From assembly GCA_964571465.1 (NCBI GenBank), contig CAZNAR010000004.1, positions 20,942 to 84,941 on the forward strand: a stretch of 64,000 bases of DNA, written 5' to 3'. Below, piece by piece: positions 1 to 64,000 of the stretch; within the stretch, counting starts at the first letter, position 1; the number at the start of each line of letters is the position of its first letter. This stretch comes from an uncultured bacterium. GTDB lineage: Bacteria; Chlamydiota; Chlamydiia; Chlamydiales; Rhabdochlamydiaceae. Both the position numbers and the translations under genes were made by a program. A model generated the notes under the pieces. That model had not been told where the DNA came from, did not search any database, and was given only the letters and a program-made list of their open reading frames with translations.

Positions 1-543
1 CTCCTGACAGCCCTTGTTGTATCGAGAGAATGGGAGCGTGGCACGATGGAAGCGCTTATGTCGACAACGGTGGGAATTTGGGAACTCGTCATTGGAAAAG
101 TTATCCCATATTTTTGCTTAGGGATGGGATCGATGACGCTTTGCGTTCTCGTCTCTGTCTTTGTTTATGACTTGCCGATTCGAGGATCGTGTCTTGTCTT
201 AGCAGGTGTTTCTGCACTATTTCTCTTTTGTGCCTTGGGACTTGGTCTCATGATCTCAACAGTTACAAAAAATCAAGTCTTGTCGTATCAAATCACACTG
301 ATTGTCGCCTTTTTGCCTGCTTATATTTTGTCGGGGTTTCTGTTTGAGATTCAAAGTATGCCGAAGTGGATTCAATACTTGACCTACATCATTCCGGCGA
401 AATATTTCGTGCAGAGTTTGCAGAGTCTTTTTTTGGTCGGCAATGTCTGGGATCTCCTTCTAATTGACATGATTCCGATAGTGGGTATTGGCCTCTTCTT
501 TTTTATGATGACTGCACTTAAAACCGTGAAGAGGCTCGATTGA
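1..543 (+). CDS. ABC-2 type transporter permease, C-terminal part (5' end lies outside the window; YbhS-like)
   Basis: The frame is open from base 1 (..SREWERGTMEALMSTTV..). The multi-TM tail is typical of ABC-2 permeases. Its stop overlaps the TTG start of the next permease gene (TTGA). Confidence 0.8.
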   Translation, partial: LLTALVVSREWERGTMEALMSTTVGIWELVIGKVIPYFCLGMGSMTLCVLVSVFVYDLPIRGSCLVLAGVSALFLFCALGLGLMISTVTKNQVLSYQITLIVAFLPAYILSGFLFEIQSMPKWIQYLTYIIPAKYFVQSLQSLFLVGNVWDLLLIDMIPIVGIGLFFFMMTALKTVKRLD

Positions 544-1649
544 AAAGAATTCTCTCCCTCATTTGGAAAGAGCTTCTGACTGTACTGCGGGATAGAAAAG
601 TCCGTCTCTCCATCTTACTTCCACCGATCATTCAGCTCTTTGTCTTCACCTACGCCGCGACTCTCGATGTAAAAAATGTTCCGATTGGGATTTTAAACCG
701 AGACAATGGGGAGCAAGCATTTCTGCTGATCGAGAGGTTTTATGGCACCAAGATTTTCAATAATCACATCATCTTTCTGAAGGGCGTCCAAGAAATCGGA
801 CCTTTTCTTGACCATCAAAAGGGGGTCATGGTCGTTTCGATTGATGAACAATTTTCACGCAACTTAGATGCAGGAAAACCAGCAACGGTGCAACTCATTT
901 TGGATGGACGTAAATCCAACACCGCTCAAATTGTTGCAGGTTACACGAGCCAAATTATTAATCATTTTAACAACGACTATACTGCAGCAGCAGAACTCAA
1001 GGTTCAAAATGTCGAGCTCGTCCCCCGCACTTGGTTCAATCCCAATACCTTGTACTACTGGTATAATATCCCCTGCCTTGTCGGTGTTTTATCGATGCTC
1101 ATTTGCCTTGTTGTGACAACTCAATCAGTTGCTCGTGAGAGAGAACTAGGGACCTTCGACCAGCTTCTGGTCTCACCCCTAATGCCTATTGAGATCCTGA
1201 TTGGGAAAATTATACCTGGAGTCATCATCGGCTTTATGGAGGGAATATTTATGCTTACAATCGGTACGCTAGTGCTAGGCGTCCCCTTCACAGGCTCCCT
1301 TCTTCTTTATTTCTTAAGTCTCTTTGTTTTTGTCTCATCCATCAGCGGAGTCGGTCTTTTCATCTCGTCCCTTTCGCTGACGCAACAACAAGCGATGCTC
1401 GGTACGTTTGTTTTTATGACACCTTCTGTCTTGATGTCAGGCTTTGCCACCCCGATTGAAAATATGCCTGAGTGGCTTCAACCATTTACCTATTTGATCC
1501 CTCTCAGATATATGTTGGTTATATCAAAAGGTCTTTTCCTGAAGGCGATGCCAGCCAGAATTGTTTTAGAGAATGTCTGGCCCCTTTTGATCATTGGATG
1601 CGTTAACTTTATGGGAGCCGCATGGTTTTTCCGAAGAAGACTTCAGTAG
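540..1649 (+). CDS. ABC-2 type transporter permease (YbhR-like)
   Basis: 369 aa. It has an N-terminal TM, a large loop and then 5 TMs, with the ARERELGTFDQLLVSP motif typical of ABC-2 permeases. It is a paralogue of the preceding gene. Confidence 0.85.
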   Translation: MKRILSLIWKELLTVLRDRKVRLSILLPPIIQLFVFTYAATLDVKNVPIGILNRDNGEQAFLLIERFYGTKIFNNHIIFLKGVQEIGPFLDHQKGVMVVSIDEQFSRNLDAGKPATVQLILDGRKSNTAQIVAGYTSQIINHFNNDYTAAAELKVQNVELVPRTWFNPNTLYYWYNIPCLVGVLSMLICLVVTTQSVARERELGTFDQLLVSPLMPIEILIGKIIPGVIIGFMEGIFMLTIGTLVLGVPFTGSLLLYFLSLFVFVSSISGVGLFISSLSLTQQQAMLGTFVFMTPSVLMSGFATPIENMPEWLQPFTYLIPLRYMLVISKGLFLKAMPARIVLENVWPLLIIGCVNFMGAAWFFRRRLQ

Positions 1650-3085
1650 TTCTTTTATTCCTGGCAGGATGTGCCGTGGGGCCTAACTACAAAGAACCTG
1701 AAAATAAGGTCTCAAACACTTGGTCGGCGCCTGCAGAAGTTTCAAACGACACACCCCTAGTGGAATGGTGGAAAGTTTTTAACGACGACCTGCTCAACAA
1801 ATATATTGCTAAAGCTGTTGAATATAACAACGACGTCTTGACGGCCGAATCGAATATCTTGCTAGCACGGGCGATGAGACAAGTCGCTGCCTCGTCTTTT
1901 TTTCCTCAAATTGGCGCCGACGTGAATGCGACGAAAACCTACTTCAGTAAAAATGGACCGATCTTTCAATCAGATCCCAGTCTTGGAAAACTCCCAGGAA
2001 CCGTTTCACCGGCCACAGGCCTTTCATTCAGCCCTCAAACGCCTCAGATTCAACATCTCTACAACGCTCTCTTTGACGCTTCATGGGAAATTGATCTTTT
2101 TGGAAAAACACGTCGCACCGTTGAAGCTGCAAATGCCCTCATCGGGCGGGCGATTGAACTTAAGAATGATACGTTGATCACCGTGATGGCAGAAATTGCA
2201 CGTCATTACCTTGAGCTGCGCAGTCTCCAAAGAAAAACAGAGCTGACCGAAGAAAATATACGGTTGCTTGAGCAAAAAATGTCGATTGTCCAGCAACAAC
2301 TCGATAGTGGCTATGTCAGTTGTGTCAGTTACGAATATATCCATGCCCAGCTCGCCACTGAAAAAGCACTCCTGCCCGATATCCAAGCTCAAACGTACCG
2401 GGCCATCTACACCCTCTCGATTTTAACTGGCGATGTTCCTGAAACACTTGTCGAAGAGCTTCTAATCCCCCGTGCTCTTCCCCACGTTCCTGAAACCGTT
2501 GCAGTAGGACTCCGCTCTGATCTTCTCCGTAGACGCCCAGATGTTCGAAAAGTCGAACGGGAACTGGCCGCTGCCACTGCCGCCATTGGAATCGCCGTTG
2601 CTTCATTTTTCCCGTCCATTACGTTGTTTGGAGATGGAGGATTTCAATCACTTGCGATCAAAAACCTTTTCAATATGGGAAGTAAAACCTGGGCGCTCGG
2701 CGGTGACATCCTCATGCCGATCTTCCAAGGCGGTCGCCTCATGGGAAACTTAAAAGCTGCACGTGCAGAAACGGCCGCGACAGCTCATCGGTACCAACAA
2801 ACGGTTCTCAGTGCGCTTGAAGAAACTGAAACAGCTCTCATGACCTACACGCAAGCTCTCAAGACGTGCCTTGAGAAAAAAGAGGCTACTGAAAAATACC
2901 ACAACCTTGTTCACTTAAACCGAGAAAGACATCTGCACGGGCTAGTTGCACTGACCGATTTAATTGACACCGAGCGAGAACTCAACGCCTCTGAGCAATC
3001 TCTCCTTGAAAGCGATACTGCTTCTCTTCTTGATCTGGTCGCACTTTACAAATCCTTGGGTGGCGGATGGGAAATAAATAATTAA
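1622..3085 (+). CDS. Outer-membrane efflux lipoprotein, NodT/OprM (OMF) family
   Basis: Lipobox LLFLAGC followed by AVGPNYKEP, the hallmark N-terminus of NodT-family factors. It also has two TolC-like repeats and a C-terminal LYKSLGGGW motif. Confidence 0.85.
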   Translation: MVFPKKTSVVLLFLAGCAVGPNYKEPENKVSNTWSAPAEVSNDTPLVEWWKVFNDDLLNKYIAKAVEYNNDVLTAESNILLARAMRQVAASSFFPQIGADVNATKTYFSKNGPIFQSDPSLGKLPGTVSPATGLSFSPQTPQIQHLYNALFDASWEIDLFGKTRRTVEAANALIGRAIELKNDTLITVMAEIARHYLELRSLQRKTELTEENIRLLEQKMSIVQQQLDSGYVSCVSYEYIHAQLATEKALLPDIQAQTYRAIYTLSILTGDVPETLVEELLIPRALPHVPETVAVGLRSDLLRRRPDVRKVERELAAATAAIGIAVASFFPSITLFGDGGFQSLAIKNLFNMGSKTWALGGDILMPIFQGGRLMGNLKAARAETAATAHRYQQTVLSALEETETALMTYTQALKTCLEKKEATEKYHNLVHLNRERHLHGLVALTDLIDTERELNASEQSLLESDTASLLDLVALYKSLGGGWEINN

Positions 3086-3105
3086 TTTTATACATTGGCA
3101 AAAGT

Positions 3106-6100
3106 ATGTCCAAAAAAAAATTTCTCCTTTCCTATGTTTTATTTTCAGTAGCTCATCTAGGAGCTCAACCCGTGGATCCGCATGTCCTCCAAGGAGATGC
3201 GAAATTTCATTCTCCTGATCCTCAAACACTCGAAATTCAAACGGGCCATCATACAAAGATTCAGTGGAATGAGTTTTCAATTGCTCGTGGAGAAACGACA
3301 CGCTTTATCCAGCCCTCTTCTAGTGCCGTGGTGATCAACCAAGTGATGGGGCTCAACCGGAGTGATCTTCTTGGAACTTTAACAGCGAATGGACACATTT
3401 ACATAATCAATCCACAAGGAATTTTTATTGGCCCTGATGCATTTATTCAGACGGCGGGATTTATTGCGACCACTTTTGATCAACTCACCCTGAACGAAGA
3501 AGGGCAACCTCTTCATTTCAAGGGGGACTCTTTAAAAGGAATTACTCATCTAGGAGAGATTCAAACGGCGGGCGGGTGCGTGATGCTCGTCGCTGCACAA
3601 ATCGATCTGAAAGGGAAGATTGAAGGTGGAGATATTATTGCCACTGCTGCTCCGGAGGTCTGGATCAAACCGACTGAAAAGGGAATCTATCTCATTCCAC
3701 AAGTCTCTCTTTCTGAAATTGAAAACTCCCTGGATCCCATGGAGTTCGTGATTAAACAAGAAGGGCTTATCCGAGCCACAGGGTGTGTCGAAAACGAAGG
3801 TCGTATTTACCTTGTTGCCAGCCAAAGCGCAACTGTAGAGGGGCAGCTTAAAGGGCACCTAATTGATCTCCTGGGATCTCAAGTTATTCTCGAAGAGAAA
3901 GGAGAGATCGATGTCTCGAACAACGGCACAGGGGGATCTGTACGGATTGGGGGTGATTACCAAGGAAGCAATTCTGAAGTCCCTAACGCCTCTACAACCT
4001 TCATGAAAGGAACCATTTTGGCCAATTCCCTTGAGAGTGGGAATGGAGGCCGTGTCATTTTATGGGGAAATAATGTTTGTGATTTCCAAGGAAAGATTCA
4101 AGCCGTTGGAGGAGCACACTCAGGAGATGGTGGGTTCGTTGAGATTTCAAGTCCTTTAGGCTTGAATTTCCGTGGCGCCGTTGACCTGAAAGCACCTCTT
4201 GGCAAAACAGGATTACTTCTTCTTGATCCCTTTGACCTCACTGTTCAACCCAACGGTGGCGTTAACACAAATGTCACAATCACCGGAGCGTGTCCTGCAG
4301 GAACAAACTATCAAGCCTCGATTGCAGGCGGTGGAATCATTGACAATGGTCTTTTAGCAACAGCTCTTAATAACTGTAATGTGACACTTCAAACTTCAGC
4401 TGGCTCCAATGGGGATATCTACATTCTCGAAGCGATCACAGGCTGGACACAACCGACAACACTAACACTTCAAGCAGATCATAGTGTCAATTGGAACTGG
4501 GCCGCAGGAACAACGGCTCATTTTACAGAAACACCGAGTGGGTCTCTTAATATCCAAGCAAATACCGATATCAACTTTGTCATTCCCGCAGGACAATCGA
4601 ATCGTACATTAGGTTTTCATACAGGCACTGGATCGATCACTTTAAATGCAGCGAATCAAATCACACTCAGCGATGGTTCAGGAAATAATAATTCTGTCGG
4701 AATTATGTCGGAAACAGGCGCGACGCAAATCACGACGGGTAACATGGTCCTCACTTCAACAGGAAACCCTCAAATCAATGAAGGGGTCTGTATCGGAGTT
4801 AATGACTTGATGTTTAATGGTGGAGCATGTTTTGGCACTACCATCAACAACCCTATGACTTTTAACGTTTCTGGCACTGTAGATTTAGTCGCCAACAAAG
4901 GGAAAATCCAGATCGGTAATGCGATTGATACCGACACCTTAACCTCTTTGGCTGGAACGATCACTTTTACAAATATTGGAAGTTCCCTTCAGCTCATTGG
5001 AACAGAGTCTGTCATACAAATAGGCCATGAGCTGATTGGCGTAACAAGTGGACCCGCATCGATGTCCAATTGCGATATCAATTTTAATAACATCGCAGGC
5101 AATGTCTTACTCCAAGCTAATGAAAGCCTTCTCAAGATCGGTCATACGACAGGTACATTTACTTATACACTCAATGGAGCCATCAATATGCAAAATATTG
5201 GGGGCAGCTTTACCATCAGTGATACCACTCCTTCATTGAATATTTCGTCCATCCATATAGGCCACAGTGCTGAAATTATCAACAACCCCCCAGGCTCCTA
5301 CAACATCAATGGTAATATCTTGCTGGGACCTATCCAGAATGACTTCTCTATGACAACTGATTATGGGGATTGTTTTGTCGGTCATGATGTCCTACGTTAC
5401 GACGATACAGTCAGCGGTGATATCACCTTGCATGCTTTAGGTGGCTCACCGAGTGTTCTCATTCATTCTGGGGTCTCTGGATTTGCTGATGGAAGTGGAT
5501 TTGCTGGCATCGGCCATTTAGATGCACTCCTCAGTAGACCCCATGGTTCCAATGTCACAACAATAGGTCCCGAAGCGATTAACATCACTGCTCAAAATGG
5601 GCTCTCTCTTCTTTCGTCTTCCAATCAACTCGCGTACATCGGTTTTTATAACCCTTCGCCTACGGTTACACCTCACACTGAAAACATCAACATCTCAGCC
5701 CTTAACATCACAACAGGTGCCGGACAACCCCTAACGATGATAGGTGGATCTACAGCCGCACTTGGGAAAGCCTTTATTGGTGCTCAAAATTCATCTGGAA
5801 CCCTGGTCTGCCCTATTACAATCCAAGGCCCCCCTGTCATGCAAATGACAGTCCCTACAGGAACTGGACAAGCCCTTATCCAAAACACAGCGTCAGGTGC
5901 AGCTTCGACTATCACTGTTAATACTCAATCTCTAGCACTGAATGCAGGGTCGGGAACCTGTATGATTTCGTCCGCGGACAGTTTGACTGTAACTTCCTCC
6001 ACAGGATCGATCTCTCTTGCCAATGACTCTCAATTCCGCTCTGTTTTAGACACCCTACTGACCAGCCAGCAAGATTTGACACTGACAGGCATTGCGCAGA

Positions 6101-6774
6101 TTGCTTCGAGCAGGGCACTCCTGGCACAAGCCACCCTTGGATCTATTTCCATAGGCTCTCTCTCTTCCATGACCGCTGTGGCTGATTCCACTCTCACCGG
6201 CGGTGTAAACATCTCTCTAGGAGCCAATGGTTTTGTGACGATCTCTAACGGTTCTCTCGAACTTATCGTAGACAACTTGTTTCCCACATCCCCCACTAGA
6301 GGACCGGGTGCTTTCATATTGAGCAGTGGAGCTTCTGTTTTCTCTCCAGTAACCTTAAAAATCTACACCTCGTCCAGAGACCAAAATAATGTGAGCGGAC
6401 TCCTTAACGGTCAACCGTTTGTTCCAGGAGCACTTTTTGTTGACAGCTCTCAAGAAAGATGGGAGACGTACTATCCTTTTGCAGGCCTCGGCTCACCCTT
6501 TACGCTCTTCTATAAAAATGGGCCCACACCACCGCCAGCACCTCCTTTTGGACCTAATGGGACAGTTACAGGAACAATGAGTTTCCATCGATTTGCCTCA
6601 GAATATCTTCAAGATCTGCAAAGGTTTGATGAAATTACCATTGAACCTTATGTTTTAATTGTCGATCTCGACTTCCCTGTGCAGAAAGGGACCGAGTCCT
6701 ACAAGTTCCTAGTCCCATATCGTCGCGACTATCATTTAAAGTGGCTCGAGCCGGCAACCTTTTTAGGGCGCTAA
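3106..6774 (+). CDS. Large secreted beta-helical exoprotein with an N-terminal TPS (haemagglutination activity) domain, TpsA/FHA-like
   Basis: It has a signal peptide. The stretch NEFSIARGETTRFIQPSSSAVVINQVMG..SDLLGTLTANGHIYIINPQGIFIG matches the TPS-domain signature (NPNG-like INPQG). Downstream lies GDGGFVEISS..GLLLLDPFDLTV, which is typical of FHA-family exoproteins. A long Gly/Asn/Thr-rich repeat region follows. Confidence 0.8.
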   Translation: MSKKKFLLSYVLFSVAHLGAQPVDPHVLQGDAKFHSPDPQTLEIQTGHHTKIQWNEFSIARGETTRFIQPSSSAVVINQVMGLNRSDLLGTLTANGHIYIINPQGIFIGPDAFIQTAGFIATTFDQLTLNEEGQPLHFKGDSLKGITHLGEIQTAGGCVMLVAAQIDLKGKIEGGDIIATAAPEVWIKPTEKGIYLIPQVSLSEIENSLDPMEFVIKQEGLIRATGCVENEGRIYLVASQSATVEGQLKGHLIDLLGSQVILEEKGEIDVSNNGTGGSVRIGGDYQGSNSEVPNASTTFMKGTILANSLESGNGGRVILWGNNVCDFQGKIQAVGGAHSGDGGFVEISSPLGLNFRGAVDLKAPLGKTGLLLLDPFDLTVQPNGGVNTNVTITGACPAGTNYQASIAGGGIIDNGLLATALNNCNVTLQTSAGSNGDIYILEAITGWTQPTTLTLQADHSVNWNWAAGTTAHFTETPSGSLNIQANTDINFVIPAGQSNRTLGFHTGTGSITLNAANQITLSDGSGNNNSVGIMSETGATQITTGNMVLTSTGNPQINEGVCIGVNDLMFNGGACFGTTINNPMTFNVSGTVDLVANKGKIQIGNAIDTDTLTSLAGTITFTNIGSSLQLIGTESVIQIGHELIGVTSGPASMSNCDINFNNIAGNVLLQANESLLKIGHTTGTFTYTLNGAINMQNIGGSFTISDTTPSLNISSIHIGHSAEIINNPPGSYNINGNILLGPIQNDFSMTTDYGDCFVGHDVLRYDDTVSGDITLHALGGSPSVLIHSGVSGFADGSGFAGIGHLDALLSRPHGSNVTTIGPEAINITAQNGLSLLSSSNQLAYIGFYNPSPTVTPHTENINISALNITTGAGQPLTMIGGSTAALGKAFIGAQNSSGTLVCPITIQGPPVMQMTVPTGTGQALIQNTASGAASTITVNTQSLALNAGSGTCMISSADSLTVTSSTGSISLANDSQFRSVLDTLLTSQQDLTLTGIAQIASSRALLAQATLGSISIGSLSSMTAVADSTLTGGVNISLGANGFVTISNGSLELIVDNLFPTSPTRGPGAFILSSGASVFSPVTLKIYTSSRDQNNVSGLLNGQPFVPGALFVDSSQERWETYYPFAGLGSPFTLFYKNGPTPPPAPPFGPNGTVTGTMSFHRFASEYLQDLQRFDEITIEPYVLIVDLDFPVQKGTESYKFLVPYRRDYHLKWLEPATFLGR

Positions 6775-7785
6775 TTGAGCAAGCTGCTCATCGATTTGTT
6801 TGATTTCAGCATGACAGTGATTGATCCCGTCGCGAATTTCTTCCGCAATCAAGTGGTATTTCCGATTATGCAAAATAAGCCATTTTACTAGATATTCTCT
6901 CATTTTCTGATTCTCTTCTGAGAGGTGCAGCGAATTGACCTTGTCTATGCTTGCGATGACACTTTCCCAGAGAGGGATGATTTTAGTTTCAATAAAGATT
7001 AAGACTTCTTGCTGATGAGAAGGGAACTCTGCTTCATACTGACGCTGGGTCTCTTCCATCGCTTGAATATTATTGACGAATTCATAGAAATGAATGGTGT
7101 CTGTTTTCTGCAGATTCTTCAAAATTCCCTGCGATGCTAACGCTGCAATAAGAATCACAACAGGGTAAGTCCATTTTCTAAAATGCTTTTTAAAACGGTG
7201 ATCGATCAACGCGAGATAGTAAATATACCCTAAAACAATTCCGCTTATAAGTCCCCCTACGTGAGCAGCCATATCGATACCAGGTTGCATTCCATAGGCA
7301 AGATTGACCACAATCAAAATTCCGATTCGCTTGAAGTAAGCTTCTTGAATATCTGAGTTGAATAAGTTGGTTGTAATTAAAGCAAAAAAGACTCCAATAA
7401 TCCCAAACACTGCCCCCGACGCACCAGCACCCACAATATTATCTTGAATGTGCCACGCTTGACTTATGAGTCCGCCGAAAACCCCTGTCACAAAATAGGC
7501 AACTGCAAAGCGGAATTTTCCAAGAATAAGTTCAAGTCGACTACCCATGTCAAAGAGCAAGTACATATTCATGAGAAGATGGAGAAAACCAAAATGAACA
7601 AACATACAGGTGATCAGACGCCACCATTCACCCTTTAAAATAACCGTGATGCTGCTACAAGCACCCCATTCAAGGGCCTGCTGAGGCGTTGGCTCAAAAA
7701 ACGAAACTCCGGCCGCTATCATTAATACAAAAACAAGAACATTAATGACGATCAACGCGGGAGTGACTACACTATTTATTTTCAT
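6763..7785 (-). CDS. Rhomboid family intramembrane serine protease with a C-terminal helical extension
   Basis: Motifs WRLITCMFVHFGFLHLLMNM, GASGAVFG (catalytic Ser) and AHVGGLISG (catalytic His). A ~130-aa non-membrane tail follows. Confidence 0.85.
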   Translation of the reverse strand: MKINSVVTPALIVINVLVFVLMIAAGVSFFEPTPQQALEWGACSSITVILKGEWWRLITCMFVHFGFLHLLMNMYLLFDMGSRLELILGKFRFAVAYFVTGVFGGLISQAWHIQDNIVGAGASGAVFGIIGVFFALITTNLFNSDIQEAYFKRIGILIVVNLAYGMQPGIDMAAHVGGLISGIVLGYIYYLALIDHRFKKHFRKWTYPVVILIAALASQGILKNLQKTDTIHFYEFVNNIQAMEETQRQYEAEFPSHQQEVLIFIETKIIPLWESVIASIDKVNSLHLSEENQKMREYLVKWLILHNRKYHLIAEEIRDGINHCHAEIKQIDEQLAQLAP

Positions 7786-8092
7786 TTATGCTACACCAAT
7801 GATTGACCGCATTTCCTACATACCCTGTCGCAAATGAGATAAGAGCAATCGTCACAACTCTATACCCCATCGCTGACATGATTAGAGGAGTCGGCTTTTG
7901 GAATTTTGTCGCATGGGCATAGACAGCCGTAAATCCTGTTATGAATAGAGAGGCAGCAACACCGATATTCCACCTGTGGAGTCGCTCAAATCGCGGATCT
8001 CTATCTTCCTTGCTACCCTGCCATGCGAAGTAGTTTCTCGCTGCATTCAACAAGATAATAGGCGTTCCACATGCCGATATAATACTGTACAT
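7772..8092 (-). CDS. Small hydrophobic protein (paralogue A of a two-member family in this window)
   Basis: 106 aa. GGAGG lies 8 nt upstream of the ATG. The protein is similar in length and pattern to ORF 10524..10826 (MY-start, W-containing loop, ..A.NHWC C-terminus). Confidence 0.6.
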   Translation of the reverse strand: MYSIISACGTPIILLNAARNYFAWQGSKEDRDPRFERLHRWNIGVAASLFITGFTAVYAHATKFQKPTPLIMSAMGYRVVTIALISFATGYVGNAVNHWCSINENK

Positions 8093-8170
8093 ACCATCTG
8101 CCTCCGCAACTATTATAAGCTAGAAATTTTTTTATTAGAACTTTATCGTTTTTCCCATAAAGGAGATTTT

Positions 8171-8746
8171 ATGAAAAATAGGATGCTCTGTTGTTTACTG
8201 CTACCTATCGCATTGTTTGGTCGCTCTTTCGAAAAGCTTCCAAAGCCTCAATTTGAAACCTATGAGAAGATTTCACTCCAAGAATTCTCTAAGATGGTCC
8301 ATGAAGGAGTTGCTCCTAAAAAACTCCACAACATTTTAATTGAATGTCCTGCTGGAACCGAGATTCCTTTCAAATTTTCTCTTCGGGGAGATATTTTCTC
8401 CTTTGAACCGACCTCTGATGTTAAATTCAGCATCAAAGTGCTTAAAACATGTTACCTCACCCATTTACCCAGCCTAGGGCTTGTCTTCAGTACAGACTTA
8501 AAAGACTGGAGAAAAGCCGAGGAGTTTTTTGTCGGAAAATTCGCTGCAGCTTTTATGATGGAAAATCAAATCCCCACCAGCTGCTTCGAGCTTGAGCTCC
8601 ATGAAAAAACCAACCGCATTGAATTTCCTATCGGATTTTCTTGGACTCCCCAGACCTACCCTCATACCAAAACCCAGTATTCCTACCGCTATAACAGTGA
8701 ACCGTTTCCTCACCATGTTTGGGAACCTAAGGAAGACAATCAGTAA
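8171..8746 (+). CDS. Hypothetical secreted protein
   Basis: The start is set at the ATG at 8171, preceded by AGGAG at 8161. The N-terminus MKNRMLCCLLLPIALFG looks like a signal peptide. I recognised no family motif. Confidence 0.6.
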   Translation: MKNRMLCCLLLPIALFGRSFEKLPKPQFETYEKISLQEFSKMVHEGVAPKKLHNILIECPAGTEIPFKFSLRGDIFSFEPTSDVKFSIKVLKTCYLTHLPSLGLVFSTDLKDWRKAEEFFVGKFAAAFMMENQIPTSCFELELHEKTNRIEFPIGFSWTPQTYPHTKTQYSYRYNSEPFPHHVWEPKEDNQ

Positions 8747-10503
8747 CTAGGCAAGAAACCGCCCGCTTGCATATTCCATAGCCGGGCATAGTGCCCATTT
8801 TGAGCCAGAAGCTCAAGATGGGAGCCTTGTTCAATAATTTTTCCTTGGTCGAACACCAAGATACGATCCATTTTTGAAAGCGTTGAGAGTCGATGAGCCA
8901 CCACAATGGTCGTCCGATTTTGCATGAGACTCTCTAAACTCTCCTGAATACATCTCTCTGTGACAGAGTCTAGCGCCGATGTCGCTTCATCCATGATTAA
9001 GATCGGAGTATCAGCAAGAAGTGCTCTGGCAATCGCAATCCGTTGTCGTTCACCACCCGAGAGCTTGGTTCCTCTCTCACCGACTAGCGTCGCATAACCT
9101 GCAGGGCACTTGCGGATGAATTCATCACAATGTGCTAGTTTTGCCACACGCACAACCTCTTCATGGGAGGCCTCAACCCGTCCATACCGGATATTTTCTT
9201 CCAACGATCGGTGGAAAAGAAGCGGATCTTGAGGAATCAGTGTGACCTGATCCCGAAGTGACCCTAATGTCACATCGGCAATATTTTGACCATCAATTAA
9301 GATTTTTCCTTTTTCAACAGGATAGAAACGAAGAATAAGATTCACAAACGTCGACTTTCCTGCCCCCGAGTATCCGACGAGGCCTACTTTTTCTCCGGGT
9401 TTAATATGAACGCCCTTATTCTGAAAAAGTTGTTTCATTCCGTATTGGAAAGAGACATTTTCAAAGATAATCTCACCCTTTTTAACCACGAGTGGAGTTG
9501 ACCCTGGCCTGTTGAGAACATCTTGTGGGTCTTTCATGACATTGAGAGCTTGGCTCGCGATTCCCACCGATTGAAAAAACTGCGGAATTGCCTCTCCTGA
9601 GAACCACAGAACCATCAAAACATTCCAAGTCGTGTTGAAGATTTGAATGGTTTCCCCTGTTGTCAGGGCGCCTTGCATCCAGCGATTGATCATGAAGCCG
9701 TTGATCACGAAGGCCCCAACAACATACAGAACAGAAAGCGTGCTAAACATCCATACAACTGCCATTCCTGCTTGAACGTTTGTTGTCTGCTCCTGGTTTT
9801 GGTAGGGGCCTATGTAACTTCTCTCGTAACGAAATCTGTGAAACAAATTCACCGTAAAGTTATTGGAAAAACTATCGACAATTTTACCGACGAGCGAACT
9901 ACGTGCTTCTCCATGGATATTGGAATAAGAAGAACATCTCTTTGCGAACATAAAACAAATCGATAGATGGACCAAAATCCAGCATCCGAGAATGAAGGTG
10001 AACAGTGGGTTGACCTGATAGAAAAAGAACATCGATATGATGCATGTGGCAAACGCCGGGAAAAAGAGAAGTGCATTTTGAATAAGAAGTGTGACCTGTG
10101 TGGTCATATCGCTGATCTTGTTCGATAAACTTCCCGAAAAATGCTCATTAAAATATTTAGGCGAGTGTCTTTGCACATGATCAAACATCGTCATCCGAAT
10201 ATCAGCCTCAAGCTGTGGAAGACTGCCGGCTTTTAAATAGTCTCTCACACGGCAACAGACTTCAACGAAGATGAATAACGCGGCTCCTGCCACAATAAGC
10301 CCTTTTAAGGCCGGCCACGATTCCATGCGGTGTCCATCGAAGTGATTAAAAGTATCGATAAAAAGACGGAGCAAGTACGGCCAGAGGGTATTTTCCAGTG
10401 ACCATACCAGCGATAAGAGAAAAATAACGAAAAACTTCCATTTTTGAAGCTTTAGGAATTTGAGGACAAACGGAAACAAGCCTTTAGAATTTGTCTGAGT
10501 CAT
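8740..10503 (-). CDS. ABC exporter, fused permease/ATPase (MsbA/MDR-type half transporter)
   Basis: 6-TM N-terminal domain, Walker A GYSGAGKST, signature LSGGERQRIAIARALL and Walker B ILIMDEATSALD. Confidence 0.9.
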   Translation of the reverse strand: MTQTNSKGLFPFVLKFLKLQKWKFFVIFLLSLVWSLENTLWPYLLRLFIDTFNHFDGHRMESWPALKGLIVAGAALFIFVEVCCRVRDYLKAGSLPQLEADIRMTMFDHVQRHSPKYFNEHFSGSLSNKISDMTTQVTLLIQNALLFFPAFATCIISMFFFYQVNPLFTFILGCWILVHLSICFMFAKRCSSYSNIHGEARSSLVGKIVDSFSNNFTVNLFHRFRYERSYIGPYQNQEQTTNVQAGMAVVWMFSTLSVLYVVGAFVINGFMINRWMQGALTTGETIQIFNTTWNVLMVLWFSGEAIPQFFQSVGIASQALNVMKDPQDVLNRPGSTPLVVKKGEIIFENVSFQYGMKQLFQNKGVHIKPGEKVGLVGYSGAGKSTFVNLILRFYPVEKGKILIDGQNIADVTLGSLRDQVTLIPQDPLLFHRSLEENIRYGRVEASHEEVVRVAKLAHCDEFIRKCPAGYATLVGERGTKLSGGERQRIAIARALLADTPILIMDEATSALDSVTERCIQESLESLMQNRTTIVVAHRLSTLSKMDRILVFDQGKIIEQGSHLELLAQNGHYARLWNMQAGGFLPSY

Positions 10504-10523
10504 AGAAACACGAAGATTTAAGT

Positions 10524-10826
10524 TTAGGAACTAAGTCGGGTGTAACACCAATGGGAAACAACAGCGCCTGTCAGGCCTATTGCTGCCGCATGAATAAATA
10601 GTTTTGCGAAACGGGCTGAAGATTCAGTCCATGTAGCATGAGCATCATAAATCTCTTTAGCGCCCGCTATGAGAATTGCTGCTGGTACAGCGCAATTCCA
10701 ATAGATCGAACGACTAAAAACTTCTTGGATTTTGGCATCTGAGTCTACATGAGTCCAACGGATGTAATTTGCCACTGCACAGAGAACGACGGAAGGGGTA
10801 GAGAGTTCCACGAGAGAGGTGTACAT
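10524..10826 (-). CDS. Small hydrophobic protein (paralogue B)
   Basis: 100 aa. GGAGG lies 5 nt upstream of the ATG. It is similar to ORF 7772..8092 (MYTSL.. / ..VVSHWCY). Confidence 0.6.
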   Translation of the reverse strand: MYTSLVELSTPSVVLCAVANYIRWTHVDSDAKIQEVFSRSIYWNCAVPAAILIAGAKEIYDAHATWTESSARFAKLFIHAAAIGLTGAVVSHWCYTRLSS

Positions 10827-10960
10827 AGGGACCTCCAGGTTAGATAGAGTTAGGATTAGGCTTCTTTTCGTCCCTACTACATGGAACGAAAAGCCAGCTG
10901 GCTCGCAAGCAAGCTCACTTCAAGCCCATCAAGTCTCCAATTTCTTGGAGAAAAAAATTT

Positions 10961-11032
10961 TGAGACTTGATGGGCTTGAACCATCGACCCCCTCATTAAA
11001 AGTGAGGTGCTCTACCACTGAGCTAAAGTCTC
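10961..11032 (-). tRNA. tRNA-Lys (anticodon UUU)
   Basis: Hand-folded cloverleaf. The acceptor stem GAGACTT/AAGTCTC is perfect, and the anticodon stem CCTCA/TGAGG closes the loop CTTTTAA. The T-loop is TTCAAGC. No CCA is encoded. Confidence 0.9.
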
Positions 11033-11034
11033 GT

Positions 11035-11109
11035 TGACCCCAAGGGGATTCGAACCCCTGTTATCAGAATGAAAATCTGGTGTCCTAGGCCAGGCTAGAC
11101 GATGGGGCC
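11035..11109 (-). tRNA. tRNA-Glu (anticodon UUC)
   Basis: Hand-folded cloverleaf with acceptor stem GGCCCCA/TGGGGTC, anticodon loop TTTTCAT and T-arm AGGGG-TTCGAAT-CCCCT. The layout closely matches classic bacterial tRNA-Glu. It lies 2 nt from tRNA-Lys. Confidence 0.9.
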
Positions 11110-11152
11110 ATTTTTCATTCAAGAGAGATGAGGAATTATACGCGGCAGTTGA

Positions 11153-11701
11153 TTAAACCGCCATGATTTCCTTCTCCTTGGCGGAGAAAAGATCATCAAT
11201 TTGCTTACAAAACTTATCTGTTAACTCTTGAATTGTCTTTTCTAACTTCTTTACCATGTCTTCTGTCAAGTCACCGGATGATTTCAGTTGCTTAATGGTG
11301 TCATTGCTTTTTCTTCGAATATCTCGGATAGCAATTTTCCCATTTTCGGCTTTCTCTTTCCCTTGCTTCACAATCGTTTGTCTCATCGATTGATCCATCG
11401 GAGGAACGTTAATACGGATGGCCTGACCTTCTAGAACAGGTTGTAAGTTTAAATTTGCTTTCTCAATCCCCTTGGCAATCGCTCCAGCAGTTTGTGGATC
11501 GAACGGTGTGATTAAGATCTGCCGAGATTCTGGGGTTGTAATATTAGCGAGCTCCTTGACTCTCATATGCGAGCCATAAACTTCGACGGTCACACCTTCG
11601 ACAACGCCAGGATTCGCACGGTTGGTACGTAGGTTTTTAAGCTCTTGCTTGAAATGTTCAAGCGTTGCATTCATTTTTGCTTTGACTTCATCTTCTATCA
11701 T
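11153..11701 (-). CDS. frr: Ribosome recycling factor
   Basis: Full-length RRF-like sequence (..ILITPFDPQ..AIAKGIEKANLNLQP..IRINVPP..). The start is chosen at the ATG at 11701, just after the pyrH stop. The ORF track's 11731 start would overlap pyrH. Confidence 0.9.
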   Translation of the reverse strand: MIEDEVKAKMNATLEHFKQELKNLRTNRANPGVVEGVTVEVYGSHMRVKELANITTPESRQILITPFDPQTAGAIAKGIEKANLNLQPVLEGQAIRINVPPMDQSMRQTIVKQGKEKAENGKIAIRDIRRKSNDTIKQLKSSGDLTEDMVKKLEKTIQELTDKFCKQIDDLFSAKEKEIMAV

Positions 11702-11702
11702 A

Positions 11703-12419
11703 TTATTGTCCTGTGACAAGAGATCCACCACTCCGCTCTAAAACAGCGGATTTAAGGGACCCTTTTTTGAAGATATTTAGTACATGAATTGGGATCTTGT
11801 TATCTTGACAAAGAGCTACGGCGGTTGCATCCATCACGTTTAATTGTTTTTGGAGAACGTCCGCGTAGGTAATTTGATCAAAACGTTTTGCTTTCGGGTT
11901 TTTGAGCGGATCTTTGTCGAAGACTCCATCAACTTTGGTTGCTTTAATAAGGACTTCAGCATTGATTTCGCAGGCACGTAAAGCTGCTGCTGTGTCAGTT
12001 GTGAAATAAGGATGGCCTGTGCCACCCACAAAAATCACAACAATGCCATTCTCTAGCAGGTCGAGAGTTTCATCTCCACTTACTTCAGGGATAAAGTTTC
12101 CGCAAGTAAATGAACCTACAACTACAGCAGGACAACCTAACGCCTCAAGCGCTTCTGCGAGCATTGTACCGTTAATGGTTGTCGCAAGCATCCCCATTTG
12201 ATCTGCTTTGACACGCGAGACATCAGCAAGCTGAGCGCCTCGAATAATATTTCCTCCGCCAATGACAACTCCCACTTCGGTGCGAAGTTTTTGAATTTCA
12301 TAGATTTGCTGAGCAAGACTTTTAATGGCTTTAGAATCAAAGCCAAACTTCTCGCTTCCGAGAAGAGCCTCTCCTGAGATCTTTAATAAAATTCTCTTGT
12401 ACGGAGTTTTTTTTACCAC
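11703..12419 (-). CDS. pyrH: UMP kinase
   Basis: KRILLKISGEAL.., GGGNIIRG and GTGHPYFTTDTAAALRA motifs. Confidence 0.95.
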   Translation of the reverse strand: MVKKTPYKRILLKISGEALLGSEKFGFDSKAIKSLAQQIYEIQKLRTEVGVVIGGGNIIRGAQLADVSRVKADQMGMLATTINGTMLAEALEALGCPAVVVGSFTCGNFIPEVSGDETLDLLENGIVVIFVGGTGHPYFTTDTAAALRACEINAEVLIKATKVDGVFDKDPLKNPKAKRFDQITYADVLQKQLNVMDATAVALCQDNKIPIHVLNIFKKGSLKSAVLERSGGSLVTGQ

Positions 12420-12422
12420 GAG

Positions 12423-13277
12423 TTACTCTCCAACCTTCCAGCGGATGAAACGTTTGAGAACGAGATTTTGTCCCGAATTTTTCGCTTCATTTGCAACGAG
12501 TTCAGCAATTGTGATGGCGTTGTCTTTGACAAACTTCTGTCCTAAGAGACAAACCTGATCGTAAAACGCTTTCAGCTTCCCTTCAACGATCTTGTCGACG
12601 ATCTGTGGGGGTTTCCCAACGACTTGGCTACGTGCAATCTCTTCTTCACGTGCTTTGACATCTGCAGGCACTTCATCGGCTTTCAAATAGTCTGGAGACT
12701 CAGCCGCAACATGCATTGCGATTTCACGTGCAAGATGTTCGTGTCCTGACTTGCCTTCGATTTCGACGAGCGTCACAATTTTGCCACCCATGTGAGAGTA
12801 GATACCAAGCGACTTGTTTGGACCTTTCATGAAAATCTCAACACGCTTAATCTTAATGTTCTCGCCGATGCTTTGCATCACAATCGCACGGTGTTGATCG
12901 ACAGTCAGTGTTTTATCTTGATGAGCAGGTTGTGCTAAGAGTTCCTCTAAGCTAGCCGCTTTTGTTTCAGCTGCTTGTTTGGCAATTTCATGGGCAAATT
13001 GTTTAAATTTGTCATTTTGTACAACAAAATCGGTTTCAGCGTTGATCTCAACAAGAGCGATTGCGTCATGTGTTTCAGCAGTTGCAATCATCCCTTCTTT
13101 TGTTTCACGCCCTTCTTTTTTCACAGCCGATGCCATCCCTGCTTTACGAAGGATGTCGATCGCTTGTTCCATGTTACCACCTGCTTGGTCAAGGGCTTCT
13201 TTACATTTGCCCATGCCCACGCCGGTTCTTTCACGGAGCTGTTTTACCATCTCTGGGGTTACTTTCTCTGCCATCAT
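12423..13277 (-). CDS. tsf: Elongation factor Ts
   Basis: N-terminal UBA-like VKQLRERTGVGMGKCKEAL plus an EF-Ts dimerisation core. It sits in the conserved rpsB-tsf-pyrH-frr order. Confidence 0.95.
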   Translation of the reverse strand: MMAEKVTPEMVKQLRERTGVGMGKCKEALDQAGGNMEQAIDILRKAGMASAVKKEGRETKEGMIATAETHDAIALVEINAETDFVVQNDKFKQFAHEIAKQAAETKAASLEELLAQPAHQDKTLTVDQHRAIVMQSIGENIKIKRVEIFMKGPNKSLGIYSHMGGKIVTLVEIEGKSGHEHLAREIAMHVAAESPDYLKADEVPADVKAREEEIARSQVVGKPPQIVDKIVEGKLKAFYDQVCLLGQKFVKDNAITIAELVANEAKNSGQNLVLKRFIRWKVGE

Positions 13278-14065
13278 GTCGTCTCCTCTTCTCCGTTCAT
13301 TTCGAGAGACTCAACTTCATCGGTAGCAGCTTGTTCATCTTCCCCTTTACCAAGCGAAACGTTCATCTCGTTTTTGCGATCGATAACAGCTTGTGTTAAA
13401 GCTTGGAGGATGAGTTTAATACTTTTTAAAGCATCGTCGTTACATGCAATGACGTAGTCGATAGGATCTGGGTCACAGTTGGTATCAACGAGAGCCATGA
13501 TTGGGATTCCGAGCTTGTTAGCTTCAGCAACCGCAATGTGTTCGCGACCTGGGTCAACGACAATGAGGAGGCCTGGAGGTTTGCGCATTGCGCGGATACC
13601 AGAAAGGTTCTTGTTAAGCTTGATTTGGTCTTTGCCCATCAAGATCATCTCTTTCTTGGTAAATCCTTCACCACCACTAGCAATTCTCTTTTCAATTCTT
13701 TCTAGTGTTTTCACAGATTGACGAATGGTCGAAAGGTTAGTGAGCATTCCACCCAGCCATCTTTCAGCGACGTAAAACTCGCCACACTCTTCTGCACACT
13801 CTTTGATGACGGTTTTCGCTTGTTTCTTTGTTCCAACAAAGAGAATCGATTTGCGCTTAGACACCATCTCACGGACGACGTCGACGCACTTGCGGATTTG
13901 TTGAACAGTTTTTGCGAGGTCAATAATGTAGATTCCGTTGCGCTCCTCAAAGATGAAACGTTTCATCTTTGGGTTCCAACGTTGCTTCTGGTGACCAAAA
14001 TGGGCACCTGATTCTAAAAGTTCTTTTACGCTTACTGCGTTATATTGTTGTTCTTGCGTTGCCAA
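13274..14065 (-). CDS. rpsB: 30S ribosomal protein S2
   Basis: LLESGAHFGHQKQRWNPKM.., LFVGTKKQA and an acidic C-terminal tail. It uses a TTG start. Confidence 0.95.
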   Translation of the reverse strand: MATQEQQYNAVSVKELLESGAHFGHQKQRWNPKMKRFIFEERNGIYIIDLAKTVQQIRKCVDVVREMVSKRKSILFVGTKKQAKTVIKECAEECGEFYVAERWLGGMLTNLSTIRQSVKTLERIEKRIASGGEGFTKKEMILMGKDQIKLNKNLSGIRAMRKPPGLLIVVDPGREHIAVAEANKLGIPIMALVDTNCDPDPIDYVIACNDDALKSIKLILQALTQAVIDRKNEMNVSLGKGEDEQAATDEVESLEMNGEEETT

Positions 14066-14148
14066 GCCTTGTCCCTATTGTTTTGACGCGGCATCAATCC
14101 TTTATGGATCGATTTCGGTCTTGGTTAATGTTAAAATGTTATTTTAAA

Positions 14149-14219
14149 AGCGCCTGATCAGAATCGAACTGACACAAGTAGCTTGGAAGGCTACGGTTCT
14201 ACCATTGAACTACAGGCGC
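14149..14219 (-). tRNA. tRNA-Gly (anticodon UCC)
   Basis: Hand-folded cloverleaf with acceptor stem GCGCCTG/CAGGCGC, anticodon stem GTAGC/GCTAC, loop CTTCCAA and T-loop TTCGATT. It is 71 nt and encodes no CCA. Confidence 0.9.
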
Positions 14220-14384
14220 ATTTAAGAAGATAAATTTACCCGATCCTCTTGCTTTTTTCCAATAAAAAAGATGACAACGCTTTATTTGACTTTTGTTTTC
14301 CACACATTCCCCTCGAAATGGCCTATATAAGAATTTAATCTTTTGAAATAGAAAATAAGGGAACTTTGGAGTAAAATTGTTCCT

Positions 14385-15275
14385 ATGATTGAGAGAGTTA
14401 CCTCTACTATATATAGTTCAATGGTAGCTTTTCCGGATGTTGCTAGAAGAAATAAAATCACTTTAAAAGCCGTGTTGATTTTAGGAGTGCTGGGAATTTT
14501 CCTTTGCACAGCTTATTACCTGGATAAATCGAGGATTTTACCCCCGAAGCCCCCCATTGATGATAAGAAAGTAGACGTTCCTCCGTCTAAACCAAGCATT
14601 AAACAAATTCGATTAGAAAAACTGAAACGACTCGTCCAAGGTCAATTATTACAGAATCAATATTTAGGTGAAGCAAACGATAATGGTGATTGTTTCTACG
14701 ACGCTTTATCTAAGTCATTGGCTCAAATGGGAATTCAAGCAGATCCCAAAGATCTTAGAGAAGTTATTGCTAAACACTTAGTGGATTCAGCCCATCAACA
14801 GCAAATGAGAGAGGACATTGAAGCTGATCCTCGAGGGGTTGATTCATTTGATAATTACAAGAAATATGTTTGCTACACGAATGATGAAATGATTGCTTTA
14901 AACAAAAAAAGTTCTGAAACTCCTGCCGCATCTTACTGGGGAAGTGCAGAAAGGGAAGGAATTATTCTTTGTCATGCTTTGCAGTTCAACCTAAGGGTTG
15001 TGAGTGCGGGGTATTTGGAATCCGAAATTAGTAATGATAAAGAATACACTGAGTTATCCGAGAAAAAAGATGAAGATCTAGCCTCTTACCCCCCTGATGC
15101 ACCCATTCATGAGTATAATGAAGAAAATATCCGGGCCAGACTTATAGCTCTTTATGGGCAGGATAAATTCTACTATGTAGGTGAAGGTACGAACTATCCT
15201 CAAGAGGCTCCCTATACAAAAACTTGTACATTAGCTCTTTTTGAGAATCACTATATCCCTGTATTAACAACTTAG
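14385..15275 (+). CDS. Membrane-anchored OTU-like cysteine protease (putative deubiquitinase)
   Basis: One N-terminal TM (AVLILGVLGIFLCTAYY) and a Pro/Lys-rich linker. The Cys box NDNGDCFYDALS resembles the OTU D-G-x-C-x-F/Y-x-A box. YWGSAEREGIILCHALQFNLRVV resembles the OTU variable-loop region. The protein ends in LALFENHYIPVL, an OTU His box. Confidence 0.7.
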   Translation: MIERVTSTIYSSMVAFPDVARRNKITLKAVLILGVLGIFLCTAYYLDKSRILPPKPPIDDKKVDVPPSKPSIKQIRLEKLKRLVQGQLLQNQYLGEANDNGDCFYDALSKSLAQMGIQADPKDLREVIAKHLVDSAHQQQMREDIEADPRGVDSFDNYKKYVCYTNDEMIALNKKSSETPAASYWGSAEREGIILCHALQFNLRVVSAGYLESEISNDKEYTELSEKKDEDLASYPPDAPIHEYNEENIRARLIALYGQDKFYYVGEGTNYPQEAPYTKTCTLALFENHYIPVLTT

Positions 15276-15299
15276 GAATCGTTTCTACAAAGTCGCCTA

Positions 15300-18200
15300 T
15301 TGAGTATAGTCTCTAATATGCGTATCTCCGAGAAGACCAATCGCGTTTTGCATGTCATTTCGCTCTGCCTCATGCTGATTTTGGTTCGGTCATGGTATTT
15401 GGCGGTGATTCAGCATGATCATCATGTGAAGATGGCTGAAAAGCCTCAGCGGAGAGTCGTCATTGAAAAAGCCGACAGGGCCACGATCCAAGATCGATTT
15501 GGAGTACCACTGGCGGTCAATAAAATCCAGTACAACGCCTCTGTTTGTTATGCCCACATCCGGCAGATCCCTTCGATGCGATGGACAAAGAACGAGAAGG
15601 GAGAACGTGTCCGCGTTTCTGAAAGACTCGATTATGTCACCAAGCTGTCGAAAAAACTGAGTTCTGAGCTGGGGATTCCTGCAAAAAGAATTGAAGACTT
15701 GATCCATGGGAAAGCTGCACTTCTTCCTCATACACCCTTTGTGATTAAAGAAGATCTTTCGGAAGAACAGTATTACCGTCTGAAAGGTTTAGAGAAAGAT
15801 TGGCTTGGACTGCAAGTGGAACACGTGAGCCGGCGCGAGTATCCACTGGGGAAAATTGCAGGCGATGTGATTGGTTATCTGGGGAACATCGATGCATCGC
15901 ACTATTTAAAAATCGCTCACGAACTCAACTCTCTAGAAGATTATTTAATTGCTAAACAAGATGGTGAAAGTCGCTTTCTCCCAGAGGGTTTTGATTCTCC
16001 AGAAGAAGTCCTCCAGAGATTTTTTGATCTCCAAGAGAAAGCTTATACAATGAACGACCTCGTCGGGAAAAGCGGGGTGGAAGCTTCGTACGATGAAGAC
16101 TTAAGAGGGTATGTGGGAAAACATATCTATGAAGTCGACACGAAGGGAAATTTTGTTCGTGAACTACAGGGATCCCGTGAGGCTGTGCCAGGGAAAAAAC
16201 TTACTCTTTCGCTATCTGCAGAACTGCAAATGTTTGCTGAAGAGCTGATTGCCTCCAATGAAGGATCTCGTCTTGACAAAGCCGATGGCGGTATTAACGA
16301 GAAATGGATGCGAGGCAGCGCAGTGGTCGCCATGGTTCCTCAAACGGGTGAAATTGTCGCTCTTGCCTCCTATCCGCGTTACAACCCGAATGACTTTATT
16401 CCTTCCCGTGATCCCGAGAGCCGCAAAGAAAAAGCGTTCGCCGTCAAGCAGTGGCTGGAAAATGAAGAGTATCTCGGTGAGGTCTGGGATGGGAAACGAC
16501 CCCTAAAGCGAGAATATTTCTCTTTTGTGAAGGGACACTATTTAGAAGAGTCGCTGCCTCTAACGTGGCATCGGTATTTAGAGGCGATCCTGCCAGGCCG
16601 CAGCACTATTAAAAACGTGATGTTCCAAATTCATGATGTGAAAATGGCGCTTCAGATTCAAGAAATCGGGATTTACCATCCCCTACTCCGTGAAATTAAA
16701 ATAGAGCATGACAAATACTTGGCGATTGATCTATGCCATCTGATCGCTCCCCTTGAGCTTTTCACACCAGAGCTAATACAAGATGTCGGCACGCAATCTT
16801 TAAGTGACTATTTTTCCACACGGCAAGAAGCGATGCGACTCCTCACTCGTATGAAAGAGGAACTGCGCGAATTATTTTATGATCACGACTTTAACAACTG
16901 GAGAGAGTCTCATTTTAAAGAATATCTCAAAGAGATGAGAGCCAAGGAAAAAGCTGAACGGAAATATGCAAAACCGTACACCGACTATCTTGATCGGGTG
17001 GAGAAAAAATTGTGGGGAAAATTTTGGGAAGCCTACAAACCTGTTTTTCTCTACATTGCACTGACAGGACAAATTCCGATCGTCATGGAGAATTATCCTC
17101 ATTTAACCCCCTACGTCTGTATTTTGCGTGAAACCTATTTCCCGCTTCTGCAAGGCACCTATCCTTTGCTCCATGAAAAGTTAGAAAAAATCTCGGTCCC
17201 TTCAGGAGTGGCCTACTTAAAAACATTAAGAAGTTTCGATGAGCTGAATGGTCCGCTAGAAAGACGTTATCCCTACGTTCGCTCCATTCATGGAAAATCG
17301 CAAGAAAAACACCTCGCGCTCGCTTTTTATCCACCCTATGGATACGGATTTACTCGTTCTCAATCGTATCGACAAGCGTGCCCTCCTGGATCTGTTTTCA
17401 AACTCGTCACAACGTATCAAACCTTGACAGAGCTACATGCTAAAGGGCTTCCCTTCAATCCACTGACCATCATCGATGATTGGCGCGGCTCTCCCACTTC
17501 AAAATCGTTTATCTTAGGATTCCTAAATGATGGAACGCCCCTTACGCGTAGTTACAAGGAAGGACGATTACCCCGTAGCTCTCACCCAGGAATGGGACGG
17601 CTTGATATGCAGGGAGCCCTTGAGCAATCGAGTAACGTCTACTTCTCTCTGCTTGCAGGAGATGTAATCCAAAATCCTCTCAATTTAACAATAGCTGCCA
17701 AACAGTTTGGAATGGGAGAGAAAACAGGCATTGACTTACCAGGAGAAGCAAGAGGAAAAGTGCCCGACGATGTCGACCAAAACCGAACAGGCCTTTACTC
17801 GTTTGCAATCGGACAACATACGCTTGAAACAACCCCGCTTCAAACCGCTCTGATGACAGCGACCATCGCGAATCAAGGGAAAGTGGTCCGCCCCCATGTT
17901 GTACTAAAAATGGAAGGGATCGACCGCGTGCTCCACCATGAACTTCTGGAAGAGCCTAATTGGGCATTCGATAAACTGCCCATCCAGACAACGATTCATC
18001 GTGAAGAAAACATGGTGCAGGTGATGACACCTCAAGTCGATCGGATTCTTCCCTTCCCTTCACCTATCTTTAACTATCTCTTTGAAGGAATGCACCGAGT
18101 TGTGACAGGGCCTCGAGGAACCGCAAGGCCCGGTGTCATGCGCGCGCTCTATGACCACCCGACCTCATTGCGTGACTATTTGGAAATTCACCGCGACTTA

Positions 18201-18455
18201 GTATGTAAAACAGGAACCGCGCAAGCTCTCTACAAACACTCTGTCTCCAGTGGAGCAAGTCCCGTCATGGAACATTACATTTGCTTTGCGGCGATTGCCT
18301 ACCCTAAAAAGTCGATCTTGCTTGCGCCGATTGATAAAGAACCTGAACTTGTCGTCGTCGTCTCCCTACGTTACCGTCAAGCTGGTCTCGAAGGAGGCCC
18401 CATTGCTGCACAAGTGGTCAAAAAATGGCGCGAGATTAAAGCGCGGTATCAGTAG
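15300..18455 (+). CDS. mrdA: Penicillin-binding protein 2 (elongasome transpeptidase), expanded chlamydial-type form
   Basis: N-terminal TM plus transpeptidase motifs SVFK (GSVFKLVT), SSN (EQSSNVYF) and KTGTA. At 1051 aa it is far longer than typical PBP2 proteins. The start may be the TTG at 15300 or the ATG at 15318. Confidence 0.9.
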   Translation: MSIVSNMRISEKTNRVLHVISLCLMLILVRSWYLAVIQHDHHVKMAEKPQRRVVIEKADRATIQDRFGVPLAVNKIQYNASVCYAHIRQIPSMRWTKNEKGERVRVSERLDYVTKLSKKLSSELGIPAKRIEDLIHGKAALLPHTPFVIKEDLSEEQYYRLKGLEKDWLGLQVEHVSRREYPLGKIAGDVIGYLGNIDASHYLKIAHELNSLEDYLIAKQDGESRFLPEGFDSPEEVLQRFFDLQEKAYTMNDLVGKSGVEASYDEDLRGYVGKHIYEVDTKGNFVRELQGSREAVPGKKLTLSLSAELQMFAEELIASNEGSRLDKADGGINEKWMRGSAVVAMVPQTGEIVALASYPRYNPNDFIPSRDPESRKEKAFAVKQWLENEEYLGEVWDGKRPLKREYFSFVKGHYLEESLPLTWHRYLEAILPGRSTIKNVMFQIHDVKMALQIQEIGIYHPLLREIKIEHDKYLAIDLCHLIAPLELFTPELIQDVGTQSLSDYFSTRQEAMRLLTRMKEELRELFYDHDFNNWRESHFKEYLKEMRAKEKAERKYAKPYTDYLDRVEKKLWGKFWEAYKPVFLYIALTGQIPIVMENYPHLTPYVCILRETYFPLLQGTYPLLHEKLEKISVPSGVAYLKTLRSFDELNGPLERRYPYVRSIHGKSQEKHLALAFYPPYGYGFTRSQSYRQACPPGSVFKLVTTYQTLTELHAKGLPFNPLTIIDDWRGSPTSKSFILGFLNDGTPLTRSYKEGRLPRSSHPGMGRLDMQGALEQSSNVYFSLLAGDVIQNPLNLTIAAKQFGMGEKTGIDLPGEARGKVPDDVDQNRTGLYSFAIGQHTLETTPLQTALMTATIANQGKVVRPHVVLKMEGIDRVLHHELLEEPNWAFDKLPIQTTIHREENMVQVMTPQVDRILPFPSPIFNYLFEGMHRVVTGPRGTARPGVMRALYDHPTSLRDYLEIHRDLVCKTGTAQALYKHSVSSGASPVMEHYICFAAIAYPKKSILLAPIDKEPELVVVVSLRYRQAGLEGGPIAAQVVKKWREIKARYQ

Positions 18456-18909
18456 GTTTTCTGTCGTTTTTCCAAAGGTAGAAATATTCTAGAGCCTCAC
18501 GTCCCCCAGATATCAAGGGGAGCTTCAGCCCTTCTTGCAGATTCACCCATGAAGCATCGATGTGTTCATCTGGAGCAACTTGAAGCAGAGGCATTTCTTG
18601 GAATGGCAGGAAGTAAATATGAAAAATAAAATCAACCTCAGGGCGCCGAACATAGAGGGAAGAAATGGTCGTGAGAGAGGCTTGAGACGCCGCAATGCCC
18701 GCTTCTTCGGCCAGTTCCCTTAAAGCAGCTTCGATCGGTTTTTCTCCTTCCTCAACTTTGCCCGCAGGAATCCCCCATTTCATCCCTTCAATTTTCTCTG
18801 AATGTCTTTTCAGATAGAGGATACGTCCATCGTATTCACAGAAGACCCCTGCAGCCTCAACTGTGGGATTAAAATCACGCGGACGGTGTAAGAACACTTG
18901 TGCTGTCAT
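18436..18909 (-). CDS. NUDIX hydrolase
   Basis: Nudix box GKVEEGEKPIEAALRELAEEAGI. Confidence 0.85.
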   Translation of the reverse strand: MTAQVFLHRPRDFNPTVEAAGVFCEYDGRILYLKRHSEKIEGMKWGIPAGKVEEGEKPIEAALRELAEEAGIAASQASLTTISSLYVRRPEVDFIFHIYFLPFQEMPLLQVAPDEHIDASWVNLQEGLKLPLISGGREALEYFYLWKNDRKPTDTAL

Positions 18910-20216
18910 TTAGCCAATGGTGTTTGAAGTTGCTGAATAATATCACCTAACGTTGGTCTTTTAATGAACCTTGCTTCAATTGAAAGGTAAATCCCCTTAA
19001 ACGGAGAGGCAAGCCATTTCAATGGCTTCATAATTCCTCTTAATAAAAGGCGTACAATTTTTAATCCAGTCGCTTTCCAAACGGCCCATCGTCTTTCACT
19101 CTCATAAATTTGGAAAACGGCTTTCTCATACTCTTTAAAGGGTTGAGGAATTGCTGACAAATCAAGGGGGACTTGCTCACTAAAAAATGATTGCACGGCT
19201 TTAGCAAGCAGAGCTGACTCTAAAAATGCTTTATTGACGCCTCTTGCAAACACAGCTCCTGAAAGCGCATCTCCGACAAAGAGAATTACCTTTTTCTCAT
19301 GGAGCACAGCAGCTTGAGGGCTTCGATAGACTGAAATTGGAAGTCTCTTAATCTGAGGTTCTATACAGTTGCCCTGACGCTTAAAAACGCTCCATAGATA
19401 ATGGGCGATTTTGCATGCTTGATTTTCTACCACCGGATTGCTGACCGCTGCTTCTTGAAGTTGTTCAAGATTCCAGGGATGCTCATTCTTTGCTCCTTCA
19501 AAAGCATCATAGGTATTCTGACCTACAAAGAAATGGACAGTGGCAGGTTTTAATACACTGTTCTGCTTTTTTGAACTGAGTGTTTCAAATGCAACACCTT
19601 GCTTAGAAGAGCCAAAGAGCTTTTGATCTTTTCGTAACTGTTTTGTTTCTTGATGGGTTTGGTATTTGAGCTCAATGAAATATTGGAGATCTTTGATTTC
19701 GACTCGCTTTTCCTCATCTCCCCCTTGTGCAAACGCTTGCCTTAAATCACTATGAGCTCCATCGGCTCCAATGATGATTTGTGCGCTTTGAAATAACTGC
19801 TGAAGTTCTTGTTTTTCAGCAGACCCTGTTATCTGAGAATCAAAAAGTTGCGGTATTGCTTCCTTGGTTGTCAAAGGTCTGTAGGCATCTTTACGTAAGA
19901 TCTGAACACCTAATGCTTTTGCTTTTTGGGCCAATTCATTTTCAATGTCCATTGTCGAAACAGCCCGCCCCTGCCATGACTGTAATAGGTGGGATAAATC
20001 TTTCACGTCACGGTTTTGCAGATGATCTTTCAAAATGTTTTGAATCGTTCCAATCGCATCGTAGGCAAAATTAAGGGCATAATTTCTTTTTGTAACTTGA
20101 CGGCTATCAATGACTGTTATCTGTTTAGTCGGATTTGTGACGGCCAAAGCACAGGCGGACATGACACCTGAAGGTCCTGCTCCCACTACTAAAATATCTG
20201 TTTTATTAATTGACAT
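18906..20216 (-). CDS. FAD-dependent monooxygenase/oxidoreductase
   Basis: Dinucleotide-binding [15 protein letters not shown] lies immediately after the chosen ATG at 20216. GADGAHS and [16 protein letters not shown] are flavoprotein-monooxygenase-like motifs. The ORF track's longer N-terminus runs deep into the upstream gene. Confidence 0.75.
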
Positions 20217-21165
20217 AGCTCTTCGAAAGCACTTTTTCAAAATACTGAATTGTACGAGAAAGACCTTGTTCAAGGGAGATCTTTGGATTCCAGCCAAGTG
20301 TCTTTTGTGCAAGAGAGATATCGGGCTTGCGCTGTTTAGGGTCATCTTGAGGAAGAGGCTTGAAGATGAGCTCTGATTTGGAGCCAGTCATTTGAAGAAC
20401 TAAGCGCGCAAGATCGATAATCTGAAACTCAACAGGGTTTCCAATATTCACGGGTCCTGTGAACGAAGGATCGGTTGCCATGAGTAGAACGAGACCATCG
20501 ATCAAATCATCGACAAAACAGAAAGAGCGCGTTTGATTCCCTTCTCCATAAATTGTAATAGGGTCGCCACGGAGCGCTTGAACGATAAAGTTAGAAACGA
20601 CACGCCCATCTTGTGGATGCATGCGAGGTCCGTAGGTGTTAAAAATACGAGCAACTTTGATCGGGAGGCCGTATTGTCTGTGGTAATCGAAGAAGAGGGT
20701 CTCCGCGCACCGTTTACTCTCGTCGTAGCATGAACGAAGTCCAATCGGATTGACATTTCCCCAATATCCTTCATGTTGAGGATGGATCTCAGGGTCACCG
20801 TAAACTTCACTGGTCGAAGCTTGCAAGATTTTGATCTTGAGCGCTTCGGCAAGCGTTAAAAGATTGATAGCACCGTGGACGCTAGTCTTTGTCGTCTGTA
20901 CTGGATCAAACTGGTAGTGAATCGGCGATGCAGGACATGCCAAATTATAAATCTCATCGACTTCCACTTGAAGAGGGACGCAGACATCGTGCCTTAGCAG
21001 CTCAAAATAGGGGTGTGAAAGGAGATGAACAATATTGTCTTTCGATCCTGTAAAGAAATTATCGAGACAGATCACCTCAGCTCCTTGATGGAGGAGTTTT
21101 TCACAGAGGTGGGAGCCTAAGAAACCGGCTCCCCCTGTCACTAAAATTCGTTTACGAGTGGTCAT
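20206..21165 (-). CDS. UDP-glucuronate decarboxylase (UDP-xylose synthase), SDR family
   Basis: [41 protein letters not shown] and [18 protein letters not shown] give a strong UXS signature. Confidence 0.9.
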
Positions 21166-22370
21166 TACTTGTTCACCACATTCATCACTTGCAGGGCAAG
21201 TTCCACAAAGACAAACAAGATCAAGACAGAAAGCATCAACTTTCCACCTTTGAGTTGCTGGTCATGTTCTTTATATTTTTTAATATAGCGACCAACCCAC
21301 ACCATGACAGGCGGCAGGAGTCCGAACAAGAGAGCACAGCTAATGCCACCGGCATACTCTAGTGCTGTGATGAAAATTCCGGGGTAGCTGAGGGCAATAA
21401 TGGTCGGCGGAACAAAGATTGCAAGGCAAAGAGCAATCTTTTTAAACCCTTCTTTTTTGACTTTCAGTCCGTCAGCTAAGAAGTCTAAGAATGCAAGGGC
21501 CAGCGCCACATACGATGTTGTTAAAACAAAGAATGCAAAGACACTTCCGATGTTAAAAATCCAAGGATTTTGAAGAAGTTCTTTGAGAGGCATCACGGCT
21601 GTTTGCCCTTCTGCTTTTGCAGTAATGAGCTTTTCAACGGGGATGATTCCTAGAATCAGGAACTCCCAAACCAAGTAAACAACCAGAGGGATTGACGTCC
21701 CCAGAACAATCGAAAGACGAACTTTCTTCACGTTCTGATTCATGTACGACATGAGTGTCGGAATGATCAGTTGGTAGGTAAATGCTGTGAATAGAACCGG
21801 AAGCGCAGGCCACGCCTGACTCCAATCAGCGTACGAAAGATTCTTCATCGATACATTTCCTGCTGATAAGAAAATGAAAGAGAAATAGGTGATCAAAACA
21901 ATCATCATCATGATGAGGTTGAACCGATCCACCGATTTCGTTCCCAAATAAACAACGGGTGAGAAAAGGAGGACATAGAGAATCATCGATGCTGTTTCTG
22001 GAATTTGAACGCCAAATGAGAGATTGATGAGATCTGCCATCGTACTTCCACCGCCTGAGACGTGAGCAATCATGGCCGTGCAAAAGAGAAAGAGGTAAAC
22101 CACCCAGCAAATCGCTTGACCGACAGGCCCTAAAAGGCGGTGCGTCATCGTGATCAAGTTCGCTTCTTTTGGCATCCACGTGCAGACTTCCAGCAAGAGA
22201 AGACCTGTGCAAAGCATGAATACCCATGTAAGGAGGTAGACAAGAGACGCAGGAATAAACCCTCCTGGGCCTGTAGCGACTGGAAGGCCGAGCATCCCCA
22301 CACCCACCATTGTGGCTGCGATCAGCAACGTTCCCCCAACGACATGTCCTAAACCTTTAAAGATATGCAT
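21165..22370 (-). CDS. tyrP: Aromatic amino acid (tyrosine/tryptophan) permease, HAAAP family
   Basis: About 11 TMs. The N-terminal [20 protein letters not shown] is typical of TyrP/Mtr. The start is chosen at the ATG at 22370. Confidence 0.8.
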
Positions 22371-22460
22371 GCAAAACTCCAAATAATAATTTAAAAAGCA
22401 GATATCTACTATAAGGTTGCAATTTAAAAAAAAGCAACCTTTAGTTACCATTAAACCCCT

Positions 22461-22997
22461 ATGGAAGTCACCAATCTACGCTTAAAAGGCTTAAAACTTA
22501 TTTCTCCTCGCATCTTTCACGATGAAAGAGGTTTTTTTAAAGAGTCGTACCATGAACCTCGCTACACCGATCAGGGGATCTCTGTCCGCTTTGTTCAAGA
22601 CAATCACTCTTTCTCACAAAAAAACGTGATCCGCGGTATGCATTTTCAGGCAACTCCCGGGCAAGACAAGCTCGTCTGGGTCACCCAAGGAAAAATTTTT
22701 GATGTCGCCGTTGACCTCCGAAGAGACTCCCCCACTTTTGGTCAGTGGGAAGGCGTCTATCTCGATGATCAATCCCAACAGCAACTTTTCATTCCTAATG
22801 GATTTGCCCATGGGTTCTGCGTGGTCAGCGAGGAAGGGGCTCATGTGAACTACAAAGTCAGTACCCCTTATGACGGAGCAACTGAAAAAACATTTCGGTT
22901 TGACGACTCCACTGTTAAAATCCAGTGGCCCACTCAAACCCCTATCATTTCCCTCAGAGATCAAGAAGCTCCCTCATTCCTTGAGGTTGTAAAATGA
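22461..22997 (+). CDS. rfbC: dTDP-4-dehydrorhamnose 3,5-epimerase
   Basis: RGMHFQ..QDKLVWVTQGKIFDVAVDLR..SPTFGQW cupin motifs. Confidence 0.9.
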   Translation: MEVTNLRLKGLKLISPRIFHDERGFFKESYHEPRYTDQGISVRFVQDNHSFSQKNVIRGMHFQATPGQDKLVWVTQGKIFDVAVDLRRDSPTFGQWEGVYLDDQSQQQLFIPNGFAHGFCVVSEEGAHVNYKVSTPYDGATEKTFRFDDSTVKIQWPTQTPIISLRDQEAPSFLEVVK

Positions 22998-23848
22998 AAA
23001 TTTGGATTACAGGTGGACAAGGCCTCGTAGGAACAGCTCTTCAGAAATTGTGTAAAGAAGATCTCATTCCTTTCATCGCAACAGGACACGGAGATGTCGA
23101 CATTAGTTCTCTTGCTAGCGTAAAAGAATTTTTTCATTCAAATCCTTACATTACACATATTATTAATTGTGCAGCTTATACCCGGGTGGACGATGCCGAA
23201 AATCAGGAACAAGAGGCTTTCAAAGCCAATACGCTGGGTCCTGAAAATTTAGGGAAGCTCGCGCGCCATGAAGGACTCAAACTGATTCACGTCTCGACAG
23301 ATTATGTGTTTGATGTTGAACACCCTTCTCCCCTTGCGGAGACAGCTCCTTACCAACCTTCCAGCGTCTACGGAAAAACAAAAAAAGAGGGCGAAGAACG
23401 GCTCTTAAACGAATTTCCCCATGCCTGCATCGTTCGAACGTCGTGGGTCTTCGGAAGCGGCGGCAAAAATTTTATCTCCTCTCTTTTGAATAAACTCCAG
23501 CAAGAAAAAAGTATCTCTGTTGTGCATGATCAGATCAACCGCCTAACGTATGCACGTGACCTTGCAAGTGCACTTCTGGCACTCATGTGTCATGAAGGAA
23601 TTTTCCACTTTGCTAATCACGGAATTGTCTCAAGATACGATGTCGCTCTTAAAATGCGGCAGTTTCTGCAACAAAATGGGAAAAATCTGCTCTGCGATGA
23701 GATCTCTAAAGTTCCTGCATCGACCTTTCCTACACGCGCACCTCGGCCCCGTTTTTCGATTCTTGACACTCAAAAAATCGAGAAAATCATCGGGATTAAA
23801 CCTCGGAGTTGGGAAGAGGCGCTGAAGGAGTTTATCGATGAGATTTAG
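22994..23848 (+). CDS. rfbD: dTDP-4-dehydrorhamnose reductase
   Basis: IWITGGQGLVG, HVSTDYVFD, YGKTKKEGE and RTSWVFG. Confidence 0.9.
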   Translation: MKIWITGGQGLVGTALQKLCKEDLIPFIATGHGDVDISSLASVKEFFHSNPYITHIINCAAYTRVDDAENQEQEAFKANTLGPENLGKLARHEGLKLIHVSTDYVFDVEHPSPLAETAPYQPSSVYGKTKKEGEERLLNEFPHACIVRTSWVFGSGGKNFISSLLNKLQQEKSISVVHDQINRLTYARDLASALLALMCHEGIFHFANHGIVSRYDVALKMRQFLQQNGKNLLCDEISKVPASTFPTRAPRPRFSILDTQKIEKIIGIKPRSWEEALKEFIDEI

Positions 23849-24809
23849 GAAAATCCTCGTCACAGGCGGGGCTGGCTTTATTGGATCGGCCTTTATTCGG
23901 TGGGGTCTTGAAACTTTTCAAGAACTTGAAAAAATCGTTAACCTCGATCTTCTGACTTATGCCGCTCATGAAAAAAATATGGCCTCCTTTTTACACGATC
24001 CACGCCATCTTTTTGTAAAAGGAGATATCCGGGATTCGAAGCTCGTTGAACAACTGTGCCGTGATCATCAAATTGAAGTAATCGTCCACTTTGCAGCAGA
24101 AAGTCATGTCGACCGAAGTATCACCGATCCTCAAGCATTCATTGAGACCAACATTGTCGGAACATTTTCACTTTTAGAAGTCTTACGAAAATATCCCCAC
24201 ATCCATTTCCACCATGTCTCAACCGATGAAGTCTACGGATCGATCCAAGAAGGATTTTTCAATGAATCATCCCCTTACAAACCAAACTCTCCGTATGCTG
24301 CATCAAAAGCTGCTTCCGATCACTTAGTGCGCGCCTGGGGTCATACCTACAACCTATCAACGACGCTTTCTCACTGCAGCAATAACTACGGACCGTGTCA
24401 ACACCAAGAGAAGTTCATTCCTCTGATGATCTCTCATTGCCTTCAAGGGAAACCTCTTCCTGTCTATGGGAAAGGGCTAAACATCCGCGACTGGCTCTAC
24501 GTCGATGATCATGCAGATGCTGTGTGGCGCATCATAAATCATGGTGTAAAAGGTGAAGTCTACGATATTGGAGGCAACACCGAAAAACAGAACATTGACC
24601 TTCTTCATGCGTTGATTAGGCTCGTCGCACATAAAACGGCGCAAGAGGAGCAAAAGCTGAGAGAACTCATCACCTTTGTTGATGATAGACCGGGACACGA
24701 TTTCCGCTATGCTATTGACACGACAAAAATCGTCAATCACCTCGGTTGGAATCCGCTCCACACCCTAGAAAAAGGTCTTGAAAAAACAATTGCTTGGTAT
24801 GTTGTATGA
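23838..24809 (+). CDS. rfbB: dTDP-glucose 4,6-dehydratase
   Basis: [42 protein letters not shown] and RPGHDFRYAID. Confidence 0.95.
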   Translation: MRFRKILVTGGAGFIGSAFIRWGLETFQELEKIVNLDLLTYAAHEKNMASFLHDPRHLFVKGDIRDSKLVEQLCRDHQIEVIVHFAAESHVDRSITDPQAFIETNIVGTFSLLEVLRKYPHIHFHHVSTDEVYGSIQEGFFNESSPYKPNSPYAASKAASDHLVRAWGHTYNLSTTLSHCSNNYGPCQHQEKFIPLMISHCLQGKPLPVYGKGLNIRDWLYVDDHADAVWRIINHGVKGEVYDIGGNTEKQNIDLLHALIRLVAHKTAQEEQKLRELITFVDDRPGHDFRYAIDTTKIVNHLGWNPLHTLEKGLEKTIAWYVV

Positions 24810-25540
24810 AAAAAATTGCTTGCGTCATTCCAGCTCGGCTAAATTCCAGCCGCTTCCCCCGAAAAATCTTGGCATCTCTCCATGGGAAACCTCTTCTAGA
24901 ATGGGTCTGGGAAGCCGCCATGAAAGTTCCTCTCTTCAGCTCAGTAACGATTGCCCTTGATTCAGAAGAGACTGCAGAGGTTGTACGATCCTTCGGAGGT
25001 CATTACCAAATGACAGCGCTGGAGTGCCCCAATGGAACCATGAGACTGTGTGATCTGATTAAAAGATATCCTACTGAAGGTGATATCTTTGTATGCTGGC
25101 AAGGGGATGAACCTTTTTTACATGAAGAGATGATTCGAGAGCTTCTGCAGACCGCAGGACAAGATGAAGCCGACATTTGGACTTTAAAAAAGAAGATCAC
25201 CGATCTCAAAATTGCAGCTTCGCCCCATACATGTAAGGTTGTGACAGACAGCCAAGGGTATGCCCTTTACTTCTCACGCAGCTTGATCCCTTTTCATCGA
25301 GATACGACTCCGACTTACTACGAAAAACATATCGGGATCTACGCTTATTCACGGGCAGCCCTCGAGAAAATTTCAACTCTTCCAATGAGCGCTTTATGTG
25401 AGTATGAACAACTTGAAATGCTCAACTTTATGTACCACGGCCTTAAGATCCGGGTCCATGAAACAGTGCACGAAGGTTTTGGAGTTGATATTCCAGAGCA
25501 TCTCGAAGAAGCTTACCGACGTGTTTTAGTCAGAAAATAG
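24806..25540 (+). CDS. kdsB: 3-deoxy-manno-octulosonate cytidylyltransferase (CMP-Kdo synthetase)
   Basis: The N-terminus MKKIACVIPARLNSSRFPRKIL..GKPLL is diagnostic. The ATG at 24806 forms an ATGA overlap with the rfbB stop. Confidence 0.9.
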   Translation: MKKIACVIPARLNSSRFPRKILASLHGKPLLEWVWEAAMKVPLFSSVTIALDSEETAEVVRSFGGHYQMTALECPNGTMRLCDLIKRYPTEGDIFVCWQGDEPFLHEEMIRELLQTAGQDEADIWTLKKKITDLKIAASPHTCKVVTDSQGYALYFSRSLIPFHRDTTPTYYEKHIGIYAYSRAALEKISTLPMSALCEYEQLEMLNFMYHGLKIRVHETVHEGFGVDIPEHLEEAYRRVLVRK

Positions 25541-25833
25541 CTGTGTTTCTTATTAACCTTTAAAAGGTAATGTTCGTCGTCTTTGCCTTGAGTTATGGTC
25601 ACCTTAACCCCACCCACTTTAAGTTCTTCTTTTTGGAGATTTTCTTCTTTGTAACACTCTTCAATGGCCTTCATATAGGCTCGATCAAAGTCTAAAGTCT
25701 TTTGAATCTTTTTTAAGAATTTTCTCTCGTTGCCGAGCACTCGAAATGCTCCATGAATTGATAGATAGGCAAATCCACCGACTAAGATGATGGCAATTAA
25801 GACTTCGAGCAGAAAAAAAGAACGTCTTTTCAT
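25513..25833 (-). CDS. Small protein with a prepilin/pseudopilin-type N-terminus
   Basis: MKRRS-FFLLEVLIAIILVGG has a basic leader, then F(+1) and E(+5), followed by a hydrophobic helix. This is the class III signal-peptide pattern, although Ser replaces the usual Gly at -1. Confidence 0.45.
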   Translation of the reverse strand: MKRRSFFLLEVLIAIILVGGFAYLSIHGAFRVLGNERKFLKKIQKTLDFDRAYMKAIEECYKEENLQKEELKVGGVKVTITQGKDDEHYLLKVNKKHSYFLTKTRR

Positions 25834-26570
25834 GAGACAATTTTAAGTGGTTTAAAATCGATATAGTCAGCCGCCGTTAGGAGGTACTGGATTCCACCTT
25901 CCGTCCCAAACATTTTAGCATCTTTCTTAAGATTATGGAGATGACCAAAGAGACAGATATTCACCCCATACTCTTTCAAAATTGCTGCCGTCCTTGAAGG
26001 ACGCAAATCGGCACTGATGGGGGGATAGTGCGTCATGGCAATTTTGAGCTTTGCTTGAGGGTTCATCTGCTTAAGACTCATTCTTAACCGTTCAAGTTCC
26101 CTTTCAAAGATCGCAGAGTCATTGACAACTTCTACTTTTTCGGTTGCTTTTGGGTTCTCTTGAAAATGAACATAAGCGTTAAAATTGTATTCTGCTGTGT
26201 CCCAAAGTCTCGTTCCCCCGATGGCAATCTCATTCCAATGGAACGCATTATTCTGTATAAATTGGATGGAGGAAGGAAACTTTTCTGCCATTTTCTTCGG
26301 TGAACTCCACCAATAATCATGGTTACCGCGGATCATGACCTTAGTTCCTGGGAGCTGATGGATCCATTCCAAATCGACCAACGCTTCATCGAGCCTCAGG
26401 GCCCATGAGATATCCCCTGGTAGCAGAACGAGGTCTGAAGGGTCAACACACTCTTTCCAATACTGCTCCATCCTCTCCATATATCTTTCCCAGGCAGGGC
26501 CGAAAATCGCCATGTTTTTGGAAGGAACACTTTTTGCTAAATGGAGATCGGCAAGTGCCCAGACAGTCAT
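25830..26570 (-). CDS. Calcineurin-like metallophosphoesterase
   Basis: The five phosphoesterase blocks are present: ADLHL, GDISWA, GNHDYW, MTHYPP and GHLHN. Confidence 0.8.
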   Translation of the reverse strand: MTVWALADLHLAKSVPSKNMAIFGPAWERYMERMEQYWKECVDPSDLVLLPGDISWALRLDEALVDLEWIHQLPGTKVMIRGNHDYWWSSPKKMAEKFPSSIQFIQNNAFHWNEIAIGGTRLWDTAEYNFNAYVHFQENPKATEKVEVVNDSAIFERELERLRMSLKQMNPQAKLKIAMTHYPPISADLRPSRTAAILKEYGVNICLFGHLHNLKKDAKMFGTEGGIQYLLTAADYIDFKPLKIVS

Positions 26571-26573
26571 AGG

Positions 26574-27938
26574 TCAACCTAACTCTAGCTTAGCTGCTTG
26601 AGGCTGCCAATCCCCTGTCTGCCAACGTTTTTGTAGGACTCGCTTAAACAAGACACTTGTTGTGACTATGGTAGAGAAAAAGACAATATACCAGAATTTA
26701 TCAGCGCCTACCTCAAAGACCACCATCAAAAGATAAGTTGTGAACGAGCTTACAATCCAAAAAAGAGAGTAATAAAATGATAAAAACCTCGTGTCACGTG
26801 ATGCAACAATTAAAGAAAGAGGAATCACACTGACCCCATACCCTAAAAGGGCAAGCCAAAGGGAAGGTATAATGGAGTGCATGGCTGCTAACGACTCATT
26901 TGCAAAAGGTGTCCCTTTGAAACATAACGTTAAAACTTCAGGAAAGAAAAAGAAAGGAATACATAACAAAAGTGCATAGGAGAACATGATAAACAATCCA
27001 TTAGAAACAATTTTCCAAATTGCATCACTTTGCTTTTGCCCAATTTGAGTGGCTACGAGTGTGACCATGGATTGAAAAAGAGCATCTGCAAAAAATGTAA
27101 AAAAGTAAAAAACAGTTACACCGATCGAATAAATAAGTAGATGCAACTCTGACTTAATTGTCATTGTGCGGGAAACTATACTCCAATCGATGAAACAGAA
27201 AATAGCACCTAGGGCACGGAAAAGGCCCGGTTTAATATAATGGGCAAACAAGAGCGGTTGAAAACGGAAATCCCTGGTGCAGTAGGTTTGATGGTTGTAA
27301 TAGCGTAAGAATAGGAAACCCAGAACCACACAGATGAAACCTTGTGAGATGACTTTCCCTAACGAAGCTCCCAATGTCCCTAGCGCAGGGATATAAGCAT
27401 TTCCAAAAATTAAGATATAATCTAAAGCTATATTTAATAGACAACCGCTCAATGTGAGGAAAACAATTAAAGCCGTCTTTCCTCTTCCAATATAAAAAGC
27501 TGATAAAGCACCCGCAAGTGGGAATAAAAAATTAAACCAACAAAGAAGGTAAAAATATCCTCCCTCAGTTTGTGCAATCAACGTGTTATGGTAAAAGAGA
27601 TGCTCAAGCGTAAATCCTAGAGGAGGGACAATGAAAGCCGTTCCCAGAGAAAACCAAATAAGTTGCCAAGTACAAGGTCCTATCTGACGTGGCTGATTGG
27701 ACCCATGGAAAAGGCCCACGAACGTTTGCCCTCCAATGATAACCGCCAAAGTAGAAAACTGGAAAACACGCGATAGAAAAAAGCCATTCAGGCTCCCGGC
27801 TAAGGCGTTTTCAGAGTATTGTGCTAGAAAAATACGTTCAATATAAGCAGTAAGGCTCGTTCCAAGCAGGAAGAGCAATACAGGAAAGAAAAGCTTACAG
27901 AACGTCTTTAAACCTTGCAGATTCAAGCTCTTACACAC
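26574..27938 (-). CDS. Polytopic membrane protein, MOP-superfamily-like (MATE/Wzx/MurJ type)
   Basis: 454 aa with about 12 predicted TMs arranged as two halves. The family assignment is tentative and based on topology and size only. Confidence 0.45.
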   Translation of the reverse strand: MCKSLNLQGLKTFCKLFFPVLLFLLGTSLTAYIERIFLAQYSENALAGSLNGFFLSRVFQFSTLAVIIGGQTFVGLFHGSNQPRQIGPCTWQLIWFSLGTAFIVPPLGFTLEHLFYHNTLIAQTEGGYFYLLCWFNFLFPLAGALSAFYIGRGKTALIVFLTLSGCLLNIALDYILIFGNAYIPALGTLGASLGKVISQGFICVVLGFLFLRYYNHQTYCTRDFRFQPLLFAHYIKPGLFRALGAIFCFIDWSIVSRTMTIKSELHLLIYSIGVTVFYFFTFFADALFQSMVTLVATQIGQKQSDAIWKIVSNGLFIMFSYALLLCIPFFFFPEVLTLCFKGTPFANESLAAMHSIIPSLWLALLGYGVSVIPLSLIVASRDTRFLSFYYSLFWIVSSFTTYLLMVVFEVGADKFWYIVFFSTIVTTSVLFKRVLQKRWQTGDWQPQAAKLELG

Positions 27939-28296
27939 TAATCATTGGGACAAGTGCTATACAGTCGGCTTCCTCTGCGTGCATAATCTCAGGAATAAAT
28001 CCTTTTAATGTTGGAGCAAAACGTGGAAACCCTTGTCTGTAAAACCACTGTTTAATCACTGCGTTAACTGTAAAAGGTATGTGCGTAAAAGAACATTCGT
28101 CCTTAACATAAGTTAAGTAGAAATGCCCTTCTTTTTCACCTTGTCTTAACAAGTAGGTCATATCTGATTTACCTCTTAAGATAATTTCAGCTTCTGTTCC
28201 TGTTAAGTTTCCATACCATGCGATATGGTGTGTAATCTCTTCGATTTTTTCATGCATAAAGTTGGGAGAACTATCTTCTACCCTTAATGTCATCAT
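27931..28296 (-). CDS. Stand-alone SH2-like domain protein (eukaryote-like)
   Basis: GGAGG lies 5 nt upstream of the ATGATG at 28296. The 121-aa product contains WYGNLTGTEAEIILRG..TYLLRQGEKEGHFYLTYV..FTHIPF. This parallels the SH2 layout W-Y-x-G-x-[IL]-[ST]-x-x-E-A-E-x-x-L, FL[VI]R-x-S (beta-B Arg), Y-x-L-[ST]-[VL] and beta-D His. Confidence 0.5.
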   Translation of the reverse strand: MMTLRVEDSSPNFMHEKIEEITHHIAWYGNLTGTEAEIILRGKSDMTYLLRQGEKEGHFYLTYVKDECSFTHIPFTVNAVIKQWFYRQGFPRFAPTLKGFIPEIMHAEEADCIALVPMISV

Positions 28297-28499
28297 AATA
28301 ACCTCCGCCGTTATGAAACAGTCTTCAAAAACCTTATCAAGGTTATTCAACCCCAAGAATTAGTGCAAACAAAAAAATAGAAAGGTGCAAAAAAGTCTAT
28401 TTTTGTCTTTTTTTACGACCAAACTAAGATATTTTTGCTTTCTTGAACGGAGTTGCTTTACGTTTAATAATCACTCTTTTATTTTGTTGAAGCAGAACT

Positions 28500-31421
28500 A
28501 TGGAAAATACGAAACAGAGCACCATTGAAAAGCATCTTGTACGGTTAACTGAACGATTTCCTAATTCGGTTGACTCGTCTATTTTAAGAGATCGGGATCG
28601 CTTCTTCTCTTATTACGATCCAGATTTTATCCATAATAGATCGACTCCTTACCTACTTCGTATTTTACTTTCCCAACACTTACAACGGAAAAAACTCCTG
28701 GGGAGCTCCTCTTTATTCCATCAAAACAGATCCATAGAGTTCCGAGTTATTCCAGGAAAAGTTCAATACCCTTTTGGCTCCAAAAACGTTGTTGGAATTT
28801 TGGTTCAAATTTCTCTGGCTGATCGGTATGAGCTTTTTGATGAAGAAAACTTTCAAAGAGGGGTTCATCGCCTTTTACCAAACCTTCATATGGTAAAAGG
28901 ATCTATTTATAAATTTAGAGACAATACCAATACCATTCAGACGTGGTATGCAGAGTTTGAAAAGACAGGGAATCAGTCGTTTACACTAGCAGAAACTTCC
29001 TTACTGAAAGCCTCCTTAGGTGAGGAACTGATTGAGAGGACTGAAAGGCTCGTCCCCTCTGTATTCAAAGTTCGAAACCAAGAAGAGGTTCTTCGTAACA
29101 TTTTAACACTGAGCCAAGAAATTGATCAGTTATCCGATCTTCCTCAGGTCATGATATCATTTGAAACACAGAATTCTGACGAGATTATTTTCACTGTCAT
29201 CTGTGTTCGTCCTGAAGATCAAATCTCCATTTCTCTTGAAAACTTGATCCAGCACGAGAGCGGCCTCTGCAGATGGATCTTAGAAAGAAAACAGGTTGTT
29301 AAATACTTTGAAAATCACCAACCCATTGTCGCCTATTTATTCCGCGCCCTATTGATTCCTGATGCAACAATATTAAGAAGTGACGGCTCTTTAAACTTCT
29401 TCGCTGCCAGACAAAAAATCGCTGCTTCCTTGAAGACAAATATCGGTGAATACCGTGACTTCAATGGAGGAATCTTAATTAAACAAGAAGAGACACTCTT
29501 AACTCTTCGAAGCGCTTTCCCCTTTCTATCTGCAGAACAGATCGAAAATATTTTCTACTCAATTACTCCGATTGAAATGCAAGCCATTTTACCAAGTGTG
29601 ACTTTGCAGGCCATGATTGATTTGACCTCTCAAACAGCGGAACTGGCACTTAACGATGCGCATGATTACAATCTCGTCTCAAGTTCAAAACCACCCTTTA
29701 ATATTGTTTTGCTAAGTGTTCCTCACGGCCCTCTCTATGAAAAGGCAAAAGACCACTTACAACTCATTGACTTTCCTGAAGAAATCCAAGCCTCCTTCTC
29801 ACTTGGCACGAAGAAAAATCATATTTTTGGATTTTTAATTCCTGTGAATCACAAAAAATTCAGCGAACGTTTCGTCGACTCTTTAGGCAATTTACTCTTC
29901 TATTGGTCGAACGAAGTGAAACAACTTAAAATTCTACGCCTTAGCCTAAGTACCCCTATTAACTCGTTAGATCCTCGCATCGGGGGTGATGCCATCTCAT
30001 CCATCTTCCTGAAGATGTTATTTGAAGGGCTCATGCGAATTGGACCTGATGGAAAGCTCCAGCAAGGAATTGCTGAAAGATACGAAATTTCAGACGATCT
30101 ACAGACCTACCTGTTCCATTTAAGGCCTTCTTATTGGTCGAACGGCGACCCTATTACAAGCCAAGACTTCGAATATGCATGGAAGAAGTCTCTCTCACCT
30201 CATTTTAAATCACCGTTCAACTACTGCCTATTCTGTATCAAAAATGCACAGCAAGCAAAACAAGGACTTATCCCCATTCAAGATGTGGGGATCAGCAGCA
30301 TCAACGAAAGACTCCTTAAAGTAGAACTCGCTTATATCACACCTCACTTCCTCGAATTACTGGCTCTTCCCATTTTCTCCCCTGTCCATCGCCTACATGA
30401 TATCAATGTTCCGAATTGGCCTTCGGAAGAAGGACACCGCTATGTGTGCAATGGAGCTTTCAGAATCGAAAAGAATCTTAAAGACAGTGGCCTGACAATG
30501 GTCAGAAATCCCGAGTATTGGGAAAAGGAAAAGATTTTCATCGACAGAGTCATCGTTGTACCAAGTTATCTCTCGCAAAGCCAAGAAGTCTTTTTGCAGA
30601 GCCAAATTCACTGGGTTGGGCATCCTCTGGGAACAGGCCTTACAAATTTAAAACCTGGACCGCAAGATACCATCATCCAATACCCAGATAGCGGTCTCTA
30701 TTGGTCCGTCTGCCAGACAAAACATCCGTTGCTTAAAAACAAAAAAATTAGACAAGCGTTAAGTTTTGCAACCGACCGGCAAGCTCTCTTGAACATTCTT
30801 CAATATAAAAATAACCCAGCTTTTTCCCCCATCCCCTCGATTCATAGTCAAATTGAGAGCGATCCTTATCCTTTTTCCCCTGAAAAAGCACGAAAATTAT
30901 GGGACGAAGGTCTTAGCGAACTTCAAATTTCACCCGACTCAGTCCCCTCGCTTGAGATCCTCTTTACGGTTCATACCCTGTTTGGAAAACAAACAGCCGA
31001 ATTTTTATGTCATTGTTGGAATAAGATTTTGGGGATCAATTGTCGCATACAAGGGTGTGATTTTAAAACTCTTTTAAATCGATTCTCAACGAAGAATTTC
31101 GAGATTGGTTTGATTCGATGGCTTCCTTGGGTGAATGACCCCTTCTACACTTTAAATGCTTTTATCAATCCAGAAAGTCCCTTTAGCATCGATTGTGATG
31201 TTGGTAAAAAGCTGATTCGGCTCATGACAACTGCTCAAATGGAAAAAAACGATTCCAAAAGACACGCCTCTGTTAAAGAGATCGAAAAAATGCTCGTTGA
31301 TGAGCAGCCTATAATCCCTCTTTTCCATACCTATTTCCAAGCTATGAAAAAGAAATCCCTTAAAATGCATCCTAATCACACATTGATGGATTTTAAATGG
31401 GCTCGATTAGAAGCTGAGTAA
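28500..31421 (+). CDS. Family-5 (OppA/DppA-like) solute-binding domain fused to a ~480-aa N-terminal domain of unknown function
   Basis: The C-terminal ~490 aa carry LRLSLSTPINSLDPR.., LFEGLMRIGPDGKL.., SNGDPITSQDFEYAWKK and similar motifs. The N-terminal half has no signal peptide, no lipobox and no motif I recognise. Confidence 0.75.
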   Translation: MENTKQSTIEKHLVRLTERFPNSVDSSILRDRDRFFSYYDPDFIHNRSTPYLLRILLSQHLQRKKLLGSSSLFHQNRSIEFRVIPGKVQYPFGSKNVVGILVQISLADRYELFDEENFQRGVHRLLPNLHMVKGSIYKFRDNTNTIQTWYAEFEKTGNQSFTLAETSLLKASLGEELIERTERLVPSVFKVRNQEEVLRNILTLSQEIDQLSDLPQVMISFETQNSDEIIFTVICVRPEDQISISLENLIQHESGLCRWILERKQVVKYFENHQPIVAYLFRALLIPDATILRSDGSLNFFAARQKIAASLKTNIGEYRDFNGGILIKQEETLLTLRSAFPFLSAEQIENIFYSITPIEMQAILPSVTLQAMIDLTSQTAELALNDAHDYNLVSSSKPPFNIVLLSVPHGPLYEKAKDHLQLIDFPEEIQASFSLGTKKNHIFGFLIPVNHKKFSERFVDSLGNLLFYWSNEVKQLKILRLSLSTPINSLDPRIGGDAISSIFLKMLFEGLMRIGPDGKLQQGIAERYEISDDLQTYLFHLRPSYWSNGDPITSQDFEYAWKKSLSPHFKSPFNYCLFCIKNAQQAKQGLIPIQDVGISSINERLLKVELAYITPHFLELLALPIFSPVHRLHDINVPNWPSEEGHRYVCNGAFRIEKNLKDSGLTMVRNPEYWEKEKIFIDRVIVVPSYLSQSQEVFLQSQIHWVGHPLGTGLTNLKPGPQDTIIQYPDSGLYWSVCQTKHPLLKNKKIRQALSFATDRQALLNILQYKNNPAFSPIPSIHSQIESDPYPFSPEKARKLWDEGLSELQISPDSVPSLEILFTVHTLFGKQTAEFLCHCWNKILGINCRIQGCDFKTLLNRFSTKNFEIGLIRWLPWVNDPFYTLNAFINPESPFSIDCDVGKKLIRLMTTAQMEKNDSKRHASVKEIEKMLVDEQPIIPLFHTYFQAMKKKSLKMHPNHTLMDFKWARLEAE

Positions 31422-31471
31422 TGATATCTTCACTTGCAAATTAAATAGTATGAGCCAATAATAGACCCACA

Positions 31472-33052
31472 ATGAAGTTGCGTTATTGGTTTGTAACTGT
31501 TTCTTTACTATTTCTGTGTGGATGTCAACCATCCCTTTCCAAGCCAAAACATCCGGCTCGAATACTTCGCACATGCCTGAGTGGTGATATCCTTTCATTA
31601 GACCCTCGTAAAGGGGTCAGCATGGGGAGCCAAAGTGTTGTCCGCATGCTCTTTACAGGGCTTGTACGCCTGAATGAAAACCTTCAACCGTATTTAGAGC
31701 TCGCAGAGTCGTTTCGTGTATCTACCGACTTTAAAACATATGTCTTCACTCTTAAAAACTGCACGTGGTCAGATGGATCTCCCATTACAGCCTACGATTT
31801 TGAACAGACCTGGAAAGCAGCCCTAACTCCTGCTTATTCCTCTTCCTGTACAAATCTCTTCTTTTACTTAAAAAATGGAAGAAAAGCTTTTCTAGGACAA
31901 GTCTCTATTGACCAATTAGGCGTTCAAGCTCTCGATGAAAAAACCCTCATGGTTGAGCTCGAACATGAAAATCCCAACTTCCTAAACATTCTGATCCATT
32001 CCGTTTTCTCCCCTGTGCACCACTCGATGCGTTATAGCCTACCTAACCCTTCAAATCTGGTTTGCTCAGGCCCTTTCCGCTTGAGTAAATATACCGTTCA
32101 GGATCAAATCATCCTCTCAAAAAACACCCACTACTGGAACTCTTCTCATGTCCGCTTAGATGCGCTTCATTTTTATATCATTAAAGATCCTGCGACTGCC
32201 CTCATGATGTTTGAGAAAAAAGAGATCGACTGGCTTGGAGACCCCCTCTCTAGACTTGTCCCTGAATCGATCCCAACCCTCCGAAAAAAAGGAATTCTCC
32301 ACTCCTACACAGCAGCAGGGCTGCAGTGGATGTTCGTCAATACGAACAAATATCCGCTTAACAATGCCAATATCCGGAAAGCACTTGCCTATGCCATAGA
32401 CCGGAAAACGATTATGCAAGAGCTCTTATGCTTTGAGGGACTAAATCCCACTTTAGGACTGATCCCTCAAATCGTGAAAAAAGAACGATGGCACCCGTGG
32501 TTTAAAGATAACGACATTGAGCTCGCCCGCATCCTCTTTGAAAAAGGGCTCCAAGAACAAGGGATCACAAAAGAACAATTCCCCCTCATTACCATCACCT
32601 ATTCTACCTCCTCCAACGCAAAGACAGTCCAAGCTGTTCAACAAATGTGGAAAACGACCTTAGGAATCGACGTTAAGATCGAGCAAGTCGATGGACCTAT
32701 CCTTTTCAGCAAATGGTATGAAAAAGATTATCAAATCACATGGCTTGCCTGGGTTCTTCAATACAATGACCCTGTGAATATGCTAGAAGTCTTTAAATAT
32801 AAAAATGCCCAGCCCAACTATATGGGATGGGAAAATCCTAACTTCATCCTGCAAGCCAGTGCCTCTTTAAGTGCAACGACTGAAGCAGAACGGTGGAACC
32901 ACGTCGAGGAAGCAGAAAAAATCTTTTTCGACGAGATGCCTTCCATCCCTGTGAACGACTTTACAGCGTTCTATCTCCAACAACCTTATGTCAAAGACAT
33001 TAATGTGAATCACTTATACTTGGTTGACTTTGACCGCGCTTCTGTTGACTAA
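31472..33052 (+). CDS. Oligopeptide/dipeptide ABC transporter substrate-binding lipoprotein (family 5)
   Basis: Lipobox LLFLCGC, then LSLDPRKG, LFTGLVRLNENLQP and SDGSPITAYDFEQTWK. It is a paralogue of the C-terminal half of the preceding gene. Confidence 0.85.
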   Translation: MKLRYWFVTVSLLFLCGCQPSLSKPKHPARILRTCLSGDILSLDPRKGVSMGSQSVVRMLFTGLVRLNENLQPYLELAESFRVSTDFKTYVFTLKNCTWSDGSPITAYDFEQTWKAALTPAYSSSCTNLFFYLKNGRKAFLGQVSIDQLGVQALDEKTLMVELEHENPNFLNILIHSVFSPVHHSMRYSLPNPSNLVCSGPFRLSKYTVQDQIILSKNTHYWNSSHVRLDALHFYIIKDPATALMMFEKKEIDWLGDPLSRLVPESIPTLRKKGILHSYTAAGLQWMFVNTNKYPLNNANIRKALAYAIDRKTIMQELLCFEGLNPTLGLIPQIVKKERWHPWFKDNDIELARILFEKGLQEQGITKEQFPLITITYSTSSNAKTVQAVQQMWKTTLGIDVKIEQVDGPILFSKWYEKDYQITWLAWVLQYNDPVNMLEVFKYKNAQPNYMGWENPNFILQASASLSATTEAERWNHVEEAEKIFFDEMPSIPVNDFTAFYLQQPYVKDINVNHLYLVDFDRASVD

Positions 33053-33980
33053 GAAGCTGGACTTCGTGGGCATTGAAAGACGATCTGACAAATGGCCCTG
33101 AGTACATCTGAAGAAGTCCAATCGAATATCCATACTCTTCATACCGCTTGAATTGCTCAGGTGTGACAAACAATTTGACAAGCAGCTTTTTCCGATTAGC
33201 TTGCAAATATTGGCCAATCGTCACAATTTGACACCCCGCTGCTTTAAGATCACGGAGTGTTTCAAACACTTCTTCTTCCGTCTCTCCAAGTCCGACCATC
33301 AAGCCCGACTTTACAAATTCAACATCTCCTGATTCCCGCGCAAACTTGAGCACTTGCAGCGTTCTGTCATAGGTTGCCTTATGACGGACACGAGGCGTCA
33401 TCGACCGTACCGTTTCGATGTTATGATTAAACACTTCAGGATGGTATTTTAAGACAGTTGCCAGCGCATCTAAATTTCCATTGAAATCCGATGTCAGCAC
33501 TTCCACACTGCATCCAGGATTCTTTTCTCGAATAGCGGTAATAATCTCACCCATATGAGCCGCACCCCCATCGGGCAAGTCATCACGCGCCACCATGGTG
33601 ACAACGACATGCTTCAGCCCTAATTCCTGCACGGATAAAGCGACTCTCTCTGGTTCATCTGCTTCAGGCGCGAGCGGCTGTTTTGTAAAATCGATATCAC
33701 AAAAACCGCAATTGCGTGTGCAAGCACTTCCCAGCGCTAAAAATGTCGCTGTCTTGTTGGAATAACAGTGGAGCCTATTCGGGCATTTTGCTTCTTCACA
33801 AACCGTATTCAGTTTGTATTTTTTAACGATCGACCCCGTTTGAAAAAGCTCGCCACCCTTCGGAATCTTACGATGAAGCCACGATGGGAAACGACCTACT
33901 TCAGATTCGGGATTTTCTGGCAGCCGGTTTAAAACCTTTAGTTTCACGGAGGGTGTTGCGTCGAAAACTTTTTCGTCCAT
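33000..33980 (-). CDS. lipA: Lipoyl synthase
   Basis: CEEAKCPNRLHC plus the radical-SAM motif CTRNCGFCDI, and also SGLMVGLGET. Confidence 0.95.
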   Translation of the reverse strand: MDEKVFDATPSVKLKVLNRLPENPESEVGRFPSWLHRKIPKGGELFQTGSIVKKYKLNTVCEEAKCPNRLHCYSNKTATFLALGSACTRNCGFCDIDFTKQPLAPEADEPERVALSVQELGLKHVVVTMVARDDLPDGGAAHMGEIITAIREKNPGCSVEVLTSDFNGNLDALATVLKYHPEVFNHNIETVRSMTPRVRHKATYDRTLQVLKFARESGDVEFVKSGLMVGLGETEEEVFETLRDLKAAGCQIVTIGQYLQANRKKLLVKLFVTPEQFKRYEEYGYSIGLLQMYSGPFVRSSFNAHEVQLLSQQKRGQSQPSISDSH

Positions 33981-35383
33981 TAGCGCCTGATTTTGGGTGG
34001 GAAGTGAATAGGACTATTTTGGGCAAGAAGACCTGCTTCAAGCCATGCCTCAGGAAGCGTCGGATGGGCATGGATCGTCTCTGTTAAACAATCCACAGTG
34101 AGTTCATTTGTCATTGCAAGGGCAACTTCTGCAATCAGCGAGGCTGCATCATCTCCCACAACTTGTGCTCCTAAAATTTGACCTGTTTTTTGATCGACAA
34201 TGAGTTGCGCAAATCCTTCCGTCTCCATTGAAGCAACCGATTTCCCAAGGGCCATGAAAGGAAACTTCCCGACAGTTGCAGAATGTCCTTTCTCAGCAGC
34301 TTGTTCTAACGTAAGTCCGACTGTTGCAATCTCTGGTAGAGTAAATATCACCGCAGGAACTGCGTCGTAATGCATTTCTGCACTTCCACCTGTTGCATTG
34401 ACCCCCGCCACAATCCCTTGATGCGATGCTACGTGAGCAAGCATCACAAGTCCTGTGACATCCCCAATTGCATAAATCCCCGGAACGTTTGTTTCCATTT
34501 TCTCATTCACAAGAATCGCTCCACGGTCATTTGTCACAACGCCTGCTATTTCCAGTCCTAAATCTTTTGAGACAACTTTACGCCCAATCGCCACGAGGAC
34601 TGCATCTGCTGTCACAGGAGCTTTATCTTTCAGCCGAATCGAGACACCATTTCCTTGGCGGTCAATTCCTTCTACCATAACGCCTGTTTGAACATCGATT
34701 CCTTTTTTCTTAAAGGCAGTCGTCAAAGCATCTGAAACACCTTTTCCTTGCGTTGCAACAAGCGCTGGCAGCGCCTCCAGTACAATCACTTTGACACCAA
34801 GCTCAGCATAAAGAGAGGCAAATTCACAACCGATATAACCGCCGCCAATAACCGCTAAAGTTTTTGGAAGCGTTGTTAGTCCTAAAATCGACGTTGAGTT
34901 GAATATTTTCTCATGATCGCAAGGAAATGCAGCCACATCGATTGGCTCAGAGCCTGATGCGATGATAATTTTTTCTCCATGAATCACAACATTATCAGTT
35001 CCTTTCACTTTCAATTCAAAAGGAGCCACAAATGACGCTGTACCGCGCAGAATTTCGATTCCATTCGATTGAATCAACCCTTCTAAACTTTTGCGAATCT
35101 TTGAAACAACTCCATCTTTACGCTCTTTCATTTTTGCGTAATCAATCGTAACTTGGCCTACATGGATCCCAAAATCAGCGGCATGTTGAATGGTATGTAG
35201 TGCGTGGGCGTTTGCAATCAATGTTTTGGTTGGAATACATCCCACATTCAGACAGGTCCCACCTAAATCTCCTCTCTCAATCAAAGCGACTTTTTTGCCC
35301 GTCTGAGAAGCTTTTATTGCAGCAACATAGCCGCCTGGTCCTGCTCCAATTACAATAACGTCGTAATATTTTTTTTCAGTCAT
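33980..35383 (-). CDS. lpdA: Dihydrolipoyl dehydrogenase (E3)
   Basis: YDVIVIGAGPGGY, redox disulfide GGTCLNVGCIPTK and the C-terminal HAHPTLPE. The start is chosen at the ATG at 35383. Confidence 0.95.
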   Translation of the reverse strand: MTEKKYYDVIVIGAGPGGYVAAIKASQTGKKVALIERGDLGGTCLNVGCIPTKTLIANAHALHTIQHAADFGIHVGQVTIDYAKMKERKDGVVSKIRKSLEGLIQSNGIEILRGTASFVAPFELKVKGTDNVVIHGEKIIIASGSEPIDVAAFPCDHEKIFNSTSILGLTTLPKTLAVIGGGYIGCEFASLYAELGVKVIVLEALPALVATQGKGVSDALTTAFKKKGIDVQTGVMVEGIDRQGNGVSIRLKDKAPVTADAVLVAIGRKVVSKDLGLEIAGVVTNDRGAILVNEKMETNVPGIYAIGDVTGLVMLAHVASHQGIVAGVNATGGSAEMHYDAVPAVIFTLPEIATVGLTLEQAAEKGHSATVGKFPFMALGKSVASMETEGFAQLIVDQKTGQILGAQVVGDDAASLIAEVALAMTNELTVDCLTETIHAHPTLPEAWLEAGLLAQNSPIHFPPKIRR

Positions 35384-35462
35384 ATAAACCTTTTTGATTG
35401 ATTTTAGCAAAAGGTAGGTAAAAAAACATCGAAAGTTGTACGATGAGTTGTAAGGAGAAACT

Positions 35463-35891
35463 ATGAAGCCTGTCGAGCGTCAAAAAATGTGCCCAAATTG
35501 TGATGGGAGGATTCCGCAAGAATCGACTCAATGCCCTTACTGCTTTGCTCAGCTTCAGGCCGACTCCTCTAACTCTAAAAGCGCCCCTGTTACAGACCCT
35601 CTTTCAGCCCTCTACCCCCCTCCTTATACAACAGAGGCCAAAACAACAGCCAAGGTGGCCGACCCTGTTTCTCAGGTTGAAACCGCTTCCGACTCAATCC
35701 CTTTCTGGTCGATTTTAATGCTCGCCTTGGGCAGTAACCTGCTGACCCTAGGGATCTTACAGTTCTTCTTCTCGGATCGAGGTGTTCTAAGGCTGGAAAT
35801 GAACGCAAGTTACTGGTTCTTAATGGTTATCGTCTCAATTCCTCTCATCTATTTCGGACTCAAGAATTTGGCCTCCAAAAAGCAATCTTAA
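35463..35891 (+). CDS. Zinc-ribbon protein with a Pro-rich linker and two closely spaced C-terminal TM segments
   Basis: AAGGAG RBS. The ribbon is CPNCDG..x11..CPYC. Two hydrophobic helices are separated by about 14 residues. Confidence 0.6.
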   Translation: MKPVERQKMCPNCDGRIPQESTQCPYCFAQLQADSSNSKSAPVTDPLSALYPPPYTTEAKTTAKVADPVSQVETASDSIPFWSILMLALGSNLLTLGILQFFFSDRGVLRLEMNASYWFLMVIVSIPLIYFGLKNLASKKQS

Positions 35892-35977
35892 GCCCTTCTA
35901 GATCTACAACTTAATACCTTGTTATAATATTAATTATAATATGATATAATTATATTAATAATTAATAGGTTAATAGC

Positions 35978-44201: not shown

Positions 44202-44801
44202 TTAGTGAAGAGCTCTAGAACAAATCTGACACTCGGTGTGTTTTCCCCTTGCAGGGCAAAACTTCCGAGCATAATAGATGATTTGCAAATGAACTTTGAT
44301 CCAATCTTTTTTCGGAAAGATCTTCTTTAAATCTTCTTCGACTTTTTCAGGACTCTTTCCCTTACTTAGTCCCCATCTTCTTGCACATCGTAAAATATGA
44401 GTGTCGATAGGAAAAGCAGGAACATTAAAGGCTTGTGCCATCACAACTGATGCTGTTTTATGCCCGACACCTGGTAGCTCTTCTAATTCTTCAAAACTCC
44501 TCGGAACTTCACCTTGATATTTTTCGACTAAAATCTCCGATAGCTTCCAAATGTTTTTTGCTTTTGTCGGTGATAGGCCGCACGGCTTAATGATCGCTCT
44601 TATTTCATCAACTGTAAGTCGAATCATTTCTTCCGGCGTTTTTGCTTTCTGAAACAGATGAGGAGTGATTTGATTCACTTTTGCATCGGTATTACGTGCC
44701 GAGAGAACGACTGCAATTAAAAGTGTATACGGATCGGTATGATGTAATGGCGGCTCTGGATCAGGAAAAAGGTTATCTAAAATTGCCTGTATCTTCTTCA
44801 T
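44202..44801 (-). CDS. nth: Endonuclease III (HhH-GPD DNA glycosylase)
   Basis: LIAVVLSARNTD, helix-hairpin-helix LPGVGHKTASVV, the catalytic D in PIDTH and a C-terminal Cys cluster. Confidence 0.9.
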   Translation of the reverse strand: MKKIQAILDNLFPDPEPPLHHTDPYTLLIAVVLSARNTDAKVNQITPHLFQKAKTPEEMIRLTVDEIRAIIKPCGLSPTKAKNIWKLSEILVEKYQGEVPRSFEELEELPGVGHKTASVVMAQAFNVPAFPIDTHILRCARRWGLSKGKSPEKVEEDLKKIFPKKDWIKVHLQIIYYARKFCPARGKHTECQICSRALH

Positions 44802-46165
44802 TTGCCTACGCAGAATTTAGAGAATATCGCACTTAAGATTTCTTCGGAAATATCTTGTCCAATGATTGTTCCTAAATCTTTGAGGGCCGCTCGCATGTCA
44901 GCTGCTAAAAATTCTGGAGAAACTCCGCTTTGCAATCCCTTGATTAATTTCCCGACGTTCTCTTTCGCGCTCATCAGTGCTTGAAAATGTCGCACATTTG
45001 TAATCACGACTTCTTCCTTGGAAGGAGCACCTTTTTTCCACACGAGCTTCTCTATCGCTTCTTTGAGCTCGCTCATTCCATGTCCCTCTTTCGCTGAAAT
45101 CGGAATCGATCCTTGTGGAGAAGAATGGCTTGTCGGGAGATCGACTTTATTCCAAATCACGAGAGTCTTATGTTTCGGCGCTTGTCTTAATATCTCTTCG
45201 TCTTCTTTCTGCAGACCACGGGCAGCATCGAGTACAAGCATCACAAGATCGGCTTCCGAAAGGGCTTTCATCGAGCGGCGGATCCCTTCTTGTTCAACCA
45301 CCTCTTCTGCGTCACGGATCCCGGCGGTATCAATTAATTTAAAATGAAGTCCACCAATCCTTAGATCTGCTTCTAAAAGATCGCGTGTTGTTCCAGCAAT
45401 TTCAGTCACAATCGCTCGCTCTTTTCCAAGCAGTGCATTCATGAGCGACGATTTACCGACATTCGGCGCACCCGATAAACAAAGTGTGAGCCCTTCATGT
45501 AAAATTTTTCCCTCTTCAAACGTCTTTCCTAAAACTTCCATTCTCTGCTCAACGGACTTTAAAGCCCCTATCACCTCTTCAAATGATGCAAACTCCAATC
45601 CCTCTTCAGGAAAATCGACCCATGCTTCTAAAATCGCGGCTAAATCTAAAAGCTCTTTCTGAAACTGCGCCACTTTCTTGGAAAGAGTTCCCTGCAATTG
45701 CCCTTCGGCCGCTTTGAGTGCAAGATCGTTCTTGGCCGCAATAACAGTTTGAACTGCCTCTGCCTGCGCCAGATCGAGTTTTCCATTCATATAAGCTTTG
45801 AATGTGAATTCACCTGGAAGGGCTGCACGTGCTCCTGCATCTAAGACCGTTTGTAACACCCGGCGTGTAATGAGACTTCCTCCATGACAATGGATTTCGA
45901 CCGTCTCTTCGCCTGTATAAGAACGGGGAGCTTTCATGACGACGATGAGCACTTCATCGACCACCTGTCCTGCACGATCGATGATTTTACCAAAATGAAG
46001 GGTATGACTTTTATACGACCTGACGGGCCCTACGAACACCTTAGACGCGACGTCTACTGCCGTATGACCTGAAATGCGAATAATGGCAACTCCACCTTCA
46101 CCAGGTGGAGTTGCAACAGCAGCGATCGTTTCGCCTTCAATATAAGGTCTGTGAATGAAATACAT
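44798..46165 (-). CDS. mnmE: tRNA modification GTPase MnmE
   Basis: G1 motif GAPNVGKSSLMNAL, then DTAGIR and NKVDL. It ends in the C-terminal FCVGK (C-I-G-K box). Confidence 0.95.
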   Translation of the reverse strand: MYFIHRPYIEGETIAAVATPPGEGGVAIIRISGHTAVDVASKVFVGPVRSYKSHTLHFGKIIDRAGQVVDEVLIVVMKAPRSYTGEETVEIHCHGGSLITRRVLQTVLDAGARAALPGEFTFKAYMNGKLDLAQAEAVQTVIAAKNDLALKAAEGQLQGTLSKKVAQFQKELLDLAAILEAWVDFPEEGLEFASFEEVIGALKSVEQRMEVLGKTFEEGKILHEGLTLCLSGAPNVGKSSLMNALLGKERAIVTEIAGTTRDLLEADLRIGGLHFKLIDTAGIRDAEEVVEQEGIRRSMKALSEADLVMLVLDAARGLQKEDEEILRQAPKHKTLVIWNKVDLPTSHSSPQGSIPISAKEGHGMSELKEAIEKLVWKKGAPSKEEVVITNVRHFQALMSAKENVGKLIKGLQSGVSPEFLAADMRAALKDLGTIIGQDISEEILSAIFSKFCVGK

Positions 46166-46191
46166 GAAGGATAGTATATCCTAAAAAGAGC

Positions 46192-46632
46192 TTAACCGTG
46201 AGCAACAAATCCGAAAATAGGAGGTTTCTCGCGATTACCCATATTGAAGAAATAAAGCGCTAAGCTTGCTAAAAAACTGGCTTTCTTGTTGATCTGCATG
46301 TTCATTTGCTCACTTAAACACAAAGCACCCACAAACGATCCTTTTAAAACATCCGAAAGCACTTCGCCCCCGAGTTTTAAATCAGGAAAGTAAGTCTCCT
46401 GGACATGAGTAATCCCTTTTCTGACAACCGCGTCAATCGTTGTTGCAAGCACACTTAAAGCACCTGCTCTCAGACCCGCACCGAAGTTGTTATGTTTAGC
46501 AAAAAGAATAGATGCTCCAAATGAAAATACAAAACCCTTTAAGCTTGAATCAACATATCCTTTAGGAACTGTAAAACAGTTGCTATTGATATATTGTTCT
46601 GCTTGATTTACATATTTTGTTAACAAACTCAT
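46192..46632 (-). CDS. Hypothetical protein (moderately hydrophobic)
   Basis: 146-aa ORF with GAGGAG upstream of the ATG. I recognised no family motif. Confidence 0.5.
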   Translation of the reverse strand: MSLLTKYVNQAEQYINSNCFTVPKGYVDSSLKGFVFSFGASILFAKHNNFGAGLRAGALSVLATTIDAVVRKGITHVQETYFPDLKLGGEVLSDVLKGSFVGALCLSEQMNMQINKKASFLASLALYFFNMGNREKPPIFGFVAHG

Positions 46633-46694
46633 ATTACTCCTCGTTAAAAGATGATATAATACAAGTTTTGTTATATAAATTCAATTATAAAGAA

Positions 46695-47282
46695 TTAACT
46701 TTGTTTTAGAGCGTTTGAAATTAATTCTGATAAAGAAAGCTCTTTAGTGTGTGCATCTTGGATTTTCTTCACCTTTTTCTGCGCCTCAAGAGGGTGATAA
46801 CCCAGATTGATGAGAGCGGAAATCGCATCCGATGTCACGGTGCCGGATGACAATGGAATATTTGAATTGATAGTTGCTGCCCCTTGGAACTTATCTTTCA
46901 ACTCAACGACGAGCCGTTCGGCTGTTTTTTTCCCGACACTGGGAATTTTTGAAAGGAGTGCAGAATTCCCTTGTAAAATGGCGAATTGAAAATCGTTGAT
47001 TTCAACATGCCCTAAAATGCCGACTGCGGTTTTGGGTCCTACACCACTGACACTGGTAAGAAGATAGAAGAGATTCTTTTCTTCGATCGTCAAAAAGCCG
47101 TACAAAATGTGTTCATCTTCGCGGATCACAGGAGCGACATAGATCAACGTTTGAGTCCCAATCTGAGGCAGTTTTTGGAATGTTTTCATAGAAATCTGGA
47201 TGGCATAGCCGATTCCGTTGATATCGATGACGGCTTTGGTCGGTGTCGATTGAACTAGCGGGCCGCGAAAGTATTCAAACAT
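46695..47282 (-). CDS. ruvA: Holliday junction helicase subunit RuvA
   Basis: MFEYFRG..INGIGY, HhH motifs SVSGVGPKTA and IPSVGKKTAERL, and a C-terminal domain III. Confidence 0.9.
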   Translation of the reverse strand: MFEYFRGPLVQSTPTKAVIDINGIGYAIQISMKTFQKLPQIGTQTLIYVAPVIREDEHILYGFLTIEEKNLFYLLTSVSGVGPKTAVGILGHVEINDFQFAILQGNSALLSKIPSVGKKTAERLVVELKDKFQGAATINSNIPLSSGTVTSDAISALINLGYHPLEAQKKVKKIQDAHTKELSLSELISNALKQS

Positions 47283-47767
47283 TTTAAATCCTTATAATAG
47301 GCGTGACAAATGGCAAGTGCTAAGGCATCGGCTGCATCGTGGGGCTCTGGGGGCTTCGGAAGCTTGAGCTGCATTTGCACCATCTGCTGCACTTGGTGTT
47401 TGCTGGCACTGCCATGTCCGACGACAGCCAGCTTGGCTTTTTTAGGGGCATATTCAAACACATCAACCTTACATTTGGCCGCCGCAATCATCACAGCTCC
47501 GCGTGCCATTCCAAGTTTGAGTGCAGTTTGCACATTTTTATAAACGAATTGCGTTTCTACTGCAACAGCATCCGGATTAAACTCTGCAATGAGATGTTCG
47601 ATTGCTTCAAAAATGACAAGATATCTTTCGGCGTTGTTAGGAGTGCGTGGTGGACGGATCGCTCCAAAGTCGATCGGCTCCCACTTGTTGCCAACGGCTC
47701 GAATAACTCCATACCCTGTGACAACAGTTCCGGGATCAACCCCCAGAATGACTTGGTGCTTGCTCAT
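47255..47767 (-). CDS. ruvC: Holliday junction resolvase RuvC
   Basis: ILGVDPGTVVTGYGVI, ..AVETQF.. and ..HDAADALALAICH. Confidence 0.9.
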   Translation of the reverse strand: MSKHQVILGVDPGTVVTGYGVIRAVGNKWEPIDFGAIRPPRTPNNAERYLVIFEAIEHLIAEFNPDAVAVETQFVYKNVQTALKLGMARGAVMIAAAKCKVDVFEYAPKKAKLAVVGHGSASKHQVQQMVQMQLKLPKPPEPHDAADALALAICHAYYKDLKCLNTFAAR

Positions 47768-49667
47768 TTCTCAAACTTATCATGTCTTTGACAATGTTGA
47801 CAGCTTCTTGCATTTGAAGATCATTCATTCCAATATCGATGTTGCCTTCATCCATGTGTTTTAAAAACTGTTGGAAGTTAGGATTCTTATCAATACGGTA
47901 CTGACTATTCTTCTTCAGCGTTGGAAGCATTTGAACCCACTGCGACTCTTTTTTCTGCAGATAGGGAAGATAGTTCTTTTGGAACCACAACTTGCTCGAC
48001 CCTTGGATGTCTGTGAGAGGATCGTTGTACGCAGGAGCAATTTGATCGTTTTTAAGAGCGTACTCTAAATACCGCTCTCCAATGTTATACGGAGCATAGG
48101 CGGTTGGAACATGGATATCGGCTTGCACTCCTTCAATCTGTGTTGAGCGGCCTGAAACGGTGTAGTACCTGCCGACGGTGACTTTAAAATAGGAAGGTGC
48201 CGACTGGTCAGTGACTGTTTGATACTGGATCGATCCTTTTCCGTAGGTGCGAGGATCGCCTACGACAAGCCCGATTCCGTAATCTTGGAGAGCTTGAGCC
48301 ACAATCTCTGCGGCCGACGCCGACATCTTCGATGTCAGAACAACAAGCGGTCCATCATAGTAAAGACGAGGATCGATGTTACGAAGGTATTGAATCTCTC
48401 CCTGCGCGTATTTGGACACAACCACAACTCCGCTCGTCATGAAAACGCCGGAGACTTTCACAGCTTGGCTTAAGAAACCGCCTAAATTGTCGCGCATGTC
48501 AAACACAAGACCGTAAACTTTGCCTTGTTTCTTCATTTGTCGAAGCGCTTCACGAATATCGGCTTCACAACTAGGAGCATCTGAGCTTTCATAAAACGAA
48601 GGAAGCATGAGTTTCCCAATCACTCCATCGGCAAACGGCTCGGTTGTAAACTGAACCCGCTCATCATCGAGAATGATTTTTTCTCGTTTTAAGTCGACCT
48701 TCACAAAAGATTCGGCATCCCCTTGTAGTCTTTTAAACCCTAAAGCAACTTGCTTCTTCCCACTCCCTTTTAGGAGTTCGAGCGCTTCTTGGTAATTATT
48801 GCCGCTGACAGGAGAGCCGTCGACTTCAACAAGAAAATCGCCGATATGAACTTGTCCTGAACGAGCCGCAGAACCCCCTTTAATAACATCAGCAACTTCA
48901 ACCCCTTCTAAACTTTCGCGGAAGACGATCCCCACCCCTTCGACTTGTTTTTCGAGCGATGTTCTCATCTCATACGCCTCTTGCGGACTGAAATAAGCTG
49001 TATGAGCATCAAGACTGCGAGCCATCGATTTCAAAATGTGCATCGAAAAGTAGTGCTCGTTTTGATTGTAGGTCGCCTCGTATTGGGAAAACCTCTTTTC
49101 ATATAAGTTACAAATCTTTCGGCGGCGATCTTCCGTCCAAAAACTGCTGTCTTTACTCTTGTTTTCCAGCTTGAATAAGTAGAGGAGCTGAGCTCTTAAT
49201 CTTTTTCTTAATACATCAGGAGTTGAGGCATACTGCGTCGACTGATCATCGGAGAATCCCACTTCTAAAGCTTCACCTTTCTTGACAAAGTCGGCGTAAA
49301 ATTCTTGCCGCCATGCTTTCGCGCGGGCAATCGCTTGTCCTATTGACTTGTTCAGGGCTCCGAATTCAGGGTATTCATCGGCATAATAATGATTGATCAC
49401 ATGCTCAATCTGGGTCGAGTTCACCTCAAAAAAAGGCTTTACCTCTGCATAGGTAAAATAAATTCTTTGCGAATCAAACTGCTCAACATAGTTTTTAAAT
49501 GCCCGTTTAACCACCGTCGGGGTCATCTCACGAATTTCAACGTGGTAGGTGAACATCTCCTCCATGGAATTACGGACATCGACCAACCGAAGTTGAGGGG
49601 GTGTCGCAAGAAGAAAAGCAGGAATACAAGTGAGTAAAATTGCGAAAAAACGACTTTTGAATTTCAT
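47736..49667 (-). CDS. tsp: Tail-specific (C-terminal processing) protease, S41 family, long chlamydial-type form
   Basis: Signal peptide, PDZ region (GSAARSGQVHIGDFLVEVDG), catalytic SASAAEIVAQAL and TYGKGSIQ. Confidence 0.9.
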   Translation of the reverse strand: MKFKSRFFAILLTCIPAFLLATPPQLRLVDVRNSMEEMFTYHVEIREMTPTVVKRAFKNYVEQFDSQRIYFTYAEVKPFFEVNSTQIEHVINHYYADEYPEFGALNKSIGQAIARAKAWRQEFYADFVKKGEALEVGFSDDQSTQYASTPDVLRKRLRAQLLYLFKLENKSKDSSFWTEDRRRKICNLYEKRFSQYEATYNQNEHYFSMHILKSMARSLDAHTAYFSPQEAYEMRTSLEKQVEGVGIVFRESLEGVEVADVIKGGSAARSGQVHIGDFLVEVDGSPVSGNNYQEALELLKGSGKKQVALGFKRLQGDAESFVKVDLKREKIILDDERVQFTTEPFADGVIGKLMLPSFYESSDAPSCEADIREALRQMKKQGKVYGLVFDMRDNLGGFLSQAVKVSGVFMTSGVVVVSKYAQGEIQYLRNIDPRLYYDGPLVVLTSKMSASAAEIVAQALQDYGIGLVVGDPRTYGKGSIQYQTVTDQSAPSYFKVTVGRYYTVSGRSTQIEGVQADIHVPTAYAPYNIGERYLEYALKNDQIAPAYNDPLTDIQGSSKLWFQKNYLPYLQKKESQWVQMLPTLKKNSQYRIDKNPNFQQFLKHMDEGNIDIGMNDLQMQEAVNIVKDMISLRNEQAPSHSGG

Positions 49668-49931
49668 ATTGACCTTGCTACTAAAATACAGAGGAATAAT
49701 TAAATTGCATCCAGAATTTTTTTATTGATAGCTCTTAGAACTGCCAACCAAGCCCTCCGCCAACATCAAGGCCCCCAACTTTGACAGAATGGCCCTGAAC
49801 ATTCACAGGAGTTGATGGCTTACCAAAGCTCCTTGAAGGAATAACAACATAAAATCTCCTTTAATAAAGAAATTTTTTATTCAGAATATTTAGTTTCAAT
49901 GAAAATCGTTGCTCAAAACTTGAAAATGCAA

Positions 49932-49987
49932 TTGTCATAATGCCTCTTATTCCTATAGTTGCAAGAAATTTCAGTGTAGGCTATAGT
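49932..49987 (+). promoter_or_regulatory. Tandem sigma-70/66-like promoters upstream of rpsL
   Basis: P1 is TTGTCA(49932)-16 nt-TATAGT(49954). P2 is TTGCAA(49959)-17 nt-TATAGT(49982). They are built from a direct repeat CTATAGTTGC. This is hexamer matching by eye only. Confidence 0.4.
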
Positions 49988-50061
49988 TGCCAGTGAAAAA
50001 GAACTTTTCCATATTTTTGTCTGGAAGAACCCTCTTTTTAATGTTGAATTAAGGAATAGTA

Positions 50062-50433
50062 ATGCCGACAATTAACCAATTAGTCAAAGTAGGACGTGGA
50101 CGTAAAGCAAAGCGTCGTAAATCGCCTGCACTTCAGCAATGTCCTCAAAAACGGGGTGTTTGCCTGCAAGTGAAGACTAAAACTCCTAAAAAACCGAACT
50201 CTGCCCTTCGAAAAGTGGCGTGGGTCCGTCTCTCCAACGGTCAGGAAGTGATCGCTTATATTGGTGGAGAAGGACACAACCTGCAAGAACACAGTATCGT
50301 TCTTGTACGCGGAGGACGTGTAAAAGACCTCCCAGGGGTTCGTTACCATATCGTTCGAGGATCATTGGATTGCGCTGCGGTGAAAGATCGCAAACAAAGC
50401 CGATCCAAATACGGAGCTAAAAGACCTAAGTAA
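50062..50433 (+). CDS. rpsL: 30S ribosomal protein S12
   Basis: [29 protein letters not shown] is highly conserved. Confidence 0.97.
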
Positions 50434-50543
50434 GGTTTAGCTCATATAGTAATTGGGAATGATCTCTAAAGGTCATTCTAGCCTGATAGGCTTGCTCTGA
50501 TAGAGCACGGTGAAGAAACATAAAAAGTTAAGGAAATTACATC

Positions 50544-51017
50544 ATGTCAAGAAGAAGACGCGCAGTAAAGCGTGAAGTTGCACCCGATCCATTGTATAAC
50601 AGCCTAGTGCTGGCGAAATTTATTAACAAAGTGATGATCAGCGGTAAAAAGTCGACTGCTCGTCGAATCGTTTATAACGCTTTAGACCAATTTGCAAAGA
50701 AAGTGAAAGCTGAAGATCCTCTCGCAGCATTTGAGCAAGCGCTCGAGAATGCAAAGCCTACGCTCGAAGTTAAGTCTCGTCGTATTGGGGGCGCAACGTA
50801 CCAAGTGCCTGTTGAAATCCCAGCAGACAGACGTGCTTCGATGGCAATGAAATGGATCATCCAATACGCCCAAGAAAAAGTCGGTCGTTCTATGGAAGAT
50901 GGACTTTCACAAGAGCTAGCTGATGCCTTTAACAACCAAGGTTCTGCGATTAAAAAGAAAGACGACACACACAAAATGGCAGAGGCGAATAAAGCTTTTG
51001 CTCACTACAAATGGTAA
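50544..51017 (+). CDS. rpsG: 30S ribosomal protein S7
   Basis: MSRRRRA..PDP.Y.. and GGATYQVPVEI. Confidence 0.97.
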   Translation: MSRRRRAVKREVAPDPLYNSLVLAKFINKVMISGKKSTARRIVYNALDQFAKKVKAEDPLAAFEQALENAKPTLEVKSRRIGGATYQVPVEIPADRRASMAMKWIIQYAQEKVGRSMEDGLSQELADAFNNQGSAIKKKDDTHKMAEANKAFAHYKW

Positions 51018-51030
51018 AGGTTAAAAGCGC

Positions 51031-53136
51031 ATGAGTAATCAACAAGCAAGTAAACGTCCTGAGACAGATGTTTTAAAAGATGTCCGAAATATCGGCATCA
51101 TGGCCCACATTGACGCCGGTAAAACCACCACCACAGAACGTATTCTTTACTATTCAGGTCGCGTTCACAGGATGGGTGAGGTGCATGAAGGTGCCGCAAC
51201 GATGGACTTCATGGAGCAAGAAAGAGAGCGTGGAATCACGATCACGTCTGCTTCGACGACTGTTTATTGGAAAGGCAGCAAAATTAACATCATCGACACA
51301 CCGGGCCACGTCGACTTTACGATTGAAGTCGAACGATCTCTGCGTGTTCTCGATGGTGCTGTCGCTGTCTTTGATGCTGTCGCCGGTGTTCAACCGCAAT
51401 CTGAAACCGTTTGGCGCCAAGCGAATAAATACGGCGTTCCAAGAATTGCGTTTGTTAACAAAATGGACCGCATCGGTGCTGATTACTTTAATGCAGTCAA
51501 AACAATGGAAGATAAACTCGGCGCGAACGTTTTAATCGTTCACTGCCCGATTGGATCTGAATCTGACTTTAAAGGAATGGTCGACCTCATTACGATGAGA
51601 GCCTACCTGTTCCTTGATGAAACTCTCGGTGCAAAATACGAAGAAGCAGACATTCCTGCTGACCTCGTCGACAAATGTAAAGAGCTCCGTCAAAAAATGC
51701 TCGAAGAGCTCGCTACCATTGACGAGTCGAACGAAACATTCATGATGAAAGTTCTGGAAGACCCGAACAGTCTGACAGAAGACGAAATTCATGCAACTAT
51801 CCGTAAAGGGGTGATCGGCCTTAAAATCAACCCTGTTCTTTGTGGTACAGCCTTCAAGAACAAAGGGATTCAACCTCTTCTCGATGCGATCGTACGTTGG
51901 ATGCCTTCTCCTCTTGACCGCGGAGTGATCAAAGGAATCAATATCAAAACAGGCGAGCCAGAAATGCTTGAGCCTGATGATAACAGCCCTCTTTCAGCAC
52001 TTGCATTCAAAATCATGTCGGACCCATACGTCGGCAGATTAACCTTCGTCCGTATTTATTCAGGTACCCTCACAAAAGGAACTGCTCTGATCAACACGAC
52101 GAAAGATAAGCGTGAACGTGTTTCTCGCCTTCTTGAGATGCATGCGAACCAACGGAAAGACCGTGATGAGTTTTACACTGGCGACATCGCAGCGTGTATC
52201 GGTCTTAAATATACTTCAACAGGAGATACTCTCTGTACCGAAGATCATGAACTTCTCTTAGAGAAAATGGTCTTCCCAGATCCTGTTATTTCGATGGCAA
52301 TTGAGCCAAAATCGAAAGCTGACCGCGAGAAACTTGCGCAAGCTCTTTCCTCACTCTCCGAAGAAGATCCAACCTTCCGCGTCTCAACCAACGAAGAGAC
52401 AGGACAGACAATCATCGCAGGGATGGGAGAGCTTCACCTTGAAATTCTCCGTGACCGTATGTTCCGTGAGTTCTCAGTCGAAGCTAACGTCGGTAAACCT
52501 GAAGTCGCTTACAAAGAGACTATCACTGTTCCTGGCAAGATCGAAACTAAGTACGTCAAGCAGTCCGGTGGTCGTGGTCAATACGCCCACGTCTGTCTCG
52601 AAATTGAACCGAATGAGAAAGGTAAAGGAAACATCGTCGAGAGCCAAATCGTTGGTGGTGTTATTCCAAAAGAATACATTCCTGCCGTTATCAAAGGGGT
52701 TACAGAAGGACTTACAACTGGAGTTCTCGCAGGGTACCCACTCGTCGATGTTAAAGTGGCGATCGTTTATGGATCATACCACGAAGTCGACTCAAACGAG
52801 ATGGCGTTCAAGATCTGCGGATCGATGGCTGTGAAAGATTGTGCCCGTAAAGCACAACCGATCCTCCTCGAACCTGTCATGAAAGTCGTCGTCACAACAC
52901 CTGACCAATTTATCGGTGATGTGATCGGTGATATCAACCGTCGCCGTGGACGTATCATGAACCAAAATTCAAACAAAGGTCTCGTTGAGATCGAGTCTGA
53001 AATTCCCCTTGGGGAAATGTTCGGGTACTCAACTCAACTCCGCTCGATTACCTCGGGCCGTGGAACCTACGTGATGGAGCCAAGCCATTTCGAACGTGCT
53101 CCAGCAAAAATTTTAGAAGAAATAGCAAAAAAATAA
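51031..53136 (+). CDS. fusA: Elongation factor G
   Basis: [36 protein letters not shown] and full five-domain length. Confidence 0.97.
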
Positions 53137-53149
53137 GGAAATTAAAGAC

Positions 53150-53467
53150 ATGGCAAAACAATCTCGCCAAAAGATTCGCATCCGCCTTAAAGGGTATGAT
53201 CAGCGAGTCCTCGATCGCGCGACAGCCGATATCGTCGAGACAGCAAAAAGAACGGGTGCTCGCATTGCCGGCCCGATTCCTCTCCCAACAAAGAGAGAAG
53301 TCTACACCGTGCTACGTTCTCCTCACGTCGACCGAAAGTCTCGTGAGCAGTTCGAAATGCGCACACATATTCGCATGCTCGACATTTTGAGCCCAACTCC
53401 TGATACCATCGACAAGCTCAAAGTCCTCCCCGTCGCAGCTGGTGTGGATATCAAAATCCGCGCTTAA
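53150..53467 (+). CDS. rpsJ: 30S ribosomal protein S10
   Basis: [10 protein letters not shown]...LD., GPIPLPT and [18 protein letters not shown]. Confidence 0.97.
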
Positions 53468-53478
53468 ATTTTCCCTCC

Positions 53479-53513
53479 AAGGTGTTTGCCTCTAAAGCAA
53501 ACACCTTTTTATT
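53479..53513 (+). terminator. Rho-independent terminator after rpsJ
   Basis: A perfect 11-bp stem AAGGTGTTTGC/GCAAACACCTT with a 7-nt loop, followed by TTTATT. Confidence 0.7.
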
Positions 53514-53520
53514 GATATTT

Positions 53521-53991
53521 ATGGAAAAAATAATTTTTGCCTTGCTCTTAGGAACTACTCCGATGATAGCCACCGAGGCAACAGATCCTTTTGGACCTAC
53601 CGTAGCCTTGCTCAATCAAGCAATTACAACACAGCAGCAAGAACTGCTCCAAGAAGCATCGACTGCAAAAAATGAAAATTTTCAAACGGAACTCGATAAA
53701 GTTCAAACCGTTTACAAAAAAGTCCTTGAGAAAAGTATTGAAAATCTCAACAATCAAGTTAAAGTCCTTCAAGCACTCTCCACAATCTTCAAAGGCGTTT
53801 CTACAGAGCCCGCAAGCCTAGCTGCTGCCCAAGAGCAAATGAACCAGCTTCAAGCCACATTTACTGCTTGTCAGACACTCCAACGGAGCTGTGAAAGCAA
53901 CATTAAAGCTCTGCATGACCGAATCACAGACCTGACAGGCCAAACCGCCCCAAACCCCTTACCTGAAAACTGGTGGAATCAGTTTAACTAA
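53521..53991 (+). CDS. Hypothetical secreted coiled-coil protein
   Basis: The start is moved to the ATG at 53521, because the ORF track's 53482 start lies inside the rpsJ terminator hairpin. The protein has a signal-like N-terminus (MEKIIFALLLGTTPMIATEA) and a Gln/Leu-rich helical sequence. Confidence 0.55.
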   Translation: MEKIIFALLLGTTPMIATEATDPFGPTVALLNQAITTQQQELLQEASTAKNENFQTELDKVQTVYKKVLEKSIENLNNQVKVLQALSTIFKGVSTEPASLAAAQEQMNQLQATFTACQTLQRSCESNIKALHDRITDLTGQTAPNPLPENWWNQFN

Positions 53992-53994
53992 GAA

Positions 53995-54417
53995 ATGACT
54001 GTTAGATTAATAGCCCTCACACCTGCTATGGCACGAAGTATTGAAGAAATGGAGTTACTTCAAATTACGTTAACCGATACACGGCAGCAGGCATTGATGA
54101 AAATCTCTCCAACCCCACCTCGTGCTACAAATCCTGTTTTGCAAGGGATTGTAAACAGCGCTCAAGATGCTTTAAATACACTGTTGTCAGATTATTGCAG
54201 AGTTCTTGATACATCCATTGCAGTGCTTAACCAAGCGTTAGACTTAATTGGAGAGGATCGAGATGGAATTTCTGAAACAGCACTCGCCACTCTGGACAAA
54301 ATGGAAACGATTGCTGTCCCCATCAGAACTGAATTCCAAAACATTCGGACTCAAATAAAATCCCTTGAATCACGCCTGATCGGGCTGATCCAGCTCCAAT
54401 GCTCTGTACACATGTAA
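53995..54417 (+). CDS. Hypothetical helical protein
   Basis: 140-aa ORF lying 3 nt after the previous gene. I recognised no family motif. Confidence 0.5.
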   Translation: MTVRLIALTPAMARSIEEMELLQITLTDTRQQALMKISPTPPRATNPVLQGIVNSAQDALNTLLSDYCRVLDTSIAVLNQALDLIGEDRDGISETALATLDKMETIAVPIRTEFQNIRTQIKSLESRLIGLIQLQCSVHM

Positions 54418-54418
54418 A

Positions 54419-54772
54419 TCAGTTCGGAACATCATTTGGATCGTCATCGTAAATTTCGTCATAGGCAGGTGGGAGTTCTTGATTTTTACGTTTTGAAACC
54501 ACCTGTCCATTTTTCACAATGAAAACATAGTTGTTTTGTTCTGCGGTCGCAGTTCCCGCAGGAATTCTTTCGATATAAAGATACTCTTGCGAACCGTCTT
54601 TCTTATTTTTGATCGAATAGGGCTCACCGTATTTGTTGATGAGCTCTTGGGTCGATGTTCCGACAGTAACCATGTAGTAGTCATCCCGTGTCATCACCTT
54701 GGATGAACCACATGCCGCCAGCATTGCAATGGATGAAATGAGTGCTATTTTTTTGACGATGTCTCTTGCCAT
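54419..54772 (-). CDS. Small lipoprotein, BamE/SmpA-OmlA-like
   Basis: Lipobox IAMLAACGSS. The ..VTVGTSTQELINKYGEPYS.. segment resembles the BamE core motif. Confidence 0.5.
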   Translation of the reverse strand: MARDIVKKIALISSIAMLAACGSSKVMTRDDYYMVTVGTSTQELINKYGEPYSIKNKKDGSQEYLYIERIPAGTATAEQNNYVFIVKNGQVVSKRKNQELPPAYDEIYDDDPNDVPN

Positions 54773-55197
54773 ACTTTTCCTTTAATCACTGTTCGGAGCT
54801 GGTCTGCTGTTGCATACTCTGCATGCATGATGTAAGAATCATCCGCCTGCTTCTCATAGGTCTCAAACCCTTCAAACCCGATCTGAGGCACGCGAAATTC
54901 CCAGGCAATCATTTGATCGGTAATCAGCCCTTTACCAATGACTTTTCCAATCGATGGATTATCCAACTCGAGTGAAAATGTGCCAGGGACAAAATCGAAA
55001 AAGGAGAGCTGGTTGTGCATCATTTCAGAAAGGCCTTTCACCTGAATTTGCTGAACACACTCGATCTTTCCATCTTGGTCTTTTTGCGTGATATTCCACT
55101 TGGTATAAAAAGGAAGCTCTTCTTCAACCATATTAAGTTGAATCTTTCCTTCCCCTAACCAAACACTCGGATTAAAAATAAAATTATGTTTATTCAT
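54745..55197 (-). CDS. Hypothetical protein (beta-rich, possibly lipocalin-like)
   Basis: 150-aa ORF abutting the rodA stop. No motif was confidently recognised. Confidence 0.5.
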   Translation of the reverse strand: MNKHNFIFNPSVWLGEGKIQLNMVEEELPFYTKWNITQKDQDGKIECVQQIQVKGLSEMMHNQLSFFDFVPGTFSLELDNPSIGKVIGKGLITDQMIAWEFRVPQIGFEGFETYEKQADDSYIMHAEYATADQLRTVIKGKVWQETSSKK

Positions 55198-56319
55198 TTA
55201 GAACATGAACCTTCTACTATAAATACTCTGTAAAATCCCCAGAGCCATCATCGATGATACCACAGATGACCCCCCATAGGTTATTAATATCAGAGGCACC
55301 CCTGTGATGGGCAGGAACCCTACCATCATCCCAATATTAACAATCACATGCATCGCCAGGTAGACCGTGATCCCAGCCGATAACAAGCGGCCAAACGTGT
55401 CCTTAGCACTAGCTGTAACTTGAAAACTAAAATAAATCAAACCGAAAAAGAAAAGGAGCAGTAAAAAAACTCCTATTAGTCCAAATTCTTCGGCATAAGC
55501 CGCAAAGACTGAGTCGGTATGGGCAGCCGGCAGCCACTGCCGGCCCGAAAAGTCGCTTTGGAGCCAGCCACTCCCTGTGACCCCTCCCAACCCAATGGCC
55601 GTTTGAGCTGCCCTTTGATGATAGGTATTCGGGTTGAGCCGCTCATACTGATAATCTTTCAAAAATTTAGTTGCAAAAGGACGCATCTCCTCATGCGATA
55701 AAACGCCTGTAAAAGTGAGCGCCACAAAAGTAAAGCAGACTGCTCCCAGCACAAACATCGTGCGGACCACGACCCTATGGATCCCTCCTAAATAAAACAT
55801 CACAAGAGCGATCGGATAGAGGACGAGTGCCGTTCCTAAATCAGGTTGTTTCAGAATCAGCACAAACGGAATAAAGACAATGAGAAGCGCCTGAAAAGCT
55901 GTTCTAAGACTTCCCGTATTCCGTCCTTTCAACTCTAAAAAAGCACTGAGTGCCACGACCATGGTGAGCTTGGCATATTCAGATGGTTGAAATGCCCGTC
56001 CTAAAAATGGAATCCGATACCATCTCTGCACATTTTGAATCGGTGTCGTGAAAAAAAGACCGATCAAGAGAAGGATCACTGCAACATAAAGAACCCAAGA
56101 CCACGAGCGAAGTTTGCGATAATCCATTCCCACAAAGAATGAAAAGATCAGCCATCCCACCATGAACCACTGGATTTGTGATTTAGCATCGTCGCTTAAG
56201 AGAGAATCGCCACCGGTACTTGTCATGGAGGCAATCACAAGAACACTGATCCACATGAGCGCCACGATCAGTGGCACAACTCTTAAGTCAATTCTCGATA
56301 AATACCGGTAATCCCACAT
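55198..56319 (-). CDS. rodA: SEDS-family peptidoglycan polymerase RodA
   Basis: QPSEYAKL, LPAAHTDSVFAAYAEEFGLIG and PITGVPLILITYGGSS, with about 10 TMs. Confidence 0.9.
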   Translation of the reverse strand: MWDYRYLSRIDLRVVPLIVALMWISVLVIASMTSTGGDSLLSDDAKSQIQWFMVGWLIFSFFVGMDYRKLRSWSWVLYVAVILLLIGLFFTTPIQNVQRWYRIPFLGRAFQPSEYAKLTMVVALSAFLELKGRNTGSLRTAFQALLIVFIPFVLILKQPDLGTALVLYPIALVMFYLGGIHRVVVRTMFVLGAVCFTFVALTFTGVLSHEEMRPFATKFLKDYQYERLNPNTYHQRAAQTAIGLGGVTGSGWLQSDFSGRQWLPAAHTDSVFAAYAEEFGLIGVFLLLLFFFGLIYFSFQVTASAKDTFGRLLSAGITVYLAMHVIVNIGMMVGFLPITGVPLILITYGGSSVVSSMMALGILQSIYSRRFMF

Positions 56320-56359
56320 ATTCTTTTGGAGAATACTTCAATTGGAATATTATAGGGTG

Positions 56360-57085
56360 ATGAAAATTGATTTTATTCAATTAGAAACCACCCCTTCCAC
56401 GAACACCTGGGCTAAAGAAAATCATTCCCGCTTCAATCCCTCTCATTTGACCTGTATCACCGCCAGGGAGCAAACAGGGGGGCGAGGGAGACAACAAAAA
56501 AAGTGGCTCTCCCCGAAAGACAGTAATCTCTACACAACTCTTTATTTTGTTGTCCCAGAAAATGCCCCCTATCTCTCAAACCTTGGCCAGATCATGGCTC
56601 TTACCTGTGCCGAACTCTTGATTAAAATGAATCTTCCCGCCCAATTGAAATGGCCGAATGATCTCCTTCTTGAGAAAAAAAAGGTCGGTGGTGTTCTGAC
56701 AGAAACAGTGGCGTTAAAACATTCTGTTGGAGTCGTGCTCGGCCTCGGTCTCAATGTCAATATGCCAGAATCGATTTTACAAACGATTGATCAACCAGCC
56801 ACTTCCCTCCATTTCTTTTTAAGCCAACCCATTCCTTCTCGCTCTCTTTTACAACCCCTCTTGAATCACTTTATCTCCTCTCTGATCGAATTACAAAAAC
56901 AAGGTTTTGCTCCTTTTCAAAAACGGTTCAATGAACTTCTATTTGGCAGAGGAAAAGAGTTGACTGTGCAACTCCCCCATAAGAAACTTCAAGGGATTTG
57001 CGATTCCATCACAACAGAAGGGTATTTAAAACTACGCCTTCCATCGGGAGAGTTTGTCGAAATATCAGCAGGAGAAATTGTATGA
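56360..57085 (+). CDS. birA: Biotin-[acetyl-CoA-carboxylase] ligase (class I, no HTH domain)
   Basis: TPSTNTWAKE, GGRGRQQKKWLSP and KWPNDLLL..KKVGGVL. The start is the ATG at 56360; the alternative is the TTG at 56342. Confidence 0.85.
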   Translation: MKIDFIQLETTPSTNTWAKENHSRFNPSHLTCITAREQTGGRGRQQKKWLSPKDSNLYTTLYFVVPENAPYLSNLGQIMALTCAELLIKMNLPAQLKWPNDLLLEKKKVGGVLTETVALKHSVGVVLGLGLNVNMPESILQTIDQPATSLHFFLSQPIPSRSLLQPLLNHFISSLIELQKQGFAPFQKRFNELLFGRGKELTVQLPHKKLQGICDSITTEGYLKLRLPSGEFVEISAGEIV

Positions 57086-59067
57086 AGCATTTCATCTACC
57101 TTCTACTTTTACCCTTTCTTTTGTTTGCAGAAACTAAACATCCCTCTTTTTCTACAGGACAACCGCCGCCTTGGGTGATTGCTGTCCCTTATGAACTTGC
57201 GCCGGCAACCGTCAAACCTTCCCAAGTCAATCTGCAATATCTTCTGATGGATACCCAGAAACACTGGGAAGAAAAAACATCGTTTAGACGACTTGCGATC
57301 AAACCTCTTACACAAGCAGGTGTTGAAGAGGTTTCTCACTTAAAACTCCTTTTCAACCCGGCCTTCAGCCATATTTGTGTCCATTCGATCCGCGTTTATC
57401 GAAATGGTGTGTGGCAAGATCGTCTCTCCACTGCAAGACAACATATCCTGCAGAGAGAAAATAATTTGGAAATGCAAATTTATAGTGGACTCCTAACACT
57501 TGTCTATTTTATCAATGACATCCGCGTCGGCGATGTGGTGGAATATCAATACTCCTACATCGGTGGAAATCCTCTCCTAACAACATATCTCGATGATGTC
57601 GTTTATCTTGAAGATAGTGCGTCGATCGAAAAAATTTCGTACCGCCTCCTGGTCAACCCCGCTCTTAATTTAGAAGTCAAAACCACTCTAACAACCCTCG
57701 TTCCTTCCATCCAAGAACTCTCTCCAGACTTAATGGAATGGACAATTACGGCCACTGAAACAGAAGCAAGACCCTGGGAACCGAATCAACCAGCAGCTAC
57801 TAATCCGTGTGCACGGATTCAAATTAACGAATACCAATCTTGGAAACTCGTCATTGACCAACTGAAGCCTCTCGTCATTTTGCCAGACAATTTTATGGAC
57901 GACCCTTCTGAGGAAATTCTTCTTCTTCTCAGCGAATGGATCTCCTTTGATCCGTATGAGCGAGCGCGCCTAGCCACACGGTTTGTCCAAAATGAAATTC
58001 ATTATTTAAGCCTCTCCGATGGGATTTCAGCTCTCAAACCCGAAGACCCTACTATCTGTTTTACGCGCCGTTTTGGAGACTGCAAAGATAAAACATTACT
58101 TCTGCATGGACTGCTCAAACTAATGGGAATTCCATCGACTCCTATTCTCGTGAATAGTTCTAAAGGAGCTGCACTTCCCTCGTTCCTTCCTAGCCCTCAT
58201 CTCTTCAATCACATGATTCTACGGATTGAACTGAATGGAGAACCGATTTTTGTCGATCCTACAATTACACTCCAAGGAGGACCGATCACTGCCAACTATT
58301 GCCCTCGTTATTTTTACGGCCTCCCTCTTTCAGAAGAGAGTTCACATTTGATCGCGCTCCCTGAAGCTATCTTGCTCCATCCTGTGGAGATTGAGACAAA
58401 AATAGAGCTTAAAAATGACGGGCTGCTCGAAATGAACGTCGAAACGCACTACTATGGCAAAGAAGCTGAAACGATGCGTCGTAAACTTGCTTATCAGGGC
58501 TTAAGAAAGCTCTCCGACTCCCATTTACTCTACACGCAACAACTCTATCGAGGAGCCACTTCAGTCAAACCACTCAAAGTTTCTGACGATTCCAAACAGA
58601 ACCTCTTTTCAACCGTTGAAACCTATCAAATCCCACTCCGCTCCAAAAAAGTGAATAGACTCTTATATATCCAATCCCAGCTACTGAAAGATTGCCTTGA
58701 GACAGATATCAATCCCGATCGAAAAACTCCTTATGTCGTCACCTATCCTCTCTGGATCAAAGAACATATCCACGTTAATCATCTCAGTTTGCAAGAGAGC
58801 CCTGCGAGTGAAGAGATAAACTTTGATCATGAATGTTTTCTCTACCGCTCTTCCTACAAAAGAAGCGCTACAGATGCCAACTTTAACTTTGAAATCAATT
58901 TCAAAAAAGACCACATCCTTCCCAATGAAATCCCGAGCTTCAATGAGATTATGTCAGAGATCGAATCGCTGACCGACCTGGAAGTTTCCTTTAATTTTTC
59001 AGATAGGAAAGGTCAGGAATCACCTGAATTGCAGGAAAGACTTTCGACTGCAAGATATTCTGAATAG
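57082..59067 (+). CDS. Secreted DUF3857-like plus transglutaminase-like cysteine protease domain protein
   Basis: The ATG at 57082 forms an ATGA overlap with the birA stop. There is a signal peptide (MKHFIYLLLLPFLLFA). The transglutaminase core is RRFGDCKDKTLLLHGLL (Cys) plus FNHMILRIELNGEPIFVDPT (His/Asp). Confidence 0.7.
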   Translation: MKHFIYLLLLPFLLFAETKHPSFSTGQPPPWVIAVPYELAPATVKPSQVNLQYLLMDTQKHWEEKTSFRRLAIKPLTQAGVEEVSHLKLLFNPAFSHICVHSIRVYRNGVWQDRLSTARQHILQRENNLEMQIYSGLLTLVYFINDIRVGDVVEYQYSYIGGNPLLTTYLDDVVYLEDSASIEKISYRLLVNPALNLEVKTTLTTLVPSIQELSPDLMEWTITATETEARPWEPNQPAATNPCARIQINEYQSWKLVIDQLKPLVILPDNFMDDPSEEILLLLSEWISFDPYERARLATRFVQNEIHYLSLSDGISALKPEDPTICFTRRFGDCKDKTLLLHGLLKLMGIPSTPILVNSSKGAALPSFLPSPHLFNHMILRIELNGEPIFVDPTITLQGGPITANYCPRYFYGLPLSEESSHLIALPEAILLHPVEIETKIELKNDGLLEMNVETHYYGKEAETMRRKLAYQGLRKLSDSHLLYTQQLYRGATSVKPLKVSDDSKQNLFSTVETYQIPLRSKKVNRLLYIQSQLLKDCLETDINPDRKTPYVVTYPLWIKEHIHVNHLSLQESPASEEINFDHECFLYRSSYKRSATDANFNFEINFKKDHILPNEIPSFNEIMSEIESLTDLEVSFNFSDRKGQESPELQERLSTARYSE

Positions 59068-59746
59068 CAGAGAGCGTCGACCCTGTCGCCGAATGACACG
59101 ATGTGCACGATCCTTGATAGGCAATTGTGAGTTCATGCCGATCCGAAAGGTCGATGATTTGAATCCCACCTGCGTCGAGTTCAATGTAGGGACGAATTTC
59201 TGTTTGAATCACTTGCTCAATAATGGAGAGTTTTTCCTTCAGAGAAAGTTCCTCCCATCCTTCAATTGCCGTACCACTCACCATTTCTGGAGTCAGTGGA
59301 GAGATCAGTTCCGTTTCATCAATCGGAATATCCATACATTGCTCAGCTGCTTGTTCAATCGTCTCAAGAATCAAATTCAAATAGCCGTAAAATTGAATCG
59401 GAAACGCCTCTTGATTCGGAGCATCTCTCACTTCTCGATCAATCAAATCGGCACTGACTCTGCGTGCCTGATCGTAATTTTTCCGAAGCAAAAGATGACA
59501 CGCAGCCTCTAACGCTCCTATAAGAGCCGAAGGACCAATCATCTGGTATCGAATATCGGCAATTACTCCATCCGTCTCATCGACGAGCCAATAAAGGGCA
59601 ATCGAGTCTTGCCTTCCGATCACCAATCTTAAGCCCCGTCCCTCCACATCTTCAGGTTTAAAAAAACCGACAAATTGGGGCTGATCGATTTTCAGACTGA
59701 GCTTTTTTCCATAGAAATACCAGGGGTAAGGTCGATAAAACGTCAT
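58991..59746 (-). CDS. NifU-like protein: Cys-less IscU-like N-domain plus an intact Nfu-type C-domain
   Basis: The C-terminus IRPYIELDAGGIQIIDL....GSCTSCHSA is the Nfu CxxC domain. The N-terminal domain aligns to IscU, but the three ligand Cys positions are substituted. Confidence 0.75.
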   Translation of the reverse strand: MTFYRPYPWYFYGKKLSLKIDQPQFVGFFKPEDVEGRGLRLVIGRQDSIALYWLVDETDGVIADIRYQMIGPSALIGALEAACHLLLRKNYDQARRVSADLIDREVRDAPNQEAFPIQFYGYLNLILETIEQAAEQCMDIPIDETELISPLTPEMVSGTAIEGWEELSLKEKLSIIEQVIQTEIRPYIELDAGGIQIIDLSDRHELTIAYQGSCTSCHSATGSTLSAIQNILQSKVFPAIQVIPDLSYLKN

Positions 59747-60825
59747 AAAGCAACACTCATTTTTCTAAGGTTTCGCACCGCTTTTACAAGAACGTCCAGC
59801 ACATGGGCGAGCTGATCTTCCTCTATTCCTTCATGCAAAGCAAAGCTAATCGCACCTTCATCGCTTTTTCCACATTTCTCTTGCAGTGCCGTCAGTGTTT
59901 GAAACTGGCCTCCTCCAATGGATGCATCGATTTTCTCTCGGTAGAGTGCATAGAGAAGCGCTTCATTCATGAGATCAGGAAATGAGAGAGCAAAGATATG
60001 AGGGACTCTTAAAGCCTCCCCACCAACCACCTGGCAATCTGGAATCACCCGCACTATTTCTGCCTCGAACTCAGCTCTCAATCTCGCTGTCTCCATTGCA
60101 AAAGCTTCTTGCTTTTCAGTCACTTCTTTGAGCGCTCTGGCCAACGGAATGATTCCAAAGGTACTCTCTTTGATCGATTCGCGTGAGAAAAGCCCACCGA
60201 GCCCTTGCGGCGTTCCAATTTTGTCTCCATCGAATGAAAGATAGTCGACCTTCCACTCTTGCAGTGAAACGCCCCACGTTCCAATTGCATGGGAGGCATT
60301 CACATGCACCTTCACCCCTTTGGCGTGGCAGATTTCCACAATTTCTGGAATCGGCTGCAAGACACCTGTCATCGCTGAAACAGCAGAGATCGAAAGAAGG
60401 GATGTTTTGACCTTAATTGACTCTTCCAAAGCTTTCAACTCGATGCGTCCCTCAGAATCGACCGGTAAAAGTTTTATCCCACATCCCATCATCTCCATCC
60501 GGTCGAGCATTTTCAAAATTGGCGCTTCATCAGTCACACATGACAGAAAATGGTTACGACCCGAATGCCGAACTTCTTCCAAATAAAAATGGAGGAAAAG
60601 ATGTTGCATCGCATGAAAACCACCTGGGGTCACCTGAAAACGGTACCCATCGGCCTCGAAGCATTTCAAAACGATTGCCATTGCTTCATCCACGTCAGGA
60701 TACATTCCAATCCCTGAATGGTGAGGCGTATCAAGAAGGCCCCATTTTTCTTCCAAAGCCTTCAGAACACTTTTACGCGGTTTTGTAATCACATGCGAAT
60801 CAAGATGGATCATCGACGCTTCCAA
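59743..60825 (-). CDS. Class V aminotransferase / NifS-IscS-like protein (active-site Cys loop not conserved)
   Basis: HVNASHAIG..VDYLSFDGDKIGTPQGLGGLF aligns with IscS HVDATQ..SFSGHKIYGPKGIGALY, and the PLP Lys is kept. The SSGSAC loop is replaced by ASIGGGQ. Confidence 0.75.
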   Translation of the reverse strand: MEASMIHLDSHVITKPRKSVLKALEEKWGLLDTPHHSGIGMYPDVDEAMAIVLKCFEADGYRFQVTPGGFHAMQHLFLHFYLEEVRHSGRNHFLSCVTDEAPILKMLDRMEMMGCGIKLLPVDSEGRIELKALEESIKVKTSLLSISAVSAMTGVLQPIPEIVEICHAKGVKVHVNASHAIGTWGVSLQEWKVDYLSFDGDKIGTPQGLGGLFSRESIKESTFGIIPLARALKEVTEKQEAFAMETARLRAEFEAEIVRVIPDCQVVGGEALRVPHIFALSFPDLMNEALLYALYREKIDASIGGGQFQTLTALQEKCGKSDEGAISFALHEGIEEDQLAHVLDVLVKAVRNLRKMSVAL

Positions 60826-61490
60826 ACTCCCTGATCAAATGTATAAATCCACGGAGCACCTGTCGGAACTTCAAGGCTAACCACTTGTTCAGGCGACAGT
60901 TTATCGAGCATCATGACAATGGAGCGGAGAGAATTTCCATGCGCCGCAATAAAGACATTTTTCCCCTCTTCTAAAAACGGCAAGATTTCCTCTTTAAAGT
61001 AAGGAAGCGTTCTTTCACTTGTCATCTTCAAACTTTCTCCACCGGGAGGTGCCACATCAAAACTCCGTCTCCATTGTTGAACTTGATCTGCCCCAAACTT
61101 TTGACGCATCTCATCTTTGTTCATTCCTTGAAGTTCCCCATACATCCGCTCATTAAGTTGCCACGCACATCGGACAGGAACCATCCCTCTACGGGTCTCT
61201 TCGCTATGAATCGTGGCCCACTCCTCTAAATCTCCCTCACCTGGATGCAAAATAAACGGAACTTTAGGATGGTTTAACATCGCCAGCATCGCTGTCATCT
61301 GAGCCCGTATGAGGGTCGAGGTAAAAATAATATCGATCTCCATTTTTGAGACAATTTCGCCTGCTTTGATCGATTCTTGGACCCCTTTTGCGCTTAAAGG
61401 GATATCAACCCACCCTGTAAATATATTCTTGTCATTCCAAACAGACGCCCCATGTCTTAGTAAAATTAGAGTTCCCATGCTTCTTGTCAT
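60810..61490 (-). CDS. gpmA: 2,3-bisphosphoglycerate-dependent phosphoglycerate mutase
   Basis: LILLRHGASVWNDKNIFTGWVDIPLSAKG and AAHGNSLR. The start is chosen at the ATG at 61490 (or 61478). The ORF track's longer N-terminus overlaps the divergent rluB gene. Confidence 0.9.
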   Translation of the reverse strand: MTRSMGTLILLRHGASVWNDKNIFTGWVDIPLSAKGVQESIKAGEIVSKMEIDIIFTSTLIRAQMTAMLAMLNHPKVPFILHPGEGDLEEWATIHSEETRRGMVPVRCAWQLNERMYGELQGMNKDEMRQKFGADQVQQWRRSFDVAPPGGESLKMTSERTLPYFKEEILPFLEEGKNVFIAAHGNSLRSIVMMLDKLSPEQVVSLEVPTGAPWIYTFDQGVWKRR

Positions 61491-61527
61491 TGTGCACCAT
61501 CCAACTTTGTGATACCATTGTACCCGT

Positions 61528-62244
61528 ATGAAACGCTTGAGTAAAGCCCTAGCAGCAGCCGGAGTCGCATCTCGCAGAGCCTGTGAAGAATTAATTTTTG
61601 ATGGGAAGGTCACCGTTAACGGAAAAATCGTCCTCCTCCCACAAACCCTCGTGTCCTGGGAAAACGACGACATCACCGTCGATGGCGAGCCCCTCAAACG
61701 TGAACAGGAAAAAGTTTACTATATGCTCAACAAACCGAAAGGGTATGTCTGCAGCAGCGCCCCACTAGGATCCAAGAAATTAGTTGTCGATCTCTTTGCC
61801 CACCTACCTTACCGCCTCTACACCGTCGGCCGTCTCGATCGCGACACCACAGGCCTACTGATCGTCACCAATGACGGCCACTTTGCCCAAAACATCATCC
61901 ATCCTTCCAAAGGGCAAACGAAAGAATATCTCATCAAAACGACCCAAGAAATCACCCACGAACACCTCGTCTCGATCTCCAAGGGTGGCCTCGTTGAAAA
62001 TACCTGGGTGAAACCTGCCAACGTGAAAAAAGTCCGTCGTGGAACGCTCACCATCAGCGTCCACGAAGGAAAAAAACGGGAAGTCCGCCTCCTTGTTCAG
62101 AAAGCAGGCCTTGATATCGTCTCCCTCCACCGGATACGCATAGGTGCCCTTGTTCTTGGAAACCTCGAAGTCGGCGAATTCCGCCCTCTCACCGAAAAAG
62201 AGAAAGATATCCTTCTAAAAAGAGAAAGACCCTCGAAGAAGTAA
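61528..62244 (+). CDS. rluB: 23S/16S rRNA pseudouridine synthase, RsuA/RluB family
   Basis: N-terminal S4 domain (RLSKALAAAGVASRRACEELIFDGKVTVNG) and catalytic GRLDRDTTGLLIVTNDG. Confidence 0.85.
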   Translation: MKRLSKALAAAGVASRRACEELIFDGKVTVNGKIVLLPQTLVSWENDDITVDGEPLKREQEKVYYMLNKPKGYVCSSAPLGSKKLVVDLFAHLPYRLYTVGRLDRDTTGLLIVTNDGHFAQNIIHPSKGQTKEYLIKTTQEITHEHLVSISKGGLVENTWVKPANVKKVRRGTLTISVHEGKKREVRLLVQKAGLDIVSLHRIRIGALVLGNLEVGEFRPLTEKEKDILLKRERPSKK

Positions 62245-62276
62245 CTCAGGGCGATAGTGCTCAATATCAATTTCAT

Positions 62277-62312
62277 AAAAAAAAATCCCGCACTCGAGAT
62301 CGAGCACGGGAT
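62277..62312 (-). terminator. Hairpin terminator between convergent genes (T-run on the minus strand)
   Basis: ATCCCG-CA-CTCGA-GA-TCGAG-CA-CGGGAT is an interrupted palindrome. On the plus strand it is preceded by A9, which gives U9 after the hairpin for the minus-strand transcript of gene 62320..63273. Confidence 0.6.
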
Positions 62313-62319
62313 GTAGACT

Positions 62320-63273
62320 TTATTTTGCTTCAATGCCTTTAGGGGCTTCTGCCCAAAGCTTCCAGACACCATTTCCTTCTGATGAAACTTTCAGAACACT
62401 TCTGTCTCCAATATCTGGAGCCGCAAATCTCTGAATCGACCCATCATAGGAAGTGAAAACAACCTGACCAATCTCTTCATGTTCAGCTGGCTTCAAAAGG
62501 AAATCATCTTTCCAATTCATCTCATACGACTCTGTACGCTTTTTTTCATACGACTTGTATTGCCATGATGTATAGTCCACACGAATCCGGACTTTTCCTA
62601 TATCGCTGCCCGATTTGCAATAAAGACCGATCTTCAACGTAATCTTATCAGGAGTAACTGAGACGATTTCTTGTTTATGATCACCATGTACATGCTCCAC
62701 GATTAAGTTAGCACCTTTGCTAATGTCAACAGACCAACCTGGCTCAGGGAAAATATCTTGATAAATCGTATGCCAATGTTCGGGATACCAATTGTTTCCA
62801 TCGTAGAAGTAAGTGGGTGACGAAGCCGCTTTTGTCACACGCTCGGACCCCTTATCCACATACTCTGCAACTGCAGTACCTGCGATTCGAGGAAGAGCAC
62901 CCAGTCCCACTTGATATTCAAACTGAGTTTTGTGAGACCAAATCCAGCCGTCATCCCATGGAGTTACAAGTTTACCCACGACATAAGAATAACGAGCCTT
63001 ATCCGCTTCACTAAAAATACTTCCGGGCACTTCAAAGGTGATTTCCTGTGTTGTTTTGTTGAAAATAACACAAGGTTTACCAGCAAAAGTTAAACTAGGA
63101 TCAAATCCTGGCTTTGCAGAATCTGGAAAATTCCCACGGAAAACCACCCGAGAGACCTTTTCCAAATCTCCCACTACCAAATAACGAGGGGAGACCTTGG
63201 ACAATTGGGGTTGTTTTGAAGTAAACGGAAGTGTATTCACAATTTGTTGAGCCTCGAGTTTGAGATCTTGCAT
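62320..63273 (-). CDS. Hypothetical beta-rich protein (probably the C-terminal part of a longer frameshifted gene)
   Basis: 317-aa ORF from the first ATG. The same frame stays open upstream to 63441 without any start codon. See the finding on the frameshift. Confidence 0.6.
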   Translation of the reverse strand: MQDLKLEAQQIVNTLPFTSKQPQLSKVSPRYLVVGDLEKVSRVVFRGNFPDSAKPGFDPSLTFAGKPCVIFNKTTQEITFEVPGSIFSEADKARYSYVVGKLVTPWDDGWIWSHKTQFEYQVGLGALPRIAGTAVAEYVDKGSERVTKAASSPTYFYDGNNWYPEHWHTIYQDIFPEPGWSVDISKGANLIVEHVHGDHKQEIVSVTPDKITLKIGLYCKSGSDIGKVRIRVDYTSWQYKSYEKKRTESYEMNWKDDFLLKPAEHEEIGQVVFTSYDGSIQRFAAPDIGDRSVLKVSSEGNGVWKLWAEAPKGIEAK

Positions 63274-63407
63274 CTCATCGCTGATTCTCTTCTGATATTT
63301 CTGAACCGCACTATCTATGCGATCAAATGTCTGTTTTGCTGCTTTGCTAACTTTATCTATTGTGTAGTCTAACTCTTGATGATACGCATTTTTAGCGTTT
63401 TCAATCG

Positions 63408-63560
63408 CTAATCCCAGCTCCTTTCCTGCTTCAACTCTAGCTCAATTCCAGCGTTTCTCGCCTCACCCACAGCCTGTTGGATGGTATCGTTGACTTGATC
63501 AAACAGCCCCCCAAGGAGCACCTTGAAGGTTGCAGTCGATACGGTTGTCGTTGTACTCAT
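63408..63560 (-). pseudogene. 50-codon N-terminal fragment, out of frame with ORF 62320..63441
   Basis: The ATG at 63560 gives MSTTTTVSTATFKVLLGGLFDQVNDTIQQAVGEARNAGIELELKQERSWD*. The two open frames overlap over 63408..63441. One indel there would create a single ~410-aa protein. Confidence 0.4.
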
Positions 63561-63733
63561 AAAAACCTCGTTTTAAGATTTTCTAAGCCTCTCCCATTGC
63601 ACTGTGTGCAATGTCGACTATCAAATCTACTCCTTAATAAAAAATTTATACTAGAAAAAAAGAGAGACTTACAAAAACTCTAGTAATCTGTTAAGATAAA
63701 ACCATCTTGCTCATGATGGGCGAGGAGGTTAAT

Positions 63734-63796
63734 ATGAAAAAATCACTTACATCTTTTGTGACATTTTCGGCCCTCCACCATCATTTCCATCAATAA
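63734..63796 (+). CDS. 20-codon upstream ORF, His-rich (possible leader peptide or signal-peptide remnant)
   Basis: GAGGAGG lies 5 nt upstream of the ATG. The product is MKKSLTSFVTFSALHHHFHQ*, and the ORF ends 44 nt before the ArtJ-like gene. Confidence 0.3.
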   Translation: MKKSLTSFVTFSALHHHFHQ

Positions 63797-63840
63797 ATTA
63801 CCGTTTTAGCTCCCCTAACCCACAATTTTAGGATTTAAGT

Positions 63841-64000
63841 ATGAAAAAAATTTTATTATCTTTGCTTTTTTCTGCCTCTCTTTTTGCTGACGATCCCCTA
63901 GTCGTTGGAACCACCAGCGGCTATGCCCCTTTTGTTAGCCTTGATAACCAAGGAAAATATGAAGGGTTTGATATCGATGTGGCAGAACTTCTCGCCCAAA
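63841..64000 (+). CDS. Polar amino acid ABC transporter substrate-binding protein (ArtJ/HisJ family), 5' part only
   Basis: Signal peptide MKKILLSLLFSASLFA, then LVVGTTSGYAPFVSLDNQGKYEGFDIDVAELLAQ, which is the typical family-3 SBP N-terminus. The gene runs off the window. Confidence 0.8.
   Translation, partial: MKKILLSLLFSASLFADDPLVVGTTSGYAPFVSLDNQGKYEGFDIDVAELLAQ

Follow-up and report, generated by a model that had tools for sequence, protein, structure and literature searches.

A stand-alone SH2-fold protein of chlamydia-like bacteria, encoded beside a signal-less binding-protein homolog and a MATE-family transporter

In the survey of Kaneko et al. 2018, confident bacterial SH2 domains were found in the Legionellales only, where they serve as effector modules (PMC6208348). 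Eight out of 10 Legionella SH2 proteins tested were translocated; they are often multi-domain effectors, and their SH2 domains depend for super-binding on a betaD6 Arg together with an alphaEF helix or an EF loop (PMC6208348). Both described classes of phosphotyrosine (pTyr) pocket, the Src class and the SAP/LeSH class, have one basic residue at either alphaA2 or betaD6, and SAP coordinates the phosphate via its betaB5 and betaD6 residues (PMC6208348). Two bacterial SH2 candidates from outside Legionella, K2BDF1 and K2EE31, which are possible members of the chlamydial family described below, did not bind pTyr peptides (PMC6208348). A different use of the fold has been proposed for the class I lanthipeptide cyclases NisC/MadC: their SH2-like domain would recognize either a partner enzyme or a peptide that is not phosphorylated, a role that is unconfirmed (PMC9889658).

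The gene studied here lies in a window of 64,000 nucleotides, the whole stretch of DNA that was analyzed, from an uncultured bacterium of the Rhabdochlamydiaceae type. A literature search found no paper on SH2 domains in chlamydia-like organisms, and the stand-alone chlamydial family to which the gene belongs is apparently undescribed.

The SH2-fold protein and its gene

Positions 27931..28296 of the window, on the minus strand, encode a protein of 121 codons plus stop (MMTLRVEDSS...PMISV), identified as a coding sequence from the ORF, Pfam and PDB matches, orthologs, an AlphaFold2 (AF2) model and dN/dS. A sequence-only reading of this DNA had proposed an SH2-like domain in a chlamydia-like organism, and the searches agree on both counts. 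Pfam SH2 (PF00017) matched the 121-aa protein with E = 2.6e-5 and 24.7 bits, above the gathering cutoff of 21, over profile positions 3-51 of 77 only. The peptide quoted in that reading was found verbatim in the translation, and its motif register (W-Y-x-G, the E-A-E helix, LLRQGE in the place of FLVRES, FYLTYV, and the beta-D His) was the same in the HMMER alignments to the p85-alpha cSH2 and to Pfam SH2. NCBIfam contained no model for the protein.

Searching the PDB with a family profile gave 85 matches (best E = 4.8e-8). All 60 listed are SH2 proteins, all of them eukaryotic with no Legionella chain among the matches listed, and one alignment, to the N-SH2 of SHP2, extends through alphaB. 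Pfam SH2 was matched individually by 47 of 105 family members (E < 0.01, best 3.4e-9), and in the reverse direction the family profile retrieved canonical multi-SH2 and SH2-PTP proteins.

The AF2 model of the protein (pLDDT 88.6, pTM 0.80) has an alpha-beta(5)-alpha topology, with the central antiparallel sheet between alphaA and alphaB that defines the SH2 superfamily. Following ~10 N-terminal residues that are variable and disordered in the model (pLDDT < 50), the predicted elements are an N-terminal helix (10-22), alphaA (33-40), betaB (47-52), betaC (58-65), betaD (69-78), betaE (83-88), betaF (90-94) and alphaB (97-105). A Foldseek search of the PDB with this model returned SH2 structures for all of the top 50 matches (probability 1.0, TMq 0.51-0.71). 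We conclude that 27931..28296 encodes a true SH2-fold protein of the Src type, and that it contains no further domain. A chance resemblance or a non-coding ORF might be suggested by the modest single-sequence E-value and the partial span of the Pfam match, but is already refuted by the profile-level and reciprocal matches, by the confident model with its SH2-only structural neighbours, and by the conserved ribosome-binding site, the purifying selection and the homologs in more than 130 clusters described below.

The ribosome-binding site, GGAGGT (28301..28306, minus strand), precedes the ATG at 28296 by 4 nt, and all 11 orthologous loci compared retain it at a spacing of 4-5 nt. A longer, 141-aa ORF from a TTG at 28356, present in the mechanical ORF list, was dropped because the conserved site and ATG and the N-termini of the orthologs place the start at 28296. 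Between the SH2 gene and the divergent upstream gene, SBPlong, lies an intergenic region of 203 bp (28297..28499). It contains an inverted repeat, AACCTT-atc-AAGGTT (28330..28344), which is retained via compensatory changes in loci L006 (ATTCTT..AAGAAT) and L007 (AATCTT..AAGATT). A promoter and terminator scan around the SH2 gene gave no signal exceeding shuffle expectation.

At the other end, the GTG start (27938) of the gene for a MATE-family transporter (MatE) overlaps the 3' end of the SH2 gene, including its stop codon, by 8 nt, and the terminator scan detected no terminator at the junction. The overlap suggests that the SH2 and MatE genes are probably translationally coupled. MatE is followed by a metallophosphoesterase gene and then a 106-aa ORF, at spacings of -4 to +3 nt, so that the SH2 gene is indeed, as first proposed, the first gene of a membrane-protein operon. 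Pairwise dN/dS values of 0.08-0.24 indicate purifying selection on the SH2 gene. Recent horizontal transfer was considered and dropped, as the GC content of the gene is in line with that of its surroundings.

Gene neighbourhood, family and phosphate pocket

The gene that constantly accompanies the SH2-like gene is SBPlong (28500..31421, plus strand, 973 aa). Its N-terminus consists of ~470 aa of tandem ACT-like beta-beta-alpha-beta-beta-alpha modules, and its C-terminus of an SBP_bac_5 (OppA-like) domain at 520-889. A sequence check of SBPlong found no signal peptide, TM segment or hydrophobic N-terminus; in the next SBP paralog, by contrast, a lipoprotein signal is present. SBPlong is presumably cytoplasmic. 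In its AF2 model (pLDDT 81), the best Foldseek match was the regulatory N-terminus of M. smegmatis L-GDH180 (E = 5.9e-8, TM 0.22). The same type of sequence check found neither a signal peptide nor a TM segment in the SH2 protein.

MatE (26574..27938, minus strand, 454 aa) matches Pfam MatE, and TIGR00797 below its cutoff; the alignments of its orthologs begin at residue 5 of the long ORF. The calcineurin-like metallophosphoesterase gene (25830..26570, minus strand, 246 aa) is the third of the same-strand run. It follows MatE in L001 and L004-L009, lies further downstream in L010-L012, L014 and L016, and is absent from the distant loci L017-L025, its linkage being limited to the window's own clade. 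The 106-aa ORF (25513..25833, minus strand) closes the run, overlapping the stop of the metallophosphoesterase gene. It has orthologs in L005-L008 and one hydrophobic N-terminal segment (MKRRSFFLLEVLIAIILVGG...), and matched no family above threshold.

An SBP_bac_5 gene adjoins the SH2-like gene in all loci with enough flank, and is the long form wherever flank length allows a call (973-1164 aa over the loci). MatE is next to the SH2-like gene in the majority of loci, among them the distant L017-L021 and L024-L026. Three arrangements were found: SBPlong head-to-head with SH2->MatE (window, L004-L016), SBP->SH2 with MatE convergent (L017-L021, L024), and SH2->MatE with SBPlong convergent (L025). 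Locus L022 has SBP->SH2 without MatE, and neither KdsB nor the metallophosphoesterase is retained as a neighbour in the distant loci. The idea that the SH2-like gene is linked to the ACT-like N-domain alone was dropped, since L027 and L028 encode paralogs of this domain (645-711 aa) that are not accompanied by an SH2-like gene. A likely effector gene, for a UCH-type deubiquitinase, lies 8 kb away, so that this housekeeping region does include genes of that kind.

Comparison of the window with L004 gave identities of 56% for SH2, 60% for SBPlong, 49% for MatE and 71% for KdsB, and comparison with L017-L020 gave 24% for SH2, 31-34% for SBPlong and 31% for MatE. The SH2 gene changes at about the same slow pace as the housekeeping genes around it. 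A typical accessory effector gene is patchy, fast-diverging and without bacterial partners; the SH2 gene departs from this pattern, because it is single copy in all but one locus, diverges at a housekeeping-like pace, and adjoins SBPlong and MatE in three arrangements.

The gene belongs to an old and diverse family of ~120-aa stand-alone SH2 proteins in chlamydia-like bacteria. A family profile search retrieved 163 clusters (50% identity) at E < 1e-3, and 133 of the best 150 have a length of 85-160 aa. Five long, repetitive proteins (P0036, P0119, P0141, P0163 and P0168) were excluded as summed chance matches to MBG_2 adhesin repeats. The family comprises at least ~130 divergent clusters and is single-domain throughout. 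All labelled members that appear to be correctly binned are from Rhabdochlamydiaceae, Parachlamydiales or Chlamydiae, and two carry odd MAG labels (Verrucomicrobia and Anaerolineae). The distant members are mostly metagenome-only, and their clusters have nearly no taxonomy. The patterns of the genome-contig scan were those of the window's clade rather than of the whole family, and a metagenome locus search with the single protein P0201 gave two loci. Each locus has one family member, except for a tandem pair in L021. The pI is 5.6 for the window's protein and 5.0-6.5 across the family. A few members (P0050, P0053) have an N-terminal hydrophobic, signal-like segment, indicating that not all members of the family are cytoplasmic.

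Conservation was counted in an alignment of 25 orthologs for the window's clade, and in 133 clusters for the wider family. The key residues of the phosphate pocket are G33 (alphaA2), R51 (betaB5), H72 (betaD4) and P74 (betaD6). R51, in LLRQGE, is invariant (25/25), as is H72, in keeping with the FLVR-type Arg and beta-D His first recognized in the sequence. The replacement of the alpha-A Arg by Gly noted there was likewise found in all 25 orthologs, and P74 is also invariant. The anion pocket of the window's clade is therefore minimal, with a base at neither alphaA2 nor betaD6, and the window's protein is without the second basic phosphate ligand that both described pTyr-pocket classes have. 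In the wider family, the betaB5 Arg is present in 87 of 133 clusters and replaced in the other 35%; it has been lost repeatedly, and syntenic orthologs in other clades contain Ser, Gly or Thr instead. Few of the 87 Arg-containing clusters have a base at alphaA2 (2) or at betaD6 (10). The betaD4 His is present in 115 of 133. Family-specific motifs are HxAW(H/Y)G, WxYRNG and a C-terminal H-C-x4-C-x-P. The residues most conserved superfamily-wide are H24, W27, L40, H72, W84, N88, H106, C107 and C112, with R51 not among them. The window's clade has lost C107 of the Cys motif, and keeps R51, G53 and E54 without exception.

Possible roles of the SH2 protein

We tentatively favour a role as an intrabacterial docking adaptor in the conserved three-gene module of SH2, SBPlong and MatE, a reading to which we give not quite an even chance. 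The SH2 protein would act inside the bacterium with the signal-less SBPlong and the MATE inner-membrane transporter. Through its peptide-binding face it would grip an extended stretch of one of these partners, and would thereby link the transporter to ligand sensing by SBPlong, the ligands being amino acids or peptides. The fold, the family, the residue conservation, the synteny and the lack of export signals are observations; the physical interaction, the cytoplasmic location and the nature of the ligand are our inferences. In the other clades, in which the Arg is replaced, docking would be phospho-independent. The strict retention of R51 and H72 in the window's clade suggests that the docked motif there is probably anionic, and it could be a phospho-residue or an acidic residue. 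Chlamydiae have Ser/Thr kinases such as PknD. In a more specific version, which we consider doubtful, chlamydiae would have domesticated the SH2 domain long ago for their own physiology, as an adaptor in a module of ACT/peptide-binding sensor, SH2 and MATE, and the Arg-retaining clades would read a residue phosphorylated by a bacterial kinase.

Several observations count against the docking adaptor. The neighbourhood is circumstantial, chlamydial genomes are fairly syntenic anyway, and SBPlong might itself be secreted. The nearby gene for a UCH-type deubiquitinase and the signal-like segments of P0050 and P0053 weigh in the same direction. Strict conservation of R51 and H72 is what would be expected of a true phospho-reader, and we know of no established role for tyrosine phosphorylation as a signalling currency inside chlamydiae. 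To our knowledge, a type III secretion system is present in all chlamydiae, and the disordered, variable N-terminus without a Sec signal would fit a type III secretion signal. The known bacterial SH2 proteins, those of Legionella, are mostly translocated effectors.

The main rival, which we think rather unlikely, is that the protein is secreted, probably via type III secretion, and acts on the host as a free decoy or adaptor in the host cytosol, similar to SAP/SH2D1A. Its targets would be pTyr or other phospho motifs, either in signalling proteins of amoebal or arthropod hosts or in chlamydial effectors that are tyrosine-phosphorylated. This would account for a eukaryote-type domain, closest to those of p85, SHP2 and ZAP-70, in an obligate intracellular bacterium, for the invariance of R51 and H72 in 25 orthologs, and for the N-terminus described above; the size and architecture also match those of stand-alone SH2 adaptors such as SAP, and there is the Legionella precedent of 8 translocated proteins out of 10 tested (PMC6208348). 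The adjacency to SBPlong and MatE through three arrangements, with the MatE start overlapping the SH2 stop, argues against secretion, as do the housekeeping-like rate and the single copy in all but one locus. The pocket also fits poorly: the betaB5 Arg is missing in 35% of the family clusters, including syntenic orthologs, and neither alphaA2 nor betaD6 has the basic residue found at one of these positions in both pTyr-pocket classes; moreover, the two non-Legionella candidates failed to bind pTyr peptides (PMC6208348). The sequence-only reading had proposed a host-signalling effector like the Legionella SH2 proteins. That proposal is weakened, though not refuted, by the age of the family, its copy number and pace, the same two bacterial neighbours in every arrangement, the Ser, Gly or Thr at betaB5 of syntenic orthologs, and the missing alphaA2/betaD6 base. 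Its caveat, that a membrane-protein operon is an odd position for a secreted effector, proved the most informative feature.

It is improbable, in our estimate, that the protein is a degenerate SH2 scaffold, in which the fold is kept and phospho-recognition is unused even in the window's clade. Such a scaffold would be a structural subunit, or a redox- or metal-dependent small protein using the HxAW, WxYRNG and MHC....CxPL surfaces. The superfamily-wide conservation of residues other than R51, the repeated loss of the Arg, and a pocket without auxiliary basic residues are consistent with this. In the window's clade, however, the invariant R51, G53 and E54 and the lost C107 indicate conservation of the pocket but not of the Cys motif; the scaffold also overlaps with the docking adaptor and does not exclude it. 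Far less probable still is a chaperone-like partner of SBPlong, by analogy to the gene pairs of class I type III secretion chaperones and effectors. The length of 121 aa, the pI of 5.0-6.5 across the family, and the constant adjacency to a signal-less SBPlong would fit such a chaperone, but the sequence and fold are those of SH2 (50 Foldseek matches listed, all SH2) and not the CesT/SycE alpha-beta-beta-beta-alpha-beta-beta-alpha fold, and SBPlong resembles a ligand-sensing protein, not an effector.

The chlamydial proteins add a second, unrelated group of intracellular bacteria, besides the Legionellales, with SH2 domains, and form a large, old and uniformly single-domain family that is undescribed in the literature searched. 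If secreted, they would constitute a phylum-wide class of minimal phospho-signalling decoys directed against amoebal and arthropod hosts. If they act within the bacterium, as the neighbourhood suggests, SH2 would no longer be an exclusively eukaryotic signalling device, and a function would emerge for two uncharacterized proteins of chlamydiae, the signal-less ACT-SBP5 protein and the MATE transporter next to it. A phospho-reading adaptor in the Arg-retaining clades would, if true, be the first SH2-based signalling step operating within a bacterial cell. Arg-retaining and Arg-less orthologs at the same locus offer a natural experiment on the SH2 fold without its phosphate anchor.

Comparison with known SH2 systems

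The best sequence and profile matches of the chlamydial protein are eukaryotic Src-type SH2 domains (p85-alpha cSH2, SHP2, ZAP-70/SYK, PLC-gamma and RasGAP), with which it has in common the alphaA-betaB-betaC-betaD-betaE-betaF-alphaB topology, the betaB5 Arg and the betaD4 His. The alphaB of SHP2, 'L.ELV.YY', aligns with the chlamydial 'L..LI..M'. In contrast to these domains, the chlamydial protein is stand-alone and bacterial, and has Gly at alphaA2 and Pro at betaD6, which leaves a single basic phosphate ligand; its family adds the HxAW(H/Y)G, WxYRNG and H-C-x4-C-x-P motifs, and identity in structural alignments is merely 10-25%.

The top Foldseek matches are the SH2 domains of SOCS2, SOCS3 and SOCS4 (TM 0.65-0.71, query-normalized, with ~115-120 residues aligned). 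We take the chlamydial N-terminal helix (10-22), ahead of the SH2 core, to resemble the SOCS extended-SH2 helix. The chlamydial protein differs from SOCS proteins in having neither a SOCS box nor a kinase-inhibitory region, and identity is ~10-14%.

With the Legionella proteins LeSH, RavO and DoSH, it shares the SH2 fold in an intracellular bacterium, the betaB5 Arg (in the window's clade) and an unused alphaA2 Arg. The Legionella type has a betaD6 Arg, a pTyr pocket reinforced by alphaEF or the EF loop, and frequent fusions to other effector domains; in the window's protein the betaD6 residue is Pro, and the protein is a single domain, vertically conserved within a bacterial gene module.

SAP and EAT-2 are free single-SH2 adaptors, and SAP/SH2D1A is 128 aa long. 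At ~120-130 aa, with little beyond one SH2 domain, they are similar to the chlamydial protein and a natural model for a decoy or adaptor; unlike SAP, the chlamydial protein has no basic residue at betaD6. The SH2-like domain of NisC/MadC offers a precedent for using the fold inside bacteria independently of phosphorylation. That element is an enzyme insertion recognized by structure only, whereas the chlamydial family is homologous to PF00017 by sequence.

The SH2 gene and its product

The SH2 gene lies on the minus strand (27931..28296) and encodes a 121-aa product (MMTLRVEDSS...PMISV). A mechanical ORF list starts it at an upstream TTG (28356), which was rejected in favor of the ATG at 28296, because a GGAGGT box (plus-strand 28301..28306) is located 4 nt upstream of this ATG, the box, spacing and ATG are kept in 11/11 orthologous loci, and the ortholog N-termini begin at the same position. 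Pairwise comparisons with orthologs gave dN/dS values of 0.08-0.24 where dS was unsaturated. The GC content equals that of the surroundings, and the window ORF list contains no overlapping plus-strand ORF of at least 50 aa. We conclude that the gene is genuine and evolves under purifying selection. An inverted repeat (AACCTT-atc-AAGGTT, 28330..28344) located ~35 nt upstream of the start, with pairing kept by compensatory changes in the related loci L006 (ATTCTT..AAGAAT) and L007 (AATCTT..AAGATT), may act as a hairpin in the 5'-UTR or as an operator within the divergent promoter region.

Residues 28-75 of the product match Pfam SH2 (PF00017) with 24.7 bits against a gathering cutoff of 21 (E = 2.6e-5). 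The PDB sequences matched by phmmer were nearly all SH2 (p85-alpha, ZAP-70, Vav, SOCS, SHP-1, SYK, Spt6), and the alignments placed WYG, EAE, LLRQGE (equivalent to FLVRES) and FYLTYV in the register proposed by the sequence-only reading. A 105-member family profile matched 85 PDB sequences (best E = 4.8e-8), with SH2 proteins making up 60/60 of those listed; one alignment, to the SHP2 N-SH2, extends through helix alphaB. In the reverse direction, the profile recovered canonical multi-SH2 and SH2-phosphatase proteins, and 47/105 of its members match Pfam SH2 individually. The AlphaFold2 model, built from 25 orthologs (pLDDT 88.6, pTM 0.80), contains an N-terminal helix (10-22), alphaA (33-40), five strands (47-94) and alphaB (97-105). 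Its best 50 Foldseek matches in the PDB were all SH2 domains (probability 1.0), with SOCS2 and SOCS3 first (TM 0.65-0.71), followed by ZAP-70, SYK, SHP2, Spt6, PLC-gamma and SAP. The Pfam match, the model and the structural matches all uphold the proposed SH2 fold. Sequence and fold both place the protein in the SH2 superfamily, closest to the Src-type domains of eukaryotes. Since betaE and betaF are present, it is of Src rather than STAT type.

A stand-alone family and its phosphate pocket

A word-indexed search returned 24 close homologs (116-134 aa), one with the NCBI name 'SH2 domain-containing protein [Candidatus Rhabdochlamydia sp.]', and a near-identical protein is encoded by a Rhabdochlamydiaceae symbiont of Dictyostelium giganteum whose genome is complete. 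When 1.84 billion cluster representatives were searched exhaustively with HMMER, 163 clusters (50% identity) reached E < 1e-3. Among the best 150 of these, 133 are 85-160 aa in length and aligned almost end to end, with the family pattern H-x-A-W-[HY]-G ... T-Y-L-L-R-x-G-E ... Y-[YF]-L-S-[FY]-V ... H-x-P-F ... W-x-Y-R-N-G ... L-I-P-x-M-M-H-C-x4-C-x-P-L; the remaining matches are canonical SH2 proteins or MBG_2 adhesin repeats. Protein matches P0036, P0119, P0141, P0163 and P0168 were rejected as giant MBG_2 (YGX-type) repeat adhesins. Such adhesins reach E = 6e-24 against the profile through the summing of many weak repeat matches (profile positions ~48-101), and are a trap for automated counts of the family. 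Genome matches are labelled Rhabdochlamydiaceae, Parachlamydiales or Chlamydiae, apart from two MAGs (Verrucomicrobia, Anaerolineae) whose contigs we suspect to be mis-binned; most of the distant members are known from metagenomes alone.

Two family members, P0050 and P0053, have a hydrophobic signal-peptide-like segment where others have the N-terminal helix, which suggests that some lineages may export the protein through Sec. H24, H106, C107 and C112 (HxAW ... MHC-x4-C-x-PL) are conserved in most of the superfamily in the family alignment, suggesting a putative metal or redox site; C107 is lost in the window's clade, where Ala, Gln, Thr and others replace it.

Two SH2 pocket classes have been described, combining betaB5 with alphaA2 (Src type) or with betaD6 (SAP, LeSH type) (Kaneko et al., PMC6208348). 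The window protein has R51 at betaB5 (in LLRQGE), G33 at alphaA2, H72 at betaD4 and P74 at betaD6, so that the Arg and His called present and the alphaA Arg called absent by the sequence-only reading were correctly assigned. All four residues are invariant in the 25 orthologs, as are G53 and E54. Across the 133 clusters, betaB5 is Arg in 87 (65%), and otherwise Ser (17), Thr (12), Trp (8), Gly (4) and others, and betaD4 is His in 115; a basic residue occurs at alphaA2 in 2, and at betaD6 in 10, of the 87 Arg-containing clusters. The pocket of the window protein is only partly canonical and looks minimal, with the Arg anchor kept. Because neither G33 nor P74 is basic, and the second base of either class is thus missing, high-affinity pTyr binding cannot be assumed.

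Conserved gene partners

In the window, the SH2 gene comes first in a series of closely spaced genes on the same strand, in line with its earlier description as the first gene of a membrane-protein operon. It is followed by MatE (a MATE-family transporter gene, 26574..27938), a metallophosphoesterase gene and a 106-aa ORF (25513..25833, minus strand). MatE starts at a GTG (27938) inside the SH2 gene, so that the two share 8 nt including the SH2 stop codon, and no terminator was found between them. The closing 106-aa ORF matched no family at threshold in Pfam or NCBIfam and has orthologs in L005-L008; its N-terminus, MKRRSFFLLEVLIAIILVGG, resembles by our judgement a prepilin/pseudopilin motif. 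Divergent from the SH2 gene at 203 bp is the gene for SBPlong (a 973-aa SBP_bac_5 protein, 28500..31421, plus strand), followed by an ordinary OppA-like lipoprotein gene. Housekeeping genes (PBP, TyrP, KdsB, LipA, Lpd, SecA, Psd) make up the wider region, with the sole exception of a gene between Lpd/LipA and SecA (35978..37216, plus strand). Its 412-aa product, a likely deubiquitinase effector, contains a ubiquitin C-terminal hydrolase (UCH) domain of eukaryotic type (Pfam E = 3.2e-24).

The family profile and the neighbours present in the window were used to scan each ORF of 26 related loci. The family is old, and single-copy in all loci but the distant metagenomic locus L021, where a tandem pair (1540..1929 and 2104..2433) lies between the SBP gene and MatE. 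An SBP_bac_5 gene adjoins the SH2-like gene in every locus with enough flank, and is the long form wherever flank length permits telling; MatE adjoins in most loci. Three arrangements occur: (a) SBPlong head-to-head with SH2 then MatE (window, L004-L009, L011, L016; MatE absent or fragmentary in L010 and L012-L015); (b) SBP then SH2 in the same direction, with MatE converging on them (L017-L021, L024), or without MatE (L022, L023); and (c) SH2 then MatE with SBPlong convergent (L025), with which we grouped the short contig L026, where SH2 then MatE is visible. The metallophosphoesterase and KdsB genes are absent beside the SH2-like gene in distant loci. Distant syntenic orthologs are 24-36% (SH2), 28-36% (SBPlong) and 27-34% (MatE) identical to the window proteins, and the partners have diverged to a similar degree as SH2. 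The betaB5 Arg is missing in all arrangement-(b) orthologs (e.g. TYLLSEG, SYLLGLSE) and retained in the distant L025/L026 clade, which has the window's SH2-MatE order; the correlation of Arg retention with this order is a lead only, the sample being small. In the Arg-less L018 and L019, the module is flanked by genes for a D-Ala-D-Ala ligase, two further SBP_bac_5 proteins, an outer-membrane efflux protein and a bifunctional glutamate-cysteine ligase/ATP-grasp (GshF-like) protein, which hints at a peptide or glutathione theme.

SBPlong contains no signal peptide or TM segment, whereas the neighbouring SBP paralog bears a lipoprotein signal (MKLRYWFVTVSLLFLCGC). Its N-terminal 480 aa gave no Pfam family and no PDB sequence relative. 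The AF2 model of this region (pLDDT 81, pTM 0.50) shows three beta-beta-alpha-beta-beta-alpha modules, with the N-terminal portion of the 180-kDa glutamate dehydrogenase from Mycobacterium smegmatis as the top Foldseek match (E = 5.9e-8, probability 1.0; TM only 0.22, because the domain arrangement differs), followed by PheRS-beta. This portion of the dehydrogenase is its ACT-like regulatory region. SBPlong therefore looks like a cytoplasmic ligand sensor combining ACT-like modules with a peptide-binding-protein domain; even apart from the SH2 linkage, a presumably cytoplasmic 'periplasmic binding protein' joined to ACT-like sensors is an uncommon combination. N-domain paralogs of 645-711 aa in L027 (7001..9136) and L028 (6517..8454) lack an SBP Pfam match and an SH2-like neighbour, so the SH2 linkage is specific to SBPlong orthologs. 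In L027, the end of an SBP_bac_5 gene overlaps with the paralog gene, making the architecture split or reordered.

Possible functions and comparison with known SH2 proteins

Adjacency that survives rearrangement over such divergence is a standard signature of functional coupling. The proximity of SBPlong and MatE to SH2 persists through repeated local rearrangement, and coupling of the three is therefore favored. Together with the single-domain SH2 sequence and its lack of an export signal, our tentative best explanation is an intrabacterial docking adaptor. An extended stretch of SBPlong or MatE would dock on the adaptor's SH2 peptide face, and in the window's clade R51 and H72 would hold an anionic residue of the docked motif, one that may be phosphorylated. 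A degenerate SH2 scaffold, which overlaps with this explanation, is improbable as an account of its own, and a chaperone, which fails on the fold, is very improbable.

The main rival is the effector proposed by the sequence-only reading, which we picture best as a free SH2 protein that leaves through type III secretion and acts as a decoy in the manner of SAP. In its favor are the precedent in Legionella, the resemblance to eukaryotic sequences, the disordered N-terminus and the strict conservation of R51 and H72 in the window's clade; the genomic context, evolution rate, Arg-less orthologs and missing second pocket base weigh it down, and we consider it possible but rather unlikely. The SH2 domain in a chlamydia-like bacterium, on which that proposal was built, is itself confirmed, so that the sequence-only interpretation as a whole is partly supported.

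In the survey by Kaneko et al. (PMC6208348), confident bacterial SH2 domains came only from Legionellales; two further candidates, from uncultivated bacteria, did not bind pTyr peptides. The window protein is not a member of the Legionella groups: it lacks the betaD6 Arg and extra domains, and no Legionella chain was among the PDB sequence matches shown for it or the family profile. A literature search found no paper that reports a chlamydia-like organism encoding an SH2 domain and none pairing Rhabdochlamydia with SH2; 'SH2' and 'PF00017' are both absent from the supplements of two chlamydial pangenome papers, and a few family members are already labelled SH2 by automatic annotation pipelines. 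What is new is how large and old the family is, that its members uniformly stand alone, that its bacterial gene partners are fixed, and that orthologs with and without the Arg coexist. A bacterial precedent is provided by NisC/MadC, in which binding of a non-phosphorylated peptide or partner has been proposed for an SH2-like element (PMC9889658).
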